A stretch of DNA of 64,000 nucleotides from Mytilus edulis (Eukaryota): positions 47,864,001 to 47,928,000 of the forward strand of contig NC_092354.1 of NCBI RefSeq assembly GCF_963676685.1, in the 5' to 3' direction. The position numbers and the translations under genes were made by a program. Each line of letters starts with the position of its first letter. Position 1 is the stretch's first letter. The notes under the pieces are model-generated. The model was not told the DNA's origin and searched no databases. It was given only the letters and a program-made list of their open reading frames with translations. Of the stretch, positions 1-64,000 are shown one piece after another.

Positions 1-1493
1 TCAAATAAATTATCTCATGTTGAAAACAAATCAATATGCGATGCCATTCATCGCGATAAGAAATCAACAAATTAATGGTTCACATCATCCAAAGAATAAG
101 ATTTTGTTTCGGAATTAATAGGAACATTGACATGTTCTGACCTACAAATAATTCAAGCACATTCTTACTTCCTATAAAATATATTCTGATATAATAGATT
201 ATTGCCCTAAAATGTCGAACCATACATATCATTGAATTATTATTTATCGTGGTGTAAGCCAATGTATTTGGCTTGTTTTAAAAGCTGAAATTTTCACGGT
301 CTTATATTTCGAATTAAGAAAACACTCCACAAAGGCCTGCAATTCATAAAAAGTTATCTTCATTTTCAATTAAAACTCTTCTTTTGATTTCTTTGCCGTG
401 CCATTATTCTCTCTGTTGATTGATGTTTTGATCTGAGTGTATTATTACATTCTTTGACGTATCTGATTCTGTATGTACTTAAATATCGCATACATAATGA
501 TTCACACATTGCTTATAGCAATTTCCATTGTTTTTTTTTAAATTTCAAGCCTATTTGTACTAAACGAGTTAAACCGTACAGCCTTGTAACATAAAATCTA
601 CCAGCGTTAAAATTAAAATTCATTGACATGTTTTTTTTGTTTTATTAAATCATGCTGTCATATTTTCTAAAAGAACTAACACTGTAAAGTAATTTGTGTT
701 AGGTTTCAGTCGTAGACAAGGTCGTTAGTTGACGGCAAACTTGAAAAACAAATTAGAAGGTCTTTAATTGAACAATGAAGTTAAAATGTCAAAGGTTTTC
801 ATATGTGAGAATACGAAAATGATAACGACCTGTCACGCTGGGCAAACACATGAAAACAGTTTGATAATGCTATCTTAAAAAAACAGAGAAATTGACTGAT
901 ATTAAAGTAGATATACTACATTTAAACAGATATAAATATTTTGACCTGGTCTTATGTAGACGAAACCCGCGTCTAGCGTATTAAATTAAAACCCTGGTAC
1001 CTTTGATAACTATTGATTCATGTGATTGTTTGACAAAAAGTTAGCATGTTATTCTCAATAACATTGACAGCTTATGAGCTGAAGTTGTGTTTATCTTTTG
1101 TATTAGAGCTCCGCAGAGTGATATTTCAGCATATAGATAGGGTAAGCATATTGTGTTAATATTAAACAAACCAAAATGTACTATTAAAAAAACTATAGTG
1201 GTATGTTCGTCAGTCCAGTATACACCGACCGTCAATAATATCATGCTTGACTTTCAAAAATGTGATATTCATTTCCGTTTGGATAATACAAGCTTCAAAC
1301 ATTGAACACGTTTTTCAACATTGATTTGTTGAACACGGCAAATATCAGGGCCACATTATGCTATCGTTGTATATATATTGTGCATTTGTAAAGTTTTAAA
1401 ATAAATAGTCGGCACATCTACGCTTTAAATACCAATAAACGGCGTAGTGTTTGACAGATAGAAAAACATAACAATAATTCATTTAAAAACTAT

Positions 1494-1705
1494 TACTGTG
1501 GATTCATTTATTTTCGTGGGAACCAATTTTCGTGGTTTGAGGAAAACTTGCATATTCGTGGATATTTAATTTCGTGGTTTTGACAAAGTATGCATATATT
1601 CCTTTAAGAAATTTGCAGTTCTTTGAATATTAAAATTCGTTGTTTCCCGCTACCCACGAAATCCACGAAAATTGGTATCCAACGAATAATAATGAATCCA
1701 AAGTA
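1494..1705. mobile_element. TA-flanked MITE (tactgtggattcatt family)
   Basis: TIR tactgtggattcatt / aatgaatccaaagta with internal ttcgtgg/ccacgaa motifs; second copy at 51073-51289. Confidence 0.8.
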
Positions 1706-3939
1706 GTAGAATGTGTGCCCACTGTTGTTCTATTTGGTAACTTCTCATTTATATTTTAATTCAAATTCAGGAAATAATAATAGATAAATACACGTTCACC
1801 AAATATTTACGACATCTGTGTTGCATAGTGTGGGAAAATGTCTAAAACGATATCTTTAATAGATCTTTAGTGTTTCCTTTAAACATTCGGCAAACATGTT
1901 GAGTATCTATTCGATATATATATATAACGATGACATGTTTATATATGGCAAAAAAAAATAATCTTAATGTTAAGGTAATTGACCCTCACAAGTACAAGTC
2001 TAGAATTTATAAGTAATACACCGTTTGTTCGAGATTTGATACATATAAATAAATTGAACAACCAGGGATGCACAAATTCGTAGAAACCTCATATATAACC
2101 AAAATGAATATGAACATAATAGCCAAATATCTTGTCGGCAATCTTTGTCGCACAGAGGTTAAACTTTAGTTAATGAAATTTGTTAAGCTATCAATCGAGA
2201 ATTTTAAGTTTGGAATAACGTATTCACCAGTAGCGCGATCGACCAAGAAACATAACTAAGACTAAATGAAAAGAAATACATATTTCCATTTTTTGGAAAT
2301 CCGACAACACAGTCAAGATAACACCCACAATTGTCAACATGCAATATTTATGAGCATGTTAAAACTTTGACAATCAAGGGAGAATCATTACGTACACATG
2401 AAATCAATAGGACAATGATTTTTGAAATACTTTTCAATCGTAATAATCCTAAAACAGGTGGTATAGAAAAAAAATATCTGCTGTTTCAAAAGTAAAAGCA
2501 GTATCTTTATTGATGATATCTACATACCTTTATGTAGCAGCATATCATGTAAATACTTTAAAACATAACAATTCAACTCTTACGATCGGAATTAAGTGAG
2601 GATTGACTATATAGGAGTTAAGGACACAAGTTAAAATAAGTTAAATCAATAACGTTTTCCTCGACGTCGATTTTTATCAGCACATATCAGATTACATTTT
2701 CATTAGTACAGATTTGATTAACACTTGTATCAACTGAAAAGAAAAAACATGTGACCGTTGCAAGATGTAGGACTACAAGTGCAAACGTATGAAACAACAA
2801 CACTTGAAATTTTGCATCAATATGTTAAAACAAGAACTATTTGTTTCAACCGAAATATCCCGTTGTCGATAAAATCCTTACATTGAATTAATGAAATGTT
2901 AATGTGATTTAATGAAAGGCCAACATGCAGATATAATGATGTTTAAAATATATGACAAATTTCATTAAACAATTAAAAGAATACATACCGTTTCAACTAG
3001 AACAATGGAGCAAGACGTTATGATTAAAATTGAACTTTACACAGAAACACAAGGATAGCACCACTCCGTTATAATACCATAACCATGATTACAAGACAGT
3101 ATAAAGCACAATGAAAAAATATAATAGATATCTTTTCACCCAGAACTCGTTTGTACTCAAAGTACTTAACCACTTGATATGAAAGCAAATCGTGCTCACA
3201 GCGTGCTATTTTTTTTATGTTAAAACTATAAAAGAGATGCAAAAGTTTTAAGAGGAAATTTCAAACTCATAATTCAATAAAAAAAACCTGACAACGTCCT
3301 GGCTAAAGTCTCTAGTCCCATAGACAAACAATAATACACAAAACACATCATAGAAGAAAAACAATCCCCACCAAACTAGGGGCGATCTTATATGACCGTA
3401 AGGGTAATAGATACTGCCCCACATGTACACCCGTCGCGTTGGTTCACACAAGGTAATGGTTTGGGTTTCATTTGGTAAGTCGCACTTGTGAAATGTAGTA
3501 ATGACATATCAGTGAATTAGCAATTATTGTGGTGACAGGAAAACGCATTATTTGGTTTATTGAAATCTACTTTATAAATTTATAAAATTTAAGAAATTAT
3601 TTGGTCATCACTGATTCTGATAACTGCAATGACAAAATATGTCATGTAAGTTTTGTATTAACCGACACCTCATGTCAATTTCTAAATCTAGATAAAAAAT
3701 GAGTCAAACTTAACTTTATTTGTAAGGATAATTATGTAGTTGTTTATCAAGTAAAGTGAAAAAAGATCCAGTTATAAATTTACGAATATTTCATCTTGAA
3801 ATCTTCTTTACAGCAAACGGCAGTCGTTGTTACTGTTTGATTTATTGAAACTATAACAACGGTGTCTAGTTAAATACAGCGATATTTAAAAAAAAGACGC
3901 ACGTCACTTGTACTTTAATTAACACTCTCAAATCAGTAA

Positions 3940-4133
3940 CGTTGTTAGCTTAATCCCACACGTGGCAGGTGCATTCAACTCCAGTCGGCATTGACTAAGA
4001 TTGCAAGCTTTCCTACTGATGTTCGGTGGCTTTCAACGGCCACTCTGGCTCCATCCAGTGATTACACCTGACAGCCACAAAATAACAAAATATTGTTGAA
4101 TGTTACATAAATTCAATCAATCAATCAATCAAA
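3940..4133 (+). mobile_element. Degenerate SINE-like element with (tcaa)n tail
   Basis: GC-richer body, then aaatattgttgaa...tcaatcaatcaatcaatc; a similar tail is at 11340-11495. Confidence 0.5.
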
Positions 4134-5707
4134 CAAATAATAAAAAAAAAAATTATCACGCCAGATATAAAATGTACGTAATTGAACATTACTCTCTCCT
4201 GTTCAATTGTCTATTTCATGAACTTGAAACCGTATATACGAGACATGACAAAATGCATTGACTACAAGCTATCCCATTTCCACTCGAGACTCTCTCCCTT
4301 CTAAAAAATATAGCTTTTCATTAATGATACATGATCGTGTTTTTTTTAGATAAGAGTCAATAGTAATAGTTAAACACCGATGAAAACCTTGCAGATCTTC
4401 ACCAATAAAAAAAATATATAGTTTGCTATCTTCGGACAACTTGCATAGACTAATTTTGACTTCATTCAACAATAGGTATTTAGAAAATTGCGTATAAAAC
4501 TTCAGTACATTGCACATATGAAGTCTAAGCTTTTTGTATTTGAACATGTAATTGGTTTATCGTGTATTACTTAAAATAAATTTTCATTCCAAAAGTCAAG
4601 TGATCTTCTCCTTTCTATACTCGTAAAACTAGATTGTCATTATGGATTCGAGTGAACTAAAATTGGCGTTATATAATAGTAACCCCAAAAAATAATCTAA
4701 TGAAATAATCATTTAGCTATATATGTTATGGTTGAAAACTCAGCGAGAGTGCAATCATTTCGTTCAACTGTTTTCATAAAAGTTGCGTTGGATAAACCAT
4801 CAATAAATAACTGTCACCGTCAAATAATAAAACGTCGTTTGACCTTTAAATATCTTACTAATTAATTGACAATATCATTCAGATCTTACTTAATGGAACA
4901 TAATCCTACAGTCAAAGATCGTAAAATACTACACGCCTTCCTTCTCACGTAATATTGGAAATAACGGATCACTTGATCATCAGTTATGATATTATTCAAC
5001 AAAATAATTTGATTCTTGTAAAAACAAACTAATGTTTGTCCTTTAATTTGCTTCTATAATTCAGAAATTGAAGAAATATTGCAACATAATCTATTATCCG
5101 ATAAACATCTAATTGAATTTCGGGGTTTAATGTGCTTGCGGTAAAATGATCTAAAACAATGTTACATGGTTACATTGCCTTTCAATTTTACGTTTTATAC
5201 AACAGAATAGCGTTTCGAGTACACAAAAGTTATTGGTCAAAACAGCTAAAAGGAATAAATTAAAGCCAAAATAATCCGAATAATGTGTGCCACAAACCGC
5301 TTAGGTAATACAACTGTCATACGAGTGAAAAGTTAACCTAGATTTAAAACTTATTTTCACCCACCATTTTCATCGAGAAATAACTGTTATAATTCAGACA
5401 TATGTCAATTGTTTTCCAGTGTTTCAATTACGTTTTCTTTCTTTGTAATGTTATTAAACATTCTTTTAAAGCTGACTTAACAATATAGGTTTTCTCATGT
5501 TGAAGGCATCACTTTGACATATAGTTGCATTATATTCGTTATTTAATTTTGATGGCTAGTTGTCTACTTGAAAGTCATACACTGTACCACATCTACTTAT
5601 TTTGAATACTCATCTAGTTTACGAGTGAGTCTAACAATAATCACACCAATAAACTACTTCGACATGACCTTTTCTTACTTTGTTGATAACACTTTTGCAT
5701 TAGGCAT

Positions 5708-5845
5708 TGAAAGAGGGACGAAAGATACCAAAGGGACAGTCAAACTCATAAATCTAAAACAAACTGACAACGCCATGGCTAAAAATGAAAAAGACAAACA
5801 GAAAAACAATAGTAAACATGACTCAACATAGAAAACTAAAGAATA
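5708..5845 (+). mobile_element. Interspersed repeat (gataccaaagggacagtcaaactcat family); copies near 13575-13707(-), 24630-24725(-), 29510-29716(-), 32265-32430, 54090-54180
   Basis: Recurrent gatacca.agggacagtcaaactcata.atc...ctgacaacgccatggctaaaaa. Confidence 0.7.
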
Positions 5846-8800
5846 ATTGCATTAGGCATTTAACATGCATTAAAATATAAAGAGATGTGAAAGTACAATG
5901 CCATTACATTATATCTGCAGTTCATTTGAACAATTTAGCATTAGGTAATCTATTGTCTTGAAATTCAAAGGAGATATTTGTTTTTTATCAGTTGATACAT
6001 TAATGGAACCAAGTGTCCTGTGTCGAAAAAAATTGTTACAAATAAAGCATTAATGGGACAAATCATCAAATGTGAAGGATACAAACTATAGTAATTTTAA
6101 TGAAAGATAGATTTACCATGCAATCCATTATGGATAAGTTCTAAAAGAATCTAACAGTATCCATTCGTTGCAGATCATATACATCGGAGGTTGCATAAAT
6201 AATAAGACGGGAAAAACCAAGAACATCATACCCAAAAATTAAAGTACATGAGGTTACATGCATTTGATAAAAAAATTTAGTATCCACATTCCAGAATTTG
6301 TAAAAAGAAACAGAACATACACAATGAAGGATGCATAAATCACAGAACGGGAAAAATCTAAAATATCATTGCCAAAAATAAGAGTGGGCGAGGTGACATG
6401 TTTTTATCATTGTGATACTGGAGGATAATGGTATAAATGACAATCAAATCATATCTCCTCCTATTTTTATATCTTTATAGACACTATTTTCTTTGATTTT
6501 ATATAAATACAGTGGATGAAACGTGGTTATGTACGTTAGTGAATATATAAGCTTATTTTAAAAAAACGATATAAAATAATCTCATATTTTTAAACCTGAA
6601 ACAAACCCGCTAAATAGCATTTGATATCTATGTTGTTCTCGAAATAAAATATCTTGGCTAATGACATTAAGAGGACCAGTTAAAATACATACACCAGATG
6701 AACATGACAACAATAACATCCATTTCGCTCAAACAACAAATTGTTGCCTATTATATAAGTCGAATCGTATTACAAGACTTTAGAATCTATCGGCACATCT
6801 TTATGATTAATTAAGAGAAAAAGGAAACGAAACAGAACTAAAAGTCATTAAATAGCTGACACATCTCCTACGATTAGTTTCGCTAAACACCCACCTCTGA
6901 AAAGGTTTCCTCAGAAGCAATTCACCAACTCGTCAAATAATAAATGTACAAGATGTAGAAATACATTTCATACACTTGAGAATTAAGCAACTATCTACTT
7001 CGTAAAAGAGATACAGACCACTTGCAACTCATATGCTATGAGTCGTCATAAAGGTAGTAAATATCAGCATTTTTAAGAAAACTTATGTTCTAATTGTAAA
7101 CATGTCCGTCTTTTTCCTTAACAATACATTGGTCATAGGTAATTGTGTACTCTGTAAACGCGTTCCGTTTTCAAAGACTAATTGGTGATTCTCGAATCAA
7201 AAATATATAAAACAGCTTGATAGATAAAACAGACAGATTGATAAAGATCACACGACATACACAACAATTACTAGGACTATAAGCGATATACATACATGTA
7301 GAATAAACTCCTCAAAGAAAGCGAATGTATTGACAAAAAATGATCTGAGTAAATGGAAAACTATATTTAGAAAGTTTAAATAGTAAATGTACAAAATCAA
7401 ATAGTGTTTTAACACTACAATTCCTAATCAAAATTCTTAAATTTTGACCTCAACGTAATAAGAGATGTATTAGAAATTGTCAGAAAACACAAGTTACCAT
7501 ATTATTCCACTTTCTAAGTTGTGGATTTCACATTCTTGACATATTTTTAGTAACTTCTTCTTCTTCCAACCTATCTATATCTAAGTAGGTTAATCACAAA
7601 TGTATATAAAATTAAATTATTAATATTGCTTGTGAAAAAATGTAAAAGTTAAATATTGTTTGCGACAATAATAAAATCAACACTGATGTTTAAGTGGGAA
7701 GTGAAAGTATGTTGCCAATTACAGTGTAAAAACATTTCCGTTATCTTTTCAGATTTGATATCTTTCCACGGCTGATGCCTGCCTACGCAATATGAATAAG
7801 TAATGTAGATTTTCTAGAAAATAGGGTTTACTAGTCTAAAAGTCATGGTTCACTATAAACGTCTTTTTCTATATTTGGACGAGACAATTGAATTACAAAT
7901 GTAACAGTGATCACATTATCATACTATATTTTGATGAAATTATACTTAGAAATGTTATTTTTATAAAGTTTTAGATCCAACGTTTGTTGGAGTAAATATG
8001 CAACTTATCATATATTAACAATATATAATTGAACTAACTATTCAATTAATAAACCGTAACTAGTTGAGTCCCATTGATTCTTTATGTACTAAATACATAA
8101 AATGATTTCATTAAAATCTCTATTAGACTGTTATTAATGTTCACATTTTTTGTATTGTCTTTTTATATTGACGAAACGACTCCAAATGTACTTCATTTGA
8201 AGAAAACAGTCATAAAAGTAAAAAATACATTATTTTAAGATCTGGTATTTTTACAAGATACGAGCAAGATATTTTCCAAAAAAATATTTAAGTTGCAAAA
8301 TGTACTTCGTGTAAAATGTCTACTATGGTTCGAATCTGGCTCTTACTTTTAAGATCAAAAGCAGAAGTATACGTAAATTAGATTTTTTTTTATCAAATAC
8401 AAAATACGTAATTTTGTTCGTGTCGTTATAGTAATAAAAGTAGCCTTTCTATATTAAAACGTCATACTTAATGCGACTGGGTCATTTTGTAATTGAATTG
8501 AATTAACATTTGAAATTATTATTTTAGTTAACATACTTTGATGTTACATGTTCTGTTGAGCAAAATGTTGAGGTTCTTTTACTGTGCTGTGGATTTTATA
8601 TTTGTGGGTGCCAGTTTTTTTTTGAATTGCAGAAATCTTGGATATGTGATTTCGTTGTTTGCTAGAGTTTGTATAATAACTGATAACATATGTGCAATCT
8701 AAGATACCAGGCTTATAATATGATACGCCAAACGCGCCTTTTGTGTACATAAGACACATTATTGACGCTCAGATCAAAATAGATAGAAAACCAAACAAGT

Positions 8801-9080
8801 AAAAAGTTACAAAGTATTGATGATAAAAATTCTAAAAAGTTAAACCAAATACAGCTACGTTGTTTCAACTTAGGTAAATTATAGTTTTAAAACAACAGCA
8901 TGCAATAATCCAAATGAAACAATTATCTTTAATTGAAGGCCAAATTGATTGTATTTGTAAACGCGTTTATTATTTTTTATTTTACTGCTCATCAACAGAA
9001 TACCTTTTTGCTGAATTAGATTGAATTAATTTCTATGGATCAAAGTGAGTGGCGTAAAAGACATGAACATATTCATTTAA

Positions 9081-9289
9081 GGAGGTAGACCTAGGTTAAG
9101 GGAAATAACTCTTAAAATCATCAGTACGTTTGTATCAACCATTTTCAAAAATATATTTTAAGCTTCTAGGTTACATAGATTATTTTCAATCTGTTTCAGG
9201 TAAATGCTTAAAATACATTGATGAAACGTGACTTTTACAAACACATAACTGATTTAAAGAGTTATCTCCCTGAACCAAGGTCTACCACC
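9081..9289. mobile_element. TTAA-flanked MITE (Kolobok-like)
   Basis: ttaa|ggaggtagacctaggttaagggaaataactct...agagttatctccctgaaccaaggtctaccacc|ttaa. Confidence 0.8.
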
Positions 9290-9407
9290 TTAAAAAGCCG
9301 TGAACTGATAAAAAACTATAATGAATCTAATGGCGATACTGTATTCAGTCTTCAGTACGTACAGTATTGTCTTATAAACAAATTGACATTCAGTTTCAGT
9401 GTAAATA

Positions 9408-9620
9408 AAGGTAACAGTAGTATACCGCTGTTCAAACTCATAAATCCACGGACGAAAAACAAAATCGGGGCAACAAACTAAAACTGAGGGAAACGCATTA
9501 AATATAAGAAGAGAACAACGACACAACACTATAGTGTAACACACACAGAAACCGACCAAGCATCAGACAAAATCCCACGAGAATAACAAACATAACATCA
9601 AAACCAAATACATGAAACAC
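9408..9620 (+). mobile_element. Interspersed repeat; copies near 31370-31700 and 40425-40520(-)
   Basis: Shared agtata.cgctgtt...aaaatccggg..acaaactaaaactga.ggaaac.catcaaatata. Confidence 0.65.
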
Positions 9621-9669
9621 ATCCTCAGAAGATTTTTTTTTAAATAGTTGCAGAAAGTGTAAATTTCAC

Positions 9670-10170
9670 TCAACTGTCTGTCGCGTAAGAAGTTGTTTTT
9701 TTTAAATTTCGAACAACAAAGGAATGCCAGAACGCTAGTAATTTTAGGTTCATCAAAGTGTACAATACATTTACTTAAAATATCTCTAATTACTTTCTGG
9801 TTCAAACTTTACAGTCCGTTGGGAGAATCATAACAGGTAATTATGAAAATCATGACATCGATTTGATTTTACAGGATAGATAAAGATTCCCAATGTCTTC
9901 ATAAGAGTTGCAATAATATATACATTACAGCCAAAACCTGTCTCAGGACCACTGTCTGTGCATCAAAAGTAGCCAATTTAATAGCATACCACGTTATTAC
10001 TAATATAATAATTGTCTGACTGCGTTTGTTTCAGGTGCAAATCACCCTAGAGAAAATGTATTTCTTTGTTTGTTCATCTAGTTTGACTTAACCTGTTTGT
10101 TATTGTATTGATCATTATTTTATGATTAAGCTAAGAAGGGTGGTTATGTTCCTTTGCAATTTTGAACAAT
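9670..10170 (+). promoter_or_regulatory. Conserved non-coding block, probable promoter/5'UTR exon of the receptor gene (donor CAG|gtaatt at 9836/9837)
   Basis: Coding exon 1 begins 1 nt after an acceptor, so an upstream UTR exon is implied. The block aligns colinearly with 57500-58010, including gaatcataa.ag|gtaattat and ttcatcaaagtg. Confidence 0.5.
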
Positions 10171-12419
10171 ATTTTTAACTAAGATTTAACAATTAAAAAA
10201 CAGACTGAAATTAAGTTTAAAAATTACTTTCAAACACAAACTACTTAAATACACATATCTAGGAAAATAAGAAAACTGCCAGAAGAATTCATGATTTGAT
10301 AGGATTGACACTTGCTAATGAATTTTCTACAACAATATTATAATAAATGCCCAACAAAATGACATAATTGGCAAATTCACCATTTCTATTTTCAATTTTA
10401 ATATACAAATATTACTATAAAATCGTAATAAATATTATGCTCTTAAATATTGTTTGCAAAAGAAAAGAAAAATTGCATTACTAGTCACAAAACCTATATT
10501 AAGATTATCTTAGGGGTTTGCACTATTGATACGAAGGAATTTAGTACAAACTATTTTAAATTCGGACGAGCATGGCGAGGAAGAATTAAAAAAAATATTA
10601 ATGTCGGGTGTCGTCCTTCTTTTATACGATTTCACCTTCTGACTACTTTGTATTTTATTTTTTTAAATATTCCTTTGTATTAAAGCGTAATTATTATCTA
10701 AATCGAATGAGTATAACAATTTCCGCACAAGTGTTTAATGTGCACTGTTTGCAGTTCATATATGTATTTTAATGATAAAGACACATTGTACATAACTGAT
10801 CAAGCATGACTATAATCATTTTGAAAATTAAAACGTCTTAAAAATGTTAAAGTTTACATTTAAAAAAATAAGTTTTGTCATTATAATAGTATCTCTTTAA
10901 AGGATAAACAGTAAAATTTCTTACATGTTACAGGTAGGTTGTTTAATTATTAAAATGTGTAATATAATAAATCATTTGACATTTTATTGGCATAAATGAT
11001 CATTTATGTCAAACGTTTTACCTAAATGGTGTGTACAGTGTTATTATGTAAGTATATGTATTGGTGTACACGTGTTATTAATTTTGTGTGTATCTTGCAA
11101 TTACTTATGGTACAAATAAAGCTAATTTTTAATGAACTGAAGTTATATTTTCGCGTTATTTTGTTAAAAGATAAATATGAATGAAGTCAAAGTTTAAACC
11201 ATTATAATTAAACAGATGGAAAACTTGGATATCGCATATTAAAGTTACAAAATACAATGTAATTCATTATTTTTGTTTTCTTTCATCTCTGTTTATGCTA
11301 TTTTTAGTGTCACCCCAATCTCTCTAAGGGGTCCGTAGACAACATTTCTGACCCTCGTGTGGCAGTGTCATCACCAAATCCCTCATTCAACTACCCTAAA
11401 ACATCACGTTATATTTAGTTAACTAGTTATTATACTTGAATATGCGTGAAATATTTGCCGCTGGAAGTTTATGAAGCAACCACCAATCAGTCAACACGTA
11501 ACTACCAACTTCTGGTTTTTAAATACTAGTACCAGTGTACGAGGTGAAAGGTTACTGTAATAAAATACAAACAACACAGAACAACTGTGAAGTCCGTACA
11601 CCAAAATATTCGCATATACTAGTATGAGGTTACCGATTTATTTAGTTGTCCATGTTGTTTTATGTTGAAGTAAAAGTTGTAAAGTATGGAAATGGAAATC
11701 AGGGATGCCTTGCTCAACCCTCAAGCCAACAAAATAAATATAAAGAAAAAAGGTTAGTTCACTCCGTTAAATATTTAGTAAGACATCTGTTTTGTCACAC
11801 TTCTCAAATAACGGCCGGATACGGATCTCAGAGAAAATAGCTTTAAACACTTAAGAATCAATAAATGAACACGACCTCGTATAGACCATCATTAAATAAA
11901 GCATTAAATTATAAAGCTTTGACTATAAATGTAATGTTTAACTTATAAACGAGGGTTCACAAAACATAGTTATAGGTAAAATAGGAACGATAGTTTACAG
12001 GTGAAATATGCGTTCATGAATACTGGTTTACTAAAACTTGAAATTTAAATGTTTTATTGTATATAAAAGAATAAGATTTACAACATCATTTTACTATAGT
12101 CAATTGCCTAAACAAAGCACACAAAAACAATTATATGAAATTATTCAAAATAAAATAAATTTGAATGAAAAAGGAGCTTTGAGATTTGAATTGATGAAAT
12201 GTAGACGGTTACAAGGAAATCAAAGTATTTGTAGGATGTACTTTCAGTTTTTTAAATATATATTTCTATTTTTTTTTTGTTAGGAAGGGGGAAGGGGGTT
12301 TGGTAGGAGATAAACTATGGAAATATTAAGCCATTTTAGGTAGTCATATCAATAAAATACTAAGGACACTAACAGAGGTTAGGGGCCATAGGTTAGGGTC
12401 TATGTGGATTTTTTAACTG

Positions 12420-12830
12420 AACAAGTAATAATAAGCTAATTGTACTCAATAAAAGACAACAAAGTAAAGAAAAAAGAAGAATATTGTTAAATAAAGTACA
12501 CACAAATTAAAGTAAAACAAATAAAAAATATTGTTAAAAAGAGAACTAACAAAGTAAAAAAATTAAGACTATACATTACATGTAGCTTAATAAAGGACAA
12601 AGAAAATGCAAAATAAAGAATATTGTTAACTAAAGGACAAAACAGTAAAACAATAAACACTGTTGCTAAATAAAGGGCACACAAAGTAAGAAAATAAAGA
12701 CTTATGCTAAATAAAGGACAAACAACGTAAAAAAAAAAAGAATATTGTTAGATAAGGACAAAAAAAAGTGACAAACAAAGTAAAATAATAAGAATATTTT
12801 GACAAAATAAATAACGAATAGAGAAAAACA
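12420..12830. repeat. A-rich degenerate ~40-bp tandem repeat upstream of coding exon 1
   Basis: Recurrent aatattgtta.ataaaggacaaacaaagtaa motif. Confidence 0.6.
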
Positions 12831-12934
12831 GTCTAAAAGCCTTGATTCGACGGTCTTCAATGTCATATCATGTGTAATGGTGCTCAATCTGTTCTCCAAG
12901 CAAACTGACTAATTTTATATTTATATTTTACAGA

Positions 12935-13160
12935 ATGATTCTGATGAACAGATATCTCCTCGTTATCATATTGTCGACTTATGCTCTTAGTGAAACAGTA
13001 TTACCAGGGGAGGTAACTGTTGCTGCCTTATTCCAAATACAGAATGCTGTTAATAATAAATGTGATGGAATTTCTCCACTCTCTGTGAAAAGTCTTGAAG
13101 CTGTCAAATGGACTTTTAGGAATTTAAATGAAAACAACTATATTCCTGGAGTTTCTATTG
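12935..13160 (+). CDS. Coding exon 1: signal peptide and start of VFT1
   Basis: Acceptor ttttacag ends 12933, ATG at 12935. MILMNRYLLVIILSTYALS is a hydrophobic leader, followed by PGEVTVAALF...SLEAVKW...YIPGVSIG, matching the class C pattern GD...LF...EAM...LLPNITLG. Donor G|gtaata, phase 1. Confidence 0.88.
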
Positions 13161-13788
13161 GTAATAACACAAATATGATAAGGCTAAAACATATAATATG
13201 AGTGATTACTATTACATCTGCGAAAAAAATGGAGTAGGTAAGAGGGGATTGTTTTTTTTTTATTTTACCATTTTATTTCACATTGAGTCTATGCATATGG
13301 GATGGATATATTGACTTTAACAGTGCTTATTGAAAAATGGCAAAAAAAACCCCTTCAGGGTACTAGGCTATTTATGAGAGGAAATACAATAGGTAGGGTA
13401 AAGTAATACAAGACTAACAAAGACCAGAGGCTCCTGACTTGGGACAGGCGCAAAAATGCGGCGGGGTTAATTATGTAAATGAGATCTCAACCGTTCCGCT
13501 ATACCTCTAACCAATGTAGAAAAGTAAACGCATAACAATAAGCATATTAATTTAGTTCAAGAGAAGTTCGAGTCTGATGTGCTGTGTTTCTGTTGTTCGT
13601 GTATGTTTTGTCTGTTTGTCTTTTTTCATTTTAAGTCATGGTGTTGTCAGTTTGTTTTTGATCTATGAGTTTGACTGTCTCTCTGGTATCTTTTGCCCCT
13701 CTTTTAGAGTGAAGGTGTGTTTTCACTTAAACTTTCGCACGTCTGGTGGTAGGTTTTCGGTAAACTTCACCAAAAAACTCCTATTAAT

Positions 13789-13899
13789 AGCTTTGAATCT
13801 ATTCAAAGCTTTACTTCTATCTATAGCTTTACTACTATTTATATAGCATTATTACTATTAAACACTTTACTTCTATGTATAGCTTTACTGCTATTTAAG
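13789..13899 (+). repeat. ~18-bp degenerate tandem repeat (~6 units) ending at the exon-2 acceptor
   Basis: agctttacttctatctat-like units at 13789, 13807, 13825, 13845, 13862, 13881. Confidence 0.75.
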
Positions 13900-14019
13900 G
13901 TCTAGAGGCTTACCCAACATGTGAGATGGTTGCAGAAGCCAGTGACAGGGCTGTTCATTTAATTTACAAAATCCGACAAGACAAACAAGACTCCTCCTTC
14001 ACAGATCCACCACTTGTAG
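13900..14019 (+). CDS. Coding exon 2 (absent from ORF track): GLEAYPTCEMVAEASDRAVHLIYKIRQDKQDSSFTDPPLV
   Basis: ttaag acceptor and G|gtaagt donor, 120 nt, phase 1-1. It supplies the G..xDTC-equivalent segment needed between exons 1 and 3. Confidence 0.85.
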
Positions 14020-15180
14020 GTAAGTAGTTTTTTACGGTAGGTTTGAGTAGAACGTAATTAAGCAGTTTATATTGACTGATGCTGAAAAGTTCCTCGCGTT
14101 ATATTTAACGATCCTAGTTTCGTTTCTTTTCAAGTAAATATCAGTGTCATCCTTCTAAAAATTTCGTAGTTAAACTTAACTAGACAGTTATCATAAAAAA
14201 GGATTCGCTGAATCTCTATTCTTGAAAATATATAGGGACCACTTGCTCATGCACATGACATATGTAAACACAAATCATTTGCCGTAAGTTTGTATGCTAT
14301 TCCGGAAACATAATCTGTTTCCTGTTACTAGTTGCGCTTTCCTTGTACTATTCCCAACCTTTAAACAAACCAGTATGAACATACGATAAATCGGAGCGAC
14401 GAGAACTCGTTTTGTCCTTAAAGAAATGACAACGATGCCTTCAAGTGAGTGACTACGTCAGTCATATTAAGAGACGATAACTGTGTATGATAAATATAAT
14501 ATTAGTTACATAGTGTATTAGTGATGATTAAATTCCATATATTGGATGAGAGTTTACTTTCACCCCATATGGCATTTACTAACCCCGTATATATCATATG
14601 AGGTCACTAGCACACGAACTTAACTTACCGGCTATCTTTATTTGTTTAATTTAGAACAGAGATGTCTCATTTGCAATCATACCACTTCCACTAGTCTGCA
14701 CAAAAAATCAATAACAATTTAAACAGATTAACTTTTAATACATTTAAATAACCAAATAGTGCCAAAGTCGTAAATCTACTACTAACCGTGTATTGAAATA
14801 AGCCCAACCTCCCTACTAACTTAATATGGAATATACACGGTCTCCGCGTGGATTCTTTTAACCAGTCATATTCCTGGAAATGTAGAGGAGGTAAAATGAT
14901 ATCAGTCAATCTATAGATATAACGACCGAGGGGCCTCCTACATACAATAGCTGATAAATACCGCAGACAACATGACCCGTTTAGAGAGAACAATGATCGC
15001 CAATAGTGACTACATGTCCGTAAGGCAATAATCAAAAGATCTGAAAATAAACTAATCTGAACTAATTAAAACTTGGATATCATCAATCTTATTAACGATA
15101 AAACCATAAACCCGCTGCAAATCAATGACAAACACTAACTTAATTCGTATTTACTTTGGAGAGGTCCAATATTGTCATAA

Positions 15181-16255
15181 AATGGTATGGTCAGTTATTA
15201 GTTATGGTGCAGGTATTTGGGGAACCAAAGACTTTTCCTGCATAAATGCAGTCCAAAAACAGGGCCATGAGATTTTTCATGGGTGTTGGCAAATACACAC
15301 CAAATGATGCCATAGCTGGTGATATGGGCTGGAAACCTCCATGCGTTAAACAATGATCACGTGTCTTGAGACATTGGGCTAGGTGTTCCATAATGGACCC
15401 ACACAGGATAAATTTTAAGATTTTTAAGTGGTCTATACGAAAGTGTAATACTAGAATTAAAAACTGGAGTTTCAGAGTTATAGAAATGTTAAAAATTGTA
15501 AAATTATGAGCAATATTGTAATTTTGAATTAAATGTATTGAACAAAAATTGTATTAAACAAATTGAGGAAGATGTATTTGATAATTTTAAATCAAACATG
15601 TGTACAAGAGTTGCTGCATATGCAGAGGAAAGTAAATTGAGGACTTACCAATAGTTTTAAAATAACTATTGTACTGAAAACTATGTGCAACATATTATGC
15701 CATTAAAAACAGAAGTTCATTCGCTTAATTTAGATGTGGGGTAGCTCCACTTAAAATAGAGACTGGAAGATATGAAAGGAAAGAAGTCCATGAGAGAACA
15801 TGTTTTAACTGTAGCTCTATTGTTGAAGATGAAATGCACATCATTTTTAAATGCCCATTGTATGTGGATCTAAGACAAGTCATGATACATGAAGCTTTTC
15901 ATTTTAATAAACGTTTTAACCTATTATCAGATAATAAAAAAAAAAATAAATTATTGAGTAACGACAATGTTGCTGCTATAGTTTTAATTATATTAAGAAT
16001 AATATTTAATTAAGAGGAAATAGTATTTTATATCACTAGTTCTTAAAGAAACAAATGTTTTACAATCATTTAGTAAATATATATTGTGAATTTTAATTAT
16101 AAATGTTTATATGTTTATAATATATCTTAAACGTCTCATAAATCTTTTTAAGATTGGTGTATGCAATGCAAATGTTTTAATGTTTTAAACCTATGCATGT
16201 GAATCTCATTTTATGTTTGTATGCGGTAAGACTATAATAACATATTGAATCTGAC
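15181..16255 (+). mobile_element. 5'-truncated, degenerate non-LTR retrotransposon (LINE) ORF2 C-terminus and 3'UTR in intron 2
   Basis: Across shifts and stops: ISYGAGIWG...FFMGVGKYTPNDAIAGDMGW...SKLRTY...FRCGVAPLKIETGRY...RTCFNC...EDEMHIIFKCPLY, a CCHC zinc knuckle typical of LINE ORF2 ends. Clade not determined. Confidence 0.85.
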
Positions 16256-16657
16256 TCATAAAGACTGGAACAGGATTAAAATTGATTGCGAGTGCACAGT
16301 TCTTCGCTAACCTTGATTAGCATAAAATTTCAAAGAAAAAATTGTAAAAAATCAACTTGAAAGCAATTGACTCATCACATCAAAACACACACTAAAAAAA
16401 ACTTACAAAAAGACAAAAGACACATACAAAGTACCGATACAAGGTACTTTTTTTTTAAAATCCAGTCCTATGCTTGTTACACTCAAATCGTACATTTGTT
16501 TAGTCGATTAGTAGTGTTTGTTAGCTGTACTTTTTTTTTGCAATATTGTTTTTTTTTGCAATTTTTTTTTTTTTTAAATTTTAGTTTTCTTTTAAAATTT
16601 AAAAATTTTTAGTTCTGTAAAATATATATCTTCTTAAATTATTGATATTACATTCAG

Positions 16658-16836
16658 CTCTGATAGGTCCTGGTTATAGTAGCGAAGTCCAGAAAACGTC
16701 GTACTTTTTAAGTTCCGAAAGAGCAGACGATAGATTATTACAAATTGGATTCTCCTCGACTGCTGCGTCACTAAGCAACACCAACATTTACAGCAATTTC
16801 TTCAGAGTTGTTGCAAGTGATGCCGTACAAATTGAG
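16658..16836 (+). CDS. Coding exon 3: VFT1 lobe 1 ligand-binding loops
   Basis: ttcag acceptor; ALIGPGYSSEV...QIGFSSTAASLSNTNIYSNFFRVVASDAVQIE; donor GAG|gtaaat. Confidence 0.92.
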
Positions 16837-17866
16837 GTAAATCTTTAATTCAGGGTATATAGTAATGTAAAATTACGGAACATCTATACTACTGAAGGAA
16901 TAGGAAGGTTTCCGTGAGCCGCATCTACTTTGAAACCCAAATAAAGTAGGAAATATATGGAATATATGACGTATAAATGTAGTGTTTGTACTTCCTAAAT
17001 TTGAATTTAAAATAGTCTTTTCCCCACGGAAAAGGCCAATTTTTGAAAAAAAAAATAACCCTATAATCCTTGTCTTATACGCTTTCGTACGCGTGCATGC
17101 TCAGTCCACGTACTGCCCTCCAAATTTAAAGACTCGTTGTTTCAACACTTGTCCAATTGTACCGCGATTATGCGGACATCTTCTAGTTTATCTTATTTGT
17201 CCAAAGGACTATAATCTTGTTATTGACTTTTCGTTCCGGAGTTTATTATTTTTCAACAGGTTGCCTACATTGTGATAAAACATGCTGGTACTCGGTTAAG
17301 TAAGAGCAATCGAATGAAAAATTAGCAAGCGGTTTTCAACAAAAGGTTAAGGTCAATGATCAGAAAGTTCTAATGATTAGAAATAGAACTGGACAAAACT
17401 GTACACTTTCCGTAAACATACGACAATATATTTTGCGAAAATGTTTGTAATAACTATGAGTTATAAAACTAACAAACTAGCTATACATATGAATTTGTTC
17501 AATAACTTTCCTGGTTATTCAGCGATCGATTCACAGGAATACTTAGCCGTAATTTGTCATTACAGCAAAGAAAAGTACAATAAAGATATTATTTTAGAAA
17601 GAGAAAAGAAAATAAGAATTATCAAGCTTACAATCGGTGTTAAAATAAAGAATTGGATAAACATAGATTGATTACAGAAATGAACGATAAGTTTACAGTT
17701 TACAATTAAATAGAACATACCTCCAGCCAGAGAAATACACAGATTGTACTTGTCTAGATAGAGAAATAAACAGCGAGTTGATGGTAGTGGTAAAGATAGG
17801 GAAATATACAGCGATTCGAAGGTACTTGTCTACTTGTCATAAACAGCGATTTAATTATACTATATA

Positions 17867-18036
17867 CAGTGAAACCTGATTAAACCGAACCCTGAATAAA
17901 CCGGAAACCTGTCTAATCCAAACTTGTTCTGAAGACCAATCATATCACATTTTGTGAACCTGATGAAACCGAATACCTGCCAAAACCGAACAAAATATTA
18001 AGTCCCGAAAGGGTTCGGTTTAGTTAGGTTTCACTG
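17867..18036. mobile_element. Tc1/mariner-pogo-like MITE
   Basis: TIR cagtgaaacct..ttaaaccgaaccct / agggttcggttta...aggtttcactg, flanked by TA on both sides. Confidence 0.85.
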
Positions 18037-18065
18037 TATTTTGTTTATATTTCATGTTTTATTAG

Positions 18066-18995
18066 GTTATGATTTCTTTGATGACAGAGCTAAAGTGGAA
18101 CTATATTGCTATTATATACGATGATGATATTTACAGAGAAGAAGGCAAAGAGGCATTGATGACACGAGTGGCTAAAAGCTCGATATGTGTTGCCACTTCG
18201 TTTGTTCTTCCTATTGGTGCGGTCAGCTTAATACAGGTCAGAGACATTCTTCAGAAGATTATTACAAACGGAGAGAGTCCAATAAGTGGAGTTGTTGTGT
18301 TAACCAGCGGTGCACATGCAAATGCCATAGTTACAGCTGCATCCGCTTTAAAAGATACATTATCGGACCCTATTTCTTTTATATTTTCCGAAGCCATAGG
18401 ACTTTCCGATAGTTACTTTTCTAGTAATACAGGTACTGTATTTAAAGCATCAAAAGGTGCATACGTTGTTTCTCCACCGCAGATTCGTATACATGAATTT
18501 GAAGATTACTGGTTTAATACCTTTCGGAATGCTTCGAGAGTTGTCGAAGAAACTAAAACTAATACTTGGTTAGAGAAAGTCTATAAAGAATATTCGAGTT
18601 GTTCATCTTCAATATCAATGTGTTCAGAACTTAATTCGGAACAAATAGAAAAAGCTTCCCAAATGTCCTCCTGGACAAGCTATGCAATCAAAGCCGCTTA
18701 TGTCACAGCAAAGGTTTTAAAACAAGTTCACGATCGCTTGTGTTCAGGACAACAAGGAATGTGCAGTAACATGAAAAGCCAATTATACAACAATAAGGGA
18801 TCTCTTATAGAAGAAATGAATAGTTTGTCAATTAATTTTAACACAGATTTTACTAATGTTCCAGCAGCATTAACTAATATTTCTCTTTATTTTAATGATA
18901 CAAGTGATGCTTAGTTTACTGCAGGATTTCCTGATTACCAAGTTTATCAGTATAGAACATGTATGTCGGACCCGTCTACATTCTGTTTAGAGAAG
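18066..18995 (+). CDS. Coding exon 4: VFT1 lobe 2, with premature TAG at 18912-18914
   Basis: ttattag|VMISLMTELKWNYIAIIYDDDIY...SICVA...FIFSEAIG...FEDYW. The frame continues past the TAG as FTAGFPDYQVYQYRTCMSDPSTFCLEK to AAG|gtaaga; 930 nt. Confidence 0.9.
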
Positions 18996-19000
18996 GTAAG

Positions 19001-19203
19001 AAATAAACTCATCATAGATACCAAAATTATGTATTTGCGCCAGACGCGCGTTTCGTATACGAAAGGCTCACCAATGACGCTCGCATGACAAACATAATAC
19101 TAAAAAGACCAAATAAAGTACGAAGTTGAAGAGCATTGAGGACCATATATTCCTAAAATATTTGCCAAATACAGCTAAGGTATTATATTCCTGAGGTAGA
19201 AAA
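19001..19203 (+). mobile_element. Interspersed repeat (aaataaactcatcatagatacc family) starting 5 nt after exon 4
   Basis: Close match to 60183-60378; partial copies near 940-1012(-), 8700-8860, 31820-32060 and 55617-55698(-). Confidence 0.8.
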
Positions 19204-19426
19204 GATGGAAGCGACATCGAATGATAATACATGCAGAGTTTTGAAAAAGGTTTACTATGATAATAGGACAAGTCGTGACGAGGATGAGTTTCTATACAAA
19301 CAAATGTCTAACTTGTCTATGCCTAGCACGTTTCTATCAGACTTCACTCTAGTTTGACGCATTTTGTATATTTTCAGTTGTGCTGGTTATTTTATAACTA
19401 GTGCATAGTCCGATGATATCGATTAG

Positions 19427-21006
19427 GATTGCCTGGTATTCATTTTGACATCGTACGCAATGACATGTTTAAGAATGGCCTTATACTCCTTTTGACATAG
19501 TACGGTGACATGTTTTGTGATTGCCTTATACTCCTTTTGAGATAGTACGGTGACATGCTTTATGACTGCCTGATATTCCGTCTGACATCGTACGCGGTGA
19601 CATGTTTAAGAATGGCCTTATACTCCTTTTGACATAGTACGATGACATGCTTTATGACTGCCTGATATTCCGTCTTACATCGTACGCGGTGACATGTTTA
19701 AGAATGGCCTTATACTCCTTTTGACATAGTACGGTGACATGCTTTATGACTGCCTGATATTCCGTCTGACATCGTACGCGGTGACATGTTTAAGAATGGC
19801 CTTATACTCCTTTTGACATAGTACGGTGACATGCTTTATGACTGCCGGATATTCCGTCTGACATCGAACGCGGTGACATGTTTTAGAATGGCCTTATACT
19901 CCTTTTGACATAGTACGGTGACATGCTTTATGACTGCCGGATATTCCGTCTGAAATCGTACACGGTGACATGTTTTAGAATTGCCTAATATTCCTTTTGA
20001 CATAGTACGGTGACATGCTTTATGACTGCCGGATATTCCGTCTGACATCGTACGCGGTGACATGTTTTAGAATTGCCTAATATTCCTTTTGACATAGTAC
20101 GGTGACATGCTTTATGACTGCCGGATATTCCGTCTGACATCGTACGCGGTGACATGTTTTAAAAATGCCTAATATTCCTTTTGACATAGTACGGTGACAT
20201 GTGTTTGATTGGCTGATATTTCTTTTGACAAAGTACAGTGACATGTTTCATGATTGCCTGATATTCCTTTAGACATATAACAGGGACATGTTTTATAATT
20301 GCCTGATAATCCTGTTGACATAGTACGGTGACATGTTTTATGATTGCCTGATAATTCTTTTCACATTGTACGGTGACATGTTTTATGATTGCCTGATATT
20401 CCTTTTGACATAGTACGGTGATATATTTTATAATTACTTGATAATACTTTTTAACAAAGTACGGTGACATGTTTTAGGATTGCCTAATATTCATTTTGAC
20501 ATAGTACGGTGGCATGTTTTCGGATTTATTATATTTCTTTTGACATAGTACGGTGACATTGTGACATTCTTTATGATTACCTGATAGTTCTTTTTGACAT
20601 AGTACGGTGAAATGTTTTATGATTGCCTAATATTCCCTTTGACATATTACGGTGACATGGCTTATGATTGCCTGATAATTCCTTTTGATATAGTACGGTG
20701 AAATGTTTTACATGTATGATTGCCTTATATTATTTTTGACATAGCACGCTGATATGGTTTATGGTGGCCTGATAATTTTTTTGACATAGTACGGTGACAT
20801 GTTTTATGATTGCCTGATAATCCTGTTGACATAGTACGGTGACATGTTTTATGATTGCCTGATAATTCTTTTGACATAGTACGGTGACATGTTTTTTGAT
20901 TGCCTGATAATTCTTTTGACATAGTACGGTGACATGTTTTTTGATTGCCTGATATTCCTTTTTACAAAGTACGGTGACATGTTTTTTGATTGCCTGATAT
21001 TTTTTT
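19427..21006. repeat. 45-bp minisatellite (~35 units) in intron 4, with a 92-bp dimeric higher-order repeat in its 5' half
   Basis: Unit gacatagtacggtgacatgttttatgattgcctgatattcctttt; the 47-bp variant cgtacgcgg recurs every 92 bp (e.g. 19681, 19773). Confidence 0.95.
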
Positions 21007-21679
21007 CGATATCAGTTATGTTTTGTTGATATTCGTTTTCAGTTTTAAGCTCTATGTACAATATGAAAATGGATATGTTAAATTTGAAACAATATGTATT
21101 TTATTTCTCATTCTTACAAATTAGTAATGTAATTACGCTCAATAAAGATGTATCCATGTTTCTGGGCAGATAGCTAACCAGATGACGAAGCAATATGAAT
21201 GGCGACCCTTTTTAAAATTAAAGCGCGTCTGATTGTACTGCATATCAATGCCAAAGAACTCTAGGGTCGAGATGGGAATAACACGTTCTATAATCTAGAT
21301 TGGGTAAACACGTATTTCATGAATGAAAGACAAAAAATTACACAAAATGTTGTCGAAAAAAAATGAGAGAAATAATAGAGCGCTAAAATATAGATAAAAT
21401 ACAATAATTGGCATGATATATAGACTATACTTGGCAAACAAAATAGATGATAGAATCCAACAATGAACCCACCAAATACAGACCATCAATTATAGGGTTC
21501 AACAAAACATTTAACTGGTCTATTTCACTCTTTTGAAATAAAAAAGGTATTGGAAAAATAGAATACAAATCAATGTGTTACCACACGTATTTACTACAAA
21601 TTTATTAGTATCCGGATAGTTTTCCTTCTGGAGTATATTTTATCGTGTATATTCAATGGTATGTTTTAACTCTCTATAG

Positions 21680-23167
21680 ATCGGGACTTTTAACAACACT
21701 GAACTTATGATGGATAAATCAAAGATTAGAGAGTATGATAACACCGGAAATGACCTGCTATGGCCAAATATTAACTATGCGCAGTGTAAAGAGTCCAGAC
21801 GTTGTAGCTCGTGCATCTTACAGGAAGTCTATGATAAAGTCTACTTCCGGAATGGCGATCTTATTGTTGTCGGTATAGTTCCAGTTTATGATGGTGGCAC
21901 TGACGACCCATTAGCATGTGGTGTGATAAGGACGTCGTTAGGGAATTAACTAGTTGAGGCCATGGAATACGCTGTTACCCTGATAAACAATAAAACAGCA
22001 CCGTACGGACAACTGTTTCCGGGTAAATCTATTGGACTTTTAATTCTAAATAGTTGTGATCAGCCTTTACTCGCTCAATATAAATTGCTGTCAATTTTGA
22101 ACAACGGACTTTTATTGGATAATAATACAAGTGTCAATGTAAAAGGCAAACTGATTGGAATAGCTGGTCCTTATTCAAGCAGTATAAGTGTCGCGGTTTC
22201 AGATGTGTTATCAAAGTTTGGGTACGTACAAGTAGCGTATGCGTCGACTGCTGTCGATTTAAGTGACCGAAATAAATACCCTTACTTCACCCGAGTCTCC
22301 ACACCAGATAATAGACAAACTCAGGCTATGATGCGTATCATCAAACATTCAAAATACTACTCTGAATATATTCAATTCGTCTACAGTAAAGGCACATATG
22401 GTGAAGCCGGTCGTGACGCGCTAAGACAGGAAGCAATAAAAGCGGAAGTATGTATTGCACAGGAAATAGAAGTTGATGACGGAGAAAATTTCAATCTTAT
22501 TAAAGAGAAACTGCGGAAATATCCATTTGCAAAAATTGTCATTTTGTTTCTTCGTTCCCATCAAGTTGAACCAATAACATCAGCACTTAACGATATTGAA
22601 TATGGCGAATTCTTGTTTATAGGATCCGAAGCATGGGGGTTTAGGCCGAATGAGTTCTCAAATAAACCAAAACTGGTAGGTAGTATCATTTTGGCATTGC
22701 AATTACCTACCAATAACAACTTTACCAACTATTTAAGAAATAAAGACGTTTTAACTGACAAAAGTAATCCCTGGTTACTAGAATATATCGCTGCTAAATA
22801 CAACTGTCATGTAGATACTAGTTTCGACAAGACATTTACTTCATCTTGTGGGTCAAATTTAAAATTAGCAAGTTCTTCAACGTACGAACAGGAGATATGG
22901 ATATGTGCTTAACGCAATGCTGGCACTACTTTCCGGAACTAGCGAAGCGTTTCAAGAGTTATGCGGGTCCGCTTCTGCAACCTTGTGTGACCAATACTTA
23001 CTTAACCCAAAAATGTTAGGAACAAAGTTATCAAACAGAAGCTTGATGTCGACGGAAGTGGAAATCTTGTCAGTTTGTTTGACGAAAACGGTGATGGAAA
23101 CGTAGGTTACACAATCTACAACTTACAACGCAATAAGAATGACGCAAATAAAATAGAATACCAAAAA
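21680..23167 (+). CDS. Coding exon 5: end of module 1, Cys linker and nearly all of VFT2; one stop and two frameshifts
   Basis: ctatag|IGTFNN...CKESRRCSSC...GDLIVVGIVPVY...GN*LVEAMEYAV...GPYSSSIS...QVAYASTAVDLSDRNKYPYFTRVSTPD...FIGSEAWG...NPWL. After a shift: YVLNAMLALL...LCDQY. After a second shift: FDENGDGNVGYTIYNLQ...EYQK|gtaagt. Confidence 0.9.
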
Positions 23168-23816
23168 GTAAGTTAATTATGTTAACTGAAGCACACAAAG
23201 TAGTTTATCAAAAGGTTATTTATAAATCATGTCTATGGCGCAAATAAAGTAGACTATCGAAAGATGAGTTTATCATGTTAAAAGCAGTAGTGTATGCTGC
23301 ATAGTCTTGACTGCGGAGTATTAACATCGCAGTTTAAGGATGTTCGGTTTTCTTGTTTTCTTAACTGATTATAAGATTGTCCGGCTCCTCTGGTTTTATC
23401 CATTTGGTGCCATTTAAATTTTGAACCCTAACCCTTACTTTTCATTTTATCGGTTAATAAAATATAGTTTGAAAAGTGATTTTTTAAATCTTTCAAAATT
23501 TTGTATGATAGATAGATCAGAATGTCCTCTTTTGTTCTGTTATTTCAAGATCTAATATTGTTGAAATTAATGGGAGCTTACACCGTAATTTGGTAATTTG
23601 ATGATAAACCAAAAGTTATTTAAAGATTTCCCGAATTACCAGTCACGCAAATTCAAGAGACTACCATTTCTTACTTGAGTGTAACTTTGAAATGGTTAGG
23701 TCTGCTGGTTTTTCGGCCATGTTTTGGTGAACTCCAAATTGCATGATTCTTACAAAGTGTGGTACTTCTCACTATGATAGGTTTTACCATGTATACATAT
23801 ATAAAATCTTTTACAG

Positions 23817-23977
23817 GTAGGGACTTATCCTTTAGATGGTTCAACTTTTGACCTGGATGTGAACAGAATAGTAGAACCAGATGGAATAAATCTGCCTTCT
23901 GTCTGTCCAAACGACAGGGCGTGTAGTATGTGTAAAACAACTGGAATTGATTCGACGCCATCCCCTGCTCTTGCCAG
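23817..23977 (+). CDS. Coding exon 6: end of module 2, Cx5Cx2C motif and stalk
   Basis: ttttacag|VGTYPLDGSTFDLDVNRIVEPDGINLPSVCPNDRACSMCKTTGIDSTPSPALA; donor CAG|gtaaat, phase 2. Confidence 0.85.
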
Positions 23978-24086
23978 GTAAATATGCAATAGATATGCAG
24001 CCTGTCTGTCTAAACGACAAGGCGTGTAGTATATGTTAAACATTTGAATTTTTTTCGACGTCATCCCCTGCTCTTACCAGGTAAGT
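23899..24086 (+). repeat. 103-bp-period tandem duplication of the 3' end of exon 6 including its splice donor
   Basis: ctgtctgtc...tcccctgctcttgccag|gtaaat (donor 23978) is repeated as ctgtctgtc...tcccctgctcttaccag|gtaagt (donor 24081). Confidence 0.9.
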
Positions 24087-24163
24087 ACGATCAGCACGTT
24101 TCTTACCGCAGGTTTTGGTGAGGTTCGTGTTGCAAAGTTTTTATTTTGCTATGTTGTTGTTTG

Positions 24164-24627
24164 TTTTTATGCCCCATTTATGGGCATTATGTTTTCTGGT
24201 TTGTGCGTCCGTTCGTTCGTTCGTCCGGCCGTTCGTCTGTCCCGCTTCAGGTTAAAGTTTTTGGTCGAGGTAGTTTAAAAAAAAGTTTAAGTCCAATCAA
24301 CTTGAAACTTAGTAAACATGTTCCCTATGATATGATCTTTAGAATTTTATACCAAATTAAATTTTGATCCCTATTTCACGGTCCACTGAACATAGAAAAT
24401 GATATTGCAAAGTTCAGGTTAAAGTTTTGGTTAAAGTTTTTGGTCAATGTAGTTTTTGATGAAGTTGAAATCTAATCAACTTGAAACTTAGTAAACATGT
24501 TCCCTATGATTTGACCTTTTTAATTTTAATGCCAAATTAGAGATTTTATCCAATTTTCACGGTCCACTGAACATAGAAAATGATAGTGCGGATGGGGCAT
24601 CCGTTTACTGTGGACACATTCTTGTTT
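24164..24627 (+). mobile_element. Helentron-associated (HINE/DINE-1-like) non-autonomous element with two core repeats
   Basis: T-rich insertion site, short inverted repeat atgccc...gggcat, (gtcc/gttc)n microsatellite, duplicated core caggttaaagttttt...ccactgaacatagaaaatgata, end ggacacattcttgtt. Confidence 0.75.
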
Positions 24628-25277
24628 TTACTGTTGTTTATCTGGTGGTCTTTTTCTTTTTAAGCCATGGCTTTGTCAGTTTATTTGCAACTTGTTAGTT
24701 TGAATGTCACTACGGCATTTTTCTTTTCTTTATTTTTTGTCCATTATCCTTTTTTAAATTCATTATAATACCATTCAAACCAATTCATATCGTCATACTA
24801 TAAGTCACATGATAATGTACTATCGCCTTCTAGTATCAAACATGAAACCTTTTTACTTATAACATCAATATTATTATGTTTATGTTTGATTATCTAATAC
24901 CATTCTGTCTAAGGTTAGAGTTTCTTTTTGACATTTTCTTTATTTATATTTTATGTAAATTATGTCACAGATCAAACTTACTCGTTCAGTGTATGCTTAC
25001 TTGTTTTTGTTTTGATGTCATCCAATTGATATTTTAGGATACATCTATATATATACGCTATATTTATGCTCTGAATATGATTTTTAGTTTATAGTCACAT
25101 GGTTATTCCGGATAGCAGTGTTGTTCGTACCAATATCGCGATCAACAATTTGCTTTGAAAAAAAATAAAATTTGATAACAATTTAACATAACTATGCATT
25201 ATAATAAAGATAATTCTGACAAGCGTCACCGATTTGTTTGATATATCTAGAGATAGATAGTCATAAACAGACATATA

Positions 25278-25669
25278 AAGGGTGTGTGCTCCTCTATTTT
25301 TAAAATTTGTGCCAGATTTTTGAAATCCTCTGGTTTTATCCATGTATTGACATTAACAAATTTTGCCCACTTATCCCTACTTTTCTTTTTTTAATTTTAT
25401 TACATAAAGTGTAAACAGACTTATTTCAAAGTATTATAAAATCCTTGTTATTTTTTCATAGATTTTGAGACAAAAAGGTGCCAATGTTAAATATATGAAA
25501 AATCTAGAGAGAATTATTTCCCGCCAAATTTTAATGGCTTATATCTCGAAAACAAGCACAACGACCTTCCATTTTTTTCTGCTTTTTTAGTTTCTTTATT
25601 TATATACTATTTCTTCATAACAGCCATTTAAAAAGCTTGTTATTTTTAAAAAAAAAGTAGCGAACATCC
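25278..25669. mobile_element. Degenerate TTAA-type DNA transposon remnant; related fragment from 23337
   Basis: Right end agcgaacatcc|ttaa; shares tcctctggttttatccat with 23337-23450. Confidence 0.5.
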
Positions 25670-25673
25670 TTAA

Positions 25674-25940
25674 TTCAGTTCAGTGTGTTCAGTAGTTGTC
25701 GTTTGTTGATGTGGTTCATAAGTGTTTCTTTTTTCTCGTTTTTTATATAGATTAGACTGTTGGTTATCCTGTTGGAATGGTTTAACACTAATCATTTTGG
25801 GACCCTTTATAGCTTGCTGTTCTGTGAGAGCAATGGCTCTGTGTTGATGACCGTACTTTGACATATAATGTTTATTTTTACAAATTGTGACTTAGATTGA
25901 GAGATGTCTGATTGGCAATCATACCCCATCTTCTCATGTC
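25674..25940 (+). mobile_element. SINE-like interspersed repeat; copies near 37120-37375(-), 54480-54610(-), 59282-59535(+)
   Basis: Shared ttgtcgtttgttgatgtggttcataagtg...ccgtactttgac...ttgtgactt...ttggca.tcatacc. Confidence 0.7.
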
Positions 25941-25941
25941 T

Positions 25942-27700
25942 ATATTTAAATATGTTTACTATATACTTTACAGTGATGACGATGGTGGTACTGTAAAATC
26001 ATATTTAATTATTTTTACTCCATGTTTTACAGTGATGAAGATGGCGGTACTGTCAAAGCATATTTAATTATTTTACTCCATGTTTTACCATGATGAAGAT
26101 GGCGGTACTGTCAAAGCATATTTAATTATTTTACTCCATGTTTTACAGTGATGAAGATGGCGGTACTGTCAAAGCATATTTAATTATTTTACTCCATGTT
26201 TTACAGTGATGAAGATGGCGGTACTGTAAAAGCATATTTAATTATTTTACTCCATGTTTTACCATGATGAAGATGGCGGTACTGTCAAAGCATATTTAAT
26301 TATTTTACTCCATGTTTTACAGTGATGAAGATGGCGGTACTGTCAAAGCATATTTAATTATTTTTACTCCATGTTTTACAGTGATGAAGATGGCGGTACT
26401 GTCAAAGCATATTTAATTATTTTACTCCATGTTTTACCATGATGAAGATGGCGGTACTGTCAAAGCATATTAAATTATTTTACTCAATGTTTTACAGTGA
26501 TGAAGATGGCGGTACTGTCAAAGCATATTTAATTATTTTACTCCATGTTTTACAGTGATGAAGATGGCGGTAATGTAAAAGCATATTTAATTATTTTTAC
26601 TCAATGTTTTACCATGATGAAGATGGCGGTACTGATATGGTATGTTTAATTATTTTTACTCCATGTTTTACAGTGATAGGATGGCGGTACTGTAAAAGCA
26701 TATTTAATTATTTTTACTCCATCTTTTACAGTGATGAAGATGGCGGTACTGCTTTAGCATATTTTATTATTTTTACTCAATGTTTTACCATGATGAAGAT
26801 GGCGGTACTGTTATAGCATATTTAATTATTTTTACTCAATGTTTTACCATGATGAAGATGGCGGTACTGTAATAGTATATTTAATTATTTTTACTCCATG
26901 TTTTACAGTCATAGGATGGCGGTACTGTTACAGCATATTTAATTATTTTTACTCCATGTTTTACAATGATGAGGATGGCGGTACTGCTTTAGCATATTTT
27001 ATTATTTTGACTCCAGGATTGACAGTGATGAAGATGGCGGTACTGTTATAGCATATTTAATTATTTTTACTCAATGTTTTACAATGATGAAGAGGGCGGT
27101 ACTGTTATAGTATATTTAATTATTTTTTCTCCATGTTTTACAGTGATAGGATGGCGGTACTGTTACAGCATATTTAATTATTTTTACTCCATGTTTTACA
27201 GTGATGAAGATGGCGGTACTGTTATAGCATATTTAATTATTTTTACTCCATGTTTTAGAGTGATGAAGATTGTGGTACTGTTATAGCATATTTAATTATT
27301 TTTACTCCATGTTTTACAGTGATGAAGATGGCGGTACTGTTTAAGCATATTTAATTATTTCTACTCCATGTTTTACAGTGATTAAGATGGCGGTACTGTT
27401 ACAGCATATTTAATTATTTTTACTCAATTTTTACCATGATGAAGATGGCTGTACTGTTATGGCATATTTAATTATTTTTACTCCATGTTTTACAGTGATG
27501 AAGATGGCGGTACTGTTTAAGCATATTTAATTATTTCTACTCCATGTTTTACAGTGATTAAGATGGCGGTACTGTTACAGCATATTTAATTATTTTTACT
27601 CATGTTTTACCATGATGAAGATGGCTGTACTGTTATGGCATATTTATTTATTTTGACTCTATGTTTTACAGTGATGAAGATGACGGTACTGTTATAGCAT
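25942..27700 (+). repeat. 58-59-bp minisatellite, 30 units, built from the exon-7 splice acceptor plus the first ~29 nt of exon 7
   Basis: Unit tttaattatttttactccatgttttacag|tgatgaagatggcggtactgttatagcata; the last unit runs directly into the TM exon. Confidence 0.95.
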
Positions 27701-27781
27701 TAGGAGTTATTGTTGGAATCTTAGTGTTGATTCTAGTTGTTGCTATGGTTGCCCTGTTACTGTGTTATCGTAAAATGAAAG
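27672..27781 (+). CDS. Coding exon 7: transmembrane helix
   Basis: ttttacag|(S)DEDDGTVIALGVIVGILVLILVVAMVALLLCYRKMK(G)|gtaatg. A ~25-aa hydrophobic run is followed by a basic stop-transfer segment; phases 2 and 1 fit both neighbours. Confidence 0.88.
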
Positions 27782-28132
27782 GTAATGTAATCTAAGCCAC
27801 TGCTTAAAAAGTGTTTGCGAATTTTTTGGTTTGTTTTCAATTTTTAGCTCTAAGATTTATTTGCCATGTTTATGTATTTTGAAAATAAATTAGTATAACC
27901 CATAAATTTGATGCTTATTTAGTAAGGTAAACTTACTTTATGTAGCAACCTAAAATGTTTTTCGTTTGTTTGTGTGCAGGGGTGTGGCTATGTTTTGGGT
28001 TATTCTTGTCGCTTTTATGGGGTGTTGATTTTTTTTGTTTTATTCAGTATATGGTTTTATTGTTGCTTTTAGAAAGAAACTGATTTTATATTCAATTTAT
28101 TTTCTACCTTACTTATTCCCATTTTATTATAG

Positions 28133-28677
28133 GCGAAACGGTAAAAGAAGACTATAATTACCTCAATGTAATTGATGATCCGAACTATAGACACGTGGCA
28201 AATGTGACCAATCATAATCGTGAAGGTCGTAGTAACGGGATATATTCTGTAGAGGACACCACAACTGATACTAGGGGTCCTCCACCACGAAATACCGAGT
28301 CCTATCTAAGTCCGAGTAGTATAACAAGAGATACCTATCTCATGCCTAAAGACGAACAATCTAACAAAAATGATACAGATCCTAAAAATGTAGAGCTTGC
28401 ATATGCCAGTAACTCTGAACCAGGGAGAGCAGACATGTCTTATATGAGTGAAACTGAATTGAAAAAGCTGGAAGGATCGAAAAGTAGTAAAGAGGTGACA
28501 CGTGAAATGCAAACAACTGGTATACCAGCCTTGCCAACTTCCAATGTCCATCATGTTACTCCTATACCACACAAAGTAACACAACAAACATCAAAAGTAC
28601 AGAACTCACCACCGCTAGCTCCATCGCATACACGACCTCAGCAGATAGCAGTTGTGTCAGGTATTCCAAAGACATAA
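28133..28677 (+). CDS. Coding exon 8: disordered cytoplasmic tail with tyrosine motifs, natural stop TAA
   Basis: Long pyrimidine tract then tatag|(G)ETVKEDYNYLNVIDDPNYRHV..., in frame with ORF 28195-28677; S/T/P-rich with 8 Tyr. Confidence 0.85.
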
Positions 28678-28745
28678 ATCGAAATAAGATGCAAAGTGGA
28701 ATGTTGGGTTAAACTGGAAATATAAGGACATTCATTATTTCGGTA

Positions 28746-28846
28746 GTTTTGTGATATATTTTTATACATACAACATTTCGATCGTTTTGTGATATATTTT
28801 TAAACATACAACATTTCGATCGTTTTGTGATATATTTTTATACATG
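28746..28846. repeat. 38-bp tandem repeat (~2.7 units) just after the stop codon
   Basis: gttttgtgatatatttttatacatacaacatttcgatc at 28746, 28784, 28822. Confidence 0.9.
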
Positions 28847-29221
28847 CAATATATGAATAATAACAATTGACTTATAGGAAGACAACTTTTAGTTTATCCA
28901 AAGAGTGAAATTGCAAAAATATCGAAATCCAAGAAAAATTCCAAACGGAAATTCTCTTATCAAATGGCATAATTAAAAGCCAACTCACATTAAACGAAAA
29001 ACAACTACCATATTCCTAACGAAGTACAGGCATTTCCCTGTGTATAAAATGGTGGGTAAAACCTAGTTTAATAGCTAGCTTAACCTCACACTTGAATGGC
29101 AGTCGTGCATAAGCCATTCTATTGATAGCAGATTTAATCTATTCATAAATATTTTGAAAATGCTAAACAGAGCAGTTTTGTCTCTGTTTGGTTTCAATTC
29201 ACGCAATAATCACCATGTCAC

Positions 29222-30345
29222 ATACTAGACGTAGCTATAGAACATCCTCAAATAGCCTATACCCCTACCAGACGTAGTTATACAACATGCTTCAACAGTT
29301 TATACCCCTACTAGACATAGTTATACAACATGCTCAAATAGCTTATACCCTATTAGACAAAGTTATACAACATGCTCCTATAGTTAATACACCTACTAGA
29401 CGTAGTTATACAACATGCTACAATAGTTAATACACTTACTAGACGTAGTTATAAAACATGCTCCAATAGTTGATACACCTACTAGACGTAGTTATATATT
29501 ACGATTATATTGGAGCAGGATCTTCTTACCCTTCCGGAGCACCTGAGATCATCCCCAGTTTTTGGTGGAGTTCATGTTGCCTAGTCTTTAGTTTTCTATG
29601 TTTTGTCTTCTGTACTATAATTTGACTGTTTGTCTTTATATTTTTAGCCATAGAGTTGTCAGTTTTTTTTTAATCTATGAGTTTGACTTCCCCTCTGTAA
29701 TCTTTCGTCTCTCATTTCTACCCCTACAAGACCAGGAGATACTACACGTCATTATAGAACATGCCAAAATAGTTTATTCCCCTACTGGACGTAGTTATAG
29801 AACACGAATCACTCCAATAGCTTATACGCCTACAAAACCATGGAATACTACACGTCGTTATAGAACAAGAGACACTCAAATAGAGTATACCCCTACAAGA
29901 CCAGTGAATACTAAACGTAGTTTAGAACAAGAAACACTTCAATAGCTAATAATCCTACAAGACCAGGGAATACTACACGTTGTTATAGAACAAGAGACAC
30001 TCAAATAGAGTATACCCCTACAAAACCAGTGAATACTAAACGTAGTTTAGAACAAGAAACACTTCAATAGCTAATACTCCTACAAGACCAGGGAATACTA
30101 AACGTAGTTATAGAACAAGAAACACTCCAATAGCTTTACCCCTACAAGACCAGGCAATACTACACGTCGTTATAGAACAAGAAACACTCCAATAGCTTAT
30201 ACCCCTACAAGACCAGGGAATACTACACGTCGTTATAGAACAAGAAACACTCCAATAGCTTATACCCCTACAAGACCAGGGAATACTAGACGTAGTTATT
30301 TTACAAGAAATACTCCAATAGCTTATACCCAACAAAGGCTAGGGA
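29222..30345. repeat. Compound minisatellite: 43-bp units (29222-29497) and related 63-bp units (29718-30345) split by an inserted repeat
   Basis: gacgtag period 43 (29228, 29271, 29314); gaaacactcc period 63 (30181, 30244). Confidence 0.9.
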
Positions 30346-30346
30346 A

Positions 30347-31060
30347 TGAAATTGCCAACTCAAATACGAGGCGTAGATCTCAAGAACAGTCAGAGTCAAT
30401 CTAACATAGACACTATGCGTAATGATACAAAAGTGAACGGTATGATAATTATGTGTTAGTCCCATATGCAGTCACCCTTAAAAAACCATGTCAGGTAAAA
30501 TGGAGGCAGCAAGTTCAGAAAATCAAATCGAAGTTGAATTCCAACATGACAATTTGACAATACTTGAGCTGACAGCTGCTTTCTACAAAGAAATAAAAGC
30601 AGTAGAAATTGCCAACAGAGTCATCTTACATGGTCAAAATTCGTTATGATACAATAACAAACAGTATGTAAAATGATAAGTCTGTCCCATATGCACTCAA
30701 CCTAAAAATAAAAACATGACAAACTAAATGGAAAAAAATCAAGTTGAATTACAGCATGACAATTGGACAATCTTGAGCAGCTCACAGCTGCTTGCTACGA
30801 AGACACCAAAGCAGTAGAAAATGCCAACTCAAATACAAGGCGTTAATCTCAAGAACAGAGTCAATCTAGCATGGCCACTTTTAATAATGATACAATAACT
30901 AACAGTATGATAAACGTTGTGTCTGTCCCATATGAACTCAAACTCAATAAAGCCATGCCAGGCAAAATAGAGGCAGCAAGTTGAGAACATCAAATGGAAG
31001 TTGAATTAAAACATGACAATTTATTATTTGAGCTCACAACTACTTGCTACGAAGAATTCA
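30347..31060. repeat. Three diverged tandem copies of a ~210-260-bp unit
   Basis: gaaa.tgccaac at ~30347, 30605, 30817; gtcccatatg, aagttgaatt and catgacaatt each occur three times. Confidence 0.8.
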
Positions 31061-34000
31061 AATCATTAGTTAAAGAATGCTTAGTCTCATACCATATCAC
31101 TTTTGACAACACAGATCGAAAAGGCCTGGTAGTTAAGGAACAATTATCAACGAAACACAGCAGTATAGAATAAACTGCTGCAATACTAGCAGAAGAGTAC
31201 TTGTAAACGGTAATTCTCTGGATATATTTATGGTCTATATCTTACCTGAGGTTGTTAACATACTTTGTAAAAAAAAACCGTTTTATATATTTGAACTTTT
31301 CAATAAGATAAACATGTGATAGAATTGTTGCAACACTCGAAATCAGAAAATGGTACATCCACAAATAACGGCAACACTAGTATATCGCTGTTTGAAAGTC
31401 ATACATCGATTGATAGAAAACAAATCCGGGTACAAACTTAAACTGAGGGAAACACATCAAATATATGAGGAAATCAACGAAACAACTGAAACACAAAAGT
31501 GCAACAAAATCAATAAATCAAACGACAATGTAACACACAAAGAAACGAACTATAAGATAATAATAACAATATCCCTGACTTAGTACATGACATTTAAAAA
31601 AAATGGTGAGTTGAACTTGCAAGTTTTGTAGCTAGACAAACCTCCCGCTTGTGAGGCAATGTTAAATATAACACTAAAGAGACAACAGTATATGATATGA
31701 CTACAACAACTAATGGAAGAACATCCAGGACAGGGAAATACACAAATTGACAATACAAATAGAACATTACGACATGCTAATAGTTAGAAAAGATAGCAGA
31801 CTTATCACATAATATGCCGGACGCGCGTTTCATCTACATAAGACTTATCAATGATGTCTAGGGGAAAACAGTAAAGAAAGCAAAACAAAGACGAAGAGCA
31901 TTGATGATCTAAAATTTCAAAACGTTGTGCCAAATACGGATAAGCTTATCTACCAGGAATAGGAAAATTCTTAGTATTTGTAATAATTCATACTTTTGCA
32001 GAAAATTTATAAAAATGACCATATAATTGATATGCATATCAACACTGAAGTTGTTAAGAACCACAGAATAAAAACGAACATATAAAACAACATTGGTCAG
32101 CACATGAAAACAGAACAGTCAAACCACGCATTGTATGTCGCCTGAGTAGATAGACGCACAAAAGTGACACCGCAGGTAAAAGAATAGCTCCAACAAGACT
32201 AATGAATCTGTACAACCTGCACACCAGAGATTATAATCAACAAATTGTAACACTGTACTAAAAAAGAGGAGCGAAAGATACTAAAGTAACAGTCAAACTG
32301 ACACATTGAAAATAAACACCATTTCTTAAAAAGAATTAGACAACAGACAAATAATAGTACACAAGACACAACATAGAAAACTAACGACTAAGCAAAACGA
32401 ACCACATCAAAATTGGGGGTGCTCCAGAAGGAGTATGCAGACAACACACAAGCCTACTACACAAAAACAGACAACACACAACTTTAAAATATCTGAAACA
32501 GGGAAGACTAATAGTACTCAAAGTGAGCAACTCCCAACATTAGGGGTGACAAAAAACTGTTTTAGGGAATACTCCAACCCTTATCACCGAAGCTTACTAC
32601 AACCGTCACCATACAACAACATGCAGACTCACCAACAAATGTGTAGCAACTATGATAATATCATTGATCATATACTTATAGAAAATAATGGTATAATTGA
32701 ACCCATAATAAAACTTATTTATGCATTCATTTATTCATTAAATTTCAAAAATTGTCTTAGCCGTGTGATATGATTTTTGTTATCAACTGCTTTCATTTTA
32801 TATCAACTGCTTCCGGCAATTATCGCATGCGTTGTGTACCGTTATCGCATGACATTTCGACGGCAAATTTCGGAAAATATACAGTACCTTAATAGTAGTT
32901 TTTTTTGTGTAAAACATAACAAAGTTGGATAAAAAAAATATAAGCAAACAGGAAAATATATTATTAAAAAAGCAAAACAAATATTACAACAAAAGCATTT
33001 TTTGCTATTTTAAAAAAATAGGTTTTGTCCTAATGTATTCTGTCGAAGTATATGATAAAAAGAACATAACATGTCATTTTTCATATCAGACCCATTATCA
33101 GCCCATGGTTAAAATCATCCCTCGAACCTGTCGGCTTTCGGGCTGATAAGAGGTCCGAAATGCCATGTAATAATCTTTATATAAATATATTATATCGACA
33201 ACATCAGATTATTCGTCAAAACCAGTTTATAATGGTAAGTCCACATCTAGGCCACATGTGATCAGACAGCAAATTCAAACAAACTATGTAAAGTTATGCT
33301 GGTATCCTACAACATATTAAAATTTACTAGAAAAAATGTCTTGGAAAATGCGTTGACGACACAAATCCTATATCATCGTTACAAAGAACCCGAGGTATAA
33401 GTGTGATATCTGTTTGTTACAGGATTTATATTTTTAAACTTCGTCATAGAAAAACCAGATAGAGGTATGCATATCAACCCTAGAAAAGTAAGCTTAAAAC
33501 TAAATCTGTGTTGAGAATTGGTGTATATATGCCCTTTGAGAAAGGTTGAATATGAATGCAAGCACAGCAAGGAATAAACGAAATATTAGAGACAAGATAT
33601 TTCTATATTCTTATACAAAAACATTGTTTGTAGGAACCTATGATATAATGGGAACATGAATACACCGTGCTTATTATGTTTTTATCCCGTGTGTCTCACT
33701 TCACCTGATACGTATATACATTGTTCCTCGTCTAACATATGGGCTGGAATACATAATATTGACAGCTTAAGATCTAACTCATCAAGCTGCTGCTAAAACA
33801 ACTACATCGTCTACAAGACAAAGGAAGTGACTGTCAGCTACCTGTTACTCGGCTTACCACCTATCAAGACAGAAATACATAAGATTATGTTATTATGGTT
33901 ATTATTGAGCAATTAAAACTCGACCTGCCCAATCAAGTCCCAAAATCGATTTCTAAATTTTGTTTTCAATTACTTTTTATTTAGTTATTGTGTTCTATAC

Positions 34001-34439
34001 ATGTAACTTATTTTTTGGTAGTCGTATGTTGACAATGGGGAAATTGATCCACTTAGGTTCAGAGTACACAAACACATACTTCTAACTTGTATCCATCAAT
34101 CATGGACCTTAAATGCGTACTAGAAACCAGAAGACATGACATATTTATACGACTCAGTACTTATGTTTGCATGTTTGTAAGTGGGGACCGAAATTAAAGG
34201 GATTAGCATTTGATCGTATCCGCGCTATTGCTACAGATGCAGGACACATTGCATTGCTATCAACATTTAATTTTGATGATGTACATCATTTTTATATTTT
34301 TAATAAGATTGAGACATTGAGATAAACGACTTTAGTAACACATTATTTTTTAATTCCATTTTTAAGCATGTAAAAATATAAAAATATTTGAAAACATCTT
34401 ACTATAAAGACAATATAAAAGATCGAGCCAAAGTTGATG

Positions 34440-34571
34440 TAGTCCAAATAATCATGATGTGACGTCTGGCAAGGCTATTTTTTTATTTTTTGGGACGCCT
34501 TCCTACGACGTCGCAGGGAGGCGTCCCAGAACAAAAAATAGCCTTGCCAGACATTATAATTATTTGGACTA
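34440..34571. mobile_element. 132-bp fold-back MITE with an apparent 9-bp TSD (Mutator-like)
   Basis: tagtccaaataat...tctggcaaggctatttt...tgggacgcc is mirrored about gacgtc (34507-34512); flanks aagttgatg and atgttgatg match 8/9. Confidence 0.75.
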
Positions 34572-34630
34572 ATGTTGATGCTGTTTAACATTAAAAAAAT
34601 GGCCTGGTTCAAGCTGGTTAATCTTGCCTA

Positions 34631-36200
34631 CACTACAAACCATTAAAAGTCTGAAATGGCCTATATCTGTACTCGACTGTACTGATTTTTACTCGACCAG
34701 TCTGAATTCGTCTGAGATTTACTTGATATTACTCGACTGTAGTCTGAACCATACTTAACAGTCTGAATGTGTACTTAACCATTTTATACGAGTCTGAACC
34801 GTACTCGACCTAGTCTGAACCGTACTGGACCTAGTCTGAACCGTACTGGACCTAGTCTGAACCATACTCGACCTAGTCTGAACCATACTCGACCAAGTCT
34901 TAACCAACCTAGACCTATTCTTTGAATCTATCAACTGAATTTTATCAATTTAGGAATTCTTTTAATAAAAATGAAATTTGAACAGCAACTTGAAATTAAA
35001 AATGTATTCAATACAGTATTGAAATTAAAATTTCACAATAATCAATCATAATATAACTTCAACTCAATATTAATCAACACTTACATAATGATGTATATGT
35101 ATATGTATATTTTCAATATTATTCAAAATTTTATAAATATTTCGGAAGTATTTTATGGTAACTGGACTATTTTCATCCATTAACTTAAGCCTAGTATAGA
35201 TATATGGTGTCAGTTGAGTTCAGGTAATAATGCAGTGAATGTTTTTATTAAGATATATATAAAATAGTATATAAAACAACTTAATAAATGTAAAAAAATG
35301 AGAGCTTAATTGTTTTGTTTTATTAAACCAAGAATTTAATATAATCATGATAATAGAATTTCCATAGCAATCCTTAAAACCTTTTTAAAAAACAGTAACA
35401 GTAAAAAAATATTTCAATTAATTTAAGTATTTTTTTGTCAAATTAACATGGCATACATAAAGCACTTTAATATGTTCTTATTACCTCAGTACATGTGTGT
35501 TTTACAGGTAAAAAGGAAACCTTATTTTCTTAAATTCGTGTATTACTTATCTAGTACATACATGTATATTGGAAAGGCCTTGTTATTTAATTTAAACAGG
35601 ATGTTGCAATTTTGAATCAATGTTATTTAGAATTTAATACCTCTGGCCAGGTGTGATCTTATTTATGAGAGTGCCCCAAGCAGAGGTTATACTTTATATT
35701 TCACCACTAATCAGAAAAACACTTTTATTTATTTATTTAATTTTGTCCCTTTTTTATATAAGCTATGATATATAATATATTTTTTGTTTATCCTAAATAT
35801 AATCAGAGATATATTTCTTTTAATATAAGGTTAATTTTTTTATAAATTTTGTTGGCTGTTGCTATATATATATATATCTATTTTAACAGTTTTTTGGTCT
35901 AGTATGGTTCAGACTGGTCGAGTATTGTTCAGACCTTTGGTTAAGTATGGTTTAGACTGGAAAAATAGGTCAAGTACATGTCGAGAATGGGTTAAGACTG
36001 TTTCAGACTGGTCGAGTAATAGTTCAGACTATTTTCAACGGCAAAGATAAGGGTCAAGTACGATTCAGTACAGTCAAGTATGGTTCAGACTGGGGTCGAG
36101 TAATGTCAAGTAAAAGTCAGACCAATTCAGACTGGTCGAGTAAAAATCAGTACAGTCGAGTACAGATATAGGCCATTTCAGACTTTAATGGTTTGTAGTG
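34631..36200. mobile_element. Non-autonomous CACTA (CMC-EnSpm) DNA transposon, 1570 bp
   Basis: Ends CACTAC...GTAGTG with near-identical inverted termini over ~100 bp, 3-bp TSD cta (34628-34630 and 36201-36203), inverted subterminal arrays of ~21-bp agtctgaaccgtactcgacct, and an AT-rich non-coding interior. Confidence 0.93.
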
Positions 36201-36491
36201 CTATGACAAGACAGAATGCGTCCATTTCAGATAATTGTTGTGTTCAAAGAAGGCAATAAACGAGCCTTTCATAAGAAAAAGATCAGAATGTATTTTGTCC
36301 TCGACAGAAAAAAATCCTTCTGCTGGTCATATCCCTATGAAATCCCAGATCTTAAAGTTTCGTAGCATATTCCAGCTGATGTTATAAGATCTTTCGACAG
36401 CACTGCCAAAATAAATCATGTCACGCTTGTTGTTCCCTACTTTGAAAGCAATTATGTGTAAACGATTTTTGTATTATTATTATTTCCCATA

Positions 36492-36560
36492 GGCGGATCC
36501 AGGGGGTGGGGCTGAGACTTCTGAAAAGGAGGCCCCCTTATGAAAAGTTCTGGATCCGCC
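36492..36560. mobile_element. Short MITE remnant
   Basis: TIR ggcggatccag / ctggatccgcc; degenerate relative ending near 37110. Confidence 0.6.
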
Positions 36561-38638
36561 ACTATTTACCTCGAGTACTTGTCGCCTACATTATTATGAT
36601 TATTTGTATATATGCAGTGTACTAGTATATAAAAAAGTAAACAGGGACAGTATATTATTTACAGTATATTATATTATATATATATGATATAGACTGTTCC
36701 TGACATACGGAATACATTAACTCTAAACGGTTTTGACAATTCAATGATGCCTTTTAACCATTTCGGTTTTATCGCCTCATCAAATTTAAGATAAGGTTTG
36801 AATTTCAAATATTTAGGCCTCGAGCATCACTGACAGGGAACTTTTAAAAATTAGCGAAAAATGGCGAAAAACGAATCTGATGCACTGAAGTTTGAACTAA
36901 TTGTTTTATAATACATATATAATATTTAATTTAATTTAAAAGATCCTGAACAACATGTACAGACGTTAATGCATGGGTGATTTGGGGGCCGGGGTTATTT
37001 ATACAACACATAAATGAAACTGTACATATGTTTATCACCGGCATTATTGTTTAATTTGCGAGATGATGCATGTTATATATACCCCCCTTTTTTTTCCCTT
37101 GATCCGCCTATGCCAGGTCACAACTCTTCATCGAAGAAACAATTTTTAAAAGTAAACCATTATAGGTCATGATACGGTCGTCAATACAGAGCCTTGGCTT
37201 ACACCGCACAGCAAGCTATAAAGGGTTCCAAACATTACTAGTGCAAAACTATCCAAACGAAAATAAACAACGATCTAATCTATATAAATAAAAACGATAA
37301 AGGAGAAGCACTTATGAACCACATCAACAAACGACAACTATTGAATATCAGATTCCTGACTTAGGACAGGTGCAAAATTATGTATGTTTATTAAAGTGTC
37401 ATGTCATGTTGATTATTTTAATACGAGTTAGTTTATCAAACAAACTGCATTTTATTTTGACATATAAACGTAAAAGTAATGTATATATAGATCATATAAA
37501 TTATTTACTTTGTTTACATATTTTGTTAATAATTTTAATTTGTAAAAGTACGTATGTCAGTAATGTCAAAAGATTAATATATATATGGTACCTGATAAAA
37601 AAAAACCACAAAATGTCTAGTGTGTCATAAAAATTATTTTGAAAATTCATCTTCGGGAACATTATAAATCCATTTAAAATGAAAAACGGAATTATGGATC
37701 GTTAAAGCGAAAAATGCTTGTCAACTATTACCAAGAGTAGCAGAATCACTGATCAGAAACATTGACTGACAATATTTTATCCGCTGTATAATCAAGTGTA
37801 ATGTTCTTATACGAATGCTTATAATATATCATCAACTACCATTATATAAAACCATACATTAATTCAATGTCAAAATAGTTAGTTTACTTCCGCATCATGG
37901 TCACGTGATAGGTTTTTGAGGTGTCTGTGCATTCACTGATATAATACTAGAGATGACGATATGATTGTATCTGTTATTTCCAGTGTTACTGTCGTTACCG
38001 TATATCCCTTTTATATTATATTTTCAGTGTAACCGATAACCGAATTGTTTTAAAGCAAACTCTGTTATAAACAAACCAAAAAAAAAAAAAAAACAAACTT
38101 GAAGCTTAAATTTGCTTAGCCAAGTTAATCCTAAATAGTTATTTTTGCTTGGATACATAGATCTTTAACTGTTCTAGTAATTGGCTTTTTCATATCCGGC
38201 TTTGAACGTTTTTCGTGAGAGTTTTTCGTAACGAAAAAGCATGAAATTGGTGTTTCACGACAAAAAACCGTATTGTGGTATAAAAGAACTTGATTGCCTG
38301 ACAGATAATCAATGAAATAAAAAAAATCGAAAAGGATATCCAATGTATTATGTGAGTAATGCTGAATGTATTTAAACGATTGAGCAAAGATTTTATAACT
38401 GGAAGTTTGAATAGGTTGTATAACCGCTGTTGTTTTTCAGTTTGTAGGTCAGTTCAAAAACATATCTTCCAGGTATTCCTGAATTGTAAGTTAATTTTGC
38501 CATACACTGATTAACATTTTATTGCTTGGATAATATGACATCAATTTATTGTTCTGTAATCTAAAAATTAAACTACAATATTATTGTTTAATCGACATTT
38601 TTTGAAATTTTTTCTCGATTCTTAATTAACTTTCATAG

Positions 38639-38928
38639 AACAAGAATGTGTCCTCAGTACACGAATGCCCCACTCGCACTATCATTTTCTATGTTCAGTG
38701 GACCGTGAAATTGGGGTAAAATCTCTAATTTGGCATTAAAATTAGAAAGATCATATCATAGGGAACATGTGTACCAAGTTCGAAGTCGATTGGACTTCAA
38801 CTTCATCAAAAACTACCTCGACCAAAAACTTTAACCTGAAGCGGGACAGACGGACGAACGAACGGACGAACGGACGCACAGACCAGAAAACATAATGCCC
38901 CTCTACTATCGTAGGTGGGGCATAAAAA
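38639..38928 (-). mobile_element. HINE-like element, same family, single core repeat
   Basis: Reverse complement of the 24164-24627 family, including the (gacg/gaac)n microsatellite. Confidence 0.8.
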
Positions 38929-39433
38929 CAAGAGCAAATTCTTTATAATATAAAGAAGAATCTTAATTGACAGCTTGGTGTAAAAAAAAAACCCATAATT
39001 AATCGGCAGTATGGAAAATAATTCGCAGGAATTTTTCAGGATGAAGTAAAATATATTAAATTAAATCTGCTACATGTGAAAAGACATATAAATTCACTGT
39101 TCTGATCTTTGGTAACGTCAAAAATGTGTTTCAATGGCACTGCTGTTTTACATATCATAGAAATACATTTGTTGATGTAAACACATCGTTCATCTTAAAG
39201 ATCGTACTATTGTTTAATTTTGTCTTAATGCTATATTTAAAAAAAATTGACCAAAAAATTCGATCTTTGGCAATGGTTTTGAGACAACTTTTCTATAACT
39301 GTTTTCCATATTTCTGTAAACATATATTGTGTGTCCTCAACTATCAAGTCAGAGTATGGACCTTTTTATAATTTTTAAGGAACACGATTGACACACATGC
39401 TATTGATCTATATACATGAAATTGCTTTTGTAA

Positions 39434-39712
39434 TTTTATGCTCCACTTACGATAGTAGAGGGGCATTATGTTTCTGGTCTGTGCGTCCGTTTATTTGTCC
39501 GTCTGTTCCGCTTTATGTTAAAGCGATTGGACAAGGTCGTTTTTGGATGAAGTTGGAGTCCAATCAACTTGACACTTTATACATATGTTCCCCTTGATAT
39601 GATCTTCCTAATTTTAATTACAAATTCGGGGTTTTACCCCAATTTCACGGTCCACTGAACATAAAAAATGATAGAGCGAATGGGGCATTCGTGTACTATG
39701 GACACATTCTTG
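39434..39712 (+). mobile_element. HINE-like element, same family, more diverged
   Basis: ttttatgctccacttacgatagtagaggggcattatg...ggacacattcttg. Confidence 0.75.
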
Positions 39713-41129
39713 ATTTGTAATATTCTCTTACTATCCCACAAGGCCAATTATATTATTAAAACTAAACGTCATGTACAAGACAAATCGTATACATGTATGC
39801 ATTGTGTTCTACTATGTGATATCATTTTGTTATCAATAACAAAAACGTCTATAAAACCAAAGTGTTCATTTAGACGTATCAATTGCAAATGCATGAACCT
39901 GATATCTTAACTGATTTTTTTTAAATCAAATACACAAAAAAACATATATACGATCTGATTCGTTATAATCCTGGTACCTTTGATAACTATCATTACGGCG
40001 ACTATATCAAGTATGAAGCAATACATTAATTCGTAGTTATTCAACGTTTGAGATAAACAACTATAGAATAAAGAATCAGAAATCGAAAAGTGACTGATAT
40101 AATTATGAACATCAAATGTTAAACACTATAAAGTACTGCATGGAAAAAAGCAAGAGAAATTGAAAAGAAAATCGGCTTCTCTTCTAATTAGTTTTCAATT
40201 TATTGTATGAGAGCAAATTCAAAATTAATGTATTACATGTTAGCTTCCCCTGATCATGAGGCTTTCATGCAGTAAACATTTTCACCAAAAGCATATTTCT
40301 TTGTACTGGTTTGTAGAAAAAGAAAGCAAATTCTAGCGCTTTGACACAAATTCCGATACTTTTATCAGACGATTGTAATCTTTAAAAACAGAAATATGTC
40401 AGTATCAACCATGATAACTTTGAGAGCTCTTATATTTGATGTGTTTCATCAGTTTTAGTTTGTAACCCGGATTTTTTTTTCTCAATAGATTTAGGAATTT
40501 CAAACAGCGGTATACTTCTGGTGCCTGTATTTGTGTAAATGAAAACTAGGTCTTCAAAAGCATCGACACAAAGAAACGCATTGCATCGCAATTGTTCAAA
40601 TGATGATAACAATTTCTGAAGAAAACAATTGACTTTATTGCATTTGCTCTCGTCGAACCTTTTGAAGAATAAATGATTTCAATAAATGTTTATTTTAGGA
40701 ATATCCAATTAATGGTACTACCATATGCGAATTTCAAACGTTTATTGTCAAGTTTACAATTGAAATAGCATTTTTAATTATTAATCCGACTTCAAACAAT
40801 GAAATAATTGAAAAACAGAATTTTGTGTTGTCAAGAGTAAAACACACTTCTATTTATGATACAATATGGCAAATACAGGATCTGCGTATGTTCTCAAATG
40901 GTATTCTATATTTTATGCCCACTTAGATCTATCAGGATGTGTTATTTAATCAGAACATTTCCTTGCAATATTTCTTGAAAAGATGTATCTGTTTTTATTT
41001 GACGTTTGTCTTTATTATGGTTTCGCCATTAGCTAAGTGAAAAGGAAGAACAATCCTTTTCAAAAGAAAAACCATAAAAAAAAACAAGGAGAAAGAAACG
41101 CATATTTCTGATTTGGTACAGGCATTTGA

Positions 41130-41412
41130 CAGCTGTACCCATATTTTGACTATTTTATTTATTATGTCTGTTCATGCATCATTGTATATATAACGAAATT
41201 TGGTGAGACTGTCACCAAAGTGAGAGGTTTAGCGCTATAAAACCAGGTTAAATCCACCATTTTCTACATTTGAAAATGCCTGTACCAAGTCAAGAATATG
41301 ACAGTTCTTGTCCATTCGTTTTTGATGTGTATTGTCATTTGATTTTGCCATGTGATTAAGAACTTTTCGATTAGATTTTCCTAAGCGTTCAGTATTTTTG
41401 TGATTTTACTTT
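41130..41412. mobile_element. Interspersed repeat; inverted diverged copy near 28900-29105
   Basis: Shared aaaccaggt...ccaccattt...aatgcctgtac...gaatatg.cagtt. Confidence 0.6.
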
Positions 41413-42782
41413 TTTCTTATTCTTATGTAGAAAAACAATCTCTATAAAATACTTGTAGCTTTAATACAAAAAGTTGTTGTAGATATGTATACATTTGCCT
41501 ATACACATATTGCACCGGTCGTAGTTATATTGGCAAGGAAAAATCAACTTATAAGAAGCGAGTTCGCTGGAGTAAAACCTATAAAAAGATTCCTGTTATC
41601 GTTTAAATAATATAGTAGTCGTATCTGTAAAACTAATGTTAAACTGAATCAAAGCAATTCATTCCATTTTAACATTGGAAACCCGCTGTTTACTTAATTC
41701 GGTGTTATACTCCGTTTAATATTAGCACACCTATAGTAAGTTATATTCTACAATTACAAATTTAGAATAAGTTTATTATTCTTTAGATGCTGATGCTGGT
41801 TATGAAAGCAAATGAATTCCTGGCAAATATCAAAGATTTTATAACAGATAACAAATGAGACCAATATGATTTTTTTTTTCAATTTATTTTCAGCTGACAA
41901 CTACCATGATAATTAAATAAGCATATCAATTTGGAACCTGTTATTGGGTTAAAATGGAGGATCTTATAGGATTATGTAGAATTAATTTAACGAGAAATGA
42001 TGCAATATTTCGTAATTTGGTATATTGTGTATATTGTGTTCCATCATAGTGAAGTAAAACCAAACATTTCTTCAAACTCATTACTTGAAAGAAATTGAAA
42101 TGTGAATTGCGGTAATTTTATAACGAGAAGTCCAAATTTCAATTTTTAAAGTTATTTTTTGTCAATTTTTGCATTTCTTTTGTAACATTATTGTATTATT
42201 AAAAACTTATCTTTTCCAAAAGAGGTAGTTGAAATTGTTTCGAAATATAAATAAAGTGCTTCAAAATCAAATTTAAAAGAACAATTCATTAAATTTTTAA
42301 ATAATTTCTGCTAACATGAATTAGTTCTACTTTTGTTTTAGCTCATTATAAGAATTTGAGGGACCTAATACGATAAAATAACATTGATCACAAATCGTTC
42401 TTCCACAATTTAAAATAACTCATTTAGTTTGAACATTTACATTTGTTTAACGTCAATATGCGATTTGGGAAAAAATAAAATTCAACGATGTAAAGCATTA
42501 AATTCAAAACATTTTCACTTCACCTCAAAAGATGATGACTTTCTTTCATTTGAATTTGAACACTACGACGGGTTCATATTTATACATTTAAAAATATGAA
42601 CACTGGGGAAATGTTGAGATACACACACTAACTTTTGCTCCATTGGTTGTTTATTGGTATTAGACTAAGTCACGCCGATGGTGTTTGTTTTGTTTTCCTT
42701 GACGAAGGCAATCTGTGAATATTTTCGCCCTTTTGTCACTCATAAATATTTGTCTAATTAGTAATCAAACGCGTATTCTAAT

Positions 42783-43003
42783 TACTGTAAACAAACTTAT
42801 TTTCGCGAGCGATTTATTTTCGCGACTTTCACGAGTAGAAAATTAACGCGAATATAAATCGTCGCGAATATGTAAAACTCAGATCTTTCATTATTAAACT
42901 ATATCCAAAAATTAGAAAATCGCGAAATTAAATAGCTGCGAAATAGTTTACAAAGGGTAAAACGCGAAATAAAGTATCCGCGAAAATAAGTTGGTTTACA
43001 GTA
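42783..43003. mobile_element. TA-flanked MITE (tactgtaaac family)
   Basis: TIR tactgtaaacaaacttattttcgcg / cgcgaaaataagttggtttacagta with repeated ttcgcg/cgcgaa motifs. Confidence 0.85.
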
Positions 43004-46000
43004 TTAGGAATAGTATTGTCTGATGTTATCCTGTTATCAGTGTGTTAATGCAAACAAGGCATCACACAAATTCTTATACAGGACATTATGGAACAAAATT
43101 TCTTCTAAAAATGTCAATGATAACCCAATTTGACAACAAAAGTGTAATCACTAAGATTAGTATGTGTTTACTGTCAATTTAAATTAAATAAGCCAAAAAA
43201 ACAAAAAACAAACCCGAAATATTCAAATCTCTTTCATTTGTCATATACATGTTCCAGTGCTTACGGTACATAAACAATTTTTAAGAGATCATTATCTATG
43301 TTGAACATAAAATTCTCATTTGGAAATATAACTATAGCAAATGTCCTCATTGAAGATGATAATTTGAAAATAAATCAGTATTAACCGTTTGATTTCTCGA
43401 AATGTTACCAATATAGAAGTTAATTGGGTTTTTAATTAGAACAGATGTTCCATAAGAAGAAATGTAATGTTGTCTGTAAGTCTGCAATTATCTATCAGAT
43501 TATTTTCGTATCTTAGTAAAAATATCCTCAGTATTCATTCGAAATCATATCTACTGTTTGGATAAAATATTTAAAAGACCTTTATAAAGTTTAAGTTATC
43601 AAACTGTGTTTGACAAGACTGCTATACAAGATATTTTGCTGTTATTAATATGAAGCTTAGCAGTAAAAAAAACCCTTTTTTTTTCAATTGCGCTGAATGT
43701 AATGACTTTCCAATTATATGAAAATAGATGACATAGTGTTCTGAATATAAATATGTTAATCTCTATTTTGTTGTTAACATTCGATAGTACGTGTTCTGAT
43801 ATTGAGCATGACATAAAATTATTAACTGTGTGCATACTTTGAATCAAATAACCCATACATAATGCCTATAAATCTACAATATCTGAACAACTTGGCCTCA
43901 AATTGTTTGCTGAGCATTCCTGATGAAGGAAAATCCCGAAACGGACTTCGGACATATACAATTTATAAAGTAGTGTTGTCTAAAATTCATTTAAAAGAAA
44001 ATTAACAATCATATCAATTTGGATTCATTAATAGTGCGTTTCTGCTGATAATTCAATAAAGTTTAACATGTTTAACAAGTAACGTTCTAAGTCTAGACGA
44101 ACATCATGTATATGTTACGTTACATGGAAATTTAATAATTAGTAATAAGAGTTGTATGCTTGTAATTATAATAACGTTTTTACTCGCTGTACGTTATTAA
44201 CAACATTTCTTTAATAAACATCAAAGATCATGGTATTTTTTGTGTAACAACCTGAACTACAAGATAACAATTGCAATACTATATATCTTTTTAGAATAAT
44301 TAATGATATTTTCACATTAGAAATTGAAGCCAAAGATAATAGCACGCAACATTAAAGTACATATATCTACTATGCTGTAGGACGATTTATGGTTACATAA
44401 CTATTAATTTTGCATTTAAGGCTGTCGTTAGGAAGTCAGTAAAACATGCAGCTTTTATAACAATTGAAAGATTAGTTGACCCTTTTAATAGCAGCTTGAA
44501 TGATTAATAATTTCATGATTAAAACTGATACGTTTTTAAATTGTTGACACAAAGAAAACTTGATAGGTTTTATCAACGATTGGTATATAAGGTATAACGA
44601 AAACTGGCAAAAATACATTACCATGCGCACTCACATGCTCGTAAGATCTCAGCCTCCCTTAACTTGCAACATAACTCGCAGGTACGGAAAGCTAGTACAA
44701 TTGGGCTGTCCAGCAGGTGCTGAAGCTAGTGGGTTCAAATAAATTAACATATTCAGGTATACGAATTAACAGCCTACTTTTCAGAAATGATCAAGACTGT
44801 TGATCTTGGGATCCGAACTACTTCTTAGCAAAATAACTAAAAACAAACACAGGGAACATATACGTATAACTTTTTTATTATTATTCCAAGAGATTTTAAG
44901 ATTTCAGCTAACTAAAACAACGCTTTACAAATTTCATCAGTTTAAAAGCTACGAAATAATAATGCACGAAATAATATTTCCACGTTTCGAGCAAACAATT
45001 CACGAGTTCACGAAATTTGTATTTGTACATACTTAATTGAAATTAGAAGGAAGCTACAGTAGGCCATTAAATATTTTTTTTTATAGCTAGGTATGCAACC
45101 GAAATGTCAAAACTTTGCTATTTCAACATAATATGAATGTAAAATTGGAAAATATATTGTATATTATTTAATACATGTTATTGAAAATAGAATAATTGAT
45201 TGCAAAAATGAAGATATACATTTATGACTAAATAAGATTACAACTCCTCACGATATATTTAATAAGTGTATCACTAAAGTGTAAAAGTAGTTTATTTGAG
45301 TGCAGCACAAATCTTTAATCGGTGTCGATAAAAGTTAAAAGGATAATAAAAACGTCAAAAGAATTGTGCTTCTTGGCATCTTTTTATAGTGAAGATTCAA
45401 AACCATTATTTGACACTAAAGCCAGTACAAATGCTTGAAAGTTTATTGAAGGTACTTAAATAAGAACATAGGATGCGGTACATTCAATTTAGATCACTGA
45501 CTAAAAGTCAAAACTTGCTTGTTTTATACAACTTAAATCTGTCTGACATATTAATTCATAATAAAACCAGAACCATTTTTTCAATTAATATTAAAACTAA
45601 GCATTTGTGGTTTAAAATGCAGTACTTATAAACTTGCAAAATTAATGTGTTTTAAAACTGATCAGTTCCTTTTTATTGATTTCATGTCTTCTAACGCTCA
45701 TGGTGCCTTGTAGTAAACCATTTCAAACGTGTAAAAAGCTTTACGATTTTCGGAAGCGGATATCTGGACCTGTTTCATACAGCACTTTGTGTTATCTGAT
45801 GCATTTTAATTGGAAAATATTTTATAATGAACATTTAAAAAATCCTCAATTACAATGAAGAGAAAGAAAGAAAATAATGTGGCTGAAAACCTCCTTAAAT
45901 TTATTTTTATAATAACAGTTCATAGTATTAAACAATGGAAGAATAAAGACAAAGAAATGAACTTAATGTAATTATAAAAGTTTATGAAACTAAACAATAT

Positions 46001-48289
46001 TTGCATTTTCAGAATTTATGTCTTTTGTAATGTTTGTACATAAATGGCATTTGTATATTATTGTGAAAAAAAATTCGTTTTTTAAATAAATTAATTAATT
46101 TGTAGCCGCACGCTTTTTAAACATGAAATTGCAATAAAGGTTATTTTGGATGGTGTAAATATCCTGTGTAAAGTGTATGGTGCAAAGGTGTACCGTATAT
46201 GGTGTTATAGCACATGGTGTATTGTGTAATGGTGTATGGTGTTAGTGGGAAGTTTACACCACATAAGGACTGTATCTCGGTAAAGACACCAATACTCGTA
46301 AATGAAATGGTCATAATAAATGAACATTTCTTTCACAACTAAGCATTACGATTACAACATTTATGTTTTCCTTCTATAGTCAGAATAAATGGCTAACTGT
46401 AATATCTTTACGGTGTATGTATCATCTGACCATCATTGGTCTTTTTTCATTTTTTGTCATGGCATTGTCACTATATTTTCTTAATTATGAGTTTGAACCT
46501 CCGTGTTGTATCGTTCACCTTTAAAAAAAAAAAAAATAATAATAGAAAAATTATAACGCCAATTGAACAGTGACTTTCCGTCTAGAATCTTCCTCGGAGT
46601 TCGGTATTTTTTACTTTTTCTAATTTCCCTTTTTGAATTGATATTTAAACTAAGGACATTAGTATCTAATATTTTAGGGAGACATTGTTACTCAACCTTC
46701 TGGTATTAAGTTTTGACATAGTACAATGCTGTATTCAATTGGTCCAAACTCTTTGTTAATTACTTGCGCCTTTCCTTTAAATTATTTTCCCCGAAGACAA
46801 ATACATGTCTATATCAAGGATATATATGTTTGTATTTAAAGAAAAGTTGGCAGGAAGTAGCATGCTTTTAAATTAACATGTTTCGCTCACTTTTAATTCT
46901 TTCTTAAAGTTTGATTTGTCTGTTACTAGTTTCGTTTTACTCAATTTCAATTATTTAAAAATATAAAACGATCGAAAACGTATAAAATGTTTTGTAATTA
47001 CGACAGCTTGGAATGAGCATCATAAGCATCGTCAAAACATATTTTTAAATAGTATGTTCATATCAATTCATATTTTGACTTTTGTTGCCATTGTTACATG
47101 TACCATTATTAATAAACCTACGAAATTTACGTGATGTATCCACTTTATTGACAAATTAGGTTAAAAATCAAAACAGAACTAATAAATTTAAATTTGAAAA
47201 AGCTTTAAATTATAATGAAATGTTTCTTTATTTTCAAATCCTAAACAACAGCGTAAAATATAAAAGACGACAATATTGAAAAAGAATCAGTTCGTATGTA
47301 AAATGTTGCCTTGAACATTTATAATAGAATTGCACTTTAATGTTTCGTGATATTTTCTTCAGCTTCAATCCACCACGTTTAAATGCTTTTAATTATTCTA
47401 AAAAGCAAAATAATATTAATTTAGTTATATTAAAAGTGCATACCATTACACAAAACAATCCATGATCTTTGATGTTAATTTACCGCACTGTTGTATTTAA
47501 TGTTCAGTAAGTTAATAGCCAATTACAATAACGACATAAGAATGATGTTTTATAGAAAACATGCGACCTCATTTTTTTCCTGTGACGTTAGATATAAATG
47601 ATTTTCACATAAAATAACAAGTATAAGCGTCTCTTATTATATTTGATGAATTCAGAAAGCTAAAAGTGTATAATTTTGGTCACTTTTTTTAAATTTTAGA
47701 AACAGCATCTCATAGCTAGTAACATTTTACATAAGACACTTGTACAACATCATTTCAAAACTTGATATTTTTATTGGAATGTGTGAGACTTTATCAAAAC
47801 AGTAGATATAATATTCGCTCACAAATATGGAGAAAGTAATGTTTATAAACATGTCTTTTTGAGTACTTAGTTATGATAGAGTTGACCCCTTAGTTTTACA
47901 TATTGCTGATCGTGAACATTTATCAAGAAAACATCATTGCCGTTATTAGGCATATACCTTATCTCAAAACTTAACTGACTGATAGATACAGATTTGCAGA
48001 AAACATCATAATTTGTATGATGAATCATCTATACTAATTAATGACCAAATAAACGTCTTTCATTATTACATTATTAACTCACGGTTTAATAATGATGTAT
48101 TTTTAAATTATCTGGAATGGAAACTTTTACTAAAGATATATTTCCGAATGACAATTTTATGTTTAATTTGAATTACGATGTCTTGAAAATTATTAACGAC
48201 TCTTTTGCACCAAAAGGCAGTTATAAGCAATTTCTGCATTTTATGATTTACTTACGTGAACGCATCAAAGAAGTAATGGCATAATTTAA

Positions 48290-48516
48290 AGGGGGTCTCA
48301 TTGGGGGGTTCCGATCCCGGATCCCGCTTACTGTTTTGTCAGATTCCCGTATCCCGCTTACACTATGTACGTAAGCAATTCTCATTTTTTTGTCATTTCC
48401 CAAGTCCCGCTAGACCTCATTTCCCGTTTTCACGACACAATATTTTGACTTTCACGTGTCACGCTTACAAAAAATTGGCAATCCCGCATCACGCTTAGAC
48501 CCCAATGAGACCCACT
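48290..48516. mobile_element. TTAA-flanked MITE (Kolobok-like)
   Basis: ttaa|agggggtctcattgggg...ccccaatgagacccact|ttaa. Confidence 0.8.
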
Positions 48517-51072
48517 TTAAAGTTTAGTTTTACATCTTGTGTGTAAACGTAAACATTTATCGAGAAAACAGAATTACCGTTATTATACATATACAATTAA
48601 AACATCCGTGGATTAATAGACACAGCATTTTTACGAACTCCTTCATCGGGTACACTGGAACCTTATGTATTTTAAGTCAAATAGAAAAAGGTTCATGGGC
48701 TTAAAAACAAAACAAAAACTTAAACATATCAAAATCTTTTAAAACCTATTTTGTGTGAGGCACATAATATTCTTGCAACCAAAGTTTAAATGATATATCT
48801 AAACATATATAGTAAACATTGAATCTGATATGTTAGATAAATCATTCAAAAGGTCTTCTTAGCAAGATGTTCATAAACTGTATTTCGTATGATGAGGACA
48901 TTGAAAAACCGTATGATTAGGACATTGAAGAAACAATGATTATTCAAGAAATTCATAGACATAAATAGTCACAAAAACGATTAAAGTGAAAAAAATCCGG
49001 GTTACAACCCAAAACCAAGGGATACACATCGACTAGTTTAAGTTTTAAACATATTTATTCCTATAGTGGATTGGGTAACAAGTTTTGCAACTTATATTAA
49101 TCCCTTTCAACTTTGCAGGTGAAAACCGAAACACTGAAACACTGAACTGCTACACAACCAAACTCCAAAATACATCAGAAGGGACGGGGCTATATCATAG
49201 AAACTTTCACATAGGATATTTTAGGAAAAATGGTAAGTTGAACTTATTTTATGGCTAGACAGACCTTCCAAAGGAGCAAAACTAATTCATGTATATCCAA
49301 TTATTTCTCTTGTCTGAATAAATATAACATTTGTGCCTCTTTGTTGAATACTATTGTTAATCTCAACTTATCTTTGTGAAAATGGTAATGTAAATTACAG
49401 AAACATAATAGTAATTTTTGTACTTCTAAGCTTTGATTTTTTTTGTCTATAAATTTGTTTTGTTTTATATATGACTAATTGTACTTTTATGATTGAAGTA
49501 TGTATGTAACAGAATGTTTCAGCTACAGATAATGCAGATAATGCAGTTAATATTTCAATTTTGTAATAAAAAACTGAGTTTACCAATTATGCATAGAGTG
49601 TAAAGAGACATTTCACACAATTCAATATGATAAAACACACAATATACCGAATTATGAAAGATTGCCTTATCACTGAGTTAAACAATTGTACAAAATCCTT
49701 TAATTTTCCTAGTTATTACCAAGATTACCGAATACCAGGTTCTAAATTGATATGTTTATTTAGGTATCATGGCAATTTCAAACTGGAAATAAATCGTTTT
49801 TAATTATTCAGTTTGATTAGACTTTTCTTTTGTGTTTGTTATTGCAAAATAAAAATGACTAATTGTATGCAGGCAATGATTTTTTAACATTGTTTACTAG
49901 ACTAAATCTTGAGTAAAACAGTATTTTTTTCTCCAAAAAGTACAGAATAGACGATCTACCCTGTTAGTTTAGAAATGAACAGTACCTGTCAAGTTTAATA
50001 ATTCATATGTGTAAAAAATGTACTAAATTTTGTTTCAAGGAAGGTGAAACGAAACTTAATCTAGAACATACATATGTATAATCACAAATGTATGCTTAAG
50101 AACGAATTGTAATTAAGTGATAACATTGCATAGGATTCCATTGTTTGTCGTTGTGTCACGGTTGTACTTTCCTATGTATTTCGATGATGCTTTATCTACT
50201 CTCAGGCATAAATGATCATAACAAAATTTTGCATTACATTCAGGAACTGTCGATGTTCAATTCAAGTCAACTACGTTATTATATTGGCATAAAAAAAGCT
50301 GTTGTAAGAGAGAAAAATCACGAGTCTGGATTAACAGCATGTCTGGCATACTTTATCACTATCTGGCATCGTTAATGAGCCTTGAGTTATTGATTATCAA
50401 ATTAATACTATATTGGAATTTATGAAAATGTGTTTTTGACAGGGGTTGAGGAATATATGGCATACATTTTGATAGTAGAAATAATAAAATTGACTAGTTC
50501 CTTATTTGTCAATACGTGTAGCAGAACATTCGGACTCTAGTGTCACAGAACACACATCATGGTTTAAAACAATTTTGTCAATACGTGTAGCAGAACAGTC
50601 GGACTTCAATGTTAGAGAAGACACATCGTGGTTTTAAAACATATCTTTATCATGCGTGTAGCATTAGTATTTGCACAACAATTCTTTTGCATGAATGTGA
50701 AGTCTATTTGGTTGTAATGAACATCTTTTATGTGAGAGTACAACATCCTAAATATACACGTTAACGTATAGGGTAAACAATCATTTTAAGAATTCGTTTT
50801 AGTATACATCCCACTGAACTTAGAATGAAGGTACAACAATACAGTTATATGCACATGTAGCTCCTATAACTTATTCTAACCATTTCGACGAAAGAAACGT
50901 TTAATTATTCTTAAATGATTTTGGCAAACAATGGAGCAGGTCTTACAAATGGATTGTTTTCCTTGTTAAAGATATGCCAGGTTGTCCTTCAAATTATTTG
51001 AAACCAGATTTCTAATTTATATGTGTCGGATACGTTTTGTTGATACTCCTACCGATGTTACTATAATTCAAG

Positions 51073-51289
51073 TACTGTGGATTCATTTAATTTCGTGGTA
51101 ATCAATGTTCGTGGATTTAGAAAATCTTGAATTTTAGTAATATTTGATTTCGTAGTTTTGAAAAACTCTACATGCACAGCCTATAGAAAATTTGTAATTC
51201 GTTGAACATCTGAATTCGTTGTGCACTTGAACCACGAAATCCACGAAAAATTATATCCAAGGAATAATGAAAATGATAAATCCACAGTA
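51073..51289. mobile_element. TA-flanked MITE, same family as 1494-1705
   Basis: tactgtggattcattt...ccacgaaatccacgaaaa...atccacagta. Confidence 0.8.
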
Positions 51290-53610
51290 AAAAGCTTACA
51301 CTATTTCTACAGTTAATAAGGATATCTTATGTGTATCATTAAGACACGAATAAACTCGCGGCTCTTCTTGTATTTTGCAATAAGTGGATCTGGCACTAGT
51401 TACTATGCATGACACCTGATTGTATTCCTGCTGTTGGGTATGAATAGTATTGATAACACGTTTGATTTCTCACTAAAGTTATGTCCTGTATGATTATTGA
51501 TTGTTTGATTGTACTTTTACTTTGCAATCTGTGAGACAAAAATAAGCACATATACCAAACCTACACGAAGAAATCAAAGCTCACTAAACGGATATTTTCT
51601 GTTGGAAAAAACAAATGTTAAATGCGCTTAGAACGCAATAAGAACTGTCCTTCAATGAAAGTAAAACAAAAAGGTTAAGATACCAAATTTGTATTTGTAA
51701 TCGAAGTTAAAGACAAATTCACAACACAATATAAGACACATAAAACAACAAAAAGACAAGTCTACATATCGAATCATGAAAAAAGCTAAAGAGTGACCAG
51801 GCCAACATGAGCCCTATCAAACAGAAATAATGTATCTCTTTACCCGAATCCATTAAGATATTGTTCGAAGTCAGATTTGTATTTCATTGCAACGGTACAC
51901 TTGACAATAAACGTTTGCAAATCGCCCATTGAAAAAAGTTGCAATTGGAAATCCTTAAAAAAATATTCATTAAAACCAGTCATACTTCAAACGATTTCAA
52001 AAAGTTCAATTAGAGAAAGACAATTGTTTTCTTTAGAAATAGTTATCATTCATAGAACAATATCAGTTCAATACTGTTCTCTCAGGACTTTCCGTATTTG
52101 TATCAATGCCTTTGAGGACTTTGTATGTCATTTCTTTAAAAACACTGATTTAAAACCAATAAACAAAAACTGACACATTTCTTTTCTTTAAGGATTACAG
52201 TAGTCCTATCAAATGAAAGATATATGGGTTAAAAGGCATTTGTAAAGTATCACATAAGTTCGTTTTTAATTTGTTGTATCCTTGAAAGACTTCTGATAAA
52301 AGGTTTAATGATCAAATTACATTAAAGGATGTACTACTTACATGTTTTATCATTTACCATTAGTAATAACATGTAAAATACTGAGATTTTGATGCAATTT
52401 TCTTTCCAAAGTCAATATTGTCATTTTGGTCTCTTGTGGATAGTTGTCTCATTGGCAATCATACCAAATCTACTTTTTTTATATTATTGAGTTTGCAAAG
52501 TGTCCTTAATGATTCCAACTGAAAGCCTTTTGTTTTTAACTCATTATGAATGACCAGATCCCTACTCAAATTAAATATATTTTTTTACTCCATATAGATA
52601 ATGTTTCTGCGTTCGCTGGATAAAAAGGAAAATAAATTCTCTTCAATTCAATCGAAAACAAAAATAATATCTTTTTTTTAAATATTAAACATATTTTATT
52701 AATAATCGCCTGTTACATCAACCCTTAGTTGCCCAGGGAAGCAACTAAGGGGCCCCCGATTTTAGCAGTATCATTTGTCGGGGGAAAAGCAAATGAGAAA
52801 AAAAATCCCACTATAAATTATTAACATCTACCTTTATCTATATATCTATACCTCTCACCATATATAATTATTTGAATAAAGTATTTATCTTATCTTTATT
52901 TATTTCTCACAAAGGCTTCTGTATTTGTTAAGCAGTTTCAATTGTATCGTACATCAAATCGTTCTTTTGTTATGTTAATTTCAATTACATTAAATTTCTG
53001 GTCGAGTGATCATTTACCACATGCGATTCGTTAAAGGGATGTAATAAAATTATATTTTGATTAATAATAAAGTTTCAGTTCAATACAGTCTAGATTATTT
53101 TTTAAGTTCTTATTTCCGTTCTGAATTGTATCCATTCTTTAATTTCAATGTTGTTTTAACTCATTATAAATGACTAGAAACTTACTTAGTTGGTTATACG
53201 TTTATACGTTAACATTGTTATAGTACAACTATTAGATAAAAGCATGCCATTAACGGTCTTATTATCTCTGTGTAATCACAGACGCATTAAATACCTATCA
53301 CTAGCCCATGATGCAGACGTAATAGGCATTAACTCTATATGCAACTAGTAGATAATGTAATATTGTACATAAGGGCATAAACATTCCATCAAATGTTATG
53401 ATTTATCTGTATTGCTTGAGATAATCGGTAACCCGTTTAATGACTTTTTGTCCTATATTTCCGTTAACTAACTATTTTGACACATAATTTATTCTATGGT
53501 TTTGTATAATGGTAGTTGATGCTGTTTTCTTTGAATCCGTGTTAGCACATTGTACGTCATAATACTGTTGGTACACCTCATATACTTTTCGATAAAAAAT
53601 AGTTTTAATG

Positions 53611-54075
53611 GTACCTATAGGTTGCATTTCTGTTTATATTGACAATGCATTTTTCCATGGGAACTCTTTTTACGGCTTAAACTGTACCATTTTTAGTATG
53701 AAATTTTGAAAAAAAAAATATATCCTTGAATGGGAAGTTCAGATGCACTTCTATTTTTTCAGGTCAAAATATAGGGCTGCGCGGTATATTTTAAACGGTT
53801 AAATGCCCCGAACTTCTAAGAGTTTAAATTAACACTTAATTTCTTAACCACCCCTGCCTCGACTGTAGGGTTACCACAGATTTCAAAATAAACGATATTC
53901 ACATATATATTTACTGGTAACATTCCTAAGTTATGTCTCTATGAGATGCAAACTACAGATCAGAACTGGGAACCAGTATGTAAACAAAATTAATCATCTA
54001 TGAATATTCTAAATCTCCCTAAAATAGGCGTGGTTTGAGACACAGCTGTATTTACAAAGTGCAACATATAGTTGC
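53611..54075. mobile_element. Degenerate TIR element
   Basis: ctataggttgcattt / aaagtgcaacatatag inverted ends. Confidence 0.45.
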
Positions 54076-54754
54076 ATATAAGAAAACAGGGATGATAGAT
54101 ACCAGTGGAACAGTCAAACTAATAAATCGAAAATAAACTGAAAACTCCATGGCTAAAAATGAAAAAGATAAACAGACAAAAAAACTCACACCAAACTGCA
54201 ACTAATAGGGCCCAACAATTACTAATAGAAACCAATAAGGAAAGGAAAACAAACGTCGAATGTATTTAAAAAAATAAACCAGACACTTTTATATTGCATT
54301 GATTTATTAACAGACTTGTATGTAGTGTAAGCAAATAAATTTTATTTGATTTGGTATTTCTAATCATACCCGATAGCATTGTCATTCTGATCTTGGTGCA
54401 CGTTGACCAAATCACATATTGAGCTTTTTGGTATACCGCATACTTCGATACGAAATAGTTTTAATTGTATCTCTACTCAGATATAAGAAGATATGTTATT
54501 GATGCCAATCAAACAACTCTACATCTAAGTCCCAATTTGTAAAAGTAAACCATTTTAGGTCAAAATACGACCTTCAACACGGAGCCTTAGCCAACACCAA
54601 ACAACAGGTTATAAGTTGTCGAGAAATACCTTTGTTATGCTTTTTTTTACCCTCCGGATGCCGTTACTGATAGCATCGACCATTCGTAGATACGATATCT
54701 TGTAGTATGTGGACTTTGTCATGGCATTGCATTGTCTGCAATACTGCAACAAAG

Positions 54755-55395
54755 TTAATTGTTGTTTTGATATGGATGTATCATGATTCATTTTTTTCAA
54801 ATATATTTCTGAATGTAGTTTATTAATACCCTAATACTTTTTTTTATTGCTTTAAGAATTTCCCCAGCTTTTAGATTTCCTGCCGTATGGTATAGAACAA
54901 GTTCAAACCTTACAGACTTGTAACATATGATGTACCAGCATTAAATTCATTGACATTATTTTACTCATTGCCTTAAGAAAATTCCCAGAGTTTTGATTTC
55001 CTATCATATGTTATAGAGCTAGTTCAAACCTTACAACCTTGTAACATATGATGTACCAGCATTGAGTTCATTGCCACTATTTTTTAGAAGACCTAATTAA
55101 AGCAAGCTGTCATTTTTATGATACATTAACACCATAAAGTAATCTGCTTTATCTTTGGTCTTAGCCGTAGACAAGGTGATTAGATGAGATCAGACTATTA
55201 CCCATTTCAATTCTCAATTCTAATTTTGTATTTAATGAATTGAACAACAAGGTAAAAATGTCAAAGATATTTTTTTTTATACAACGCAAAATAACGACCT
55301 GTCACGTTTGAATATAAAAAAAACCCAATGCAGTTCAGTTGTGTTGACTTGATTTTAAAACAGATGTATACATGGTATATACACTACATTAAAGT
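54755..55395 (+). repeat. Diverged direct copy of 415-925, with an internal ~121-bp tandem duplication (54846/54967)
   Basis: Shared anchors: cttgtaacata, taccagc, gctgtcat, taaagtaat, cgtagacaaggt, aattgaacaa, aaaatgtcaaag, ataacgacctgtcacg. Confidence 0.65.
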
Positions 55396-57499
55396 GATTG
55401 ACAATATTGCAAACGATCAGCATATTTCTTTAACCACCATTGACATGATTGTAGAAAAGTCTTTTATCAACATACGCAGATAAGTCATACATGTCATAGT
55501 GCATAAGCTTTGATATTTTTATTATAGCCCTTCTTTAAATTTGGCTTGAATCCAAATTAAGTGTTATCTGATTTAATCAAATTTGATTGAAATTTGCGAT
55601 ATACTATCAATTGAGCGTCACTGATAATTCTTTTGTAGACGAAACGCGCGTCTGACGTACATATAAAATTTAGTCCTGGTATCTATGATGAGTTTATTGA
55701 ATGATGTAAAATACTGTCACATTACCTTACACGTATCCTTATTTGCTAAACATAAGTTCGTATTCTTTTCGGTTAAATGTTTTAACGTTGGAACATTGGA
55801 CATATTAATTTTATGATTTCACACTTTATTTAGTCAATTAAAATTTATGTTGTATTCACCTTCAAGGTATGATTAAAATTAAAATCATATTTTTTTTTTT
55901 TTTTACATAAACGCTATTAAGAGTTTCCATTTGATTTTTGTGTATGCAAATGCGTATGCGTTCGACGTTTTTAGGTATCGCTACAAAATAATCTACAATT
56001 TTCATCATTATATAATAGAATAATTTCCCAATATTTAAAAAAAAAAAAATAGATGTCAATGTAAGTCTAGATGCAAGATTTAATTTATTACTAGTAGCTG
56101 TGTCTGGTATGAGTGCATTTGCAGCCTTATCTTGCTCAAGATGTCCGACAAACTAATGTCTTATAACCGACCGATGCAAGCAACTCGACAGATTAGTGTA
56201 CCTCTTCATATTCAAATTTCAGGAGCAACAAAGGTTATATATATATGAATTAGGCGATATAATACTGTTTATCAAGTCATTTAATGCATTTTAGCGTTAA
56301 AAACGTTTGATTTGAAATGTCTTCAAAATAGTATTTTAATTTCTTTTTATTTTTATGAAATGGAGGAGGGTAATTTTATCAATGTTACATTTGTAATGCA
56401 ATTGTCTCGTCTAAATAAAGATAGAGATGCACAAATAGAACTATAAGGTTAAGCCTAATGTCGGAAAAGTCTTCATCAGTATGTCACGTCGCGTAGGCAG
56501 GAATCACCTTAGTTAATAGACTTCAAATCTGAAAAGATAACGGAAATGTTTCTACACTGTAATTGACAAAATGTTTTCACTTCCGCCTTACACATCAATG
56601 CTGAATTGGTCATTGTCAAAAAAAGTATTTTTTCGATGTTCAAATACCAAAAAATTATAAACATCATGGTATTGAAAAATTTTGATATGAACATAAAGTG
56701 TTGTAGCATGGAATAGTAAATGTCAGATTAACTTTATTTGTTCGGTCATACTTTTATTGTCTATTCGTATTTTTCAATTGTAACTAGTTTACACAAATGC
56801 GTACATTACTCATCAAAATGAAACGGAAATGATAAATAAATGGAACAATTCAAGCCAAAAAAATAATCCTCAAAAACTGCGAGAACAAAATAATTTAAAT
56901 GCTTTATAATAAAACAGTACGAATAAGCAAGAAAAGTAAAAGAAAAACCAGTAAACTAATATTACACAAAATTGTTGCTCTGCATGTAAACAAGAATTTT
57001 CTGTTTTCATTTTGAAATGATAGAATTTCTGAAAAAAATCCTTTTCGGATTGTAAATGAAGATAATCTTCAATCCTGCCGTATGTTACAGACAAAAATGG
57101 CTGGTCTTCGCATCCTTTTTACGAAGACGATTGCTGATTAAATCTCAAGTGTAGGAAATTTTGTATTTCAAATAGGACATTTATCAAATGACATCAACTT
57201 CTAAGCAGTACATTTTTTAGTAGAGTTGACAGGTGTTGAGTCAGCACATTGTCAAATTCGAATTTCTTCATCTCTGAAAAAGAATAATTTTTATTTCGTT
57301 TCATTTGTATTAGGTTTAGTCAATTCTAGGAAATTCACATACACTTTTGAATATAATTGAATATTGATATTAGATTGATAAATATTAAATCACTAAAATA
57401 GAAACCTTTTTTTTAAGTTGTATATGTTTTGTTTTTTCAAGGAATCAAGGATTCAATTAACTCATTGTAAGACGGTATTATTGTAAATCATGTATATAA

Positions 57500-58010
57500 T
57501 ACTTGTCTGTCTTTCGTGTTTGAGTTCTTGTTAAATTTTAGTATAACAAAAGACTGCCAGATAATTGTACTTTTGATTTCATCAAAGTGGACAACACACT
57601 TACTAGTAATAATAAACATATAAATGTCTCAAGTTACTTCCGGGATCCGACTATACAATCTGTGGAGGGAATCATAAAAGGTAATTATTTAAACTAAGGG
57701 ATTAATTTGATTTTTCACGACAATAATAGAGTCGCAAAGACTTCTAAACAGTGGTCATAATATATACATAACCGTCAGACCAGTCTCCAAACGACTGTCT
57801 ATGCATTAGAAGTATCTAATTTAACCACACATCTCGTTATTATGTATAAATTAATTTGTCTGCCTATGTTGGCTGCAGGTGTAAACCACCCTAGAGAGAA
57901 CAGATATTGCTTTGTCTATTCCCAGCTTGACAATAAAGTGTTTGTACTTTTATTTATCATTTTTATTTACATAAGGAATGGTGGTCGTGTTGCTTTGACA
58001 CTTTTCATGA
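57500..58010 (+). promoter_or_regulatory. Diverged paralogous copy of block 9670-10170 (donor AAG|gtaatt at 57680/57681)
   Basis: Shared anchors in the same order: ttcatcaaagtg.acaa.aca.ttact, gaatcataa.aggtaattat, taatatatacat, actgtct.tgcat, caggtg.aaa.caccctagaga. Confidence 0.55.
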
Positions 58011-58442
58011 TAGATTCAAATATTACGAAAGAACTAAAAAGTAGTCTACAGGAATATATGTACTTAGGATAATTGCAATTTTGTTTTTAATTCTGATTTT
58101 ATCCGCTATAATATCAATCGAGTATTCTATAGCGAGCCGATATTCAAGTTGATGAGTTCAGTATAGACAAATGCCGTTATACTTATTATCGATAGTTTGT
58201 CCTTTGTCATATTGGTTGATAATACACATGAACGTATGCACTAAAATAATACGTAAAACAACGTGTACTCGTAGAAAAACGTTGTGGTTGTAGTGTTGAA
58301 TGAATGAAATTGCGTGCTTTTCATTGCTAATTTGACGTGAATGGACATAAACACTTTACGTACTGCACTGTAATTTGCTGTCATTACCTAATATTGTCGA
58401 GTATCAGGTCCTGTCAATGATAAAGCAGCCGGCAGTAAGATC

Positions 58443-59279
58443 AAAATGTGCAAAGTAATTTACGTTTATAAATTTTCTTTTTGAGCTATTCGATATAAAG
58501 ATATATAGAAGATAAAGTGAAGAACATTGGTTTTAAATCTTTTTAGTAACAAGTTAATCTGAAAATGCGTCCAAATGTAAAGACTCTATTTTCGTGCTAA
58601 GGCACGTTGAGTAAGATATTGGAAACATGAAACTGATTTAACAATTAAGTACTGTATATAAGGAGCAATTAATGTCAGTTGATATCATATAAATGTACCA
58701 CTAAAGTAAAAAAATGAAGATTAAGGTATCTATTAACGTTTTGACTGAATTACGACATATATCATGATATACATTTATTTCATTAACTTATCGTTGTTTA
58801 AACGTCACAACACGCAGTACCGACATGAAATGTGTGATTTTGAAATGCTTTAGTTATAGGAAATTTGATAGTCCTAATTTTATTGCATATATTTTAATAT
58901 ATTTTAATGCATTTACTGAAGACATTGATAAAAACGTGTTTAGCTAGAGCAAAACATGTTACTAAGAGCTAATCATGTAAACAGACAAAATAAGATACGT
59001 TAAATAGTATATTTTTAAGATATTTATATTCAATATTACTTCATAGTGTATCTTTCCATGTTGTTGTGTTACACCTTTGTTTCAGGTATGTTGCAGTTTC
59101 CAAAATCTTACTCAACGTGCTTTAGCACGCAAAATGAGTCTTTACATTTGGACGCATTTTCAGATTTACTTGTTACGAAAAAGATATAAAACAAATGTTC
59201 TTCACTTTGTCTTTTAAATATATTTATATCGAATAACTACAAAAGAAAATTTACAACCGTTTAAATCCACTGCATTTTT
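58443..59279. repeat. ~185-bp diverged inverted repeat (58443-58626 / 59096-59279) with a ~470-bp spacer
   Basis: tctgaaaatgcgtccaaatgtaaagactc...gcacgttgagtaagat versus atcttactcaacgtgc...gagtctttacatttggacgcattttcaga. Confidence 0.9.
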
Positions 59280-60182
59280 ATTTTGCACCTGTCCTATGTA
59301 AGAAACCAGATGGTCAATGATTGTCGTTTGTTGATGTGGTTCATAAGTGTTTCTCTTTTTTCGTTTTTAGAACAGACCATTGGTTTTCTGTTTGAATGGT
59401 ATAAAATATTCATATATGGGGCCCTTTGTAGCTTGTTGTAAGGTTGAAGGACGTACTTTGACCTATACTAGTTGAATTTGTGACTTGAATGGAGAGTTGT
59501 CACATTGGCACTCATACCACAACTTCTTGTATATATAAACCTGGAGACTAGTTTTATTTCTTTGTCTCGCAAAATTAACGGTGACTTATATCTGTTAATT
59601 TCGGCGCCATTTTGGTATTTTGTGGAAGGTTGTCTTAGCAATCAAACCACATCTCCTTTTTATATGAAAAGGCAGGACTTGAATTTCAGAAAAGAAAAAA
59701 ACAAAATATGCATGGTTACAGTTGGGCTATCATTTTAGATATATATATATATAGTTGAACAAAAGATGCTAGATCCGCTTAAATGACAATGTTTTTAGAT
59801 CAAGTCTTTTTTTAATATAGTTAAACAATGACAACGCAATGACGAAAAGGCCAATGTTTTGCATTTTGATATTATCGTCTATATAAATATCCTACTGATA
59901 TATCGGTCATTATTATCTAAACACTGTAATGTAGAAATATATGTAAAAACAATTTCTACACTAAACTGCACTTGATATACATGTGTTTAATGTATTTTGA
60001 CCAGTATTGATACAACACAAAGAATACCAATTTTATGAGGTGGTCTTTATCTTGCCGGATAATCTTTATACCTAAATAAAATTGCATGTATCACCAAATA
60101 TTTTGAATAAAGATTGATCATCTACAATACCTCAATTTAGTCGAACTCTTTTATTTTGTATTACTGATGGCTGTCCACGTGT

Positions 60183-60378
60183 AAATAAACTCATCATAGA
60201 TACCAGGACTAAATTTTGTATATACGCCAGACGCGCGTTTCGTCTACAAAAGACTCATCAGTGACGCTCGAATCCAGAAAAGTTAAAAAGGCCAAATAAA
60301 GTACGAAGTTGAAGAGCATTGAGGACCAAAATTCCTAAAAGTGTTGCAAAATTCAGCTAAGGTAATCTATGCCTGAGT
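60183..60378 (+). mobile_element. Interspersed repeat, same family as 19001-19203
   Basis: aaataaactcatcatagataccagg...cgccagacgcgcgtttcgt...gaagttgaagagcattgaggacc. Confidence 0.8.
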
Positions 60379-63283
60379 TAAGTGCAAATTAAGGTTAATG
60401 AATGACGAATACCACTACTTTCTTCAATCAGATTTAGTTTCATTTTAAAATTTAATGCGATAGTCTTTCTTTATACTATATATTCACAGTCTAGACAAAA
60501 GTTAATAATGCCTTGTCTTTCTTCAATGTAACGCAATTAACCCTTAGTTCAGACAATTTTGTTTAAAATATTACTTCCAGACTTTACAAGATTACTTTTA
60601 AAAAATAACTAGGAATTTCATTACACGCTTTAATTGCTTTTATCCATAAATAAACTTCCTAGTATCCATTTTTGCTTTTAACTATATTTAACCATCACTA
60701 AAATCCCAATTATCCTCCATTATTGTATTTGCTTTTATAATTGATACATGGAGATGGTTACTTTGTTTTAGTAAACATAAACTTTGACTTTTCTAAAATG
60801 TATTTTGTATCAATCGAAACGACCTCAGGAACACTTAACCATGAATACTAGCAAAGTTGAAGCAAAAAAAAAAAATCCGTATTATTTCCAATACCTGGAT
60901 TCAGAATTGTTTTGTATGTTTATTTCAAAGAATAAAAATTATTCAAATTGCTGCAGTTGATGTTGTTCAAAATAATTTAAAAGTGATCGTGTCTAGATAT
61001 TTTTCTGAAAGATAGTCCATGAACTATTTTCTCTATCAAAATGGTTTGATTGCGAAATGAGTTAAATATCTACCAAAGTCCACACGACGAGGATGTGATC
61101 AACTAAATAAAATCGAACCGGCCTTCAAAAATGATCAAAATTTATAGCGTATAGGTATAAATGGTTTTGAAACAATTTAGAACGATTGAAAGGGAAACTC
61201 TGTCACACGATAAAACATTATACGAAAACAAATATGTCTGATAACAACCTATCAGAACTACAATATACTGCACTTTATTGTATACTAATATACAAAGAGA
61301 TACAGATGGATCCGGTTATAAAACTACAGAAAACAAACCTAAACGATAAGACATTTTTTGAGTTCTAAGCTGATAATGTTTTTGTGTCTGTTATTTCCAA
61401 ATGATCAAAGCACCAACTACGTTTTTATCTTGTCCTAAGATTTTCTATCACTGCTGAAAAAAAAAATGATTTCGATGGAACAAACGCATAGAAAGTTTTC
61501 ATAAATGACGACTTTTAAAAGATTTCAGAATTAGATATTAGACGATTTTATTTACCATCAAACCATGTAAATTCGTTTTCCAATTTTTAACACGAAACAC
61601 ACAAAGGAATCAAATATATTTTCTGTCGCAGACAACGCAAAAGAACTTATAGTTTGATCAGACATTCAATACAATCAATAAAAAATTAATAGATGAGCAG
61701 GCCAAAAACCTATCAAATGTACTATATATTTGTTCTACTAAATTTTTAGTCCCGAAAGCACCAACTGAGGGGTATTTGTAAAAAGGTATGTCATGCGGCC
61801 TTAATATTTGTTTACCATTACATATTGATAATAGTTTTACAATTCAACAAATAATTTTCAACCTATGTCGAACAAATGTTTTGAAAACACCGAACACCAA
61901 TGCTAATTTAAGGAATTCAGTAATCCGTGAATCGTGATACAATCAAACGCTTGACTATTTTAACGGGGACAAACTGTCACTTTCTGACTTTTTCAATAAG
62001 CAGGTCAAGTGGCCACTCGTAAGACAATAATTAAGAGTTTCATTTTAATGGCAAAAGTTAGTCAGAGAATTTTTTTTATCTAATTGGTTCATTTGGTTAT
62101 AGTGACATTAAATCGAATTCTGCAACCAATACTACAAAAACACATCATAGAAATACAACATTATTGACTTATATTTTCAAAAAAGCATACAAATAAATAA
62201 AAAAAAAATGGGCCAACAATGTATTTGATTGATAAACAATCTGACAAATGCCCCAACAAAGACAGTGTTTGGTGGTTGATAGTACTTAATTAAAAAAAAC
62301 GTGTGGTTGAAAGGTTTGGGTATCCTTAGGAAAAAAAATATGAATCATACCTGGTGTTTTTATACTATGTTTAACATTAGTTATCCATTTGGGAAATTGT
62401 TCGAATCATATCATTATTTTTTAGATCGAAAATGTTTTTTGATGTAAAGTATATCTAACTGTTTTATTCGTTGTAAATGGCTTGTACAATTTGTTTAAAC
62501 TTATGTTATATTTCAGCTAAACGTGACACATATAATTACATAATATGTTAAATGTACATCAAATTATCACAGTAATTGAATAGAATTCTTGTTTAATTCT
62601 AAAATACAAATGCACACAATTATAGAAATTCCTACTATCTCAAAGAAATGCTCAAACTCTAAAAGATAATTGTGCAATGCAAATACATTAACAAACATTA
62701 CAAAAAACGTTAAAACTTACAACTTCCAGATGTGTCAAAAGGGAAAAAGAAAATCATAATTGTTTTATGATTGTGTTTTACCAAAAAAATAAATGTTGAC
62801 TAAATATGTCATTAAGTTCTGTGAGAAGCCAATCACTTGTAAATTTACTTTATTTCATTCAAAATAACCTGCATAAAACGTTAGTTTTTTTTACACATAA
62901 CATAATGGAAAGTTTAACATATTTTGTTATCGTAGCTTTAGATTTCTACGAAAGTATATTCACTCACAATAAGGCATTAAAAAGAGCTATATAGAAATCG
63001 TAAATAGTGTTACTATCCTCTAACACACGTATATAAATTTATTTTGCAGCTATGATCTATTGTACTTAGCTTACAAGTATGTCACATCATATTTATACAG
63101 GAAGGCAAACAATACTAGATTGTACGAATTGATAACAATTTAAATACTTCTGGTGTTGTTTAATAATGCGTTATTGTATCATGTGTTTCTTTGTTCACAA
63201 CTAACACAGTCAATAGTATTAAACCTATTTGTTCAAATTTGGAAACTGGGAGACAAACGCAGATATACAATAATGAATAAAGT

Positions 63284-63372
63284 AAAATGAGAATAGAAAG
63301 GGAGTGTGTCAAAATGAGAATGGAAAGGGAGTGTGTCAAAATGAGAATGGAAAGGGAGTGTGTCAAAATGAA
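63284..63372. repeat. 27-bp tandem repeat, ~3.3 units
   Basis: aaaatgagaatggaaagggagtgtgtc at 63284, 63311, 63338. Confidence 0.9.
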
Positions 63373-64000
63373 AATAACTCAACATAAGAGCATAAAACAG
63401 CATAAGGTCACCATTGTATCTTCAACACAACAAGAAAATCACGAAACTGGAGGCGGATTTCAGCTGGTCCCTTACTAATTATATATAGACCACTATTTGA
63501 GTGCTCATCTGTATACCTAAAACATCAACGTATAATACATTGATTTGACTTTGTTTTAGCTAGCTTCAACAACATTTTGTTGTTCAAATGTTGAGAACAG
63601 AACTGATTTTTATTGTATGATCTTTAAAGCCCTTTTACCTAACACTAATGCAAGAAATAAAAGATAAAAGTTTGTGTAATGAACCTCTTTAAGACATGTT
63701 GTCAACGATAACTATATTAATGTTTATTTTCCGTTGCAAAGATAAGTGTTAATTGATATTTTTTCGAATGTGCTCCATATATTTTTACATTTTGAGTCTA
63801 TTAGACCTTGGTGTATTATTATGGAAATCTCCACTTTTCGATTTTGATCTTAGTTAGGTGTATTTACGCAACATCTCAACATATCATTAGATCAACAACA
63901 AACTTAAGATGCATTTTAAAATTCCACTCCAAATAGATGTAGTCATATTGAGAACAAAATATTTCATTCCATACATGTACATCTGCTTTAATTGAATTAT

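What the first reader, a model, noticed from the sequence alone, without database searches (positions are those of the whole stretch)
12935..28677. Tandem Venus-flytrap, single-pass, non-catalytic receptor
Seen: signal peptide, VFT1, Cx5Cx2C, VFT2, Cx5Cx2C, stalk, one TM, a ~185-aa Tyr-rich tail, then stop. Established: class C GPCRs couple one VFT to a 7TM, natriuretic peptide receptors A/B to a guanylyl cyclase, Venus kinase receptors to a tyrosine kinase, and NPR-C has one VFT and a short tail. I know no characterised family with two mGluR-like VFTs on a single-pass adaptor-type tail. Inference: a small-molecule sensor signalling through recruited tyrosine kinases/SH2 proteins, or a co-receptor for class C GPCRs.
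Basis: partly seen in the sequence, partly recalled or inferred. Interest (0 to 1): 0.85.

Follow-up and report, generated by a model that had tools for sequence, protein, structure and literature searches.

The report
Tandem Venus-flytrap single-pass receptor gene
A mussel gene encodes two glutamate-receptor-like ligand-binding domains in tandem on a single membrane anchor with a short signalling-type tail; the family is conserved in molluscs and brachiopods but unstudied, and this assembly's copy is broken.

Summary
Window 12935-28677 (+) is an 8-coding-exon gene. It encodes a signal peptide, VFT1, a Cx5Cx2C motif, VFT2, a second Cx5Cx2C, one TM helix and a ~180-aa tail, then a stop.

In this assembly the copy is disabled by a TAG at 18912, a TAA at 21947, a 5-nt deletion near 22903 and a 1-nt deletion near 23011. 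An inverted-duplicate paralogue 12 kb beyond the window end is intact. The three lesions I could test are not fixed: two are absent from every public run that covers them, and the 1-nt deletion is mixed in one. These include exon-only contigs spliced e5 to e6 exactly as modelled.

The architecture is real and conserved. At least 39 protein clusters (50% identity) carry 2x ANF_receptor, one TM and no 7TM, kinase or cyclase. They come from bivalves, gastropods and Lingula, and are labelled "uncharacterized" or mislabelled "mGluR".

Both VFTs keep the amino-acid backbone-binding residues but lack glutamate's two basic contacts. Tails share an enriched D-x-Y-[IL]-x-P motif (28 observed, 2.7 expected). 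VFT1 and VFT2 group with VFT1 and VFT2-4 of five-VFT class C GPCRs, which also occur in this genome.

I found no paper on such animal receptors and no earlier scan note on other DNA. Function is inferred, not shown.

The parts
12935..13160 (+). Coding exon 1: ATG, signal peptide, start of VFT1. It ends in phase 1. An acceptor AG sits just before the ATG, which suggests an upstream 5'UTR exon.
   Evidence: 96% aa identity to P0170 residues 1-76.
13900..14019 (+). Coding exon 2: VFT1 lobe-1 segment, phase 1 to phase 1.
   Evidence: P0170 residues 76-115 and P0165 residues 66-104 align here.
16658..16836 (+). Coding exon 3: VFT1 segment carrying the GPG-x-SS and S-S-T ligand-backbone motifs.
   Evidence: Pfam ANF_receptor E 2e-4..
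18066..18995 (+). Coding exon 4: rest of VFT1.
   Evidence: Pfam ANF_receptor E 2e-14. The neighbour's e4 matches mGluR6/7/8 structures at E about 4e-9.
18912..18914 (+). Lesion 1: in-frame TAG where the neighbour copy has CAG (Gln).
   Evidence: Not tested with reads.
21680..23167 (+). Coding exon 5: inter-VFT linker with Cx5Cx2C (21785-21814) and the whole of VFT2.
   Evidence: Pfam ANF_receptor E 2.5e-30. The neighbour's e5 matches mGluR7 VFT structures at E 1e-49.
21947..21949 (+). Lesion 2: in-frame TAA where the neighbour and all four public runs read GAA (Glu).
22899..22905 (+). Lesion 3: 5-nt deletion causing a frameshift. Runs X1 and X7 and the neighbour carry 5 extra bases here.
23008..23013 (+). 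Lesion 4: 1-nt deletion in an A-run that restores the frame. X2 and X7 carry the extra base; X1 is mixed.
23817..23977 (+). Coding exon 6: post-VFT2 stalk with the second Cx5Cx2C (23904-23933). It ends in phase 2.
   Evidence: Run X7 contig 30 joins 23167 to 23817 exactly.
23984..24084 (+). Partial tandem duplicate (103-bp period) of the 3' end of exon 6, including a donor site and an in-frame stop. It is present only in the window copy.
25942..27700 (+). Minisatellite of 59 bp x 30 in intron 6. Each unit copies the TM-exon acceptor and its first codons. It is absent from the neighbour copy.
27672..27781 (+). Coding exon 7: acidic juxtamembrane stretch, a single TM helix (about 27691-27765) and an R-K-M-K stop-transfer sequence.
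   Evidence: P0170 residues 1038-1078 align here.
28133..28677 (+). Coding exon 8: cytoplasmic tail of about 180 aa with 8 Tyr. It holds Y-L-S-P (28303-28314) and Y-L-M-P (28336-28347), and the stop TAA at 28675-28677. It lacks a 99-nt in-frame segment that the neighbour has.

Best explanation
Shown:
- The locus is a gene of a Mytilus-like mussel genome for a type-I membrane protein of about 1250-1286 aa.
- Its layout is signal peptide, mGluR-type VFT1, Cx5Cx2C, mGluR-type VFT2, Cx5Cx2C, a short stalk, one TM helix and a tail with no recognisable domain.
- It belongs to a conserved but uncharacterised family of molluscs and brachiopods.
- The two VFTs arose from one ancient duplication, shared with multi-VFT (up to five) class C GPCRs.
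- In this assembly the window copy carries four ORF-breaking lesions. Its inverted twin, and the same locus in other animals, are intact and transcribed.

Inferred:
- Both VFTs keep the five residues that hold the alpha-amino-acid backbone in mGluR/CaSR-type pockets.
- The two basic residues that hold glutamate's side chain are replaced by aliphatic or aromatic residues. Each VFT therefore probably binds a non-acidic amino acid or amino-acid-like small molecule.
- Clamshell closure or re-orientation would be passed through the short cysteine-bearing stalk and the single TM to the tail.
- The tail has no enzyme, but carries a family-wide acidic-x-Y-[IL]-x-P motif that most likely acts as a phosphotyrosine docking site for SH2 proteins after phosphorylation by a recruited cytoplasmic kinase.
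For: Gene model and domains.

Intact twin:
- The neighbour has one open frame of 1286 codons across 8 exons with conserved splice sites.
- dN/dS between the two copies is 0.24 with dS 0.136, and introns are only 80-87% identical. Both copies were therefore under constraint for most of their history.

Reads:
- All four runs read G, not T, at 21947.
- X1 and X7 carry the 5 bases missing near 22903. X2 and X7 carry the base missing at 23011.
- X7 and X16 cover exons only.
- X7 contig 30 joins 23167 to 23817.
- Window-type and neighbour-type contigs are both present at 22447-22591.

Public orthologue: P0170 (M. galloprovincialis, 1283 aa, 2x ANF_receptor only) is collinear exon for exon and ends at the same stop.

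Family:
- 39 representatives have 2 VFTs and 1 TM.
- Pfam on 11 of them finds only ANF_receptor and Peripla_BP_6 above threshold.
- P0165 is 1222 aa on a 4066-nt contig, so it is intron-free, and it is collinear with e1-e6.

Motifs and pocket:
- Cx5Cx2C is present in 28 of 39 linkers and 30 of 39 stalks.
- The pocket signature is kept in 23-31 of 31 sequences per position, and R78/K409 are lost. Residue numbering is established mGluR1 knowledge; the alignment to mGluR7 is.
- Tail motif: 28 Y[ILVM]xP observed against 2.7 +/- 1.7 in shuffles (maximum 11 in 2000). 24 of 35 tails have at least one, against 2.6 expected.
- Seven tail Tyr are invariant among four Mytilus sequences.

Trees: VFT1 and VFT2 are each one group (93/97 by FastTree; 92/84 by IQ-TREE). 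VFT1 joins the first VFT of the five-VFT GPCRs (96; 99).
Against: - No ligand, phosphorylation or partner has been observed; the mechanism rests on conserved residues and a short linear motif.
- Y-[IL]-x-P could be a trafficking or other signal.
- About a third of the tails (11 of 35) lack the motif, and some tails are only 13-20 aa long.
- The e6-e7-e8 splices are supported by the public annotation and by conservation, not directly by reads laid here.
- The VFT1-VFT2 contact test gave no verdict.
- The window copy itself cannot make the protein as assembled.
- A genome-wide check for kinase exons near the locus was not run. Only 7tm_3 and guanylate cyclase were checked.
Confidence: 0.55

Rival explanations
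1. Non-signalling ligand sink, clearance or uptake receptor, working like NPR-C. The two VFTs capture a small molecule and the tail motif drives endocytosis or sorting rather than phosphotyrosine signalling.
For: There is no catalytic domain. Several family members have very short tails of 13-21 aa that still carry one Y-[IL/T]-x motif close to the membrane, as sorting signals often do.
Against: Pro at Y+3 is not the classical YxxPhi sorting signal (established knowledge). Acidic residues before the Tyr, and long tails with several conserved Tyr, fit kinase substrates better.
Confidence: 0.2
2. Accessory sensor subunit. The single-pass protein pairs through its VFTs with a class C GPCR, for instance the related multi-VFT GPCRs, and signals through that partner's 7TM.
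For: Its VFT1 and VFT2 are the closest relatives of VFT1 and VFT2-4 of five-VFT class C GPCRs, which are present in the same genome. Class C receptors work as VFT dimers (established knowledge).
Against: There is no linkage to a 7TM gene: no 7tm_3 match on this contig. The conserved tail motif would be unexplained. No interaction test was possible.
Confidence: 0.15
3. The four ORF breaks in the window copy are assembly errors, and the animal has an intact gene here.
For: None of the three tested lesions is fixed in other runs. The 1-nt deletion lies in an A-run, a typical long-read error site.
Against: Two of the lesions are base substitutions and one is a 5-nt deletion outside any homopolymer. 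In e5 the same haplotype carries at least 17 further private substitutions at sites where all runs and the paralogue agree. It also has a 103-bp exon-end duplication, a 1.8-kb minisatellite and a 99-nt tail deletion that the neighbour lacks. X1 holds some contigs without the extra base at 23011.
Confidence: 0.25
4. A truncated or mis-modelled ordinary mGluR whose 7TM exons lie further away.
For: Automatic names in databases such as 'metabotropic glutamate receptor 6/7/8', 'GRM4' and 'GRM7-like'.
Against: There is an in-exon stop after the tail in both copies and in P0170. No ORF of 130 aa or more exists elsewhere in the window. There is no 7tm_3 on the contig. 39 homologue clusters end after one TM, among them proteins on contigs barely longer than their ORFs.
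Confidence: 0.03

Closest known systems
Metabotropic glutamate receptors (class C GPCRs)
   Same: Both VFTs are mGluR-type by sequence. VFT2 matches mGluR7 at E 1e-49 and the e4 part of VFT1 matches mGluR6/7/8 at E 4e-9. The Ser/Thr/Asp/Tyr/acidic backbone-binding signature is kept.
   Different: There are two VFTs in one chain. There is no NCD3G cysteine-rich domain, only a 3-Cys Cx5Cx2C remnant. There is no 7tm_3. The basic residues that bind glutamate's side chain are lost.
Multi-VFT class C GPCRs (for example the Tubulanus protein P0002 with 5x ANF_receptor + 7tm_3, and two such genes at C6:74.19-74.24 Mb of this genome); themselves uncharacterised
   Same: These are the closest relatives. 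VFT1 groups with their first VFT and VFT2 with their VFT2-4. The Pfam matches show the same split of VFT1 at ANF_receptor profile position about 109 in both genes.
   Different: They end in a 7TM domain and have 2-5 VFTs. The single-pass family has exactly two VFTs, one TM and a Tyr-motif tail.
Natriuretic peptide clearance receptor NPR-C
   Same: An ANF_receptor-fold ectodomain on a single TM with a short non-catalytic tail.
   Different: NPR-C has one VFT of the NPR type that binds peptides. Here there are two mGluR-type VFTs, and no NPR chain appears among the 60 PDB matches shown, of 84 at E<=1e-10.
Venus kinase receptors (VKR)
   Same: An invertebrate single-pass receptor with a class-C-like VFT that binds amino acids (PMC3703292, PMC4026697).
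   Different: VKRs have one VFT and an intrinsic tyrosine-kinase domain. Here there is no kinase domain.
BvgS/EvgS bacterial sensor kinases
   Same: The only described receptors with tandem VFTs ahead of a single TM (PMC4352136, PMC5573083).
   Different: They are bacterial, use a different periplasmic-binding-protein subfamily and have a histidine-kinase output. The resemblance is analogy, not homology at family level.

Membership tests
Class C GPCR (mGluR-like) | Venus-flytrap (ANF_receptor) ligand-binding domain | tested here: met
   Pfam hits. PDB matches to mGluRs.
Class C GPCR (mGluR-like) | Nine-cysteine NCD3G domain between the VFT and the membrane | tested here: not met
   No NCD3G hit in any exon or in P0170. 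Only Cx5Cx2C is present.
Class C GPCR (mGluR-like) | 7tm_3 heptahelical domain | tested here: not met
   There is one TM only. No 7tm_3 match anywhere on contig C11. No ORF of 130 aa or more elsewhere in the window.
Venus kinase receptor | Intracellular tyrosine-kinase domain after the TM | tested here: not met
   The e8 tail and P0170 give no Pfam kinase hit.
Receptor guanylyl cyclase / NPR-A,B | Guanylate_cyc domain | tested here: not met
   No hit in the exons. The nearest listed Guanylate_cyc match on C11 is 36 Mb away (17 weaker matches were not listed).
NPR-C | A single NPR-type VFT and a ~37-aa tail | tested here: not met
   There are two VFTs, both mGluR-type. The tail is 180-215 aa.
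Uncharacterised mollusc/brachiopod 2xVFT single-pass family (P0170, P0165, P0014, P0071 and others) | Two ANF_receptor domains in one chain | tested here: met
Uncharacterised mollusc/brachiopod 2xVFT single-pass family (P0170, P0165, P0014, P0071 and others) | Cx5Cx2C after each VFT | tested here: met
   Window positions 21785-21814 and 23904-23933. 28 of 39 and 30 of 39 family members have it.
Uncharacterised mollusc/brachiopod 2xVFT single-pass family (P0170, P0165, P0014, P0071 and others) | One TM near residue 1000-1065, then a domain-free tail with Y-[IL]-x-P | tested here: met
   The window tail has Y-L-S-P and Y-L-M-P.
Uncharacterised mollusc/brachiopod 2xVFT single-pass family (P0170, P0165, P0014, P0071 and others) | Uninterrupted reading frame (a working member) | tested here: not met
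   The window copy has 2 stops and 2 frameshifts. The neighbour copy is intact.

The most novel reading that the evidence does not exclude
The locus represents a previously undescribed receptor class of lophotrochozoans. These would be 'poly-VFT' receptors in which an ancient VFT1-VFT2 module is mounted either on a 7TM domain (with up to five VFTs) or on a single TM with a phosphotyrosine-docking tail. The single-pass form would be a kinase-less, immune-receptor-style chemosensor for aromatic or aliphatic amino-acid-like cues, for example the amino-acid-derived cues known to trigger bivalve larval settlement.
Probability: 0.25. Interest if true: 0.8.

Novelty: new variant of a known kind. Interest (0 to 1): 0.6.

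Why it matters
VFT domains are known to be coupled to 7TM bundles, ion channels, guanylyl cyclases, tyrosine kinases or, in NPR-C, nothing. A conserved animal family with two amino-acid-type VFTs in tandem on a single-pass, enzyme-free, Tyr-motif tail would add a new output logic to this sensor fold.

Together with the related five-VFT GPCRs, it shows that molluscs, brachiopods and nemerteans have built multi-VFT receptors that textbooks do not list. The family is easy to test: the ectodomains can be expressed, candidate ligands are cheap, and the tail motif is short.

It also corrects database names, since these proteins are not 'mGluR6/7/8' or 'GRM4'. The broken window copy next to an intact twin is a clear example of a null haplotype in a mussel genome.

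Tried and rejected
- Complex prediction on VFT1 (P0170 residues 22-485) against VFT2 (530-985) scored 0.00, which is no verdict. It is not evidence either way.
- The protein-atlas search with P0170 returned only single-VFT clusters such as NPR-C and V2R, and gave no structure search. It was uninformative.
- The search for homologous proteins with P0165 gave only 4 hits because of its word filter, but these included the Mytilus orthologues.
- Four literature searches found nothing on animal tandem or multi-VFT receptors.
- The scan's own notes hold nothing similar on other DNA.
- I considered an alternative genetic code (TAA/TAG read as Gln) and rejected it. The frameshifts cannot be explained that way, the twin has Gln and Glu codons at those sites, and introns are of animal size.
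- I considered a small intron bypassing the lesions and rejected it, because the homologous residues run straight through.
- I did not run a genome-wide kinase-domain search, because the family is too large for the candidate cap.
Exons were searched one by one by reference, and the public protein P0170 stood in for the spliced product. The exons were joined only inside a local script, to check that the neighbour's frame stays open.


Full report
**What is in the window.**
- The window is G000:C11:47864001-47928000 of a 1.37-Gb, roughly 30% GC animal genome with 14 large contigs.
- Three-frame translation and inspection of every junction give an 8-coding-exon gene on the + strand. Its exons are e1 12935-13160, e2 13900-14019, e3 16658-16836, e4 18066-18995, e5 21680-23167, e6 23817-23977, e7 27672-27781 and e8 28133-28677.
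- All introns are GT-AG and the phases match.
- Pfam finds ANF_receptor in e3 and e4 (E 2e-14) and in e5 (E 2.5e-30), and nothing else.
- Read directly, the product has a hydrophobic signal peptide, VFT1 (e1-e4), a linker with Cx5Cx2C and VFT2 (both in e5), a 54-aa stalk with a second Cx5Cx2C (e6), one 25-residue TM helix followed by R-K-M-K (e7) and a ~180-aa tail with 8 Tyr (e8).

**The window copy is broken.**
- The frame is interrupted four times: TAG at 18912-18914, TAA at 21947-21949, a 5-nt deletion after about 22903 and a 1-nt deletion at about 23011.
- The stretch between the two deletions is clearly homologous to mGluR sequence in the shifted frame, so these are real breaks and not introns.

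**An intact twin lies just outside the window.**
- A genome-wide ANF_receptor search showed a second pair of hits on the minus strand, 16-22 kb past the window end. I fetched that region.
- It is an inverted duplicate of window 10.4-53.6 kb. Exons are 92-95% identical and introns 80-87%.
- All eight exons and splice sites are conserved. The frame is open for 1286 codons, with Gln at the TAG site, Glu at the TAA site and no frameshift.
- dN/dS between the copies is 0.24 at dS 0.136. Both copies were therefore constrained for most of the time since duplication.
- Three structural changes occur only in the window copy: a 103-bp duplication of the e6 end, a 59-bp x 30 minisatellite of the e7 acceptor, and a 99-nt in-frame tail deletion.

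**Reads.**
- No public run holds more than 54% of the 31-mers of e5. I laid two DNA-like runs and two RNA-like runs, all kept as contigs, on 21100-25900 at 96% likeness or better.
- All four runs read G at 21947, giving Glu rather than a stop.
- X1 and X7 carry the five bases missing near 22903. X2 and X7 carry the base missing at 23011, and X1 is mixed there.
- X7 and X16 cover exons only, so they are RNA.
- X7 contig 30 runs 22772-23167 and then 23817-23977, which is exactly my e5/e6 junction, and continues for 186 nt beyond the laid stretch.
- Comparing each contig's differences with the window-versus-neighbour differences shows that most contigs are of the window type. For example, intronic contigs differ from the window at 6-7 sites where the neighbour differs at 36.
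- Window-type and neighbour-type transcripts both occur at 22447-22591.
- In e5 the assembled haplotype has at least 17 private substitutions at sites where all runs and the paralogue agree.
- My reading is that the locus is a live, transcribed gene in the population. The assembled haplotype is most likely a null allele (about 0.75) rather than an assembly error (about 0.25).
- The assembly holds no other copy of e5 beyond the window, the neighbour and a 66%-identical locus on C2.

**Is the architecture real and does it end there?**
- A full HMMER scan of 1.84 billion representatives with the neighbour's e5 found 2696 hits.
- I classified the best 150, plus cluster members, with a local VFT profile and hydropathy. 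This gave 39 proteins with two VFTs, exactly one TM at about residue 860-1065 and tails of 13-600 aa. It also gave 20 proteins with 2-5 VFTs followed by about 7 TM segments.
- Pfam on eleven of the two-VFT proteins shows two ANF_receptor stretches and no 7tm_3, kinase, cyclase or NCD3G.
- Named members come from these taxa:
  - Bivalves: Solemya, Saccostrea, Pinctada, Potamilus, Pecten, Sinanodonta, Mactra, Mya, Mytilus.
  - Gastropods: Nucella, Bulinus, Patella, Batillaria, Physella, Haliotis, Babylonia, Littorina.
  - The brachiopod Lingula.
- All are called 'hypothetical' or 'uncharacterized', or are auto-named 'metabotropic glutamate receptor 6/7/8', 'GRM4' or 'GRM7-like'.
- P0170 (M. galloprovincialis, 1283 aa) is 95-100% identical to the neighbour's e1-e6 and 84-88% to e7-e8. 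It breaks at exactly my exon borders and ends at the same stop. This also identifies the genome as a Mytilus close to M. galloprovincialis.
- P0165 (1222 aa on a 4066-nt contig, hence intron-free) is collinear with e1-e6.
- In the genome, no 7tm_3 match lies on contig C11 at all. The only listed guanylate-cyclase match on C11 is 36 Mb away. The window has no other ORF of 130 aa or more.

**How it probably works (inferred).**
- VFT2 matches mGluR7/3/8 VFT structures at E about 1e-49, against 1e-20 for CaSR. The e4 part of VFT1 matches mGluR6/7/8 at E about 4e-9.
- I used the established mGluR1 pocket numbering: Ser165, Thr188, Asp208, Tyr236 and Asp318 for the amino-acid backbone, and Arg78 and Lys409 for glutamate's distal carboxylate.
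- I read these columns in an alignment of 124 VFT domains:

| Position | VFT1 (31 members) | VFT2 (31 members) |
|---|---|---|
| Ser165 | S/T 30 | S 28 |
| Thr188 | T 30 | T/S 27 |
| Asp208 | D 31 | D 23 |
| Tyr236 | Y 30 | Y 31 |
| Asp318 | E/D 29 | E/D 28 |

- Arg78 becomes mostly I/L/A in VFT2 and mostly N/T/E/A in VFT1. Lys409 becomes mostly aromatic (Y/F/W) in both VFTs. Single-VFT mGluR-like controls keep R in 6 of 8 and K in 7 of 8.
- Both VFTs thus look competent for an alpha-amino-acid-like ligand with a non-acidic side chain, and not for glutamate.
- The tails cannot be aligned, but they share a motif, [D/E]-[D/P]-Y-[I/L]-x-P. There are 28 occurrences of Y[ILVM]xP in 35 tails against 2.7 +/- 1.7 in shuffles (maximum 11 in 2000). 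24 tails have at least one, against 2.6 expected.
- The window and neighbour tails each have two such motifs (Y-L-S-P and Y-L-M-P), and seven Tyr are invariant among four Mytilus sequences.
- From memory, not tested: pY-[I/L]-x-P with upstream acidic residues resembles the PLC-gamma/Crk-type SH2 sites of ErbB receptors (D-E-Y-L-I-P-Q) and PDGFR (Y-I-I-P).
- The most likely mechanism is therefore ligand-driven VFT closure or re-orientation, then phosphorylation of the tail by a recruited cytoplasmic kinase, then SH2 docking.
- The rivals are a non-signalling sink or uptake receptor, and an accessory subunit for class C GPCRs.

**Origin.**
- In FastTree and IQ-TREE trees of VFT domains rooted on single-VFT mGluR-like receptors, all family VFT1s form one group (93; 92) and all VFT2s another (97; 84).
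- VFT1 joins the first VFT of five-VFT GPCRs (96; 99). VFT2 joins their VFT2-4 (85).
- The tandem module therefore predates the mollusc-brachiopod split and is shared with multi-VFT class C GPCRs.
- The Pfam matches show the same split of VFT1 at profile position about 109 in this gene and in those genes.
- Two five-VFT + 7TM genes lie at C6:74.186-74.202 and 74.222-74.236 Mb of this genome, collinear with the nemertean protein P0002.

**Comparison and novelty.**
- The protein works like a VFT receptor of the single-pass kind (NPR-C, VKR), but it fails the defining tests of each known family. It has no 7tm_3 or NCD3G (class C), no kinase (VKR), no cyclase (NPR-A/B), and it has two mGluR-type VFTs rather than one NPR-type VFT (NPR-C).
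- Tandem VFTs are described only for bacterial BvgS/EvgS.
- The sequences are already public as unnamed predictions. What is new is the recognition and characterisation of the family, not the sequence.
- I rate it a new variant of a known kind with interest 0.6. It is a real, conserved and testable receptor architecture with unexpected multi-VFT relatives. Function is inferred only, and the window's own copy is dead as assembled.

**Limits.**
- Only one read-laying run was available, and all runs were contigs.

Noticed in passing
L003:7475 down to L002:2341, minus strand (G000:C11:47,940,341-47,955,475; 12-28 kb past the window end): This is the intact inverted-duplicate paralogue of the window gene, 1286 codons in 8 exons. 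The two genes lie tail to tail in a large imperfect palindrome that reaches from window position ~10.4 kb to ~95 kb in extended coordinates.
   Followed up: yes
L010-L015 (G000:C6:74,186,428-74,201,774 and 74,221,678-74,236,475, + strand): Two genes here are collinear with a nemertean protein that has 5x ANF_receptor + 7tm_3. They are class C GPCRs with five Venus-flytrap domains in tandem, and each is followed by a one-VFT + 7TM gene. I found no paper describing such receptors. They deserve a finding of their own.
   Followed up: partly
window 25942-27700: A minisatellite of 59 bp x 30 whose unit contains the acceptor and first codons of the TM exon. It is absent from the neighbour copy, whose intron 6 is 968 bp. 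Each unit is a potential cryptic acceptor.
   Followed up: partly
window 23984-24084: A 103-bp tandem duplicate of the 3' end of exon 6, including a stronger-looking donor (CAG|GTAAGT) and an in-frame stop. It is specific to the window copy.
   Followed up: partly
window 19423-21001 (intron 4): A 45/92-bp tandem array of about 34 units. The neighbour copy has the same array at the same intron position.
   Followed up: no
window 24159-24641 and 25286-25900 (intron 6): Summed contig depth reaches 10^4 to 10^6 in all four runs, RNA-like runs included. These are very high-copy repeats, probably transposable elements, embedded in the intron.
   Followed up: no
L005-L007 (G000:C2:42.81-42.83 Mb, minus strand) and L008-L009 (G000:C1:45.92-45.93 Mb, + strand): Two further, more divergent tandem-VFT loci. 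The C2 locus has Cx5Cx2C and a 578-aa open VFT2 exon. The C1 locus has a Cx3Cx2C linker and a long Ser/Pro-rich tail exon. The genome therefore holds at least four members of the family.
   Followed up: partly
window 28142-28168 (start of exon 8): The sequence E-D-Y-N-Y-L-N-V directly after the TM is invariant in four Mytilus sequences. From memory it resembles a hemITAM (acidic-Y-x-x-L) and a Grb2-type pY-x-N site. It is not conserved outside Mytilus.
   Followed up: no
window 28539/28540: The window copy lacks a 99-nt in-frame segment of the tail (33 aa, including one Tyr). The neighbour, M. galloprovincialis and M. coruscus all have it.
   Followed up: partly

Follow-up and report, generated by a model that had tools for sequence, protein, structure and literature searches.

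The intron 6/exon 7 junction of a receptor gene in Mytilus edulis is the last of 30 tandem copies of the same splice-acceptor region. The array lies in the 64,000-nucleotide stretch of DNA analyzed here (the window; coordinates are window positions unless the contig is named) and has the structural features of a "mirage"-type splice-junction minisatellite, a kind of repeat that is already known. Judged from the sequences of a sister gene and of orthologues in other Mytilus species, it is a young expansion of a real splice junction and is confined to this gene copy. In functional terms the array is probably extra intron, neutral or mildly harmful, rather than a regulator of splicing.

A 30-unit array at the intron 6/exon 7 junction

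Tandem Repeats Finder identified the minisatellite with a period of 59, 30.0 copies, 90% matches and a score of 2692, and likewise called a 235-bp higher-order period within it. Cutting the array at a conserved GGCGGTACTG core yielded 30 units with a spacing of 58 or 59 bp, each composed of approximately 31 nt of AT-rich intron 6 end closing in TTTTACAG and of 28 nt that resemble the start of exon 7.

25942–27700, + strand: minisatellite, 30 units of 58–59 bp; the intron part comprises a pyrimidine tract, a candidate branch site and AG

Both approaches bear out the description in an earlier note on this DNA of 30 tandem 58–59-bp units made of intron end and exon 7 start. The AG is kept in 20 of the 30 units, namely in unit 30 and in 19 upstream units (1, 2, 4, 5, 7, 8, 10, 11, 13, 14, 17, 19, 21–25, 27, and 28). 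It is replaced by CCA in eight units (3, 6, 9, 12, 15, 16, 26, and 29) and by CAA in two (18 and 20), a recount that returned the same 19 retained and ten lost (cca/caa) upstream AGs as the earlier note.

Six units searched against the whole 1.37-Gb assembly had no match outside the array itself, which rules out an origin from a dispersed repeat or transposon. In the public, DNA-like run X15, contigs lay on all bins of the array at a depth similar to that of the flanks, and one contig spanned 27572–27850, from units 28–30 into exon 7, with no differences in its exon part. Moreover, P0183, a protein predicted in a second M. edulis assembly, has at its C-terminal end a 20-residue peptide encoded by units 4 and 10. 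Since the X15 contigs cover the array and bridge into exon 7, and P0183 contains array peptide, the array as such is not an assembly artefact. An artefact, or one copy of a dispersed repeat family, has nothing in its favor except that tandem arrays are, in general, easily misjudged in long-read assemblies, and given the unique genomic locus, the bridge into exon 7 and the array peptide in an independent assembly we consider such an explanation extremely improbable.

The commonest 29-mer of the array unit had no exact match in public metagenome contigs. No Rfam family matched the interval 23000–29500 in a search for structured RNA, and the inverted repeats found were only AT-rich chance pairs. 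A high-copy element (25283–25941) adjoins the array and stops where the array starts. At its left edge (25942–25953) the array has 12 nt of AT sequence that are perfectly palindromic (ATATTTAAATAT); it is conceivable, as a speculation, that this was a stalling or hairpin site that seeded the first duplication.

The host gene encodes a single-pass receptor

The open reading frames upstream of the array match the Pfam family ANF_receptor (PF01094) with 53.9 bits in exon 4 and 106.1 bits in exon 5 (gathering cut-off, 25.4 bits), and a profile-free search of 1.8 billion proteins returned many bivalve proteins of approximately 1000–1300 aa with two ANF_receptor domains. Searches were run with single exons or public proteins, and sequences were compared one exon at a time. 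The exon map, which was guided by the transcript-derived relative P0151, is as follows.

12995–13162, 13900–14021 and 16657–16845, + strand: first exons, approximate, placed with P0151 as guide
18066–18995, + strand: exon 4, first Venus-flytrap domain; TAG at 18912–18914
21680–23167, + strand: exon 5, second Venus-flytrap domain; TAA at 21947–21949 and three deletions
23817–23977, + strand: exon 6, 161 nt, Cys-containing stalk, ending in phase 2; donor GT at 23978–23979, seen in a spliced contig
23978–27671, + strand: intron 6, 3694 nt (approximately 967 nt in the sister gene), of which the array makes up approximately 1.7 kb
27670–27671, + strand: acceptor AG of unit 30, the authentic one; exon 6 is spliced to 27672 in an RNA-like contig, and the frame is open into the TM helix
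27672–27781, + strand: exon 7, 110 nt, acidic juxtamembrane segment, TM helix and basic stop-transfer residues; donor GT at 27782–27783
28133–28677, + strand: exon 8, cytoplasmic tail and stop codon

The encoded protein consists of a pair of Venus-flytrap domains followed by a short stalk with Cys, a single TM helix and a tail of approximately 180 aa, and its exon 7 matches the TM region of the Mytilus orthologues. Exon 8 lacks 31 residues that are present in the sister copy and in full-length Mytilus orthologues. Because P0197, a model from another assembly, shares this deletion, we regard it as a feature of the copy and not as an error. Pfam searches of the 1286-aa sister protein and of relatives found ANF_receptor twice, and neither a 7TM domain (PF00003) nor NCD3G (PF07562). 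The lack of a 7TM domain and the single TM exon rule out a class C GPCR (metabotropic glutamate receptor), and the public names "metabotropic glutamate receptor 6/7/8", mGluR 6/7/8 and "GRM4" are therefore misleading.

Disabling lesions lie upstream of the array

Comparison with the sister copy, which is open, reveals two nonsense codons in the host copy, a TAG in exon 4 (18912–18914; CAG in the sister) and a TAA in exon 5 (21947–21949; GAA in the sister). Exon 5 additionally contains two frameshifts, caused by a 5-bp deletion after 22901 and a 1-bp deletion after 23011, as well as an in-frame 3-bp deletion after 22592. These four lesions make the host copy a null allele in the reference assembly. 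Hence, the choice of acceptor cannot alter the protein in this haplotype, in which two nonsense codons and a frameshift are located upstream.

Three protein models from an older M. edulis assembly (P0185, P0183, and P0197) have the diagnostic residues of this copy. In P0185 the positions of the two nonsense codons are occupied by K and E, P0183 is open through both frameshift sites, and P0197 is open at the 1-bp site and starts just downstream of the 5-bp site, where it is uninformative. With these open counterparts, the lesions look like alleles rather than a fixed loss. P0183 is open and yet ends in array-coded residues, so that the array cannot have arisen after the frameshifts.

A nearby sister gene and orthologues give the order of events

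The sister gene is inverted and located approximately 50 kb downstream, beyond the end of the window.

Contig 47940341–47955415, − strand: open sister gene, RefSeq XP_071140197.1, 1286 aa

It is collinear with the host gene over more than 20 kb, with 94–96% identity in exons and approximately 82–89% in introns. Its intron 6 of approximately 967 nt has a single junction, to which one array unit aligns, and there is nothing opposite the 1.7 kb of array. The sister without the array fixes the order, i.e., the junction came first and the array second, and the array arose later than the duplication; the array-less copy 50 kb away thereby dates the array to after a duplication with a dS of approximately 0.14.

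The start of the TM exon reads S-[DE]-E-[DE]-[GD]-G-T-V-I-A-L-G in the orthologues of M. galloprovincialis, M. trossulus, M. californianus, and M. coruscus. Since the same acidic motif followed by GTVIALG occurs in these four other species, the exon-derived half of the unit represents ancestral exon sequence. A birth of the exon 7 start from satellite DNA is ruled out by the identical exon start of the array-less orthologues.

At sites that distinguish the two copies, M. californianus and M. coruscus are equidistant, and M. galloprovincialis and M. trossulus agree with the sister. These affinities place the duplication inside the M. edulis species complex or immediately before it. Host and sister differ by a dS of 0.136 with a dN/dS of 0.24, and with M. 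coruscus as outgroup 33 amino-acid changes since the duplication fall on the host copy and 36 on the sister. On the basis of dS, dN/dS and the even distribution of amino-acid changes, the loss of the host copy looks recent; from the substitution counts we infer a neutral phase of, roughly, at most one sixth of the time since duplication.

Internal evolution of the array

Unit-to-unit identity is highest at lags of three and four, and the array is made up of 3-unit and 4-unit higher-order repeats. Units 2–11 form three-unit blocks (AG, CCA, AG), units 13–24 form four-unit blocks, and units 24–26 are near-identical to units 27–29. The mean identity among units is 0.89, corresponding to a mean difference of 11%. 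Unit 1 is the most diverged (0.79 identity to the others) and retains ancestral intron letters.

The CCA variant reappears at the higher-order period, and the ten AG-less units trace back to approximately two or three mutations that were later amplified together with neighboring units. Stop-bearing and AG-less units were likewise duplicated along with their neighbors, which indicates that the internal units were free of coding or splice-site constraint. Nothing in this pattern points to selection on internal units. The divergence among units would be a weak clock, because arrays may mutate faster than flanking DNA.

Upstream acceptors, transcripts, and public gene models

Read in the phase of exon 6 (AG + T), all 19 upstream AGs run into a stop after 2–31 codons, and each of them, if used, truncates the protein ahead of the TM helix. 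Unit 30 alone runs through the TM helix and the basic stop-transfer residues to reach the donor at 27782. The early-stop peptides given in the earlier note for units 1, 27, and 28 were reproduced letter for letter, and its statement that only unit 30 continues into the TM helix holds as well. The pyrimidine content from −20 to −3 is 0.78 in most upstream units versus 0.72 at the authentic site.

RNA and DNA runs were compared over 21900–27850. In run X1 (RNA-like contigs from a sister organism), a contig of 749 nt is spliced from 23167 to 23817 and from 23977 to 27672; at the second joint, the three letters CAG fit either side. The contig has a G at 21947 and inserted letters at both frameshift sites, and is a mosaic of both gene copies at copy-distinguishing sites. 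As it is free of these three lesions, it indicates that the final AG is used in an open relative, whose allele may or may not carry the array. P0197, which is of this copy type and whose allele may likewise carry the array or lack it, has exon 6 joined to the final acceptor as in X1, and a protein search for transcript-derived proteins with an array-coded tail gave only this normally joined model.

In run X2, which is RNA-like, exons are covered and unique intron is not. Its exon contigs are of this copy's type at a depth of 3–7, and a short contig at 27665–27713 appears unspliced. Within the same run, 80 nt of a 110-nt contig lie inside the array, in units 12–13 (26606–26685, depth 2.9, similar to that of exons); unit 12 is also where a 223-aa RefSeq model begins. 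Run X24 consists of raw RNA-seq with the species label of the best-matching DNA run, and approximately one fifth of it was read. Its depth is zero on the array and on exon 7, the few exon 5 reads have the letters of the sister copy, and expression is too low to reveal rare isoforms. Joints from exon 6 to an upstream AG are listed in none of the runs compared over 21900–27850. Taken together, the RNA data give no support for regular use of the pseudo-acceptors, and rare use is compatible with these thin data.

Two public models are derailed at the array. P0183 leaves exon 6 for an AG within the array and stops there. RefSeq XP_071138599.1 (223 aa, from this assembly) reads MAVLIC and then continues with exon 7; from its protein sequence, it would correspond to an ATG at 26623 and a donor at 26640 joined to 27672.

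26623–26641, + strand: ATG of unit 12, followed by the sole good donor-like site of the array (ATG|GTATGT, GT at 26640)

The array hence misleads annotation, with one public protein ending and one RefSeq protein starting there.

Origin and possible function of the array

The array began as a 59-bp tandem duplication across the intron 6/exon 7 boundary in one copy of a recently duplicated receptor gene and reached 30 units as blocks of one, three, and four units were added through slippage or unequal exchange. The spliceosome most likely keeps to the last AG. This AG should be favored because it alone precedes a real 110-nt exon with a donor, in keeping with exon definition and with the published analogues. 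At most, low-level transcripts with premature stops would come from the 19 pseudo-acceptors, and what makes the host copy null in this assembly lies upstream of the array. Several observations count against regarding the array as extra intron, namely that the pseudo-acceptors are seemingly as strong as the authentic site and are transcribed first, that P0183 ends and XP_071138599.1 starts in the array, and that X2 has a contig within it; the allele behind the spliced X1 contig may also lack the array.

The earlier note had proposed that the array is a set of decoy acceptors whose copy number could tune membrane-bound versus secreted or NMD isoforms. Substantial use of the pseudo-acceptors would yield a secreted, TM-less ectodomain or NMD substrates, in a ratio set by the copy number and the loss of AGs. 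Nineteen intact 3′ splice-site modules with equal or better pyrimidine content, each truncating just ahead of the TM helix, speak for this proposal, as do P0183, which ends exactly in this way, and the X2 contig within the array. P0183 is, however, a prediction and not a transcript, no read or contig in the runs compared joins exon 6 to an upstream AG, and the sister copy and all orthologues manage without the array. The units also evolve unconstrained, and the published analogues splice normally (PMC3087553). With the lesions situated upstream, the sole spliced contig using the final AG, the raw RNA-seq of X24 at zero depth on the array, and published arrays leaving splicing undisturbed (PMC3087553, PMC1557585), the proposal went unsupported, and we hold it to be improbable. 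Slightly better placed, yet still unlikely, is the second suggestion of the earlier note, according to which the array was the first disabling hit: mis-splicing would have silenced the copy, and stops and frameshifts would have followed under relaxed selection. The part concerning relative age stood up in that the array occurs on the frameshift-free haplotype represented by P0183 and is thus not younger than the frameshifts, and the host copy does carry four disabling lesions. That the array crippled the gene is disfavored by the 33 changes in the host versus 36 in the sister and by the dN/dS of 0.24. Moreover, the 11% difference among units is approximately five times as large as the short neutral phase would permit at the background rate, although arrays may mutate faster.

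The model XP_071138599.1 raises the further possibility that the array serves as the start of a new short gene, with a transcript beginning at or before unit 12, spliced from the donor at 26640 and encoding a 223-aa protein of TM helix and tail. In favor of this are the RefSeq model itself, its use of the one good donor-like site within the array, and the position of the X2 contig (26606–26685) on the same unit 12. Yet this contig passes the donor at 26640 unspliced, the joint from 26640 to 27672 was not seen in the runs compared, and the first six residues of the model result from reading the unit out of frame. Choosing the longest open frame downstream of stops is common in annotation pipelines, and we consider a new gene at this position very improbable. 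The best reading is that the host is a dispensable young gene copy and that the array is an ordinary, if large, junction minisatellite.

Comparison with known junction repeats

Boundary-spanning tandem repeats in amphioxus Adh3 (Canestro et al. 2002) were given the name "mirages", as related in a later report that added further cases from the amphioxus globin genes BflGb6 and BflGb9 (Ebner et al. 2010, PMC3087553). BflGb6 amplifies the 3′ end of an intron together with the start of the exon in 3–6 units of 150–160 bp. In amphioxus mirages many, but not all, units keep their AG or GT, RT-PCR revealed regular splicing, and the clusters undergo concerted evolution that spares the edge units (PMC3087553). 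The mussel repeat is likewise a head-to-tail array of minisatellite size (period 59, 30.0 copies) whose unit includes both intron and exon and whose terminal unit is the authentic junction in register. The splice dinucleotide occurs in many but not all units (20 of 30), and the units evolve in concert with a diverged edge (mean identity 0.89; 0.79 for unit 1). The likeness to amphioxus thus extends to the boundary-spanning unit, partial retention of AG or GT, diverged edges and an authentic copy at the exon side. In contrast to BflGb6, the mussel array has 30 units of 59 bp and resides in a bivalve. Its host also differs from those in amphioxus in being one copy of a young duplicate pair with a null allele in the reference, and normal splicing past the array, demonstrated by RT-PCR in amphioxus, is weakly documented in the mussel.

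In the human F7 gene, the first unit of a 37-bp repeat spans the exon 7 donor, and the pseudo-sites are functional but silent (PMC1557585). This intron 7 VNTR resembles the mussel array in that a terminal unit spans the boundary and the authentic site stands beside identical pseudo-sites. In F7 it is the donor that is repeated and the first copy that is used, whereas the mussel array multiplies the acceptor and has its authentic copy last; a closer analogue of F7 is the donor-side duplication at 23899–24084 in mussel intron 6. Human segmental duplications include repeat expansions in one of two young paralogues, also at exon-intron boundaries, and repeats at such boundaries are able to create new splicing patterns (PMC2812944). 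Minisatellite growth in one of two recent paralogues is common to these cases and the mussel gene. The human work is a survey of primate genes.

The array is a rare natural test bed for the choice of the spliceosome among many equal 3′ sites. NAGNAG acceptors have AGs 3 nt apart that share a branch site and tract, and the choice between them changes one codon. As in the mussel, several AGs compete at one intron end. The mussel AGs are, however, 58–59 nt apart, each with a tract of its own, and the upstream ones truncate the protein; this spacing and the separate tracts rule out the NAGNAG or tandem acceptor class.

Further repeats in the host gene

A second repeat spans the opposite end of intron 6.

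23899–24084, + strand: second junction repeat, 103-bp unit, 1.8 copies, spanning the exon 6 donor; one copy in the sister

The second copy of the donor (CAG|GTAAGT, GT at 24081) is closer to the consensus than the first and is followed by the letters that start the intron of the sister; splicing from it would meet a stop immediately. With the 103-bp donor repeat and the acceptor array, both ends of intron 6 carry junction repeats specific to the host copy. An 18-bp array (13798–13898; 5.5 copies, 69% matches) terminates at the exon 2 acceptor (AG at 13898–13899) and, being common to both copies, predates the duplication. The host gene thereby contains three junction-linked arrays. Two arrays span a junction, compared with approximately 0.24 expected in a rough estimate from the unit sizes, 14 junctions and 15.7 kb.

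Mussel junctions could be preferred seeds of minisatellites and open, array-bearing alleles could at the same time shed a soluble ectodomain via the upstream AGs, a combination to which we assign only a slim chance. If it were true, the length of the array and the distribution of its AG-less units would act as an inherited setting of the balance between anchored and secreted receptor, and the locus would be a natural 30-site model of 3′ splice-site choice, the mirror of the F7 donor model. On its own, the array is one more junction minisatellite, and it is the sister gene, the two-ended repeats and the annotation errors that make the locus useful.

Intron 6 also holds two very high-copy elements (24089–24685 and 25283–25941), on both of which the summed contig depth ranged from thousands to hundreds of thousands in every run compared; the sister lacks the last approximately 115 bp of the element at 25283–25941. 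Relative to the sister, the host copy has a 115-bp insertion just past the exon 4 donor (19020–19135). In intron 4, a 45/92-bp minisatellite of approximately 34 copies occupies 19423–21001, and its counterpart in the sister is longer (approximately 47 + 12 copies).
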